Source: Candidatus Saccharimonadota bacterium (lineage in GTDB: Bacteria; Patescibacteriota; Microgenomatia; UBA1406; GWC2-37-13). Taken from it: a stretch of DNA of 32,000 bases. Under the pieces are notes generated by a model. It searched no databases and was not told the DNA's origin. It was given only the letters and a program-made list of their open reading frames with translations. Shown in pieces: positions 1 through 32,000 of this stretch; position 1 is the stretch's first letter; the number at the start of each line of letters is the position of its first letter. The position numbers and the translations under genes were made by a program. The stretch is taken from positions 330,001-362,000 of the forward strand of contig MGBH01000001.1 in NCBI GenBank assembly GCA_001790095.1, read 5' to 3'.

Positions 1-1436
1 CGGGCTTTTGCAGCACCTGATTGTAATATCATTTTTATTCTTTCGGGATTTGTTTTCAATTGGCTATATAATTCTCGTTCTTTTTTAAACTTTGTAAGTA
101 TTGCTTGAAAAAGTTTTTCTTTTACTTCTACATCTGCCACCGTTCCTTTTTCATATCTATTTTCAAGATCTTTAACTTCTTTTTTGTCATCGTTAAGCAA
201 GCGATGATAAGTGAATATTGGGTTACCGTCAACTCGTCCAGGATCTGTCGCTTTAATACGATTTGGGTCAGTAAAGCAACTCATGACTTGTTTACGAATT
301 ATTTTTTCCTCAGCAAAAACAGCGATGTAATTATTCAAACTTTTACTCATCTTGCGCTTGCCATCAGTACCAATCAAACGAGCACTTTCCTTCATATTAA
401 AGATGTCAGGAAGGTTAAATGTTTTCCCATATGTTTTGTTGAAAAATCCTCCAACATCTCTTGTGATTTCAATATGTTGTTTCTGATCGTCTCCAACAGG
501 CACATAGTCAGGGTCATACAAAAGAATGTCTGCGGCCATAAGGATGGGGTAACTGAAAAGTCCCATATTTATATCTTCCGGATTGGTTCCTTTTTGGAGT
601 TTGTCTTTATACGCGTGTGCACGCTTGATAAGAGAAAGTGGAGTAATATTGTTTAAAATACTTTGTAGTTCAGTGTGCTGGGGTATGTCAGATTGTCGAT
701 AAAAAACTACTTTGTTTGTATCAATCCCAAATGCTAAATAAGACAACACAAGATTTTCAACGTTTCGTTGCATTTCATCTCTTTTTTGTATGGTTGTGAG
801 AGCATGAAGATCAGCGATAAAAAAATACACCTTATCAGCTTGCTTTTGCAATTCCAAGAATGGAACTACGGCTCCTAGATAGTTACCTATGTGTACTTCC
901 CCGCTTCCTGATGGAGTAATGCCAGTTAAAATTGAGTAATGAGATTTAAGTATAGAATCAGAAGCTGATTTGATGAATCCAACATCCACTATGGTCGAAT
1001 TTGGCAGATTGATGAGATCTGATGTTTTATAGTTAATACTTGAAGTAAAGCTTCCTGAACCTGCCTGAACATATTTTTTTTCAAATATTTTTTTATCAAG
1101 AAATGTTTTTACGACTTGAGGTATATAAATACGCGCACTTCCAGGCTCAAGTCCTGTAAGAGAAGAAAACTCTTTATTGGTTGCCATAGTTAATAAAGTG
1201 GTTTTGGCAGCTTTTTTAAGTTTCTCCAAGTTTACTTTGCAATCATCTCTTCTAATAACAGCGATATATCCATAATCAACTTTAAAGATCAACGTTGAAG
1301 CTCCATTTTCAAAGGTAAGCTTGCAGTAATTGAGAACATCCTCAACTTCTTTAAAATATGGGTGTTCAACCACATAGTGATCGACATTCAGTTCCTTGAG
1401 CTTGTTTGAGTATTCTTTTACGTTTAGTTCTATCAT
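1..1436 (-). CDS. trpS: Tryptophanyl-tRNA synthetase with a ~165-aa N-terminal YbaK/ProX-like extension. The C-terminus runs off the window and the gene is absent from the supplied ORF track.
   Basis: Manual reverse-complement translation from the ATG at 1436..1434 stays open to position 1 (MIELNVKEYSNKLKELNVDHYVVEHPYF...). Class I signatures are TGITPSGSGEVHIGNYLGAV (HIGH-type) and GKRKMSKSL (KMSKS). GLFSYPILMAADILLYDPDYVPVGDDQKQHIEITRD is colinear with bacterial TrpRS. Confidence 0.9.
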   Translation of the reverse strand, partial: MIELNVKEYSNKLKELNVDHYVVEHPYFKEVEDVLNYCKLTFENGASTLIFKVDYGYIAVIRRDDCKVNLEKLKKAAKTTLLTMATNKEFSSLTGLEPGSARIYIPQVVKTFLDKKIFEKKYVQAGSGSFTSSINYKTSDLINLPNSTIVDVGFIKSASDSILKSHYSILTGITPSGSGEVHIGNYLGAVVPFLELQKQADKVYFFIADLHALTTIQKRDEMQRNVENLVLSYLAFGIDTNKVVFYRQSDIPQHTELQSILNNITPLSLIKRAHAYKDKLQKGTNPEDINMGLFSYPILMAADILLYDPDYVPVGDDQKQHIEITRDVGGFFNKTYGKTFNLPDIFNMKESARLIGTDGKRKMSKSLNNYIAVFAEEKIIRKQVMSCFTDPNRIKATDPGRVDGNPIFTYHRLLNDDKKEVKDLENRYEKGTVADVEVKEKLFQAILTKFKKERELYSQLKTNPERIKMILQSGAAKA

Positions 1437-1456
1437 ATAATTGATTATACAAAAAT

Positions 1457-2122
1457 TTATAAATCTTGTAATATGTCAGGTCGTGGAGGGCCCGCAAAAA
1501 TCATTGCGTCCCCCCTCGCATAATCGACATCAGTTATGGCACATGGTGCAAATGCTTCTATATCACCATATAAGCAGTTATGCCCATATCTGCCCCTATC
1601 CACATCACCTAATTGATTACCCGTGTTGATAAAAACACCAAGACGGACAGCATCATCAATATTTAAATCTGCCACCTTTAGACCCAATCTCTTCATTTTT
1701 TCAGACTGGGTATGAAAAGCGATAAAATCAGGGCGTGTTTCTTGTACCTCTTTTTTTAGGAGATGAAAGCCAAGTCCAGGAAAGCCGGGATCGCATATAA
1801 TACCTTCTACATGCAGGATTTTTTCATGTAAATCAGACCCTCGAATAGTTGTAGCTAAGAATCCCGTTGCACACTCATCCATCATCGCAACGGTTAAGCG
1901 TTGACAACCAAACACATGATCTGCTACGTCTTTTCGTAATCCCTCGGTAACTTCATTTCTTAAGAAACCAACTGCTGTTAATCTCGATAGTGATTCCAAC
2001 AGATCAGGGTGTTTATCTGCAAAATTAGTATCACCGTTTTGTTCATGAAAATATAAACGGTGCGTATTTGCAAAAAGGTCTTGTACGGGTCCGGAATGTC
2101 TGAAGCCTTCTCCTAAAAACAT
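1457..2122 (-). CDS. Hypothetical protein (221 aa) of unknown family, visibly GC-richer than its neighbours
   Basis: A long ORF in an AT-rich genome, where stop codons are frequent. It ends 20 nt before the trpS start on the same strand. Its composition is rich in G/R/D/H and poor in K/I, unlike the flanking genes. I recognise no family. There is a weak Cys..His..Asp pattern (VFGCQRLTVAMMDECATGFLATTIRG...LHVEGIICDPG). Confidence 0.55.
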   Translation of the reverse strand: MFLGEGFRHSGPVQDLFANTHRLYFHEQNGDTNFADKHPDLLESLSRLTAVGFLRNEVTEGLRKDVADHVFGCQRLTVAMMDECATGFLATTIRGSDLHEKILHVEGIICDPGFPGLGFHLLKKEVQETRPDFIAFHTQSEKMKRLGLKVADLNIDDAVRLGVFINTGNQLGDVDRGRYGHNCLYGDIEAFAPCAITDVDYARGDAMIFAGPPRPDILQDL

Positions 2123-2136
2123 AATAAAAATAAATT

Positions 2137-2166
2137 AATAAAAAACCTCCCATATCTTGGGAGGTT
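2137..2166 (-). terminator. Rho-independent terminator downstream of the trpR-like gene
   Basis: A perfect 9-bp stem (2144..2152 aacctccca paired with 2158..2166 tgggaggtt) with a 5-nt loop. On the minus strand it reads AACCTCCCAagataTGGGAGGTTTTTTATT, a GC-rich stem followed by a T-run, 22 nt after the stop at 2188. Confidence 0.65.
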
Positions 2167-2187
2167 ATGAACGAACAATAAAAAAGA

Positions 2188-2475
2188 TTAACCTCCCTTT
2201 TTGGAGGCACGCCAACCCATTTTCGTTATCGTACTAAATCTGCCTTTGGCAATCTCTTTTGATCCGCGGGTAACTGTTGCTACACCAATACCAAGTTTTT
2301 TTGCAATTTCATGTTGCGGAACACCTTTTTTAAGAAGTTTAATGATTTGCAGACGTACAGGAATTTCTTCAAGTTCTTGGGGAGTGAGGATGCCATACAA
2401 AAAATCTGCCATTTCTTTTTTGTTTTTTACGGCAAGGAGAATAGTAACTAATTCACTCTGATATTTTGAATTCAT
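2188..2475 (-). CDS. TrpR/YerC-YecD family helix-turn-helix regulator (95 aa)
   Basis: FLYGILTPQELEEIPVRLQIIKLLKKGVPQHEIAKKLGIGVATVTRGSKEIAKG is colinear with E. coli TrpR [56 protein letters not shown]. The recognition-helix ATxTRGS is conserved. Confidence 0.85.
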   Translation of the reverse strand: MNSKYQSELVTILLAVKNKKEMADFLYGILTPQELEEIPVRLQIIKLLKKGVPQHEIAKKLGIGVATVTRGSKEIAKGRFSTITKMGWRASKKGG

Positions 2476-2511
2476 AGATACTAGTATACTAGTACACTAG
2501 TATTATGTCAA
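2476..2511 (-). promoter_or_regulatory. Sigma70-like promoter overlapped by a triple ACTAGT (TrpR-type) operator; the transcript is probably leaderless
   Basis: The minus strand reads TTGACA(2511..2506)-17 nt-TATACT(2488..2483)-AGTATCT-ATG(2475). ACTAGT hexamers lie at 2480..2485, 2488..2493 and 2496..2501, 8 bp apart. 2478..2495 matches the E. coli trp operator GTACTAGTTAACTAGTAC at 15 of 18 positions. Confidence 0.6.
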
Positions 2512-2529
2512 GTGGAATTACAGTTTTGA

Positions 2530-4767
2530 CTATAATCTAATAATCGAATACGGATCCTTATCGTGGTTGCAGTCGACGCAGTATATTGAAAACATATCCT
2601 TAAGTACTGTTTTTTCTTTCATCTCGACATTTGGATCATTTGAGGAGGCGGGTTTGTCTGTGTCTTTGTTAATAGGAATTGTTTGTTTAGTCATTATGCT
2701 TGCCTTTGGTTCGGTACCCTTTATAAAGTACTCAAACCGTGCACCGCAACTTTCTTTTCCATCTTCTCCTTTAGTCATGATCGCGCCTGTATCATTACAG
2801 ATCTGCATCCCGACCACATTTTCTGGTTTGATAGGCCACAGATCAGGTTGGTTTTTAAGGACTTGAGTCATGACCTTATTCCAGATAGGAGCTGCTCCTG
2901 TAACTCCTGATGCAAGGTATGGGTTCATAGGCGATGAGTCATTGTTTCCAACCCATACGGAAATCAAAAAATTTGGAGTAAAACCAATAGTCCAGTTGTC
3001 TTTTTTGTCATCAGTTGTACCAGTCTTCACAGATACAGCATGTCCGGTTATGTCAAGAAAGGATGATGTTCCAAAAGCTCCGGAGCGTGCATTTTTGTCA
3101 AGAAGAATATGGGATATGAGATAGGAGGCCTCCTGTGAGATGGCTCGTTTTCCCGGGATTGATATAAACGATGGAGAGGTAAGAGGCTTTTTAACATCTG
3201 CAACAAAATTTGAATCTTTAAATTCATATAATTTATTGCCGAATTTATCCTTGACCTTTATGATTGATTGAAGTTTTCGTGGTATTCCTTGATTGGGGAA
3301 TGAAGAAAAGGCCTGAGCCATCTCTGTCATGCGAACTTCTCCTCCTCCAAGGGTGATGGAGAGGCCATAGTTTTTCGGGTCTTTAAACGAGGTGATAGTA
3401 AATGCTGATGCGGATGCAATAAAATTTTCTACTCCATTGAATGCAACCATTTTTACTGCAGGAATATTATATGAATTACCAAGAGCCATACGTAGATGTA
3501 CGGCACCATGGAACTGTCCATCATAGTTTACTGGACAGTATGACCCAGATTGGCCAGCAGCAGTAAAACAGGTTGGAATGTCAAGGAACATAGTGCCCGG
3601 CGTAACAAGCTTCCTGTCCAGTCCTATTGCGTAATTAATTGGTTTAATGGAAGAACCCGGTTGACGCAGTGCTGTTGTAACGTTAAAAGCACCTGAGCCT
3701 GTTGCAAAATAATCAACACTTCCAATCATACTCAAAATCTCACCAGTTGGTGGACGTGTGACAAGAAGCGCACCGTTTGACACATCAAGATGTTTAATTT
3801 TCTCAAGCTCTTCCTTTAAAATAGTTTCAGCTTGTTCTTGTATATCAAGATCAAGCGTGGTTTTAACTATGAGTCCTCCCTCTTCTACTTGTTTTACTCC
3901 ATATTCTTGTTCCAAAAGCGATTTGACAAAAAAAACAAAGTGTGGCGCTTTTATAGACGTTTTTAGGGGAACAGCGCTTATGCTTGCGGTCTGAGCATCT
4001 TTTTCAGTTTTTTTATTTATATATCCTTGCTCGTACATTTTTTTTAATACTTCGTTTCTTCTCATCTTTGTCAAATCCGGATTGCTGTATGGAGAATAAA
4101 GAGAAGGAGCTTGAGGCAGTCCGGCCAGCAAAGCAGCCTCATCAAGAGTAAGATCTTTTGCATGTTTGCCAAAGTAGGTCTTAGATGCCTCTTCAATACC
4201 GTAGGAAGACCCTCCATACGGAATCTGGTTGAGATACATCTCAAGGATTTGATCTTTGTTAAAAATCTTTTCGGTCTGGAGAGCTAGGACAATCTCTTTT
4301 ATTTTTCGGGTGATTGTACGTTCTGGAGTAAGAAGTGCTCCTTTGACTAACTGTTGAGTGACGGTTGAACCACCTTGCAAATTTTTTTTAAGAATCATAT
4401 CTTTCATTGCTCTTAAGATACCTGAGAAGATAGATATACCTTTATGTTTATAAAAATCCTTGTCCTCAATAGCAATGGTTGCTTGAAGGGCATATTTGGG
4501 AAGGTCCTTTAACTTGATTGGAGTGCGATTTTGATCTTTATAGATTTCATATAATAATTTGTCATTGCGGTCGTAAATGTGTGTTGATATGGCAGTTGAT
4601 TTATAATCTTTGAGCGATTCAGGAGAGGGAAGCTTATAAAGTATAAGAAAGTAAAAAACAACTCCTCCAAGGCTTAATATTAATAAAGGAATAGCTATGA
4701 TGAGGAGCCATTTAAAGTTTACTGTTTTTTTTACAGGTTCGGGATTAGTGGTTAAGGTTTCTGTCAT
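2530..4767 (-). CDS. ponA: Class A penicillin-binding protein (bifunctional GT51 transglycosylase and transpeptidase)
   Basis: N-terminal TM segment. GT51 motifs are AIEDKDFYKHKGIS, GGSTVTQQLVK and RKIKE. Transpeptidase motifs are SSIKP (SxxK), SYN (SxN) and KTGT. Confidence 0.9.
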   Translation of the reverse strand: MTETLTTNPEPVKKTVNFKWLLIIAIPLLILSLGGVVFYFLILYKLPSPESLKDYKSTAISTHIYDRNDKLLYEIYKDQNRTPIKLKDLPKYALQATIAIEDKDFYKHKGISIFSGILRAMKDMILKKNLQGGSTVTQQLVKGALLTPERTITRKIKEIVLALQTEKIFNKDQILEMYLNQIPYGGSSYGIEEASKTYFGKHAKDLTLDEAALLAGLPQAPSLYSPYSNPDLTKMRRNEVLKKMYEQGYINKKTEKDAQTASISAVPLKTSIKAPHFVFFVKSLLEQEYGVKQVEEGGLIVKTTLDLDIQEQAETILKEELEKIKHLDVSNGALLVTRPPTGEILSMIGSVDYFATGSGAFNVTTALRQPGSSIKPINYAIGLDRKLVTPGTMFLDIPTCFTAAGQSGSYCPVNYDGQFHGAVHLRMALGNSYNIPAVKMVAFNGVENFIASASAFTITSFKDPKNYGLSITLGGGEVRMTEMAQAFSSFPNQGIPRKLQSIIKVKDKFGNKLYEFKDSNFVADVKKPLTSPSFISIPGKRAISQEASYLISHILLDKNARSGAFGTSSFLDITGHAVSVKTGTTDDKKDNWTIGFTPNFLISVWVGNNDSSPMNPYLASGVTGAAPIWNKVMTQVLKNQPDLWPIKPENVVGMQICNDTGAIMTKGEDGKESCGARFEYFIKGTEPKASIMTKQTIPINKDTDKPASSNDPNVEMKEKTVLKDMFSIYCVDCNHDKDPYSIIRL

Positions 4768-4769
4768 GG

Positions 4770-6188
4770 TTATTTTAATCTTGGAAATAGGGGAGGGGTT
4801 TTGATAATAGTTCCCTTAGTCGATGCGATTATTTTTTCTGAGGCGGTTGGAATAATGGGGAGTAATTGATGCGCGATAATTCTAATTTCATTAAGCATCT
4901 TTTTCAAAAAAACAGTTCGTTCTGCCTGACTCTTTTTCCACGGTTCAAAATCGTTTGTGTTCTTGTTCAATTCTTTAATATGATCCCAGATTGATTTAAT
5001 AACCAAGTCAAGTTGTCCTTTTTCAAACAAAGCGATTTGGGATTTAGTATAGACGTTACCTAGAAGATCATCATTTATGATGACGTGGTCAGTTGCAGCA
5101 ATGGTTGTAATACGAGATACGAGATTACCCAACTCATTAGCAAGTTCTGAGTTATAGACTTCTTTCATACGATCAAAAGAAAAATCACCATCATTAAAGG
5201 AAGGAATTTCTTTTAACAAGTAATATCTAACCGCGTCGGATCCGTATTGTTTTACCAAGTCAAAAGGATTGATCACATTCCCTAAGCTTTTACTCATTTT
5301 TTGTCCGTTTGATGTGATAAAGCCATGAATTCTTATTTGCTTTGAGGTGGGAAGCCCTGAAGACATAAGCATTGCTTGCCAGATAGCGCTTTGTTGGCGC
5401 AAGTTGTCTTTTCCAGCAAGCTGTACAACGGGCCACCAAGATTTGAAATTTTTTTGTTCAGTTGGCCAACCAATGTTTGAAATATAAAAAACAAGAGCAT
5501 CAAACCAAACATACATTACATGTTTATTATCGTTTGGAACATCTATTCCCCACGGCATTTTCTCCCTTAGACGAGATATGCTAAAGTCCTGTAACCCATT
5601 TTGTACGAATGTTTTAATCTCAAGAAGACGGTTTTGCGGTGTTACGAATTCGGGTTGATCGGTATAGAGCTTTAACAACCTGTTTTGGTATTTTGAGAAT
5701 CGGAAAAAATAGTTTTCTTCTTCATATATCTCAATTTTAAGATTCGGATGGACTGGGCATATATTATTTTCCAGTTCAGAATCGGTTTTCTCTAGTTCGC
5801 AGCCGACACAGTATTTGATACGATAATTTTTTTTATAAATATCACCATTTTGAAAACACAAATTCCAGAATTCCTGTGCAGCATGTATATGTTTTGGGTC
5901 GGTAGTACGGATGAAATGAGTAGTGCTAAGATTGAGTATATGAGTGAGATCGTCAAATTTTTTTGCGTATGAATTGCAGTAGCTAAGCGGATCCATTTTG
6001 GCCTCAAGTGCTTTTCTATATATTTTTACTCCATGCTCATCGGTCCCAAATCCAAAGGATACTTCGTATCCCTCCATCCTTTTATAGCGGGCTACAGCGT
6101 CTGCTTGTACGATTTCCAGGGCAAATCCTATATGTGGATCAGCATTTACATAAGGAGCAGTTGTAGTGATATAGAACTTCTTATCCAT
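4770..6188 (-). CDS. metG: Methionyl-tRNA synthetase, short form without a C-terminal tRNA-binding domain
   Basis: APYVNADPHIGFALE (HIGH-type), KMSKSLGN (KMSKS), a zinc-knuckle-like CVGCELEK...CPVHP, and FGFGTDEHG. Confidence 0.92.
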   Translation of the reverse strand: MDKKFYITTTAPYVNADPHIGFALEIVQADAVARYKRMEGYEVSFGFGTDEHGVKIYRKALEAKMDPLSYCNSYAKKFDDLTHILNLSTTHFIRTTDPKHIHAAQEFWNLCFQNGDIYKKNYRIKYCVGCELEKTDSELENNICPVHPNLKIEIYEEENYFFRFSKYQNRLLKLYTDQPEFVTPQNRLLEIKTFVQNGLQDFSISRLREKMPWGIDVPNDNKHVMYVWFDALVFYISNIGWPTEQKNFKSWWPVVQLAGKDNLRQQSAIWQAMLMSSGLPTSKQIRIHGFITSNGQKMSKSLGNVINPFDLVKQYGSDAVRYYLLKEIPSFNDGDFSFDRMKEVYNSELANELGNLVSRITTIAATDHVIINDDLLGNVYTKSQIALFEKGQLDLVIKSIWDHIKELNKNTNDFEPWKKSQAERTVFLKKMLNEIRIIAHQLLPIIPTASEKIIASTKGTIIKTPPLFPRLK

Positions 6189-6191
6189 GAC

Positions 6192-6500
6192 CTATTGTAT
6201 CAAAAACCGTATGCCAAGTACAAAGGAAAGAAGTAGTAAAGTATTAAGCCAATTAAAGCCAATCGATGCATTGATAAAAAGAAGTATAAAAAGGAAAATG
6301 CTTAGCAGTATCGAATCCTTTTTTTTAACGAAATAGGTAGTAAGGAAAAAGACGAACAAAGAAACGCAGATTGAAAAAGCAAATATAATAGGAAACCCAT
6401 TCGGTTCCAAAAAAAGCAGGCTGTAACAAATAAAACATCCAAGTATAGTCAAAAGTAACAATCTTGTTTTTTTTAGAGTAGAAGCAACTTTTTTTTGCAT
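6192..6500 (-). CDS. Small hydrophobic membrane protein of unknown function
   Basis: The ORF has about 3 predicted TM stretches and heads the metG/PBP operon (stop 3 nt before the metG start). I chose the ATG at 6500 over the TTG at 6506 used in the ORF track. No family recognised. Confidence 0.5.
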   Translation of the reverse strand: MQKKVASTLKKTRLLLLTILGCFICYSLLFLEPNGFPIIFAFSICVSLFVFFLTTYFVKKKDSILLSIFLFILLFINASIGFNWLNTLLLLSFVLGIRFLIQ

Positions 6501-6519
6501 ACGCAAATCAAATTCTCGC

Positions 6520-6548
6520 TTGAATCTTGGCGATATATAAATTATAAT
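6520..6548 (+). promoter_or_regulatory. Sigma70-like promoter for rpsO
   Basis: TTGAAT(6520..6525)-17 nt-TATAAT(6543..6548), with the rpsO ATG only 10 nt downstream (6559). No Shine-Dalgarno motif in between. Confidence 0.5.
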
Positions 6549-6558
6549 CGTATGTTAT

Positions 6559-6828
6559 ATGAAAAAACTACCGGATGATAAGCAGAAACTTATTGAGTTG
6601 TTTGCACAAAAATCAGGAGACACAGGTTCACCCGAGGTTCAGGTAGCTCTTCTTTCCCAAAAAATTGAACGTCTAACAGAGCATCTTGGCATCAATAAAA
6701 AAGATAATCACTCTCGTCGTGGGCTTTTAAAGGTTATAGCTAAAAGACGACGAATAATGAACTATTTGCAGAAATTAGACGAAAAAAGATATAAACAATT
6801 GATAGAGAAAATTGGATTAAAGAAATAA
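6559..6828 (+). CDS. rpsO: 30S ribosomal protein S15
   Basis: 89 aa. GDTGSPEVQVALLSQKIERLTEHL...KDNHSRRGLLKVIAKRRRIMNYL is the typical S15 signature. The conserved rpsO-pnp order is present. Confidence 0.95.
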   Translation: MKKLPDDKQKLIELFAQKSGDTGSPEVQVALLSQKIERLTEHLGINKKDNHSRRGLLKVIAKRRRIMNYLQKLDEKRYKQLIEKIGLKK

Positions 6829-6915
6829 TTTTCTCCTTCCATCTTCTTATAAATACCTATATTATTAATAATAACAATATATTTATAGGCTGATTATTAC
6901 CATTTAATTTTTTTT

Positions 6916-9003
6916 ATGAACGTTTTTGAAAAATCTCTTAAACTTCAGGGTGGTGAATTAAAGCTTCAGTTTGGTCGTCTTGCTCAGGCAGTGGATACGT
7001 CAGTATACGCAACGTTAAATGGAGCCGCGGTGTTAGTAACAGTTGCGGTTGGACCAGAAAATCCAGCAATAGATTATTTCCCTCTTTCCATTGAATATGT
7101 GGAGAAACTATACGCAGGTGGTCTTATCAAAGGATCAAGATGGATAAAACGTGAAGGAAGGCCGTCCGATGAGGCTGTGTTAACGGGTCGTTTGATCGAT
7201 AGATCAGTAAGACCTCTTTTTCCGAAAACCTACAAAAAACAAGTGCAGGTTGTAATTACTCTTCTTTCTGTTGATGGTAGTACTTCTGTTGAAATACTTT
7301 CATCGATTGCTGCATCTTCTGCCCTTGCGGTATCAAGTGTTCCATGGGATGGACCCATCTCTACAATGAAGATTGGATATGTGGCTGCTTCTGAAGGAAC
7401 AAAAGGTACTTTTCTTGTTAATCCGACAGAGGAAGAAATGCAGGCTTCATCACTAAACTTAGTTGTTTCTTCCACTCAAGACAAAGTGGTTATGATTGAG
7501 ACAGAGGCAGATGCGGTAAGCGATCTTATCGTTCAAGAGGGTATTGAGCTTGCAAAAAAAGAGAATAAAAAAATCATTGAATTTATAACCTCAGTGAAAG
7601 ATAAAATCGGAAAGCAAAAGACAGTAGTTGAAAAGATGGAAGATAATGAAGAAATAATAAAGCTTATTAAAAAAACTTATACGAAAGGACTTATCGAAGC
7701 TCTTAAAGAGGCTTATTCTACAGCAGGAAGCAACAGCGCTCTTTTAAATGGAATAATCGACAAAATATATGAGGAAATGAGTGGCAAGTATGATAAAAAG
7801 CAGATTTTAAATACAGTCACTAAATATAACTATACACAAATTAAGGAGAACGTGCTAAAAAAGAAAGAACGTCTCGATGGCCGAAAAACCGACGAAGTAA
7901 GAAATCTTTACGTTGAGGTGGGTCTTTTACCGCGAACGCATGGATCCGCATTATTTCAAAGAGGACAGACTCAGATTCTTTCTATCGTCACTCTTGGATC
8001 AACCACACTTGAGCAGCTTATTGAAGGTCCGGAAGGAAAAGAAGCGAAGCGCTATATTCATCACTACTCTGATGGTCCCTATTCTTATGGTCAGACAGGT
8101 CGTATGTTTGGTCCAAGCAGAAGAGCTATCGGACACGGTGCCCTTGCTGAAAAAGCAATTGAACCAGTGCTTCCTTCATCTGACGAATTTCCCTATGCAA
8201 TACGCGTGGTTTCGGAGATTTTAGCTGAAAATGGTTCTTCATCGATGGGGTCTGTCTGTGGTTCGTCTCTTGCTCTTATGGACGCAGGTGTCCCAATACG
8301 AGACGCTGTTGCTGGTGTAGCAATGGGTATTATGACTGATGGTGATGAAAACTACACGGTATTGACTGATATTGTGGGGTTAGAAGATTTTGCTGGAGAA
8401 ATGGACTTTAAAGTTGCTGGTACAAAAGACGGAATAACTGCCATACAGCTTGATGTAAAAAATAAAGGACTCACTGCCAATATGATAAAGGACATATTTG
8501 TTCAAGCAAAAAAAGCACGTTTATACATTCTTGAAGGCATGAACAAGACACTTTCTCTTCCACGTTCCGATATCTCAGAGTATGCCCCGAAAGTGGTTGT
8601 AATTACTCCACCACAGGACAAAATCGGAGAAATAATCGGACCGGGAGGAAAAAACATTCGTGCTCTTATAGCCAAGACTGAAACAGAAATAAATATTGGC
8701 GATGACGGTAAAGTAACCATCAGTGGACTGAATCGATTAAAGGTTGAAGAGGCGGTGGCAACAATAGGTAACATTACCCGTGCCTTACAGGTAGGTGAAG
8801 TGTTTGAAGGTGAAGTGAAGAGAGTTCTTCCCTTTGGTGCATTTGTGGAATGTTTGCCTGGTAAAGAAGGTATGGTGCACGTCTCAAAAATGGGAAAAGG
8901 ATTTGTGAGAGATGCCTCAAAAGTCGTCAAGATAGGTCAGAAAGTAAAAGTAAAAGTTTATCAAATAGATAACCAGGGCCGTGTCAATCTTGAGATGATC
9001 TAA
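6916..9003 (+). CDS. pnp: Polyribonucleotide nucleotidyltransferase (PNPase)
   Basis: 695 aa with two RNase PH-like cores (RLIDRSVRPLFP, GRKTDEVR, GSALFQRGQTQ, GSSSMGSVCG). C-terminal KH (IGPGGKNIR) and S1 (GEVFEGEVKRVLPFGAFVE) domains. Confidence 0.95.
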   Translation: MNVFEKSLKLQGGELKLQFGRLAQAVDTSVYATLNGAAVLVTVAVGPENPAIDYFPLSIEYVEKLYAGGLIKGSRWIKREGRPSDEAVLTGRLIDRSVRPLFPKTYKKQVQVVITLLSVDGSTSVEILSSIAASSALAVSSVPWDGPISTMKIGYVAASEGTKGTFLVNPTEEEMQASSLNLVVSSTQDKVVMIETEADAVSDLIVQEGIELAKKENKKIIEFITSVKDKIGKQKTVVEKMEDNEEIIKLIKKTYTKGLIEALKEAYSTAGSNSALLNGIIDKIYEEMSGKYDKKQILNTVTKYNYTQIKENVLKKKERLDGRKTDEVRNLYVEVGLLPRTHGSALFQRGQTQILSIVTLGSTTLEQLIEGPEGKEAKRYIHHYSDGPYSYGQTGRMFGPSRRAIGHGALAEKAIEPVLPSSDEFPYAIRVVSEILAENGSSSMGSVCGSSLALMDAGVPIRDAVAGVAMGIMTDGDENYTVLTDIVGLEDFAGEMDFKVAGTKDGITAIQLDVKNKGLTANMIKDIFVQAKKARLYILEGMNKTLSLPRSDISEYAPKVVVITPPQDKIGEIIGPGGKNIRALIAKTETEINIGDDGKVTISGLNRLKVEEAVATIGNITRALQVGEVFEGEVKRVLPFGAFVECLPGKEGMVHVSKMGKGFVRDASKVVKIGQKVKVKVYQIDNQGRVNLEMI

Positions 9004-9017
9004 AAATCTGTTACAAT
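8990..9017 (+). promoter_or_regulatory. Candidate extended -10 promoter for ftsK inside the pnp 3' end
   Basis: TTGAGA(8990..8995)-16 nt-TGtTACAAT(9009..9017), with the ftsK ATG 6 nt downstream (9024). No Shine-Dalgarno motif. Confidence 0.45.
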
Positions 9018-9023
9018 GAAAAC

Positions 9024-11207
9024 ATGGCGCGAAGAAAATCACTCATAAAGATCCCATTCTTTAAAGTAAAGATAAACAGCAAGACAATCTTTAACATCTT
9101 AGGATTTTGTATTATTTTGGCTGCTTTTATTCTTCTTATCTCATTTGCAAGTCTTTTTTCTCCTTCCTTTCAGGGAGGAGTCCTACTCAAAAAGATAAAT
9201 GAGATTTTGATTGGTAAGTTTGGAATTCTTGCTATTTTTCTTCCTTTTATCCTTTTTCTATTTTCCGGTCATTTCTTCAACACAAAAAAATTAAGATTTA
9301 TTAAACCCAACATAACAGTTGGATTATTGTTGATTTTTGTATCCTTTTTAGGACTTTTCCAAGGCGGTGTAATAGGAAAATCAATATTTGAAGTGTTAAC
9401 ATTTAACATATCGGTACTGGGGAGTCTTTTTGTGTTATTCATTTTTTTTATCATCGGACTTATTCTGTTTCTCGATACCTCAATTGATGTTTTTTTCTTG
9501 GGAGTGTTTAACATTGTCAAGGGTACATCATCTTTTATAAAGACCTATCTTTTTAGAGGGCTTTTCGAGCAAAGAAGCAAAAAAACTGAACAGAAGAAAA
9601 ATGAAGATAAAAGACAAGAATTTATCGAAGACAGAAGAGTTATTGAAAGCCCAAAGATAAAAATTCCAGAAAAAGCCGTGATTCATCCAATCACACCAGC
9701 AAATACGCAAAATTCAAGCAAAGATTTCGTTGTACAACCCCTGCATCAAACAGCCTCATCAACGTGGGTTTTTCCACCACTTAATCTTTTAGTTGATGTG
9801 AAACAGGCTGAGGCAGATCGAGGAGATGTAAATCATAATGCTGACGTAATTGAAAAAACTCTTGATAGTTTTGGTATTCGTGCACGAGTAGCAGAGGTAA
9901 ACTATGGACCAGCGGTGACACAGTATGCTATCGAGATTACTCAAGGGACAAAGCTCTCAAAAATAACTGCATTATCCAATGACTTGGCATTAGCGCTTGC
10001 TGCATCTACTGGTCAGGTGAGAATAGAAGCTCCAATACCAGGAAGATCACTTGTTGGTATAGAGATCCCAAACAACAGACCCCAGATAGTGACGCTTAAA
10101 AGTCTTTTGTCTGACCCTGTTTTTACCAAAAACAGCGACCCTCTTCTTGTTCCACTTGGACTTGATGTCTCAGGAAAACCTCAGGCAACCAGTATTGCGA
10201 AGATGCCACATTGTTTGATAGCTGGTACTACGGGTTCCGGAAAATCAGTTATTCTTAACGCATGGATTAGTACTTTTCTGTTTAGAACAAGGCCAGAAGA
10301 ATTACGACTCATTTTAGTCGACCCCAAACGTGTTGAGATGACTTCATACAATAAAATACCTCATTTGTTGACAGAAGTGATAGTAGATACTGACAAGACA
10401 TTATCAGCGCTGAGGTGGACTGTTGCTGAGATGGAAAACAGATATAAACAGTTTGCCGCAGCTGGTGCACGAAACATCGAAACGTATAATGCTTTGGCCG
10501 GCGTTGAGAAAAAGCCCTATATACTTTTTATCATCGATGAGCTTGCTGATCTTATGATCTTTGCACCGGGCGATGTAGAGGGTCTTATTACCCGAATTGC
10601 TCAAATGGCTCGTGCAACAGGTATACATCTTATATTGGCGACTCAAAGACCATCTGTTGATGTTATTACTGGTTTGATGAAAGCAAATATTCCAACACGT
10701 TTAGCTTTTAATGTTTCGTCCATGATTGATTCACGTGTCATCATTGATATGCCGGGAGCAGAAAAGCTCTTAGGAAAAGGTGACATGTTGTTTCTACCTC
10801 CAGATCAGGCAAAGCCGCGCCGTATCCAGGGACCATTTATCACAGAAAAAGAAGCTTCTCAATTAGTCAAATTCATAAGATCCCAGGCTCCAGAAGTACA
10901 CTATACCGAAGAAATCACCGAAGGGGCTGAAGAATCCATTGCTATGTCCGGACTTATGACACCTGGCAAAGCAAGTGATAGAGATCCACTTTTCAATCAA
11001 GCGGTGCAGATCATCTCCTCATTTGATAAAGCTTCAGCCTCATTATTGCAGAGACGGTTGAAGGTTGGATACGCTCGGGCAGCAAGACTTCTTGATGAAC
11101 TTGAAGCAGCTGGCATGGTGAGTCCAGCTGAAGGATCAAAACCAAGAGAAGTCATCAAGCGGCCAGTTCAACAAGACACAACACTTATGCCTGACAGGCA
11201 GGTTTAA
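9024..11207 (+). CDS. ftsK: DNA translocase FtsK/SpoIIIE
   Basis: N-terminal multi-TM region, a linker, then a motor domain with Walker A AGTTGSGKS and IIDELADLM, and a C-terminal winged-helix gamma-like domain (LLQRRLKVGYARAARLLDELE). Confidence 0.92.
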   Translation: MARRKSLIKIPFFKVKINSKTIFNILGFCIILAAFILLISFASLFSPSFQGGVLLKKINEILIGKFGILAIFLPFILFLFSGHFFNTKKLRFIKPNITVGLLLIFVSFLGLFQGGVIGKSIFEVLTFNISVLGSLFVLFIFFIIGLILFLDTSIDVFFLGVFNIVKGTSSFIKTYLFRGLFEQRSKKTEQKKNEDKRQEFIEDRRVIESPKIKIPEKAVIHPITPANTQNSSKDFVVQPLHQTASSTWVFPPLNLLVDVKQAEADRGDVNHNADVIEKTLDSFGIRARVAEVNYGPAVTQYAIEITQGTKLSKITALSNDLALALAASTGQVRIEAPIPGRSLVGIEIPNNRPQIVTLKSLLSDPVFTKNSDPLLVPLGLDVSGKPQATSIAKMPHCLIAGTTGSGKSVILNAWISTFLFRTRPEELRLILVDPKRVEMTSYNKIPHLLTEVIVDTDKTLSALRWTVAEMENRYKQFAAAGARNIETYNALAGVEKKPYILFIIDELADLMIFAPGDVEGLITRIAQMARATGIHLILATQRPSVDVITGLMKANIPTRLAFNVSSMIDSRVIIDMPGAEKLLGKGDMLFLPPDQAKPRRIQGPFITEKEASQLVKFIRSQAPEVHYTEEITEGAEESIAMSGLMTPGKASDRDPLFNQAVQIISSFDKASASLLQRRLKVGYARAARLLDELEAAGMVSPAEGSKPREVIKRPVQQDTTLMPDRQV

Positions 11208-11223
11208 TCCATAAAGAAAAAGC

Positions 11224-12186
11224 TCATTGCAGATACTTGCGAATATTTGCATTATGATCTTCTAAGGTTACTCCATAGTGCATATTTCCTTTTTTATCTG
11301 ATATGTAATACCAGTATGGGGTATTTACCTGTGCATTGGCAACTGCCTCAAATGAGTCAAGACCAGGGTTGCAGATAGGGGCAGGAGGAAGGCCGACATA
11401 CTTATATGTATTGTATGTTGAGTCCACTTTTATATCATCGATTGTTAGATCTTTTTTCCACCACGTTTTTTCCTTTTTTTGATAACCTAATGCATACTGG
11501 ATTGTAGCGTCAAGTTGCATCATCCAACCCTCTTTAAATCTCTTTATAAGTATGCCAGCAACCTTTTTCTTATCTTCAGGGAATTTTGCCTCTTTTTCTA
11601 CAAGTGATGCAATAATTACTCCTTCCCGTTCAGTTAGACCAAGACTTTTCACCTTATTTTGTAACTGTACCGTGTATTTACTCTGAAAGTTTTTAGTAAA
11701 GATAGATAAGAGAGCTTCAATGGGTGCGTCTTTTGGGACAAGATAAGTATCAGGAAAGAGATAACCCTCCCGCGCCTGTTCAATAAAAGGGATTGTCTCA
11801 ATTTGTATCGTTTCAGAGAGTATTTGAGCAACCTCCTCTTTTCGTAACCCTTCAATGACAGTGATCCATACATCAAGCGTTCCATGAGTAAGATTTTTTG
11901 CTATCACCCCTGCTTTCATATTTTTTGAAAGTCTAAAATCTCCTGCCTGTATCTTTTTCTCGATACCCATTTGCTTTACGATAAGATAAAAGACGACTTT
12001 ATTGCGAATAAGATTTTGACTTGCAAGATTTTTTACGACGCTGTTAAGTCCTTCACCTTTCTTTATCACAAATATCTCCGTTCCTTGATTGTTCTTATCT
12101 ACGGGAAGAGATCCTTCCTGATAAAACATATAAAATGCAAGAGACAGAAGGATGATAAACGCAAACAAAACAGTGATTTTTTTCAT
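11224..12186 (-). CDS. mltG: Endolytic murein transglycosylase MltG (YceG family)
   Basis: N-terminal TM segment. YceG motifs are ASLVEKEAKFPED, DATIQYALG and YNTYKYVGLPPAPICNPG. Confidence 0.9.
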   Translation of the reverse strand: MKKITVLFAFIILLSLAFYMFYQEGSLPVDKNNQGTEIFVIKKGEGLNSVVKNLASQNLIRNKVVFYLIVKQMGIEKKIQAGDFRLSKNMKAGVIAKNLTHGTLDVWITVIEGLRKEEVAQILSETIQIETIPFIEQAREGYLFPDTYLVPKDAPIEALLSIFTKNFQSKYTVQLQNKVKSLGLTEREGVIIASLVEKEAKFPEDKKKVAGILIKRFKEGWMMQLDATIQYALGYQKKEKTWWKKDLTIDDIKVDSTYNTYKYVGLPPAPICNPGLDSFEAVANAQVNTPYWYYISDKKGNMHYGVTLEDHNANIRKYLQ

Positions 12187-12192
12187 AGTTGT

Positions 12193-13449
12193 TTATTCAA
12201 TTATATAAACTGGAAACATTTTTAACGTTTCTATGGCTTCTTTAATGTGGTAGTAACCCATCGAATAAAAGGTGATAATAGTCTCTTCTTTTATAACTTT
12301 ATCACCAATTTTTTTATGCAGATATACCCCAGAGAATTGATTATGAGGTGCTCCTAACAATTTAGCGATACTATTTAAATTATAGTTGTTAACTGCCCTT
12401 ATTATTCCAGTATGTACTGCTTTTACTTCAAATGACTTCGCTTTGATTTTAAGTGTATCAGAGGTAATCTGAGTATCTCCTCCTTGGGCTTCAACAATTT
12501 CCTTAAATTTTTTTAAAGCTTCACCACTTTCAAGGATTTGTTTTGCTTGACTCATGCCGTCTTTTTTTATGCGGGCATCTTTGTAACAAAGATCAAGCAG
12601 TTTTGAGGCTAAACTCAGCGCTCTTGTCTCAAGTTGCATTGGTCTGTCTTTTTTTTGCTCAAGAACTTTTAAAACATCGATAGCCTCAAGAGCAGGACCG
12701 ATGCCGTTGCCGGCGGGTTCTTTGGTGTGAGTAATATTACCAATGACTTTGATTCCAAAACGTTTGCCTAGTTTTACAAATTTATGGAGCACGCTTTCAG
12801 CGTCTTTTTCATGTCTGATTTTCATAGTTTTACCAATGGGCAAATCAAGAATAAGATGTGTTGAGCCTGCAGCTACGTGTTTGGCCATAATGGAAACAAT
12901 TACCTTATCAAATGACTCAAAAGAGAGTGGTTCTTCAACGCGAATGATGATATCATCAGCGGGTGCAATTCCTAGATGACCATTCCAACAAATACAGCCA
13001 CCAACTACATTTACTATATCCTCCAGTTTGCTGGGTGAAAACTCAACTCCTGCAAGTACTTCCATAACATCAGCGGTTCCGGCTGGTGTAGTAATAGCTC
13101 TTGATGATATTTTGGGCATTTTAAATCCGGAGGAAACCACAATTGGAACAACGATCATAGTAGCTCGTGTACCAGGAAGTCCGCCGATTGAGTGTTTGTC
13201 AGCAACTATGCCTTTAAAATGAAGTCTCGCCCCGGTCTCAACCATTGCTTTAGTGAAATGGTAAAGTTCATCGGAAGAAAAACCTTCCCTAAATGATGCG
13301 GCTACAAAGTACGTTGTTAGAATATCACTTAATCGTTCATGAGCTATCTCATCCATAAGCTGATAAATTTCATGATAGCTAAGTTTTTTTCCAAGCAATT
13401 TTTTTTGAATGGTCTTGACTACCGTTACTTTTGTGTCAGATTTATTCAT
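12193..13449 (-). CDS. Type-2 'putative thymidine phosphorylase' / AMP phosphorylase family enzyme
   Basis: DKHSIGGLPGTRATMIVVPIVVSSGFKMPKISSRAITTPAGTADVMEVL is typical of the archaeal-type AMP/thymidine phosphorylase branch. I chose the start at ATG 13449 (MNKSDTKV) because the longer ORF start at 13497 would overlap murJ by 56 nt. The start remains uncertain. Confidence 0.8.
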   Translation of the reverse strand: MNKSDTKVTVVKTIQKKLLGKKLSYHEIYQLMDEIAHERLSDILTTYFVAASFREGFSSDELYHFTKAMVETGARLHFKGIVADKHSIGGLPGTRATMIVVPIVVSSGFKMPKISSRAITTPAGTADVMEVLAGVEFSPSKLEDIVNVVGGCICWNGHLGIAPADDIIIRVEEPLSFESFDKVIVSIMAKHVAAGSTHLILDLPIGKTMKIRHEKDAESVLHKFVKLGKRFGIKVIGNITHTKEPAGNGIGPALEAIDVLKVLEQKKDRPMQLETRALSLASKLLDLCYKDARIKKDGMSQAKQILESGEALKKFKEIVEAQGGDTQITSDTLKIKAKSFEVKAVHTGIIRAVNNYNLNSIAKLLGAPHNQFSGVYLHKKIGDKVIKEETIITFYSMGYYHIKEAIETLKMFPVYIIE

Positions 13450-15067
13450 AGGAGGTGATTTCAGTAATTTTCTTTTGGAATCCTCTTGCTTTGGCAAACA
13501 AACGTGATATAGAATACATGGCTTTGATGTTTAGCAACCATGACAAAGCTAAGTATAGCAAAAAGTAAAGGAGCGAGCTTGCAACAAGAAGAAGAAAAAC
13601 ATTGATAGTGCGCGTTGTATCAAGAATGAGATTATCCATAAGCCTTATTAGGAAGTATGCACCTGGTGAAGCACACAAAGAAGCCACTATTATTTTAAAT
13701 GTTTCTTGAAAAAGTAAATTCAAATTCAAATTTTTTAAACGTTTTGCAAGAAGAATAAACAACACGCTTGAATTTAAGATAACTGAGATTGAGAATGAGA
13801 TGGCTAAAGACCAGATAGGCAGGTGGGCAATAAGTACAAAATAGAGGCTTAAAAGCGTGTTAATTGCAATAGTAAAGAGACTGATGATGAAGGGAGTTTT
13901 ACTGTCAAGTAGGGCGTAAAAACATCGAGTAAGAAAATAGTACACTGCGTGAAATGGGAGAGAAAAAGAAAAGTAAGAGAGTGTAAATGCTGTTTGAACG
14001 GTTGCATCCCAATCAAACTTTTCACCTCCAAAAAAGATTCTGACAAGAGGAGTGCGAGCAAAGAAAAAGAAAAACATGATAGGAACAGTGAAAAAGAATA
14101 AGTTCAAAATAGAGTCGATAATGATTCTTTTGAAGTCATCCATTTTGCCCTGCTCAAACATCTCTGAAAGATAAGGAAGGGAGGCTTGTCCAAACGCTAC
14201 TCCAATTACAGATACAGGTAGAAGTTGAAGATGTTGGGCAAAATAGAAAATAGTGTATGATCCTGAGCCAAGAAGAGAGGTAAGTGACAAATCTATAGTA
14301 GCATCGATCTGTGTAATAATAACGGTCAGTATACGTGGACCAACCATTTTGAAGAAATCTTTCACCCCATCTGTCATCTCAATGATTGTTTTATAGTTGA
14401 TATCAAAAGTAAATACGATAGGTATCTGCACAATAAAAAAAAGCGCTGCTCCGACTGATACGCCGAGTATGGGTGCAAGAAGTCCTAGTTGTGGTGCAAA
14501 AAGAAGAGTACTTACTATGACAGCTAAATTATATAGAACAGGAGCTATAGCTGTTACAAGAAATGTTTTTTTTGCTTGAGCAATACCAGTCAAGAAATTT
14601 CCTGCTACCAAAAACGGGAGTTGGCTAAGAAGCAGTATTTTGGAGTACTGGATAACGAACATAAGCTTTTCTTCTTTAAAGCCTGGAGTAATAACAGGAA
14701 TAAGGTAGTCAAGAAAAAAATAAAGAATACCTACAAAAATAAACAGTATTATGCCCAGCAAATTAAAAATGGAAGAAATATGTTTTTCAAGTTCTTCCTT
14801 ATTCTTCTGGTACTTGATAAATATGGGGATAAAAGATGAGGTAAGGGCACCAGTTATGAGGATTTCAAATACAAGATCAGGGATGCGAAATGAGGCAAAA
14901 AATATGTCCAGGTTTTCTTTGTTAAAGTACCCGGCCAGTATCCTATAGCGAAGAAATCCGAATATCCGAGATACTACAATCATTGCCGATATAATAAGCG
15001 CTGAGGAGAATATACCGCCTTGTTCGGCAAAGAAAATCCGTCTTGTGTTTTTAAAAAATCTCTCCAT
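13442..15067 (-). CDS. murJ: Lipid II flippase MurJ (MviN family)
   Basis: 541 aa and polytopic. N-terminal SRIFGFLRYRILAGYF...FFASFRIPDLVFEILITGALTSSFIPIF is the MurJ signature. Confidence 0.88.
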   Translation of the reverse strand: MERFFKNTRRIFFAEQGGIFSSALIISAMIVVSRIFGFLRYRILAGYFNKENLDIFFASFRIPDLVFEILITGALTSSFIPIFIKYQKNKEELEKHISSIFNLLGIILFIFVGILYFFLDYLIPVITPGFKEEKLMFVIQYSKILLLSQLPFLVAGNFLTGIAQAKKTFLVTAIAPVLYNLAVIVSTLLFAPQLGLLAPILGVSVGAALFFIVQIPIVFTFDINYKTIIEMTDGVKDFFKMVGPRILTVIITQIDATIDLSLTSLLGSGSYTIFYFAQHLQLLPVSVIGVAFGQASLPYLSEMFEQGKMDDFKRIIIDSILNLFFFTVPIMFFFFFARTPLVRIFFGGEKFDWDATVQTAFTLSYFSFSLPFHAVYYFLTRCFYALLDSKTPFIISLFTIAINTLLSLYFVLIAHLPIWSLAISFSISVILNSSVLFILLAKRLKNLNLNLLFQETFKIIVASLCASPGAYFLIRLMDNLILDTTRTINVFLLLVASSLLYFLLYLALSWLLNIKAMYSISRLFAKARGFQKKITEITSYE

Positions 15068-15078
15068 AAACTTTTTTT

Positions 15079-15107
15079 ATTATACAGCAATGTTTTTACC
15101 TTGTCTC
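15079..15107 (-). promoter_or_regulatory. Candidate extended -10 promoter for murJ
   Basis: The minus strand reads GAGACA(15107..15102)-17 nt-TATAAT(15084..15079), preceded by TG (15086..15085). The murJ ATG lies 11 nt downstream (15067). Confidence 0.4.
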
Positions 15108-15123
15108 CCTCTATCCTTTGCTC

Positions 15124-15160
15124 TTGACAGCTGTCTAAAAATGGTGTTAAATGGTGATAT
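15124..15160 (+). promoter_or_regulatory. mraZ promoter with tandem AAATGGTG boxes (candidate MraZ operator)
   Basis: TTGACA(15124..15129)-17 nt-TTAAAT(15147..15152)-8 nt-ATG(15161). AAATGGTG occurs at 15139..15146 and 15149..15156, a 10-bp period. A 10-bp perfect palindrome GACAGCTGTC (15126..15135) overlaps the -35. Confidence 0.5.
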
Positions 15161-15598
15161 ATGCTTTTTTTAGGAGAATATAGGGTTAATTTCAGCGGAC
15201 AAGGAAGAATTGTTATACCTAAAAGGATAAGAGAAGTATTAGGACAAACGAAAACATTTACATTAACAAAAGGGTTTGATAGGTGTCTATCGGGTTTCAG
15301 AAACGAAGACTGGGAAAAAGAAACAGTAAAACTTATGGGTAATTCGGCTTTAGAGCTTCAGACTGCAGAGATGAAGCGTCATTTTTTCTCAACTGCAAGC
15401 ATCGTTGAGATTGATGAACAGGGAAGAATCATCGTTCCTAAAAACCTATTGGAATATGCAGACCTAACAGAGAAGGATGCAGTGTTAATTGGAGTTGGTA
15501 CTTATTTTGAGGTATGGAACACGAAGAAGTGGCAGGAATACAGTAAAGGAGTCGAAAAAAATATCAAACAATATGCATCACCCAGTACTTTTAAATGA
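15161..15598 (+). CDS. mraZ: Transcriptional regulator MraZ
   Basis: MLFLGEYRVNFSGQGRIVIPKRIRE plus a second SpoVT/AbrB-like repeat DEQGRIIVPKNLLEYADL. First gene of the dcw cluster. Confidence 0.93.
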   Translation: MLFLGEYRVNFSGQGRIVIPKRIREVLGQTKTFTLTKGFDRCLSGFRNEDWEKETVKLMGNSALELQTAEMKRHFFSTASIVEIDEQGRIIVPKNLLEYADLTEKDAVLIGVGTYFEVWNTKKWQEYSKGVEKNIKQYASPSTFK

Positions 15599-16406
15599 AG
15601 TGTTAAATTTGTTGGATATCAAGACAGGATGTCGCTATATTGATGCAACTGTTGGTGAAGGCGGTCATACGAAAGCAATATTAAGTATGGACGCAAAGGT
15701 GTTGGGTCTTGATCGAGATTCATCTCAGATAGAACGCCTTGCCAAACACTTGCATGACGATGACAATCTGACATTAACAGTTGCTAACTTTAGCGAAATT
15801 GCCAAAGTTGCAAAAAAGAACGGGTTCGTAGAGGTTGACGGAATTTTGTTTGATCTTGGACTTTCTTGGGATCAGTTAGGTGCAAAGGGGGTGGGTTTAT
15901 CTTATCGAAAGACACAAGAAGCGCTTGATATGAGGCTTGATGAAGAGGAAGAGTTAACGGCAGAACAGATATTAAATACCTACTCAGAAAAAGAGCTCTA
16001 TGATCTTTTCGCCCGCAACTCTGAGGAGATACGAGCATCTGACATTGCCAAGTCGATTGTACACCAGAGAAAGTCAAGAAAATATAAAACAGTAAGAGAT
16101 CTGAACTTAACAATTGACACAGTCATGGGTAAAAATGCAGGTAAGACATACAGCCGTATTTTTCAAGCATTACGGATAGAAGTCAATAATGAATTTGAAA
16201 ATTTAAAAAAAGGCCTGAGTGGGGCAATGGAGCTTATTAGCAAAACTGGAAGAATAGCGGTAATTAGTTTTCATTCTTTAGAGGATCGAATTGTTAAGCA
16301 GTTTATTAAAGAGCACGGCATGAAGCAGATTAATAAAAAAGTAGTGCAAGGAAATCGGTTGTTATCGTTTGAAAAGCCGGCTAAATTAAGAGTATTTTCA
16401 CTATGA
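15573..16406 (+). CDS. rsmH: 16S rRNA (cytosine1402-N4)-methyltransferase RsmH (MraW)
   Basis: MHHPVLLNEVLNLL..YIDATVGEGGHT..FDLGLSWDQL..ISFHSLEDRIVKQF. I chose the start at ATG 15573, which overlaps mraZ by 26 nt, over the TTG at 15489 in the ORF track. Confidence 0.9.
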   Translation: MHHPVLLNEVLNLLDIKTGCRYIDATVGEGGHTKAILSMDAKVLGLDRDSSQIERLAKHLHDDDNLTLTVANFSEIAKVAKKNGFVEVDGILFDLGLSWDQLGAKGVGLSYRKTQEALDMRLDEEEELTAEQILNTYSEKELYDLFARNSEEIRASDIAKSIVHQRKSRKYKTVRDLNLTIDTVMGKNAGKTYSRIFQALRIEVNNEFENLKKGLSGAMELISKTGRIAVISFHSLEDRIVKQFIKEHGMKQINKKVVQGNRLLSFEKPAKLRVFSL

Positions 16407-16678
16407 AATCAATCATAAGACAAGGTATATATGTTCTATTTATTCTTATTGCAGCAGCCAATCTGTATTTATTTGTTGCTGGAATGTATTTAAGTGACGA
16501 CATTAATCGTTTTGACAACAGTATAAAAAAACTGACTCAAGAAAATCTTCAGCTTGAAAAGGAAGTTTATCAGGTAGAATCATTACAATATGCTGCTTCA
16601 CTTAGCGCTCATCTTGATTTCACCGAAAAGTCGCAGCCCGTATATTTTGAGAATTTGAAATATGCATTTAACAGATGA
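16403..16678 (+). CDS. FtsL-like small bitopic cell-division protein
   Basis: 91 aa with one N-terminal TM segment followed by a coiled-coil-like segment (KKLTQENLQLEKEVYQVESL). It sits between rsmH and ftsI, with ATGA overlaps on both sides. The call rests on position and architecture only. Confidence 0.55.
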   Translation: MKSIIRQGIYVLFILIAAANLYLFVAGMYLSDDINRFDNSIKKLTQENLQLEKEVYQVESLQYAASLSAHLDFTEKSQPVYFENLKYAFNR

Positions 16679-18327
16679 CAAAATTACGTTTTTTACTTTT
16701 TCTTTTCTTTCTTTTTTATATTGGAATAATAGTAAGGTTGTTTTTCATCCAAGTTCTACGTCCATCTACTTCAGCTGACTATCTACGCACAAGAAAAATT
16801 CCCCCAGAAAGAGGTAAAATACTTGACCGAAATAACCAACCTTTAGTAACAAACCAAACCAAATACCAGCTTTATCTTGAGCCAAAGAACATCGATGATG
16901 AAGAAATCCTCAAAATAAAGCTTTCTAGAGAACTCCAGGTTGAAGAGTCATCAATCTCTTCCAAACTTGACAGATCAAAAGAATGGATAGCTCTATACTC
17001 TGGAATAACAAAAGAAAAACACGACGCTATTAACGCACTTAAATTAAGCGGTGTTGGTTTTAATGAAGAACAAAGTAGATATTATCCGGAAGGGTCCTCA
17101 TCCGCGCACCTTTTAGGTTTTGTTGGGAAAAATCAGGGTGGAGAAAATATAGGATATTTTGGAATAGAGGGGTTTTATGACAAAGATCTAAGTGGTTTTC
17201 CAGGGCTTATTCGATCAGATCGTGACCTTATCGATAGGCCAATCTTTTTAGGAACACAGGAGAGAATTGATCCAGAAAATGGACGCGATCTTGTATTGAC
17301 CGTAGATAAAACAGTACAGGAGATAATCAAAAGAAGACTTATTGCTGGTATCGAAAAATATAAGGCAAAAGAGGGTTGCATTATTGTGGTCCAACCTTTT
17401 ACTCTTGAGATACTAGGTCTTTCATGTATTCCTGACTTTGATCTTGAAAAATACTACTCCTTTGATGAGGGTTATTATAAAAACCAAGCTATTTCAAGTC
17501 TTTATGAGCCTGGATCCACATTTAAGCCTCTTGTTATGGCGGCTGGCATTCAAGAAGGGGTAATTACACCAAATAGTATTTTTAATGAAAAGGGGAAGAT
17601 ATCAATTGGAGAATATAACATAAAGACATGGAACGACAAATATGAAGGAAAAATCACGATGACGAGAGTACTTGAAAAATCGTCCAACGTAGGGATGGTA
17701 TATGTGGGTGAAAAATTAGGTAATAAAAAATTATTGTATTATCTTAAAAAATACGGATTTGGAGAACTTACAGGGATTGATCTACAAGGAGAAGTGCCAG
17801 GTTACCTGAGAGCTGATGATGAGTGGTACCCAATTGACTATGCAACGGCTACATTTGGACAGGGCTTGGTTGTTTCCCCCATACAGATGATAAGAGCATT
17901 TTCCACGGTTATCAACGGAGGTAATCTTATGACACCTCACGTGGTTAAGACACTGGTCGGCAAAATGAAGACTCAAAAGATCGAACCTCAGACCATAACA
18001 CGCGTAGTCAACGAGGAGGTGTCACAACAAATCAAAGAAATGCTTGTTTCAACAATTGAAAACGGGGAGACAAAATATTTGAAACCAAAAGGATATTCAA
18101 TCGGAGGAAAAACAGGGACAGCCCAGATAGCCATAAAAGGACACTACGATGCATCAAAAACCATAGCCTCATTTATTGGTTTTTCACCCGTTGAAACACC
18201 TCAGTTTGCCATACTTGTTGTGATTAAAGAACCCTCTACTTCTCAGTGGGGTTCAGAAACCGCCGCTCCACTCTTTTTTGAAATAGCAAAAGAACTTATA
18301 GTGTACTATAATATAGCACCGGAATAA
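16675..18327 (+). CDS. ftsI: Class B penicillin-binding protein (FtsI/PBP3-type transpeptidase)
   Basis: N-terminal TM segment, a dimerisation domain, STFKP (SxxK), SSN and KTGTAQ. Located in the dcw position. Confidence 0.88.
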   Translation: MTKLRFLLFLFFLFYIGIIVRLFFIQVLRPSTSADYLRTRKIPPERGKILDRNNQPLVTNQTKYQLYLEPKNIDDEEILKIKLSRELQVEESSISSKLDRSKEWIALYSGITKEKHDAINALKLSGVGFNEEQSRYYPEGSSSAHLLGFVGKNQGGENIGYFGIEGFYDKDLSGFPGLIRSDRDLIDRPIFLGTQERIDPENGRDLVLTVDKTVQEIIKRRLIAGIEKYKAKEGCIIVVQPFTLEILGLSCIPDFDLEKYYSFDEGYYKNQAISSLYEPGSTFKPLVMAAGIQEGVITPNSIFNEKGKISIGEYNIKTWNDKYEGKITMTRVLEKSSNVGMVYVGEKLGNKKLLYYLKKYGFGELTGIDLQGEVPGYLRADDEWYPIDYATATFGQGLVVSPIQMIRAFSTVINGGNLMTPHVVKTLVGKMKTQKIEPQTITRVVNEEVSQQIKEMLVSTIENGETKYLKPKGYSIGGKTGTAQIAIKGHYDASKTIASFIGFSPVETPQFAILVVIKEPSTSQWGSETAAPLFFEIAKELIVYYNIAPE

Positions 18328-18337
18328 CCCGCAAGAC

Positions 18338-19555
18338 ATGATACAAAAAATAAAAAATACATATCATCTTCTTCAAGCAATTATTGCTAATATTTTTTAT
18401 GGCTTTCCAAGCCACAAATTGAAGGTAATAGGAATTACGGGTACTGATGGTAAAACTACGACTACTCATTTAATCTATCATATTCTCAAATCATCAGGAA
18501 AAAAAGTATCAATGATATCAACGGTTTATGCAAAAGTAGGCGATAAAGAATATGACACAGGGCTTCATACCACAACTCCCAACGCATTTCAGGTCCAAAG
18601 TATGTTAAGACTTGCCCTTAAGGCACATGATGAATATTTTATCCTTGAGACGACATCGCACGCGCTTGATCAAAATAGGGTATGGGGTATAGCTTATAGT
18701 ATGGGAATTTTAACCAACGTGACACACGAACACTTGGATTATCACAAAGATTACGAAGACTATCTACATACAAAAGTGCTTCTTCTTAATCGTTCAAATC
18801 AGATTATCATAAATCGGGACGATGAATCTTATAACAAGATCATGCAAAACAGTATGACGAAGGGTAAAAAATTATCAACGTATGGTTTATGTGGTAAGGC
18901 AGATTATATGTATGACTTCAAAAAAACTATCCCTCTTCTTGCGGAGTTCAATGCATATAACTTTTTAGCAGCGTATGTCGCAGCTAAGAAAATCGGAGTA
19001 AAAGAAAAAGAAATACTAAGTGCAATGCGGACATTTAGGTTGCCACCTGGAAGGATTGATATAGTCTATGATAATAAATTTAAGGTGATTGTTGACTTTG
19101 CCCACACCCCAAACGCGATAGCTAAAATTCTCCAAACAGTAAGATCTGTTTATTTGAAGAAGGGCGGGAAAATTATTCACGTTTTTGGTTCTGCTGGACT
19201 TCGTGATGTAAGCAAGCGCCCGCTCATGGGTATTGCAAGCGCGTCTGAGTCTGATATAACGATACTCACAGAAGAAGATCATAGGATTGAGGATCCCAGA
19301 GATATATGTGAACAAATCGGAAAAGGACTAAAAAGCTCGGGTTTTATCCGTAAAACAAACCTGTCTTCAACGGACAGAAAAAAATACAGCACGATCATTG
19401 ATCGTTATACTGCATTACAACAGGCAATACGACTAGCAAAAAAAGATGACATCGTTATTATTACTGGAAAAGGACACGAAAAAAGCTTGTGCAGAGGTAA
19501 AACTGAAACCCCATGGGATGAGGTAAAAGTTGTTAAAAGCATTCTGCGAGTATGA
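18338..19555 (+). CDS. murE: MurE-type Mur ligase (UDP-MurNAc-L-Ala-D-Glu:diamino acid ligase), short form lacking the N-terminal domain
   Basis: GITGTDGKTTT P-loop at about residue 33, LTNVTHEHLDYH, DFAHTPNAI (the MurE-type DYAHTP), and TEEDHRIEDPR at the position of TDDNPRTEEPR. Confidence 0.8.
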   Translation: MIQKIKNTYHLLQAIIANIFYGFPSHKLKVIGITGTDGKTTTTHLIYHILKSSGKKVSMISTVYAKVGDKEYDTGLHTTTPNAFQVQSMLRLALKAHDEYFILETTSHALDQNRVWGIAYSMGILTNVTHEHLDYHKDYEDYLHTKVLLLNRSNQIIINRDDESYNKIMQNSMTKGKKLSTYGLCGKADYMYDFKKTIPLLAEFNAYNFLAAYVAAKKIGVKEKEILSAMRTFRLPPGRIDIVYDNKFKVIVDFAHTPNAIAKILQTVRSVYLKKGGKIIHVFGSAGLRDVSKRPLMGIASASESDITILTEEDHRIEDPRDICEQIGKGLKSSGFIRKTNLSSTDRKKYSTIIDRYTALQQAIRLAKKDDIVIITGKGHEKSLCRGKTETPWDEVKVVKSILRV

Positions 19556-20292
19556 TTTATTTTAGTCCTATAAATAAAACCTATATGTCCTCAAAACTGG
19601 ATGACATATCTTTGTCTATGGGATTTACCACAAAAGTTATAGGCGATGGACGGGTAATTGATAATGTTTTGTCATATTTACGCATAAATCAAGTCATTTT
19701 CAAAAGCCTTATTGTTGCAGAGCAAATACATTCTGCCAATGTTGCTAGCTTTGATTCACCTATGCATCGTGAGGTTGAACTTTTACCGGAAACAGATGGC
19801 ATAGTTACTACAGAAAAAGGAATTGCGATAGCAGTTCGGACCGCAGACTGTATACCTATCATCTACTGCGATTTAAAGGCTGGAGTGATAGCGGCATCGC
19901 ACAACGGCTGGAGGGGGTCTCTTAAAAATATATCGTCAAGAGTCATTGATATCATGGTGGAAAGGGGCGCTTCAAAAGAAAACATTGTTGTAGCGATTGG
20001 TCCAGGGATTGGAGCATGCTGTTATGACGTACAGGATGAACGATACTATAGTTTTCTGGAAGAATTCGACAATGATTTTGGCGCATTCAGCATACGAGGA
20101 GGTAAACGGCATCTTAATCTGTTAAAACTGAATTATGAGATTTTGAAGCGTATCGGTATTAAGACTGATAACATTGATTTTTTTCCCTTTTGTACCATGT
20201 GCAATAAAGACCTCTTCTTTTCTTATAGACGTGACTACAAAAAGCATCCAGACAGATTTGGAGAAATGTTTAGTTTTATTGTGAGAAATTAA
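19552..20292 (+). CDS. pgeF: YfiH/PgeF family (DUF152 'laccase-domain') protein, a peptidoglycan editing factor candidate
   Basis: The conserved His/Cys/His triad is in context: EQIHSANV, RTADCIPI, ASHNGWRG. Also GPGIGACCYDV and a C-terminal FSYRRD. Confidence 0.85.
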   Translation: MIYFSPINKTYMSSKLDDISLSMGFTTKVIGDGRVIDNVLSYLRINQVIFKSLIVAEQIHSANVASFDSPMHREVELLPETDGIVTTEKGIAIAVRTADCIPIIYCDLKAGVIAASHNGWRGSLKNISSRVIDIMVERGASKENIVVAIGPGIGACCYDVQDERYYSFLEEFDNDFGAFSIRGGKRHLNLLKLNYEILKRIGIKTDNIDFFPFCTMCNKDLFFSYRRDYKKHPDRFGEMFSFIVRN

Positions 20293-21713
20293 TGATAAAA
20301 ACTACTAAATCCATTTTTTTCATTGGCATAAAAGGAGCAGCTATGTCAAATTTGGCGGTTATTTTTAAGAAGATGGGTAAAACCGTAAGCGGTTGTGATA
20401 CTGATGAGGAGTTTATCACGGATACAATACTGCATTCATATCACATACCCAATTTAGTAGGATTTAGTGAAAACATTTTACCAAAGCATGTTGATCTAGT
20501 GGTGTATTCAGCAGCTCATAATGGGAAGGATAATCCCATAGCGATAGAAGCCTTAAAAAGGGGAGTATCCATCGTGTCTCAAGGGAAACTCCAGAACGAA
20601 ATACTTAAAGGTTTCAAAACTAGCATAGCCGTTTCGGGTTGTCACGGCAAAACTACAACATCCTCACTTCTTGCTTATACTCTAGGAAAGCTTGGAAAAA
20701 AGCCAAGCTATATGATTGGAGTCCCTCATTTTAATGGACTGCCGGGGGGGATGTATGAGGGGAACGATTATTTTGTCATAGAAGCCGATGAATATGGAGT
20801 CAACCCTCCGCTTGATAAGACACCAAAACTACTACTATTGAATCCTACTCACATTATCTGTACCAACATTGATTTCGATCATCCAGATGTATATAAGGAC
20901 ATTACAGAAACAAAGGAAACTTTTAAGACATTTTTTGATCATAAAAGACTATATCTTTGTATCGACGATCCTCAGATAAAGTCAGTTATGGGTTCCTTAG
21001 ATAAGAAGCAACATCTTACCTATGGTTTCTCAAAGGAAGCAGATTTACAAATACAAAACCCGGTAGTTAATGAAACCCAATCGTCTTTCAATTTGATTTA
21101 CAAAGGAGCACCTCTTGGATTATTTACCATTTCTTTATTTGGAGAAAAAAATATTTCTAATGCAGCAGGCGTCATTTTGTCTCTCTTAGATCTTGGGTTA
21201 AATAGTGAAGAAATAAAAAAAGCTATTAAGAACTTTTCATCGGTCAAGCGCCGGAATGAATTAATTTATCATCAAAACGATATCTATCTTTTCGATGACT
21301 ACGGACACCATCCTGCCGAGATAGCAGCTACTATTTCAGCCGCGAGAGCAAGATTTAAAAATAGGCGTATTATTTTGCTGTTTCAACCACACACCTTTTC
21401 TCGGACACTTTCTCTTAAGGCAGACTTTGCAGTGAGTCTTGCCACGAGCGACTACTGTCTTGTTGCTCCAATTTTTCCTTCCGCCCGTGAAAAAAAAGAG
21501 AAGTTCAAAGTGACATCATATGATATTGAAAAAGAAGCTAACAAGAAGGGTGTCTTTCATGTTAAGGCGTGTGATTCGAAAGAATACATCCTTAACAAAC
21601 TTGATAAGTATTTAAAGAAGAAAGACATAGTTTTTACCGTTGGAGCAGGGGATATATACAAACTGCACGGTGATATAATTAAGATTATGAATCGTCATGC
21701 GCAAAACACATAA
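20292..21713 (+). CDS. murC: UDP-N-acetylmuramate--L-alanine ligase
   Basis: FFIGIKGAAMSNLA, SGCHGKTTTSSLL and DDYGHHPAEI (MurC-specific). Adjacent to murB. Confidence 0.88.
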   Translation: MIKTTKSIFFIGIKGAAMSNLAVIFKKMGKTVSGCDTDEEFITDTILHSYHIPNLVGFSENILPKHVDLVVYSAAHNGKDNPIAIEALKRGVSIVSQGKLQNEILKGFKTSIAVSGCHGKTTTSSLLAYTLGKLGKKPSYMIGVPHFNGLPGGMYEGNDYFVIEADEYGVNPPLDKTPKLLLLNPTHIICTNIDFDHPDVYKDITETKETFKTFFDHKRLYLCIDDPQIKSVMGSLDKKQHLTYGFSKEADLQIQNPVVNETQSSFNLIYKGAPLGLFTISLFGEKNISNAAGVILSLLDLGLNSEEIKKAIKNFSSVKRRNELIYHQNDIYLFDDYGHHPAEIAATISAARARFKNRRIILLFQPHTFSRTLSLKADFAVSLATSDYCLVAPIFPSAREKKEKFKVTSYDIEKEANKKGVFHVKACDSKEYILNKLDKYLKKKDIVFTVGAGDIYKLHGDIIKIMNRHAQNT

Positions 21714-21725
21714 GACCAATTATCT

Positions 21726-22670
21726 ATGGATATATCTGTATTTACCAACAAATTCGGTCCTAATAAGATAGAAAAAGACAAAGATTTATTTCCTTATCTT
21801 ACTCTTCGAACGCATGTGATTGCTCCATACTTTTTTGAAGCAGAGACTAAGGGGGAACTTGTGTCAGTGTTGACTATGTGTCTAAGGGAGAATGTTCCGT
21901 ACATTTTGATAGGGGGGGGTTCAAATACCGCAATTATAACAAAAGAAATACGCGGTCTTACAATAAAAAACAGCTATTCAGAACTTAAACTGATACATGA
22001 AGAAAAAACATATGTTGAATTGAGTATTTCCTCAGGCTATAGTGTTTCTCTTCTTGTAAGTGAAACCGTTGAAAAAGGTTGGGGTGGGTTTGAATACCAT
22101 AAAGGTCTTCCTGGTACCATGGGTGGAGGAGTGTATATGAACTCAAAATGGACAAGGCCACTCTCATATATTGGTGATAGATTAATCAGTGCTCAAATAC
22201 TTGATAAAAAAGGACGATTAAAGTTAGTTGAAAGAGATTACTTTCAGTTCGGTTACGATTTTAGTACTTTGCAAAAAACTGGAGAAATATTTATTGACGG
22301 CATTTTTAGATTAGAAAAAACTGATCCTAACATATTAAAAAGGCGGGCGGATGAATCACTTTCATATCGTAAAAAGACACAACCATTTGGTGTGGCAACC
22401 TGCGGATGTTTTTTTCAAAATATATCAAAAGCAGACCAACTCAGATTAGATCTTCCGACCACTTCGGTAGGATACCTTATCGACAAGGCTGGTATGAAAA
22501 ACTTAAAAATAGGCGCTTTTTCTGTTTCCAACCTGCATGCGAACTTTATTTTACACTCAGCAAGAGGTGATGGGAAGACGCAAGACCTGTTACAATTAAT
22601 AAGCGAGATAAAACGCAAAGTTAAGGAACGATTTGGTGTAACACTTATTGAAGAAGTTGTGGTAATTTAA
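21726..22670 (+). CDS. murB: UDP-N-acetylenolpyruvoylglucosamine reductase
   Basis: FAD-binding PCMH-type N-terminus (LRTHVIAPYFFEAET, ILIGGGSN), GLPGTMGGGVYMN and GCFFQN. Confidence 0.88.
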   Translation: MDISVFTNKFGPNKIEKDKDLFPYLTLRTHVIAPYFFEAETKGELVSVLTMCLRENVPYILIGGGSNTAIITKEIRGLTIKNSYSELKLIHEEKTYVELSISSGYSVSLLVSETVEKGWGGFEYHKGLPGTMGGGVYMNSKWTRPLSYIGDRLISAQILDKKGRLKLVERDYFQFGYDFSTLQKTGEIFIDGIFRLEKTDPNILKRRADESLSYRKKTQPFGVATCGCFFQNISKADQLRLDLPTTSVGYLIDKAGMKNLKIGAFSVSNLHANFILHSARGDGKTQDLLQLISEIKRKVKERFGVTLIEEVVVI

Positions 22671-22687
22671 ATCTTATAAATCTTTAT

Positions 22688-24013
22688 ATGGAAGATGCAT
22701 TTATAATCCATGGAGGTAAACCGCTTAAAGGAAAGATAATCTTATCTGGCGCAAAAAATGTTTCATTAAAGGTTGTTATTGCAGCTCTTCTTTTTAAAGG
22801 TAAAGTTATACTTCACAATATTCCAAAGATCGAGGATATATTTGAACTCTTCCATCTCATAAAAACACTGGGTGGGTCAGGTAAATTTATCGATACAAAC
22901 ACCGTTTCTATTGATTCAACGGACCTTAATGAAAATAGACTTGATTTCCTCCATGCGTCAAAGATTAGAACATCGTTTATGTTGTTTGCCCCCCTTCTTT
23001 ATCGATTCAAAAAAGCATTTATTCCTAATCCAGGTGGATGTCGACTAGGCGCACGGCCAATCGACCGGATCGTTGAAGGGATGCAAAAACTTGGTGTTAC
23101 GGTGACATATAATAGTGAAACGGGTTATTATGATGCTTCTATTATAAAAAAACCTGAGGGGTCCTATGTCTTTCAAAAACCTTCCCATACAGGAACAGAG
23201 TTTTTAATCCTTATGTCGGTTTTTTGCAAAGGTACTATTCTCATCCGCAATGCTGCGCTTGAGCCTGAAATTGATGATCTTATACAGTTTCTCAATGAGG
23301 GTGGGGCGAATATAACTCGAATAGGAGAAGATATCAAGGTAGTTGGAGTTGACGAACTACGTCAAAAAAGACCTTACACCATAGTTTCAGACAGAAACGA
23401 AGCAGTTACCTATGCGGTCCTAGGAATCATTACCAAGGGTGACATAACAATTGGATCAATTCCGAAAAACTATATTCAAACATTTATTTCTTTTGTAAAA
23501 AAGATTGGTGCTGGAGTTGAACAAGTAAAAAACGACAGTTGGCGTTTTTATTATAAAGGAGATCTTATGGCAACCAATATTATTACAGATTCACACCCTG
23601 GATTTATGACTGATTGGCAACCAAATTGGGCTGTTCTTATGACACAAGCTAATGGCACATCTACCATACATGAGCGTATATTTGAAAACAGATTTGCTTT
23701 TGTTGATGAGCTGGTTAAGGTTGGTGCGAAGATAGAGTATTATCAACCAAAAATAGAAAACCCCCAATCGTATTATATGTTCAATTATGATGTTCATAAA
23801 GATCATAAACAAGCAATAAAGATATATGGGCCTCAGCGTCTTCACAACGGTGTTCTTAATATCGCAGATCTTCGAGCGGGTGCTACACTTGCGATAGCTG
23901 CACTGCTTGCGCAAGGTGAGTCGGTGATAAATGGAGCATCTATTCTTGAACGCGGATACGAAAACTTTATTGGAAAAGTTACACATTTAGGCGGAGATAT
24001 AAAAAAAGTATGA
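22688..24013 (+). CDS. murA: UDP-N-acetylglucosamine 1-carboxyvinyltransferase
   Basis: SGAKNVSLKVVIAALL, PGGCRLGARPIDR (catalytic Cys loop) and LRAGATLAIAALLAQGES. Confidence 0.93.
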   Translation: MEDAFIIHGGKPLKGKIILSGAKNVSLKVVIAALLFKGKVILHNIPKIEDIFELFHLIKTLGGSGKFIDTNTVSIDSTDLNENRLDFLHASKIRTSFMLFAPLLYRFKKAFIPNPGGCRLGARPIDRIVEGMQKLGVTVTYNSETGYYDASIIKKPEGSYVFQKPSHTGTEFLILMSVFCKGTILIRNAALEPEIDDLIQFLNEGGANITRIGEDIKVVGVDELRQKRPYTIVSDRNEAVTYAVLGIITKGDITIGSIPKNYIQTFISFVKKIGAGVEQVKNDSWRFYYKGDLMATNIITDSHPGFMTDWQPNWAVLMTQANGTSTIHERIFENRFAFVDELVKVGAKIEYYQPKIENPQSYYMFNYDVHKDHKQAIKIYGPQRLHNGVLNIADLRAGATLAIAALLAQGESVINGASILERGYENFIGKVTHLGGDIKKV

Positions 24014-25263
24014 AAAAAATATCCAACATTGTTATCCTTGCAGGCGGTGATAGTGACCGTTTTTGGCCATTAAAGGAAAAATTCCTCTTTTCAATTTTAG
24101 GAAAGTCATTATTACAGAGGCTCGTAGAAGGAGTTCTTCCTTATGGAGAGCAGATATTTGTAGTATGTAACAAGCACAACGAAGGTTCTATACATGAAGC
24201 AACAAAGGGAAAAGTAAAAACTATTATTCAGAATAATCAAGGTACCGGCATGGCTGCTGCAGTTTTATCTTGCGATAGCGAAGTAAAAGACAATGTTCTT
24301 ATTCTTAATGCTTCTGATTTCTTTGACTTTAATATATTGAGTGAGTTTTTAAGGCGAATAGAAAAGGGAAGCCCGGATTTTATCTGTTTGGCAAAAAAGA
24401 CAAAAGAATATTTTCCTGGGGCATATATTGAGTTCAATGGCGAGAATATTGTAAGATTTATTGAAAAACCTGCACCAGACAAGGTGCCTTCAGATACGCT
24501 CAAGCTTGTTGTTGATTATATTGCCGATTTTCAGTCATTTGTAAAAGTATTGAGAGAAACAGCAACAAACGCAGATGATCAATATGAAAAAGGATTAAAT
24601 TCGTTTCTAAAAAATAAAACAAAAACTGAATATGTACTTTATGAAAGTTATTGGTATATGTTGAAGTATTCTTTTCATCTTTTATCAATGCTTCGATTCT
24701 ATCTTGCTGAAAATAGAACTTCTATGATTGATAAAACAGCATCCATATCTAAAAACGCTGTGATAAATGGAGTGGTATATATCGGAAAACATGTTGTCAT
24801 TGGCGATTTTGCAAAGATTGCTGGCCCATGTTATATTGGTGACAACACCATAATAGCTGACTATGCGCTTGTTCGCGAAAGCCACATAGGTCGTAATTGT
24901 CTCATCGGTTCCTCAAGTGAAGTTGCACGATCTTACTTGGGCGACAATGTAATGCTGCATCGCAATTACATTGGTGACTCAGTGTTGGCAAACAATGTTT
25001 TGTGTGGAGCTGGAGCAGTTACTGCTAATTTTCGGTTTGATGAGAAGGAAGTATACTCATTTGTCAAAAAAAACAAGATTAATAGTGGTTTAAAGAAGCT
25101 TGGTGCTATAGTCGGTACAAATACAAAAATAGGAGTGAACAGCACTATTTATCCAGGAGTGAAGATAGGTAGTGAGGTACTTATTGCCCCACATGAAGTT
25201 ATAAAACAAGACGTAGGAGACAATTTATTTTATATGAATGGAGCCGGAATGGAAAAAAAATAA
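24010..25263 (+). CDS. Sugar-phosphate nucleotidyltransferase with a C-terminal left-handed beta-helix domain (GlmU-like architecture)
   Basis: N-terminal ILAGGDSDRFWPL (NTP-transferase G-rich loop). The C-terminus has hexapeptide repeats (IGKHVVIGDFAKIAGPCYIGDNTIIADYALVRESHIGRNCLIGSSSEV...). Substrate not determinable by eye. Confidence 0.7.
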   Translation: MKKISNIVILAGGDSDRFWPLKEKFLFSILGKSLLQRLVEGVLPYGEQIFVVCNKHNEGSIHEATKGKVKTIIQNNQGTGMAAAVLSCDSEVKDNVLILNASDFFDFNILSEFLRRIEKGSPDFICLAKKTKEYFPGAYIEFNGENIVRFIEKPAPDKVPSDTLKLVVDYIADFQSFVKVLRETATNADDQYEKGLNSFLKNKTKTEYVLYESYWYMLKYSFHLLSMLRFYLAENRTSMIDKTASISKNAVINGVVYIGKHVVIGDFAKIAGPCYIGDNTIIADYALVRESHIGRNCLIGSSSEVARSYLGDNVMLHRNYIGDSVLANNVLCGAGAVTANFRFDEKEVYSFVKKNKINSGLKKLGAIVGTNTKIGVNSTIYPGVKIGSEVLIAPHEVIKQDVGDNLFYMNGAGMEKK

Positions 25264-25264
25264 T

Positions 25265-26239
25265 ATGAAAAAAATCACAGTACTTGGGGGCGGAACAGGG
25301 ACATTTGTTGTGCTGTCGGGTATTAAAAGGCTTCCAATTGATCTTGGTGTGATTGTTACCATGATGGACTCAGGTGGTTCAACAGGGCGTCTTCGTGACC
25401 AATTAGGAGTGTTGCCGCCGGGTGATTTGAGGCAATGTTTAGTAGCTCTTTCTGAAGCACCGGAGTTATGGAGAAAACTGTTTCTATATCGGTTTGAAAG
25501 AGGAGATTTTAAAGGTCATAATTTTGGGAATATTTTTCTTTCAGCACTTGAAAAGGTATCGCAAAACTACGATCAAGTACTTGATACGGCAAGCTACGTG
25601 CTTAAGACCTCAGGTATGGTTATCCCTGTTACTTTTGAAAAAACCACTCTTTGTGCTCAATACGAAAACGGAAAACTTCTTAAAGGAGAGACATATATCG
25701 ATGAAAATCATGCGGAGATAAGCAAGATAAAACGTACCTTTCTTGAACCGAGCGTCTCAGCAAACCCAAAAGCCATTACACGCATAAAAGACTCAAACTA
25801 CCTTATCATGGGGCCGGGAGATCTGTATACAAGCATCATTCCCACACTTCTCGTTGATGGAATGAGGGAAGCTGTAATTCACACGAAGGCAAAGATAATC
25901 TACGTTATGAATCTTATGACAAAGTCCGGGCAAACCTCCAATTACACTGCGCAAGACCATATCAAGGATCTGGAAAGCTATCTTGGTCGGAAACTTGATC
26001 ATATCATCATCAATAATGGCAAGATACCGGAGGATATAATACAATGGTATATCACACACAACGAAAAACCCGTTATCAACGACCTCGATAAAGCGTGTTG
26101 TAATGGAGCAGTCGTTGAAAAAGATGTTGTTGACAATGTTTCTATAGTGAAGGGCAGAGCTGATGTATTAACAAGAAGCATATTAAGACACGACAGTCAA
26201 AAATTAGCAGATATTATACGCACCCTTATTAATATATGA
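25265..26239 (+). CDS. yvcK: YvcK/CofD-family protein (gluconeogenesis factor / GlmR-like)
   Basis: LGGGTGTFVVLSG, MDSGGSTGRLRD and PPGDLRQCLVALS. I chose the start at ATG 25265 (MKKITVLGGG) over 25238. Confidence 0.85.
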   Translation: MKKITVLGGGTGTFVVLSGIKRLPIDLGVIVTMMDSGGSTGRLRDQLGVLPPGDLRQCLVALSEAPELWRKLFLYRFERGDFKGHNFGNIFLSALEKVSQNYDQVLDTASYVLKTSGMVIPVTFEKTTLCAQYENGKLLKGETYIDENHAEISKIKRTFLEPSVSANPKAITRIKDSNYLIMGPGDLYTSIIPTLLVDGMREAVIHTKAKIIYVMNLMTKSGQTSNYTAQDHIKDLESYLGRKLDHIIINNGKIPEDIIQWYITHNEKPVINDLDKACCNGAVVEKDVVDNVSIVKGRADVLTRSILRHDSQKLADIIRTLINI

Positions 26240-26595
26240 TCAGAAGACACACCATTTCGATTAAAAATGCTTGGAACGGGATCATCTGGTCTTTTTCCAC
26301 ACAACCAAACTATCGCATCCATGTGCTACTTTCCTCGCTATCCCTTGCTCTTGGTGTTTGGTTAAAAATAGCCGATTATGAATTTTTGATAATTTGCGTA
26401 TTAATAACACTTGGTCTTTCTATTGAGACGATAAATACCGCAATTGAAGAAGCAACAGATGCTGTGGACACAAAGATTCGTGAAGATATCAAGCGAGCAA
26501 AAGATGTATCTGCTGGTGCGATGCTTATTTTTGCTATTGGAGCAACGCTTATTGCTGGATTTATTTTTATACCCAAGATATTGTTACTATTTTAA
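26236..26595 (+). CDS. dgkA: DgkA-family lipid kinase (diacylglycerol/undecaprenol kinase)
   Basis: 119 aa with 3 TM segments. SIKNAWNGIIWSF, ETINTAIEEATD and AKDVSAGAML match the DgkA signature. Confidence 0.85.
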   Translation: MIRRHTISIKNAWNGIIWSFSTQPNYRIHVLLSSLSLALGVWLKIADYEFLIICVLITLGLSIETINTAIEEATDAVDTKIREDIKRAKDVSAGAMLIFAIGATLIAGFIFIPKILLLF

Positions 26596-26613
26596 TTTTA
26601 TTTAGTCTCTATT

Positions 26614-27651
26614 ATGTCTCTATACCTTTTTGCAACTTTTGTATCCTTTTTGTTCAATTTTTTTCTCATTGTTCCCTTTATACATTTTTTGTATAAGGCT
26701 AAATTCCAACGTCAAAATCAGCAGACAAAAGACGCTTTTAACAAACCGACACCTATCTTTGATAAGTTCCATGCCCATAAAATGGGTACTCCTGTTGGTG
26801 GAGGTATACTAATCGTTGTTACCACAACGCTTCTTTTCGGTTTTTTTGTATTACTTTATGCCGTTTTTAATAAACCCCTCCATGCTAATTATCCTTCAGT
26901 AATAGGTGAAATAAAGATAATATTTTTTACTTTTTTAGGATTTGCTCTTTTGGGAATTTATGACGATTTGACAAAAATTTTACTTTGGAGGAAATCACTT
27001 TTTTTTGGATTGAGAATGCGACATAAATTTATTCTGGAAATTATCCTTGCGACAATTATTGCCTACTGGTTATACTCAGATCTAAAAATTGACATAATCC
27101 ATATACCCTTTTTTGGCGTATTTACTTTGGGATGGTTTTATATTCCTTTTGCATCGTTTGTCATCGTTGCATTTTCCAATGCAGTTAATATAACTGACGG
27201 ATTAGATGGACTTGCTTCAGGTGTTCTTATGATCGCTTTAACAGGATTCTGGGTCATTGCAAGATCGATTATCGATGTACCAACTTCAATGTTTATCGGT
27301 GTATGGTTGGGCGGGCTTCTTGCATTTTTGTACTTTAATATCTACCCGGCACGCATCATACTGGGAGACACTGGTGCGCTTTCATTTGGCGCAATGTTTG
27401 CGGTCATTGGGCTCATATTGGGAAAAGCATTTGCTCTCCCCATGATAGGAGGAGTTTTTATACTTGAGATTGTGACGTCTCTTGTTCAATTATTAAGCAA
27501 AAAATATCTGAAAAGAAAAATGTTTACCGTTGCTCCTTTTCATCTTTGGCTTCAGCTTCGTGGGTGGGAGGAACCTAAGGTAGTGATGCGGCTTTGGCTT
27601 CTTTCTATCATCTTTTCGATCTTTGGTCTTATGATTGCGTTTATGAAGTAA
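26614..27651 (+). CDS. mraY: Phospho-N-acetylmuramoyl-pentapeptide transferase
   Basis: Polytopic. NAVNITDGLDGLA, GDTGALSFGA and PFHLWLQLRGW. Confidence 0.93.
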   Translation: MSLYLFATFVSFLFNFFLIVPFIHFLYKAKFQRQNQQTKDAFNKPTPIFDKFHAHKMGTPVGGGILIVVTTTLLFGFFVLLYAVFNKPLHANYPSVIGEIKIIFFTFLGFALLGIYDDLTKILLWRKSLFFGLRMRHKFILEIILATIIAYWLYSDLKIDIIHIPFFGVFTLGWFYIPFASFVIVAFSNAVNITDGLDGLASGVLMIALTGFWVIARSIIDVPTSMFIGVWLGGLLAFLYFNIYPARIILGDTGALSFGAMFAVIGLILGKAFALPMIGGVFILEIVTSLVQLLSKKYLKRKMFTVAPFHLWLQLRGWEEPKVVMRLWLLSIIFSIFGLMIAFMK

Positions 27652-27663
27652 GATGGCTATAAT
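27635..27663 (+). promoter_or_regulatory. Candidate internal promoter in front of the PP-loop ORF
   Basis: TTGCGT(27635..27640)-17 nt-TATAAT(27658..27663)-6 nt-ATG(27670), lying in the mraY 3' end. The -35 is weak. Confidence 0.35.
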
Positions 27664-27669
27664 GTAGCT

Positions 27670-28974
27670 ATGAACAGCCAGGGTTATTTCTCTTTTGATA
27701 CCTATAGTATTTCAGACGACAGGAAAAGCCTTTATTTTGACTATTCTCACATCCTTCCTGACGGGAATAAAATACCATTTAAAGAAAAAGTTATCTTTCC
27801 ATACGCAATCTCAACAAGTATATCCTCAGTCCTACTTAATCAAATACTTATAAGTCTCCATTTGGCAATTGGGATAAGCTACTGGAAGCTTTATTGTCCG
27901 AGCCATATACAGATAAGGGGATATCAACTTGATTCTTTTCAAGCTCATTTTTGGAATACAGTATATACAAAAGGACTGGGAGAATTTTTTTTTAAAAACA
28001 AGATCAACTTTCACGGACTAATAGACTTTCCCTACAGTGAAAAGATTGTTATTACAAACGATGTAGTATCTACTGGATTTATACCTGTTAATAACAAACA
28101 AAACTACTTGTTGGGGATCGGTGGGGGAAAAGATTCAATTGTAGCTTTAGAGATGTTAAAACAAGCAAAAAAAGATACAACGGGTTTTATTCTTTACCAT
28201 AAAAACGAGGACATAAAAATAAAAAAAGAAGTACTTGGAGTTATGGGAATTAATAGCTTGATAGTTGAGAGAGAGATAGACAAAAAGCTTTTTGAGTTGA
28301 ACAAAAGCCATAAGGTTTACAACGGTCACGTGCCGATCACTGCCATATATTCTTTTGTAGGTATTCTTTTGGCTTTGATCATGGGTTACTCCTTTGTGAT
28401 CATACCAAACGGGAAAAGCTCAAACATCGGTAACCTTTGTTATTTAGGTGAGATTATTAATCACCAGTGGAGCAAGAGTGAAGAGTTTGAGGATTTGCTG
28501 CGAAAATATCTTGATCATTCCTCCCTCGGACGGATTGCTTATTCTTCAATATTACGTCATATGAACGAACTTGAGATTACGAAGGAGTTCATAAAACACA
28601 AAAAATATTTTAATGTTTTTTCAAGCTGCAACAAGAATTTTAGAATATACAAAACGCATAAGACAATAGCAAACAACAAAGAGTTGAGGTGGTGTGGAAA
28701 GTGTCCAAAATGTGCCTTTGTTTTTACCATGTTGTCAGCCTATCTATCGGGGGGAGAGGTTGAAGATATTTTTAAAAAAAATCTTTATAAAGACCCATCT
28801 CTTATTATTTTGTATAAAGATTTACTTGGTGTTGGTGACTTAAAACCATTTGATTGCGTGGGTACACCCGATGAAGTAAGAACCGCTTTTTATATGGCTT
28901 ACAAAAGAAACGAATATAAGGATGATGTCATTATGAATATGTTTATTAAAGAAGTATTACCAAACATGAAATAA
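27670..28974 (+). CDS. Uncharacterised PP-loop (adenine-nucleotide alpha-hydrolase-like) protein with a C-terminal CxxCxxC; candidate MurL-like UDP-MurNAc-L-Ala-L-Glu epimerase
   Basis: A 434-aa ORF with host-like composition. LLGIGGGKDS (aa 147-156, nt 28108..28137) resembles the SGGxDS PP-loop. SSCN and WCGKCPKC (nt 28690..28713) resemble the QueC/TtcA-type Cys cluster. The N-terminal ~140 aa are unrecognised. That it is a coding region is high confidence; the function is inferred from context only. Confidence 0.6.
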   Translation: MNSQGYFSFDTYSISDDRKSLYFDYSHILPDGNKIPFKEKVIFPYAISTSISSVLLNQILISLHLAIGISYWKLYCPSHIQIRGYQLDSFQAHFWNTVYTKGLGEFFFKNKINFHGLIDFPYSEKIVITNDVVSTGFIPVNNKQNYLLGIGGGKDSIVALEMLKQAKKDTTGFILYHKNEDIKIKKEVLGVMGINSLIVEREIDKKLFELNKSHKVYNGHVPITAIYSFVGILLALIMGYSFVIIPNGKSSNIGNLCYLGEIINHQWSKSEEFEDLLRKYLDHSSLGRIAYSSILRHMNELEITKEFIKHKKYFNVFSSCNKNFRIYKTHKTIANNKELRWCGKCPKCAFVFTMLSAYLSGGEVEDIFKKNLYKDPSLIILYKDLLGVGDLKPFDCVGTPDEVRTAFYMAYKRNEYKDDVIMNMFIKEVLPNMK

Positions 28975-28978
28975 ATCA

Positions 28979-30211
28979 ATGAAGTTAAAAGACCTAAAAA
29001 ACAAACGAATTCTTATCCTGGGTTATGGCAAAGAAGGAAAAGCAACAGAAGCTTTCTTAAAGAAAGCTTTTCCTAGTATATTAGTAGATCATACTGACAA
29101 GAAGATGGAGTCTGCTTATTTGGAAAGACAAAAAGAATATGACGTTGTCATAAAGACCCCAGGTATTCCCAAAAAGTTTATTACTGTTCCCTACACTACT
29201 GCTACCAATTTATTTTTTGAGAGTTGTCCAGGCGTCATCATTGGCGTCACCGGTTCAAAGGGTAAAAGCACTACATCTACCCTTATTTATCATATTCTGA
29301 AGTCTTCAGGTAAACCTGTTCATTTGGTTGGTAATATTGGCAACCCAGCGTTGTTAGAGCTTATGCTTCCGAGAGGAAAGGATGATATTTTTGTGATAGA
29401 ACTTTCAAGTTATCAACTTGACGACATTGCTTATTCTCCTCATATCAGCGTAATGCTTAACCTATTTCCCGAGCACATGGATTACCATGGCGATGTATCT
29501 ACTTATTTTGAATCAAAAAAGAACATCATTAAGCAAAGCAAAGAGAATGATTTTTTTATCTATAATCCTCAGTACGAAGATTTGGTGCAGCTTGCAAAAA
29601 ATACTTACTGTAGAGCAATTCCTTTCACAGAGCTCATACCCCTTTCTGATAATAAAATACCGCTTCTAGGAGAACACAATAGGACGAATATTAAGGCAGC
29701 GCTCACTGTAGTATCTTTATTTGATATATCTGAAGAAAGTATAAAAAAGTCGCTTTTGACATTTAAACCTCTTCGACACCGGCTTGAAAACATAGGCACT
29801 TATAGAGAAATAACATTTTATGACGATGCAATCTCAACGACTCCCCAGTCTACCATTGCCGCTATCAAATCCCTTTCTCCCATCGACACCATTTTTCTAG
29901 GGGGGGAAGATAGGGGTTATGATTTTTCAACTCTTGTAGATGAAATAATTAAAATGCGGATATCCAACATCGTGTTATTTCCTAATTCAGGGTTAAAGAT
30001 CCTATCGTTTTTAAAAAAACAAACAGCATATCAACCTCGCATTCTAGAAACTTCAGACATGAAAGAAGCAGTAAGATTTGCATACTTGCATACAAAACCC
30101 CACACTATTTGTCTCCTTTCTACTGCGTCTCCAAGTTATAGCGTATGGAAGAATTTTGAAGAAAAGGGAGATCTATTTACTCTTTATGCTTCTAAATATG
30201 AGAAGAGTTAA
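28979..30211 (+). CDS. murD: MurD-type ligase (UDP-MurNAc-L-Ala:glutamate ligase) with an atypical amino-acid pocket motif
   Basis: ILILGYGKEGKA (Rossmann-like N-terminus), GVTGSKGKSTTS, ELSSYQLD, NLFPEHMDYHG, GEHNRTNIKAAL and KPLRHRLE are colinear with E. coli MurD. DDAISTTP replaces NDSKATN. Confidence 0.85.
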   Translation: MKLKDLKNKRILILGYGKEGKATEAFLKKAFPSILVDHTDKKMESAYLERQKEYDVVIKTPGIPKKFITVPYTTATNLFFESCPGVIIGVTGSKGKSTTSTLIYHILKSSGKPVHLVGNIGNPALLELMLPRGKDDIFVIELSSYQLDDIAYSPHISVMLNLFPEHMDYHGDVSTYFESKKNIIKQSKENDFFIYNPQYEDLVQLAKNTYCRAIPFTELIPLSDNKIPLLGEHNRTNIKAALTVVSLFDISEESIKKSLLTFKPLRHRLENIGTYREITFYDDAISTTPQSTIAAIKSLSPIDTIFLGGEDRGYDFSTLVDEIIKMRISNIVLFPNSGLKILSFLKKQTAYQPRILETSDMKEAVRFAYLHTKPHTICLLSTASPSYSVWKNFEEKGDLFTLYASKYEKS

Positions 30212-30215
30212 GCCC

Positions 30216-31298
30216 ATGACCGACAATAAAACCCGTGCGAAAAGATCGTTTATTACCTTGTTTTCTTTACCTATCGTGCTTTCGGTTATTGGTCTTTTTT
30301 TTGTGTTTGAAGCCTCTTACGTAAGAAGCTTTGGTGAATATAGGGATAGTTTCCATTACTTCAAAATTCAAGCAACGTGGATTCTGCTTGGTACCCTTAT
30401 CATGGTGATTCTTTCTTATGTTGACTATCATAAACTATATTACGGAGCTTTTTTTCTGATGCTTGTCAATATATTTCTTTTATTTCTTGTGCTTGTTCCA
30501 GGCATCGGCACAAAAGTAAATGGTGCACGAAGGTGGATTTTTGGTTTTCAACCTACAGAGATGGCAAAATTCTCAGTAATTATCTATCTGTCTTCTTGGT
30601 TTATTACCAAAGAAAGAAAACGTTTTTTTTCCTTTATCATTTTACTTGGACTTCTTATGTTTTTGATTATTTTGCAACCTGATATGGGAACTGCAGCTAT
30701 CCTTTTTTCCCTCAGTATTGCCATATATTTTTTGGCAGGTATTGAGCTTCGTTATTTACTGTTTTTAGTGCCGTTTTCTCTCCTCAGTTTTTATATGCTA
30801 GCAAAATCATCACCTTATAGACTTAAGCGTTTGCTTGCTTTCTTTGATCCTACAATCGATCCACTGGGTATAACTTATCACATCAATCAAATTTTGATTT
30901 CATTGTCAAACGGAGGAATTTTTGGTCAAGGATTTGGTGCATCCAAACAAAAACATCTTTATTTGCCCGAGGCTCATACAGACTCAATTTTTGCAATCAT
31001 AGGGGAGGAGATTGGATTCTTGGGGAGTTTCATTTTAATCACTATCTTCATATTCCTTGCTATATATATATTTAGGATTGCAGAGCAAGCTCATGACAGG
31101 TTTGGCAGGCTGCTTTGCGGCGGTATATTTGCTTTTTTCTGTCTTCAAACGACAATAAATTTAGCAAGCATGGTCCACCTTATTCCTTTAACAGGAGTTC
31201 CTTTACCATTTATCTCCTATGGTGGTTCGAATCTGCTTCTATCCTTTGCACTTATGGGTATTGTGTTAAGCATTGCCAGAAGCATAAAAATTAGATAA
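30216..31298 (+). CDS. ftsW: SEDS-family peptidoglycan polymerase FtsW
   Basis: Polytopic. GARRWIFGFQPTEMAKF, LQPDMGTA, PEAHTDSIFAIIGEEIGF and PLPFISYGGSN. I chose the start at ATG 30216 (the alternative at 30198 overlaps the murD end) rather than the ORF-track start at 30078. Confidence 0.88.
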   Translation: MTDNKTRAKRSFITLFSLPIVLSVIGLFFVFEASYVRSFGEYRDSFHYFKIQATWILLGTLIMVILSYVDYHKLYYGAFFLMLVNIFLLFLVLVPGIGTKVNGARRWIFGFQPTEMAKFSVIIYLSSWFITKERKRFFSFIILLGLLMFLIILQPDMGTAAILFSLSIAIYFLAGIELRYLLFLVPFSLLSFYMLAKSSPYRLKRLLAFFDPTIDPLGITYHINQILISLSNGGIFGQGFGASKQKHLYLPEAHTDSIFAIIGEEIGFLGSFILITIFIFLAIYIFRIAEQAHDRFGRLLCGGIFAFFCLQTTINLASMVHLIPLTGVPLPFISYGGSNLLLSFALMGIVLSIARSIKIR

Positions 31299-31313
31299 GA
31301 TGAAAAACAAATC

Positions 31314-32000
31314 ATGAAAATACTCATTACCGGTGGCCATCTCACTCCTGCTCTTGCTGTCATCGATCGCATTATTGCATCATCTCAAAACAAAGATATT
31401 AGTTTTGTATTTGTGGGTAGAAAGTACTCACTTGAAAGCGAGCAGACGTATTCATTTGAGTATAAAGAGATTACAAAGCGAAACATACCTTTTATCTCAC
31501 TTCATGCGGGACGACTTACGAGATTTCTATCGTATAAAAGCATTCGAAGTATCTTAAGGATTCCCCTTGGATTTTTTCACGCCCTGTTTGTCTTACGTCA
31601 GGAGTCACCAGATATTATTTTGTCATTTGGCGGGTATTTAGCGCTTCCAATAGCCTTTGCTGGATGGTTATATAGAAAACCGATATTTACACATGAGCAG
31701 ACTATGCATCCTGGATTATCAAATAGAATTATTGCTTATTTTTCAAAAAAAATATTTTATTCATTCCCGGAAACTAAAAAGTTTTTTCCCTCAGGAAGAC
31801 GCACCATACTATCAGGTAATCCGATACGAAAAACTGTTTTTGAGGTAAGAAAAAAACCATTTGAAATACAAAAAACCAAACCGGTCATATACATAACAGG
31901 AGGATCTCTTGGTTCCCATGGCATTAATAACCATATACGTATGATTCTTCCCAATTTGTTACGTGACTTTATTGTCATCCATCAGACAGGTAACGTAAAA
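31314..32000 (+). CDS. murG: Undecaprenyldiphospho-muramoylpentapeptide beta-N-acetylglucosaminyltransferase (N-terminal 229 aa; runs off the window; absent from the ORF track)
   Basis: Manual translation from ATG 31314: MKILITGGHLTPALAVIDRI...ILSFGGYLALPIAFAGWL...HEQTMHPGLSNR...ITGGSLGSHGIN. The G-loop, HEQN-like motif and position after ftsW are all typical of MurG. Confidence 0.88.
   Translation, partial: MKILITGGHLTPALAVIDRIIASSQNKDISFVFVGRKYSLESEQTYSFEYKEITKRNIPFISLHAGRLTRFLSYKSIRSILRIPLGFFHALFVLRQESPDIILSFGGYLALPIAFAGWLYRKPIFTHEQTMHPGLSNRIIAYFSKKIFYSFPETKKFFPSGRRTILSGNPIRKTVFEVRKKPFEIQKTKPVIYITGGSLGSHGINNHIRMILPNLLRDFIVIHQTGNVK

Follow-up and report, generated by a model that had tools for sequence, protein, structure and literature searches.

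Tryptophanyl-tRNA synthetase (TrpRS) is a textbook synthetase needing no proofreading, domains of the INS/YbaK type are textbook partners of prolyl-tRNA synthetase (ProRS), and to our knowledge no editing is known for TrpRS. A gene at the edge of the 32,000-nucleotide stretch of DNA analyzed here (the window) appeared to join the two, which raises the question of whether an editing-type domain is truly part of this TrpRS and, if it is, what such a domain would do there. The source of the DNA is a tiny-genome groundwater bacterium (Candidatus Roizmanbacteria).

A YbaK/INS-fold domain and a TrpRS core in one polypeptide

The fused gene has the following parts.
1..1436, minus strand: fused gene ybaK-like::trpS, with 478 of its 506 codons inside the window and the last 28 past the edge
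969..1436, minus strand: YbaK/INS-fold domain "ND1," residues 1-156 (PF04073 match, AF2 model, Foldseek)
936..968, minus strand: interdomain linker, residues about 157-167 (SASDSILKSHY), with low pLDDT
3..935, minus strand: catalytic core plus anticodon-binding region of TrpRS, residues 168-478, truncated at the window edge (profiles and motifs)
882-893, minus strand: HIGH motif (HIGN), residues 182-185, read from the translation
339-353, minus strand: KMSKS motif, residues 362-366, read from the translation

Translation of positions 3-1436 on the minus strand gives 478 codons without interruption, open at the window edge, from an ATG at 1436 that has an in-frame stop 14 codons upstream. The initial annotation had placed the start at 1436, let the gene run off the window, and put the beginning of the TrpRS core at ...YSILTGITPSGSGEVHIGNY, residue about 166; the translation agrees on each point and contains every peptide that was quoted. 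The complete protein (P0271) has 506 aa and is identical to the window's fused product. This identical protein is called on at least 24 Candidatus Roizmanbacteria contigs, which come from independent samples and include one of 1.2 Mb, and the same YbaK-like plus TrpRS architecture occurs in dozens of diverged homologues, which together exclude the assembly or frameshift artifact that had been raised as a concern.

GenBank entries for the source genome (OGK63138.1 and others) contain only a TrpRS of 338 aa, and truly unfused relatives begin MKNNYSILTG, as would be expected if TrpRS initiated near HIGH and the upstream 168 codons were a separate gene or untranslated. We find that reading scarcely credible. 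The 338-aa model needs an ATT start at Ile169, and the translation holds no Met between residues 84 and 181, so that the internal Met near HIGH envisaged as a possible true start does not exist. No stop codon separates the YbaK-like domain from TrpRS, the frame is maintained in the diverged homologues and independent contigs, and the upstream part retains every family-invariant residue and folds at a pLDDT of 94. The 338-aa annotation, with its ATT start, hides the fusion in the source genome.

The synthetase portion is matched by PF00579 over residues 166-449 (E = 2.5e-63), scores 285 bits against NCBIfam TIGR00233 (trpS) versus an equivalog cut-off of 176.75, and gives 251 bits against structure 6ncr. 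Between the two domains, pLDDT drops below 50 at residues 157-160 of the full-length model (pTM 0.62), and linker sequence and length differ among homologues.

The extension had been proposed to be a YbaK/ProX/INS-type domain, a proposal that the HMM match, the predicted fold, and recurrence in relatives all support. Both the profile search and the structure prediction suggested for it were positive. PF04073 (tRNA_edit) aligns to residues 25-143 (nt 1008-1364) over profile positions 1-122 of 123, with an E value of 1.4e-13 and a score of 51.4 bits, above the gathering cut-off of 25.5 bits, and it is the only Pfam match in residues 1-171, where AlaX/tRNA_SAD homology was not found. The AF2 model of the isolated domain (pLDDT 94.1, pTM 0.87) was matched by Foldseek at probability 1.00 and TM 0.76-0.80 to 1wdv, 2z0k, 2cx5, 1vki, and 1dbx, the ProX-AlaSA complex 2z0k ranking second. 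All 37 chains with an E value of ≤0.001 share the YbaK/ProX/INS fold; they comprise INS-superfamily members, two scaffolds designed on the fold, and the YbaK-like domains of SadB and Maqu_0641. By sequence, the best match is the ProRS INS domain 5znj (E = 3e-7, or 3.8e-11 when a profile is used), along with ProX-type proteins.

Named families are a poorer fit. The domain reaches no NCBIfam family cut-off; the model for YbaK proper, the Cys-tRNA(Pro) deacylase (TIGR00011), scores 21.7-24.8 bits versus an equivalog cut-off of 153.25, and the ProRS model matches the editing segment only, at 28-32 bits versus a cut-off of 558. The sole synthetase core in the protein is that of a class I TrpRS, and the arrangement is not the ProRS-type insertion between class II motifs 2 and 3. 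Pfam and NCBIfam profiles for the D-aminoacyl-tRNA deacylase DTD (PF02580/TIGR00256) found no homology in the fusion protein, so any DTD-like role would be a matter of analogy, not homology. The gene encodes a single polypeptide in which a YbaK/INS-fold domain of 156 residues is connected to a normal bacterial TrpRS by a flexible linker of about 11 residues. The domain belongs to a distinct family, ND1, whose members are for the most part free-standing and which has become fused to TrpRS on many occasions in the Microgenomates/Patescibacteria.

Residues at the canonical catalytic positions

Three sites bear on whether ND1 could act as its relatives do.
1296..1298, minus strand: codon of Ser47, at the canonical INS-superfamily catalytic/anchoring Lys position (HMMER alignment)
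1281..1283, minus strand: codon of Lys52, family conserved, five residues downstream of Ser47 on the same strand (column counts)
1131..1142, minus strand: loop G99-S-A-R102 in place of GXXXP, with no Pro at +4 (column counts and alignment)

The INS superfamily has a Lys, called strictly conserved (Ec ProRS K279, Hi YbaK K46, Cc ProXp-ala K45), that positions C75-A76, and changing it to Ala abolished deacylation in every tested member (PMC10164551, PMC11286415). Sequence alignment, on which the assignment rests, places Ser47 at this site: HMMER pairs it with the K of "KT" in 5znj, 1wdv, 2cx5, 3op6, and 1vki. Position 47 is P, S, A, or Q in 121 family members and never K, nor is it K in any fused group. 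A "K-containing strand" had initially been taken for the catalytic Lys block, but the residue concerned, K52 in LIFKVD (K in 113 of the 121 members and in 43/44 fused ND1 domains), is not the family's catalytic Lys, since the canonical site is Ser47.

The loop is also altered. It reads G99-S-A-R-I, is one residue shorter than that of APE2540 in the alignment, and has V, I, A, or Y at position 103 across the family, never P. Within the family of 121, G99 is kept in 120, A101 in 117, and R102 in 108; R102 is nearly invariant in free-standing members but relaxed in fused copies (H14/R13/S9). GXXXP is retained in ND2, a more divergent fused type, and in the second tandem copy. Comparison of the window's ND1 with 44 other fused copies shows D65, E89, G99, G126, and G128 unchanged throughout and R63 and D114 each shared by 43 of the 44.

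Compared to the INS/YbaK superfamily at large, ND1 has the same Pfam family and fold (the nearest members being the ProRS INS domain [5znj], APE2540 [1wdv], and ProXp-x [2cx5/2z0k]), the same conserved glycine-rich pocket strand, and the same occurrence in both free-standing and synthetase-attached forms. It differs in residing on a class I TrpRS, whereas INS resides on a class II ProRS, and in having neither the strictly conserved Lys nor the GXXXP loop. Superfamily members other than INS were described in a 2024 review as single-domain proteins (PMC11295145). In the protozoan ProXp-ala::ProRS proteins of T. brucei and P. falciparum, an INS-superfamily domain is likewise carried at the N terminus of a synthetase by a disordered linker, and it acts on the tRNA of its own synthetase; unlike the window's protein, however, these fusions have ProRS as the partner, retain both the canonical Lys and GXXXP, and have been shown to deacylate Ala-tRNA(Pro) (PMC11286415). 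Our full-text literature search, with most subscription journals outside its coverage, found no published description of a TrpRS-YbaK fusion. As a family without the superfamily's "indispensable" Lys, ND1 offers either a natural test of the INS mechanism or an editing fold converted to another use.

Our preferred reading, for which we judge the case evenly balanced, is that the domain is a module on a flexible tether that proofreads aminoacyl-tRNA(Trp) through a non-canonical active site, with a possible connection to D-Trp or Trp analogues. TrpRS would charge tRNA(Trp), and the tether would let the domain's pocket, putatively built from the invariant G99 loop, the G126-S-G128 strand, D65, and D114, sample the 3' aminoacyl-CCA end. 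Non-cognate esters would be hydrolyzed by a substrate-assisted mechanism involving the A76 2'-OH and water, as in INS-family enzymes. The phosphate-anchoring role of the absent Lys might be taken by the TrpRS tether or by neighboring basic residues, for which R62/R63 on the adjacent strand and K52 are candidates.

The main rival to proofreading, doubtful in our view, is a non-catalytic role in which deacylase chemistry was lost and the domain binds or retains the tRNA(Trp) acceptor end or CCA, raising tRNA affinity or channeling Trp-tRNA(Trp) in the manner of tRNA-binding domains appended to other synthetases. The absence of the canonical Lys and GXXXP loop fits this role, as does the flexible tether, and the YbaK fold serves outside editing in SadB (9qzk) and Maqu_0641 (3mem). 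Its closest precedent is the AlaX-like domain, a distant editing-factor homologue, on the cytosolic TrpRS of Plasmodium falciparum, where a relative of a free-standing trans-editing factor is also found at the N terminus of TrpRS; that enzyme is eukaryotic type and its domain has the tRNA_SAD fold, whereas the window's enzyme is bacterial (CPR) and its domain is YbaK-like, and the AlaX-like domain on TrpRS was described as unique to pathogenic alveolates (PMC3240968). Against a plain RNA-binding surface stands the unexpected invariance of G99, G126, G128, and D65, with D114 kept in 43/44.

Recurrence and history of the fusion

The survey of related genomes that had been proposed shows that fused TrpRS recurs and that unfused TrpRS and free-standing domains also occur. 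About 75 of 268 Microgenomates/Patescibacteria TrpRS relatives bear one or two YbaK-like domains, N- or C-terminal. With W denoting TrpRS, the architectures among the 268 include 45 ND1-W, 12 ND1-ND1-W, 8 ND2-W, 5 ND1-ND1-W-tRNA_bind, and 2 W-ND1 (C-terminal), as well as combinations with the PheRS-type B3/4 editing domain; some have a Trbp111-like tRNA-binding domain (PF01588). The PheRS beta B3/4 (PF03483) and Trbp111-type modules are fused to close TrpRS relatives (P0012, P0016, P0303, P0018/19/22, P0310, and others), sometimes alongside a YbaK-like domain, and both are absent from the window's protein. A metagenome scan found ND1 fused to TrpRS in 28 of 30 judgeable loci. Cores 81-88% identical to that of the window are nonetheless unfused, and free-standing relatives of the domain number more than 100 proteins of ~152 aa, most family members in the protein search being free-standing. 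These two findings support the suggestion that a free-standing deacylase was captured by fusion.

In a neighbor-joining domain tree, midpoint rooted and without support values, fused domains appear at five or more places, four of them nested among free-standing proteins and one an all-fused clade. The window's protein and that of locus L003 share 63% identity over the domain and 32% over the core; for P0014/15/16, the corresponding values against the window's protein are 27-31% and 54-57%. Domain and core have discordant histories, with presence and absence of the domain interleaved. Within the closest clade the domain evolves much faster, at 40-66% identity versus 83-87% for the core. None of 341 core columns separates fused from unfused TrpRS, and we rejected on this basis the idea that the core has adapted to the domain; with the domain present or absent among near-identical cores that no column distinguishes, it is dispensable in some lineages. 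Two further histories were discarded: a recent isolated acquisition (a two-parent mosaic, from a 50%-clustered search), dropped after a word-index search gave ~20 close fused relatives, and a free-standing ND1 just upstream of trpS as a pre-fusion state, as the 290 nt beyond the gene in L012 hold no trpS start.

Fast evolution and repeated absence of the domain would suit a non-catalytic module, and sister TrpRSs have a Trbp111-like tRNA_bind domain instead, from which extra tRNA-binding modules seem to be favored on TrpRS. However, two ND domains plus tRNA_bind in one protein would be redundant under such a role, and members of the abundant family of free-standing 152-aa proteins are attached to no synthetase that they could assist. 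As for proofreading, the presence of ND domains beside a separate, dedicated PF01588 domain argues that ND is not a mere tRNA-binding add-on.

The distribution also bears on whether the domain could be a general factor for editing in trans, acting on a substrate that has nothing to do with TrpRS, such as Ala- or Cys-tRNA(Pro) or another mischarged tRNA, fused for co-expression or stability in a streamlined genome. The best sequence matches, to the ProRS INS domain and ProX-type proteins, would agree with this, as would the free-standing majority of the family and one free-standing ND1 copy that adjoins an AlaX-like gene and a second tRNA_edit gene. Yet TrpRS is the partner in all synthetase fusions found, which arose repeatedly, involve either terminus, and draw on different domain lineages, a pattern not expected of random capture; proS linkage was seen in none of the loci examined, and the catalytic Lys of all characterized Pro-related editors is missing. 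We consider a general trans-editing role quite improbable.

A whole clade of tiny-genome bacteria repeatedly attaches YbaK-like domains, and also PheRS-type B3/4 domains, to TrpRS. Because genome reduction makes the persistence of idle domains unlikely, the fusions point to tryptophan codons as the site of an unrecognized problem of fidelity or tRNA handling, one that may be linked to D-tryptophan or indole salvage.

Gene neighborhood and candidate substrates

Upstream of the fused gene, the window contains the following.
2188..2475, minus strand: TrpR-like (YerC/YecD-type) regulator gene (PF01371, 68.5 bits)
1457..2122, minus strand: 221-aa ORF between the TrpR-like gene and the fused trpS
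1444..1472, minus strand: sigma-70-like -35/-10 pair (ATTACA, 17-nt spacer, TATAAT; consensus scan 10/12)

The TrpR-like gene matches TIGR01321 and TIGR02531 below their cut-offs, and its synteny with trpS is found in L001, L013, L016, L018, L019, L021, and L029, among others. Among related loci, seven have an Asp/Glu-family amino acid racemase gene (TIGR00035 type) 12-41 nt upstream of ND::trpS and ten have an EamA transporter gene 40-51 nt upstream, two of the ten with the racemase just beyond it; trpB and TrpR-like genes are found farther upstream. Free-standing ND1 genes, too, adjoin the racemase together with a TrpR-like gene, and do so in two distinct arrangements. In the window's own locus, no racemase, EamA, or DTD gene was found. 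RacX is a member of the Asp/Glu racemase family. A broad-specificity racemase of that name uses L-Trp efficiently, and B. subtilis RacX and E. coli YgeA are both listed as broad-specificity racemases, YgeA being called PLP independent (PMC12838360).

If the domain does proofread, its most likely substrates would be species generated by a Trp-salvaging cell. One candidate is D-Trp-tRNA(Trp), suggested by the recurrent racemase and exporter genes beside the domain; another is tRNA(Trp) bearing Trp analogues made by stand-alone TrpB from scavenged indoles. DTD, whose substrates include D-Trp-tRNA(Trp) (PMC1807948), could be a functional analogue with a fold unrelated to that of ND1. A dtd gene lies within the TrpR-trpB-trpS cluster of both L016, which is unfused, and L003, which is fused. 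Replacement of DTD by ND was considered, as unfused L016 has dtd and several fused loci do not, but it was set aside: unfused L001 and L019 also have no dtd, and the co-occurrence of DTD with the fused gene in L003 indicates that ND1 is not a simple replacement for, or alternative to, DTD.

Our estimate for proofreading counts in its favor the PF04073 match and fold, the recurrent fusion, the conserved pocket-type residues, and the racemase/EamA/trpB/TrpR-like neighborhood, the last of which a non-catalytic tRNA-binding role would leave unexplained. Counted against it are the missing Lys and GXXXP, the relaxation of R102 in fused copies, the fast evolution and patchy presence of the domain, and the lack of a racemase, EamA, or DTD gene at the window's locus. 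A more specific version, which we think unlikely, is that ND1 would be a new YbaK-fold proofreading class, without the "essential" Lys, hydrolyzing D-Trp-tRNA(Trp) or indole-derived Trp-analogue-tRNA(Trp) within an unrecognized CPR tryptophan/D-tryptophan island. Such an island would comprise the TrpR-like regulator, stand-alone TrpB, an Asp/Glu-family racemase, an EamA exporter, and an editing TrpRS. In that case, TrpRS would be the first of the class I aromatic synthetases to have a cis-editing domain dedicated to it.

A small-molecule sensor could also account for the linkage to racemase, exporter, and TrpR-like regulator genes; the domain would bind D-Trp, L-Trp, or a related metabolite in free form and modulate TrpRS, not acting on tRNA. 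The loss of the tRNA-anchoring Lys alongside a conserved pocket is compatible with this, and YbaK-like domains do occur in signaling proteins (Foldseek ranks 15 and 36). However, we know of no precedent for a sensor role within PF04073 proper, the core shows no residues that covary with domain presence, and the predicted structure, with its low interdomain confidence, gives no sign of an allosteric interface. A sensor seems highly improbable.

The 221-aa ORF has nothing above curated cut-offs or below an E value of 0.05 in Pfam and no NCBIfam match. Its identity as a diverged racemase or AlaX-like protein was tried and rejected (best BLASTP E value of 0.006 over 38 residues; hhalign probability of 1.3%). 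It is present in the identical source contigs L013-L015 and absent from the sister locus L021. The density of promoter-like sites such as the sigma-70-like pair is not above shuffle expectation, which makes the promoter only a lead; as a sequence motif, the pair is a possible candidate promoter for a leaderless or near-leaderless transcript, ending 7 nt ahead of the ATG at 1436.

A YbaK-fold domain fused in frame to TrpRS

Translation of the minus strand yields 478 uninterrupted codons from an ATG at 1436 to the window edge, with the nearest in-frame stop 14 codons upstream. Residues 25-143 of the product match a nearly complete Pfam tRNA_edit profile (PF04073, 51.4 bits; cut-off, 25.5), residues 166-449 match PF00579, and the C-terminal part is a tryptophan--tRNA ligase by NCBIfam (TIGR00233, 285 bits; cut-off, 176.75), with HIGN and KMSKS both intact in a core that matches TrpRS structure 6ncr at 251 bits. 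For the N-terminal part, NCBIfam returned only sub-threshold matches (ProRS editing segment, 28-32 bits; YbaK, 22-25 bits). The fusion and coordinates described in the initial annotation were thus correct, as was its tRNA_edit assignment.

A word-index search found the identical full-length protein (P0271, 506 aa) in independent samples on no fewer than 24 contigs, including one of 1.2 Mb, which excludes the assembly or frameshift artefact considered at the outset. Where members of the protein's cluster are named, the source is Candidatus Roizmanbacteria bacterium RIFOXY*_FULL_38_*. The GenBank model (OGK63138.1, OGK64337.1, and others) is a 338-aa TrpRS that starts at Ile169, an ATT codon, and omits the 168-codon YbaK-like part (window 930-1436, minus strand); public databases name these proteins 'tryptophan--tRNA ligase'. 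Because the frame passes from one domain to the other without a stop and has no Met between residues 84 and 181, this model conceals a real in-frame fusion, and the internal Met start near HIGH once raised as an objection is ruled against. That the fusion is an annotation artefact is scarcely credible. A sigma-70-like -35/-10 pair precedes the ATG, stopping 7 nt short of it, but is a lead only, because such sites showed no enrichment over shuffled sequence.

An AF2 model of residues 1-166, built from 121 homologues, has a mean pLDDT of 94.1, and all 37 Foldseek matches in the PDB at E<=0.001 are YbaK/ProX/INS-fold chains (11-24% identity), in agreement with the fold first proposed. TM scores were 0.80 for APE2540, 0.79 for Thermus thermophilus ProX, 0.78 for Hi YbaK, and 0.63-0.70 for ProRS INS domains; the matches include two computational designs on such a scaffold and the non-editing proteins SadB and Maqu_0641, both with YbaK-like domains. 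In a full-length model both domains are confident, while residues 157-160 fall below a pLDDT of 50 and pTM is 0.62 compared to 0.87 for the domain alone, predicting that the domain is flexibly tethered to TrpRS.

A Lys-less family within the INS superfamily

The nearest family to the window's domain is the INS superfamily. Domain searches also retrieved over 100 free-standing proteins, about 152-157 aa long and 35-50% identical to the domain, which their sources label generically as YbaK/EbsC; this family is referred to here as ND1. The INS superfamily has a Lys that is described as strictly conserved and as working jointly with a GXXXP loop; every member tested loses activity when this Lys is mutated to Ala (PMC10164551, PMC11286415). 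In every HMMER alignment covering this site (ProRS INS 5znj, APE2540 1wdv, ProXp-x 2cx5, 3op6, and 1vki), the superfamily 'K-T' motif corresponds to Ser47-Thr48 of the window protein. Across a 121-sequence ND1 alignment, K never occupies the canonical Lys position, which instead holds P, S, A, or Q; position 52 is K in 113 sequences, and the loop has G99-[A/T]-A-R-V-Y-x-P in place of GXXXP. Lys is absent from the canonical position in all fused copies. The 'K-containing strand' of the initial annotation proved to be K52 and not the catalytic Lys, whose position is Ser47. ND1 has the sequence profile and fold of the superfamily but neither of its catalytic motifs, making it a distinct Lys-less family that may coincide with the uncharacterised cluster ProXp-8 or ProXp-9.

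We see about an even chance that the fused domain, as a tethered module whose active site is non-canonical, would proofread tRNA(Trp) post-transfer, because its partnership with TrpRS is specific and repeated and because pocket residues are strictly conserved among fused copies. The main rival, a non-catalytic tRNA-binding role, is rather unlikely in our estimation; it draws on the loss of both Lys and GXXXP and on the relaxation of R102 in fused copies.

Fusion architectures and domain history

Exhaustive searching of representatives at 50% identity, combined with a word-index search, gave 268 TrpRS relatives, whose architectures were mapped with local HMMs (ten were checked against Pfam). 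The same fusion recurs among them.

Architectures among 268 TrpRS relatives (N to C terminus; ND2, a PF04073 type that is more divergent and retains GXXXP)
Plain TrpRS: 174
ND1-TrpRS: 45
ND1-ND1-TrpRS: 12
Core match split in two (no separate architecture class): 12
ND2-TrpRS: 8
ND1-ND1-TrpRS-tRNA_bind: 5
TrpRS-tRNA_bind: 4
B3/4-TrpRS: 2
TrpRS-ND1 (domain C-terminal): 2
B3/4-ND2-TrpRS: 1
ND1-B3/4-TrpRS: 1
ND2-ND1-TrpRS: 1
ND1-TrpRS-tRNA_bind: 1

Named sources of fused proteins are Microgenomates, Patescibacteria, and Roizmanbacteria, and within CPR bacteria TrpRS is the specific and recurrent fusion partner of the domain. The proofreading reading is further favored because the aromatic-editing B3/4 domain of PheRS has been recruited in parallel and because a separate tRNA-binding domain coexists in the same polypeptides.

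Close relatives with extra or tandem domains reach about 800 aa. PheRS-beta-type B3/4 occurs on TrpRS in P0012 (core 73% identical to the window's) and P0376, and together with tRNA_edit in P0016 and P0303; Trbp111-like tRNA_bind occurs in P0018, P0019, and P0022, and with two tRNA_edit domains in P0310, P0311, P0316, P0319, and P0338. On the 1.7-kb contig L007, a fused homologue (P0002, 244 aa) stops about 80 residues into the core and TrpRS similarity resumes in another frame (core matches at 1325-1531 and 1501-1722), probably a frameshift or assembly error.

Sequence comparisons indicate different histories for the domain and the core. The domain NJ tree places fused copies at no fewer than five points, four nested among free-standing proteins and one an all-fused clade. 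The window protein shares 63% identity with that of locus L003 in the domain compared to 32% in the core, while against P0014, P0015, and P0016 the core is 54-57% identical and the domain just 27-31%; even in the closest clade, cores are 83-87% and domains 40-66% identical. Fused and unfused enzymes interleave in the core tree, and none of 341 core columns separates them. The unfused sisters are genuinely so: in L001 the trpB stop is followed by a short spacer and then 'MSYNNTMKNNYSILTG', and the remaining sisters start 'MKNNYSILTG'. It follows that the domain is an add-on module, which trpS has acquired, exchanged, and lost at its 5' end within a conserved syntenic locus. The domain's fast evolution and repeated loss count toward a non-catalytic tRNA-binding role.

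Architectural precedents are eukaryotic: the AlaX-like N-domain of Plasmodium cytosolic TrpRS (PMC3240968) and protozoan ProXp-ala::ProRS fusions (PMC11286415). We found no published description of a TrpRS-YbaK fusion in full-text literature of incomplete coverage. The fold and the concept of an appended editing domain are already known; the synthetase and the active-site make-up are unexpected, and the gene neighbourhood is new and suggestive.

Gene neighbourhood and candidate substrates

In this lineage the genes run in the order PBP1a, TrpR-like regulator, trpS with trpB (TIGR00263, 568 bits) on one side or the other of it, and RarA. Scanning metagenomes for ND1 motifs yielded 38 loci, with domain and TrpRS in one ORF in 28, a free-standing domain in 2, and contig ends cutting 8. 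Among these 38, trpB is upstream in 13, an Asp/Glu-family amino-acid racemase gene on the same strand lies 12-41 nt upstream in 7, and an EamA transporter gene lies 40-51 nt upstream in 10, with the racemase just beyond in two. Of the 11 loci whose sequence extends 3.5 kb or more upstream, 5 have a TrpR-like gene on that side.

Features at individual loci
L012:4280-4996 and L026:4471-5166, racemase adjoining a free-standing YbaK-like gene
L012:3382-4296, EamA transporter
L016:1961-2410 (unfused) and L003:951-1388 (fused), dtd directly upstream of TrpR-trpB
L013:5660-6850, trpB just past the window edge
L005:5286-7586, cluster with free-standing ND1
Window 1457-2122, minus strand, 221-aa ORF between the TrpR-like gene and trpS
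Window 2144-2166 and 2191-2208, minus strand, terminator-like hairpins near the TrpR-like gene end

The racemase family call comes from the L012 and L026 examples (TIGR00035, 150 and 124 bits; cut-off, 93.1), which are 38% identical to each other and by similarity to which those of the scanned loci were recognised. Free-standing ND1 also adjoins a racemase and a TrpR-like gene, co-directionally in L012 and convergently in L026-28. Similarity of the EamA protein to YddG, an aromatic amino-acid exporter, is weak (62 bits; cut-off, 300). The domain is thereby linked by neighbourhood to tryptophan genes, a racemase, and an exporter. RacX is a member of the Asp/Glu racemase family. This broad-specificity enzyme racemises L-Trp efficiently (PMC12838360), and D-Trp-tRNA(Trp) is a known substrate of DTD (PMC1807948), whose gene occurs in L016 (TIGR00256, 170 bits) and in L003. 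By guilt by association, D-Trp-tRNA(Trp) or tRNA(Trp) charged with a Trp analogue would fit as substrates of a proofreading domain, and the coexistence of DTD and the fused gene in L003 speaks against the two being simply redundant. Of two lesser rivals, a trans-editor unrelated to Trp is improbable and a ligand sensor slightly more so. No racemase, EamA, or dtd gene lies in the window's 32 kb, which apart from trp-related genes is an ordinary PNPase/FtsK/dcw region.

The two dtd-bearing loci represent diverged lineages. Racemase genes immediately adjoin the YbaK-like domain gene in L038, L042, L046, L048, L052, L057, L062, L064, and L065, and one racemase subgroup has Ser for the first catalytic Cys (IGSNTVH versus ACNTxH); EamA genes also occur in L030-L033, L035, L036, L038, L041-L043, and L007. 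In this lineage trpB always adjoins trpS (also L001, L016, L018, and L019), and the loci examined showed it as their sole trp biosynthesis gene, which suggests indole salvage; in L001 and L019, trpB apparently falls into two or three separate ORFs, in L001 partly because of a run of N. The 221-aa ORF has no Pfam or NCBIfam family, is kept in identical source contigs, and is missing from sister L021, where the TrpR-like gene directly precedes fused trpS. Because a stronger terminator-like hairpin (9 bp stem and T-run) separates it from the TrpR-like gene, the latter may be a separate transcription unit. In the small L005 cluster, free-standing ND1 (P0008) is accompanied by genes for an AlaX-like (tRNA_SAD) protein and a LysE exporter, as well as for a second tRNA_edit protein that is truncated to 104 aa.

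Follow-up and report, generated by a model that had tools for sequence, protein, structure and literature searches.

By its matches to protein family models, the 434-aa open reading frame (ORF) at 27670..28974 on the plus strand belongs to the known MurL family. Together with the adjoining MurD2-type ligase, it would form a two-enzyme route to the D-Glu of the peptidoglycan stem peptide, in which the ligase supplies the L-Glu product, MurL then inverts the terminal residue, and no free D-glutamate is needed. We assign this reading a probability of about 85%. The window, that is, the whole stretch of DNA analyzed, is 32,000 nucleotides long. The encoded protein is identical to the 'hypothetical protein A2334_02060' of Candidatus Roizmanbacteria bacterium RIFOXYB2_FULL_38_10 (CPR/Patescibacteria), and this 'hypothetical protein' now receives a specific, testable enzyme assignment.

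The pathway was described in Xanthomonas oryzae, which has no murI according to the reviews by its discoverers (PMC8788868, PMC5808125). In this bacterium, XOO_1319 (MurL) turns the L-Glu product into the D-Glu form (Feng et al. 2017, reviewed in PMC8788868 and PMC5808125). One ATP is consumed, with AMP as product, and the conversion is unidirectional; complementation of a D-Glu auxotroph requires both X. oryzae genes, and in vitro work has confirmed the pairs of Micromonospora and Salinispora as well (PMC8788868, PMC5808125). The same reviews describe MurL as having no known conserved domains, and they place the pathway only in some Gamma- and Alphaproteobacteria and in rare actinobacteria, mentioning matches of low similarity elsewhere that they do not name. 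The pathway has been promoted as a narrow-spectrum antibiotic target (PMC8788868, PMC5808125). In the open-access literature that we searched, no paper links MurL/MurD2 with CPR, and none links them with PP-loop enzymes or QueC.

The NCBIfam scan of the ORF resulted in a single match, NF041275 MurL (UDP-N-acetyl-alpha-D-muramoyl-L-alanyl-L-glutamate epimerase, EC 5.1.1.23), with an E-value of 2.5e-93 and 313 bits. The alignment was nearly full length, pairing ORF aa 38-433 with positions 37-416 of the 447-position profile. The score falls far short of the 700-bit equivalog cutoff, which CPR relatives (282-401 bits) do not reach either, and the NCBI label stays 'hypothetical' because the cutoff was tuned to Xanthomonadales, the namesake group of the model. 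The precomputed Pfam annotation of the identical protein comprises PF26299 MurL_N and PF26298 MurL_epimerase_C. Our local Pfam copy returned zero matches for the ORF; it predates the MurL models, hence the result is no sign of novelty. The test for homology to MurL that the original prediction had proposed was thus positive with both NF041275 and the two Pfam models, and its description of the N-terminal ~140 aa as matching nothing is outdated, since this region is MurL_N. Additionally, some homologues that are 47-48% identical to the ORF have already been named MurL epimerase by JGI. Membership in the family is already recognised by Pfam, NCBIfam and JGI annotation.

A HMMER search of 1.84 billion cluster representatives (50% identity) returned 2,412 MurL family members at E <=1e-3 and 1,044 at E <=1e-30. 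Against the PDB, phmmer of the ORF gave only spurious complement-factor matches (E ~0.5), and the PDB copy searched holds no MurL structure. For the comparison with the X. oryzae MurL and MurD2, we used HMMs and the residue numbers given in a review.

The ORF, with an ATG start, had been predicted to lie between mraY and murD, and its coordinates and flanking gaps of 18 and 4 nt were all reproduced. Upstream, mraY (phospho-MurNAc-pentapeptide transferase; 26614..27651, plus strand) matched TIGR00445 (E 1.2e-53) and Pfam Glycos_transf_4 (E 8e-31); it ends 18 nt before the ORF and belongs to the same operon-like run. Downstream, after 4 nt, a murD-like gene of 410 aa (28979..30211, plus strand) matched TIGR01087. 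No ORF of at least 80 aa overlaps the murL-like ORF on the opposite strand, no terminator-like site was found in either of the two gaps, and promoter-like matches in both gaps were at the background level given by shuffling. The 32-kb window as a whole is a complete cell-wall and division (dcw/mur) cluster with tiny gaps and without terminators. Its gene order is murJ (minus strand), mraZ, rsmH, a small ftsL-like ORF, ftsI, murE, pgeF, murC, murB, murA, a glmU-like gene, yvcK, dagK, mraY, the murL-like ORF, murD and ftsW. On a longer contig with an identical murL-like gene, the cluster is extended by murG, ftsQ, ftsA and ftsZ.

The ligase was matched by TIGR01087 with an E-value of 1e-75 and 255.5 bits, over the cutoff of 211.95 bits. 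We compared it with four canonical D-Glu MurDs from the PDB (E. coli, 7sir, S. agalactiae 3lk7 and T. maritima 4buc, given in this order below) and with 78 MurL-linked MurDs, which are those adjacent or fused to MurL in other genomes among the matches listed. In the published residue test, E. coli D182, K348, A414 and L416 correspond to E197, R358, P433 and F435 of the X. oryzae MurD2 (EC 6.3.2.53; PMC8788868). The E197D/R358K double mutant of this MurD2 switches from L-Glu to D-Glu specificity, whereas changes at the P433 and F435 positions alone do not alter specificity (PMC8788868).

At the position of E. coli D182, the window ligase has E165, where the four references have D, D, T and D and the 78 MurL-linked MurDs have E (66), D (10) or G (2), so that 10 of the 78 keep the D. 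At K348, it has R312, against K, K, R and K in the references, the S. agalactiae enzyme thus also carrying R, and R in 77 MurL-linked MurDs with S in the remaining one. At A414, the ligase has P385, where all four references have A and the linked set is divided among P (34), A (34), S (9) and T (1). At L416, it has Y387, against L, F, W and F in the references and Y (63), F (12), P (2) or H (1) in the linked set. A fifth position, E. coli K319, is K in all four references; the window ligase has I285, and the MurL-linked MurDs have I (66), L (9), A (2) or F (1), never K. The K319T substitution in E. coli MurD is reported to bring acceptance of L-Glu (PMC8788868).

The Glu/Arg pair of MurD2 is therefore present as E165 and R312, and the Pro/Phe pair as P385 and Y387, with Tyr replacing Phe. 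Because E165 and R312 match the published test, the ligase beside the ORF looks like an L-Glu-adding MurD2-type partner, and the earlier description of an 'atypical MurD' is given a concrete form by these residues, with E and R at the counterparts of E. coli 182 and 348, and P and an aromatic side chain at those of 414 and 416. Its catalytic residues are retained: K96, N119, E141, H166, K180, T287, S386 and F393 correspond to E. coli K115, N138, E157, H183, K198, T321, S415 and F422. Automatic annotation will probably call this protein a D-glutamate ligase, since its TIGR01087 score is above the cutoff and the model bears that name; the stereochemistry of the ligase is thus flagged here as probably mis-annotated.

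The pair could be redundant, conditional or vestigial if murI or a second canonical murD were encoded elsewhere in the genome. CPR genomes are small, and redundant pathways are rarely kept in them. Our gene survey covers about 42 kb around murL, and no murI or D-amino-acid aminotransferase gene was found in the 32-kb window and the 10 kb downstream of it. Furthermore, the ligase is the murD of the dcw cluster, where its gene takes the canonical position between mraY and ftsW, and both genes retain every catalytic and invariant residue. In favor of redundancy, glutamate racemase activity is reported for another CPR bacterium, Ca. Saccharimonas aalborgensis (Penalver et al. 2024), and on that report the absence of murI cannot be assumed for CPR generally. 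Taken with the evidence from the locus, we regard a redundant or vestigial pair as improbable, and the two-enzyme route as the preferred reading.

To find relatives outside CPR, we scanned species-representative genomes with a DNA pattern for WC..C.KC and CVGT in high-GC codons, which resulted in at least 120 loci. A MurL homologue was present in all 120 loci among the matches listed, with E-values from 1e-11 to 1e-107. The 120-locus sample is biased by codon choice and by the number of loci listed, and it gives no estimate of prevalence. The loci listed span about ten phyla: about 32 are from Clostridia and other Firmicutes, 29 from CPR, 20 from Bacteroidales/Bacteroidia, 16 from Actinomycetota (mostly Acidimicrobiia and Nitriliruptoraceae), 10 from Acidobacteriota, four from Pseudomonadota, three from Myxococcota, two from Binatota, one each from Bdellovibrionota and Chloroflexota, and two are unclassified. 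No Xanthomonas locus was among the matches listed in this high-GC pattern scan. A lone 'Lysobacteraceae' contig has 29% GC and a CPR-like gene; it is probably mis-binned.

One hundred of the loci listed had at least 1.3 kb downstream of murL and could be judged. Among these matches, murD lay directly downstream on the same strand in 76, MurL and MurD shared one reading frame in 10 (nine MurL-MurD and one MurD-MurL), murD was nearby in two, and none was in view in 12. MurL loci without an adjacent murD had unrelated housekeeping neighbours, with no alternative context. Additionally, about 18 of the best 150 MurL family representatives were 795-883 aa long, and the four of these proteins checked with NCBIfam were MurL and MurD fusions, in both orders. 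Fusions in both orders across phyla are strong evidence that MurL and MurD act on consecutive steps. The two-enzyme MurD2/MurL reading of the original prediction is therefore supported by the MurL models that match the ORF, by the MurD2 residues of the ligase, and by a murL that is followed by, or fused to, murD in 86 of the 100 judgeable loci among the matches listed.

The AlphaFold2 model of the ORF, built with 30 homologues, reached a pLDDT of 88.4 and a pTM of 0.88 and was poorly defined only at aa 129-141 and 328-338. Its central part, aa ~143-351 (28096..28722, plus strand), is predicted by Foldseek and hhalign to be a QueC-like PP-loop ATP-pyrophosphatase domain. The best Foldseek match in the PDB was B. 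subtilis QueC (3bl5; E 2.4e-6, TM 0.74 normalised to QueC), followed by Erwinia QueC (2pg3) and then by TtuA, Cap9, MnmA, argininosuccinate synthase, LarE, GMP synthetase and NAD synthetase; the best 50 matches were all PP-loop enzymes. The hhalign alignment of MurL 143-351 onto QueC 3-204 was modest (E 2.3e-4, probability 44%). The structure prediction and Foldseek search that had been proposed as a check thus gave a confident model with a QueC-like PP-loop core.

The PP-loop itself, which had been placed at residue ~150, was found as GIGGGKDS at aa 149-156 (28114..28137, plus strand). It is a variant of SGGxDS and the predicted binding loop for the ATP alpha-phosphate and PPi. In the family profile, LVGIGGGKDS aligns with LVAVSGGKDS of TtuA and VVGMSGGVDS of MnmA, and in the hhalign alignment GGGKDS sits on the SGGQDS of QueC (FSGGQDS). 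The GGKDS residues are conserved in 146-150 of 150 family representatives chosen without motif selection, with G153 and K154 in all 150, D155 in 149 and S156 in 147. The ORF therefore has the marks of the PP-loop superfamily, namely an SGGxDS-type loop at the junction of the first beta-strand and helix in a Rossmann-like fold, and the predicted fold agrees with the motif.

With QueC, TtuA and MnmA as best structural matches, and with one homologue labelled QueC by JGI, the ORF might be taken for a QueC-like or tRNA-modifying PP-loop enzyme that is unrelated to the cell wall and sits in the dcw cluster by chance. Its only matches in Pfam and NCBIfam are to MurL; no QueC (PF06508/TIGR00364), TtcA, MnmA or PAPS-reductase model matched in these two collections. 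No unrelated PP-loop family was hit, so the outcome that the original prediction had named as speaking against it did not occur. The structural identity to QueC is 13-15% and is confined to the central domain, and the adjacency to murD in 76 of 100 judgeable loci, with 10 further fusions, among the matches listed is beyond chance. The MurL models, the murD linkage and the fusions effectively refute a tRNA-modification or QueC identity, whose probability we consider negligible, and the ORF is treated below as a MurL.

The second motif noted earlier, the C-terminal SSCN...WCGKCPKC cluster, was located at aa 318-348 and is conserved rather than due to chance. SSCN occupies aa 318-321 and WCGKCPKC aa 341-348 (nt 28690-28713), giving a Cys4 cluster of C320...C342-x2-C345-x2-C348 (28627..28713, plus strand). 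In the hhalign alignment, these four cysteines align with QueC C186, C195, C198 and C201, which we take to be the zinc ligands of the QueC structure. The inter-cysteine loop (aa 328-338) is variable, and its pLDDT is low.

In our 97-sequence alignment, W341, C342, C345, K347, C348, C396, V397, G398 and T399 were forced by the search pattern; they were therefore re-measured on the family set chosen without the pattern (150 representatives). In this set, each cysteine of the cluster was kept in 142-143 of 149 representatives. Six representatives lack all four cysteines and have every other invariant residue intact. This joint loss with the rest retained is the behaviour of a structural metal site, and the cluster is a probable structural zinc site.

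Beyond the core, MurL_N (aa 1-~128; 27670..28053, plus strand) is modeled as three beta-strands followed by helices with pLDDT >90. Its near-invariant residues are Y71, K73, G102 and N110, and Foldseek against the PDB reported no structural match for this part. We infer that it probably binds the UDP-MurNAc moiety. The C-terminal helical domain carries the motif KPFDCVGTPDE at aa 392-402 (28843..28875, plus strand), identified by family conservation. In the motif-unselected set, which includes the members without the Cys4 cluster, C396 and P393 were found in 149 of 149 representatives, V397 and G398 in 147 and E402 in 146. From this conservation, C396 is a candidate catalytic thiol. The residues invariant in this set are C396 (within KPFxCVGTxxE), K154, H265, K269, K347 and P393, and those nearly invariant are H220, E274, R296 and E402. 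The ORF keeps all residues that are invariant across the MurL family, to which the characterised Xanthomonadales enzymes belong by HMM.

In PP-loop enzymes, adenylation takes place on a carbonyl or carboxylate oxygen and PPi is released, and in QueC a carboxylate is adenylated and ammonia then attacks to give an amide. The predicted QueC-like core fits the reported ATP-to-AMP chemistry of MurL. PP-loop chemistry, with QueC acting on a carboxylate, also provides a structural basis for the hypothesis of the discoverers, in which the alpha-carboxylate of the terminal L-Glu is the group that MurL adenylates (PMC8788868, PMC5808125). In the mechanism that we propose, ATP would be held by GGGKDS of the central domain, while the N-terminal domain would probably hold the UDP-MurNAc moiety and the Cys4 cluster would serve as a structural zinc site as in QueC. 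The terminal L-Glu would be adenylated by MurL at its free alpha-carboxylate with release of PPi, and adenylation would acidify the C-alpha proton. Conserved residues, with C396, H220, H265 and K269 as candidates, would then take this proton and return one to the opposite face, with a thioester on C396 or an oxazolone as possible intermediates. Hydrolysis would free the D-product and AMP, which would make the reaction one-way. The steps after adenylation, the residue roles and the activity of this particular protein are our inference.

The same adenylate might be captured by another nucleophile, for example by ammonia to give isoglutamine, an amidation that the original prediction had also considered, in which case the ORF would activate the alpha-carboxylate of the stem-peptide Glu without epimerising it. 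The core is QueC-like, the QueC adenylate is resolved by ammonia, and sequence alone cannot tell the resolving nucleophile. Against amidation, the partner ligase has an L-Glu-type signature, and an L-Glu-type MurD needs an epimerase downstream, not an amidase. Moreover, no glutaminase or ammonia-donating partner gene was found in the cluster, the residues invariant in a family with characterised epimerases are all kept, and murL and murD are tightly linked or fused in the same way in every phylum sampled, which speaks for a single conserved function. Amidation is thus very unlikely in our judgment, and epimerisation by MurL remains the preferred outcome of adenylation.

Taken together, these observations allow a wider reading, which we offer tentatively and at somewhat less than even odds. 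MurD2/MurL would be a major and probably ancient D-Glu route across much of Patescibacteria/CPR and in many Clostridia, Bacteroidales, Acidimicrobiia, Acidobacteriota, Myxococcota and others, often as a MurL-MurD fusion. MurL would descend from QueC as a PP-loop adenylating enzyme whose structural zinc site is dispensable, and epimerisation would proceed through the invariant C396, possibly by a thioester. To our knowledge, no racemase has been described that works in this way, through an invariant cysteine and possibly with a thioester.

Since the family is already recognised in the annotation of Pfam, NCBIfam and JGI, the finding is an extension of known biology, not a discovery; it is a known pathway in a lineage for which the searched literature does not report it. 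We add to this the MurD2 signature, a broad distribution, the MurL-MurD fusions and the QueC-like architecture, the last of which gives a structural basis for the adenylation mechanism and residues to mutate. The MurD2/MurL pathway appears far more widespread than the reviews state, and our data suggest a contradiction of their views of 'few genera' and 'no recognisable domain'. With about 2,400 clusters at 50% identity, the MurL family is common in CPR and in Clostridia and Bacteroidales of the gut and rumen, which bears on the argument for a narrow-spectrum target.

The closest system is that of X. oryzae. The ORF shares full-length HMM homology with its MurL and likewise adjoins an L-Glu-type murD, and the predicted PP-loop fold is consistent with the reported need of MurL for ATP-to-AMP conversion. 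It differs in coming from a very distant lineage (Candidatus Roizmanbacteria, CPR; 37% GC) and in the place of its gene, which lies within the dcw cluster and is flanked by mraY and murD2. The window ligase resembles the X. oryzae MurD2 in E and R at the two specificity positions and, at the remaining two, in P and an aromatic residue, whereas it has Tyr instead of Phe at the fourth position and is shorter (410 aa).

MurI, the cofactor-independent two-cysteine glutamate racemase, also supplies D-Glu for peptidoglycan, and the two enzymes may be alike in using a cysteine thiol at C-alpha, which in the ORF would be C396. Their folds are unrelated, however: MurI acts reversibly on free glutamate without ATP, whereas MurL acts one-way on a nucleotide-linked dipeptide and consumes ATP. 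QueC and MurL share the PP-loop and a C...C-x2-C-x2-C cluster at aligned positions. QueC chemistry starts with carboxylate adenylation, and the same start is proposed for MurL. The two differ in substrate and in the fate of the adenylate, and MurL adds an N-terminal (~128 aa) and a C-terminal (~80 aa) domain. MurL works like a QueC-type adenylating enzyme, but it is not a QueC.

MurL, the epimerase that converts L-Glu to D-Glu after the L-Glu-adding ligase MurD2, can occur naturally joined to MurD as one polypeptide. Such fusions, with the two domains in either order, are found in CPR lineages and in Bacteroidales. Among the matches listed from the DNA-pattern scan of species-representative genomes, the MurL-MurD order was found at loci L015, L025, L028, L033, L044, L051, L059, L074, and L084, and the MurD-MurL order at L113. 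About 18 of the 150 best MurL family representatives were fusion-sized (795-883 aa), and the representatives P0139, P0155, P0197, and P0260 are MurL/MurD fusion proteins.

The separate MurD2-type ligase of the window (28979-30211) exceeded the trusted cutoff of the 'D-glutamate ligase' model TIGR01087. The pipeline annotation probably gives the wrong substrate stereochemistry for this gene and for the many MurL-linked murD genes. The motif DD(A/S)ISTTPES, which replaces NDSKATN, looks diagnostic.

Within MurL, all four clustered cysteines were jointly replaced in six representatives (P0154, P0164, P0205, P0231, P0247, and P0248), with SDST, SDYV, or DSSS at the positions aligned to residues 320, 342, 345, and 348 of the window protein. 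The same six retained the PP-loop, H220, H265, K269, and C396. This pattern of joint loss and retention suggests that the four-cysteine site is structural and dispensable, and C396 looks independently essential. At loci L037, L040, L041, L046, L053, and L069, which belong to Acidimicrobiia and Acidobacteriota, only the C-terminal half of MurL was matched (E 1e-11 to 1e-18), within longer or different ORFs, and no murD was seen near these partial matches. They may represent a divergent paralogous subfamily that has the cysteine cluster and the CVGT motif in common with MurL.

Elsewhere in the mur cluster, murE (18338-19555) encodes only 405 aa; its alignment to MurE models begins at about profile position 87, and the Pfam Mur_ligase N-terminal domain gave no match. 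Since the ORF begins directly after ftsI, the N-terminal UDP-binding domain seems to be missing or very reduced. The mechanical ftsW ORF (30078-31298) has a TTG start and a 134-nt overlap with murD; on the identical contig, ftsW is called as a 360-aa gene, matching the ATG at about 30216, 4 nt after murD. The cluster also includes pgeF, the peptidoglycan editing factor (19552-20292), a yvcK-like UDP-GlcNAc-binding protein (25238-26239), and a diacylglycerol/undecaprenol-type kinase (26236-26595), and no murF, ddl, or murI was found within the window. Four ORFs (105-656, 1457-2122, 6192-6506, and 16403-16678) matched no Pfam family in the local copy; one of them, a 91-aa ORF between rsmH and ftsI, occupies the ftsL position.

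Among the matches listed (L002-L121; phyla taken from record titles, the sample being skewed by the codon pattern), MurL homologues were found in Clostridia (Oscillospiraceae, Lachnospiraceae, and Ruminococcaceae), rumen and gut Bacteroidales, Acidimicrobiia, Nitriliruptoraceae, Acidobacteriota, Myxococcota, Binatota, Bdellovibrionota, Chloroflexota, and at least 10 CPR lineages, many phyla that two reviews by the discoverers of MurL (PMC8788868 and PMC5808125) do not list. One contig, L082, labelled as a Lysobacteraceae MAG, is probably of CPR origin and mis-binned: it has 29% GC, and its MurL is 42% identical to the CPR protein of the window.

Saccharibacteria contributed MurL-MurD loci L006, L028, L092, and L113 among the matches listed. 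Within the CPR, glutamate racemase activity is reported from Ca. Saccharimonas aalborgensis (Penalver et al. 2024, Environ Microbiol 26:e16621; reference 104 of PMC11974145), so the racemase and MurL-MurD routes to D-Glu may both exist in this lineage.
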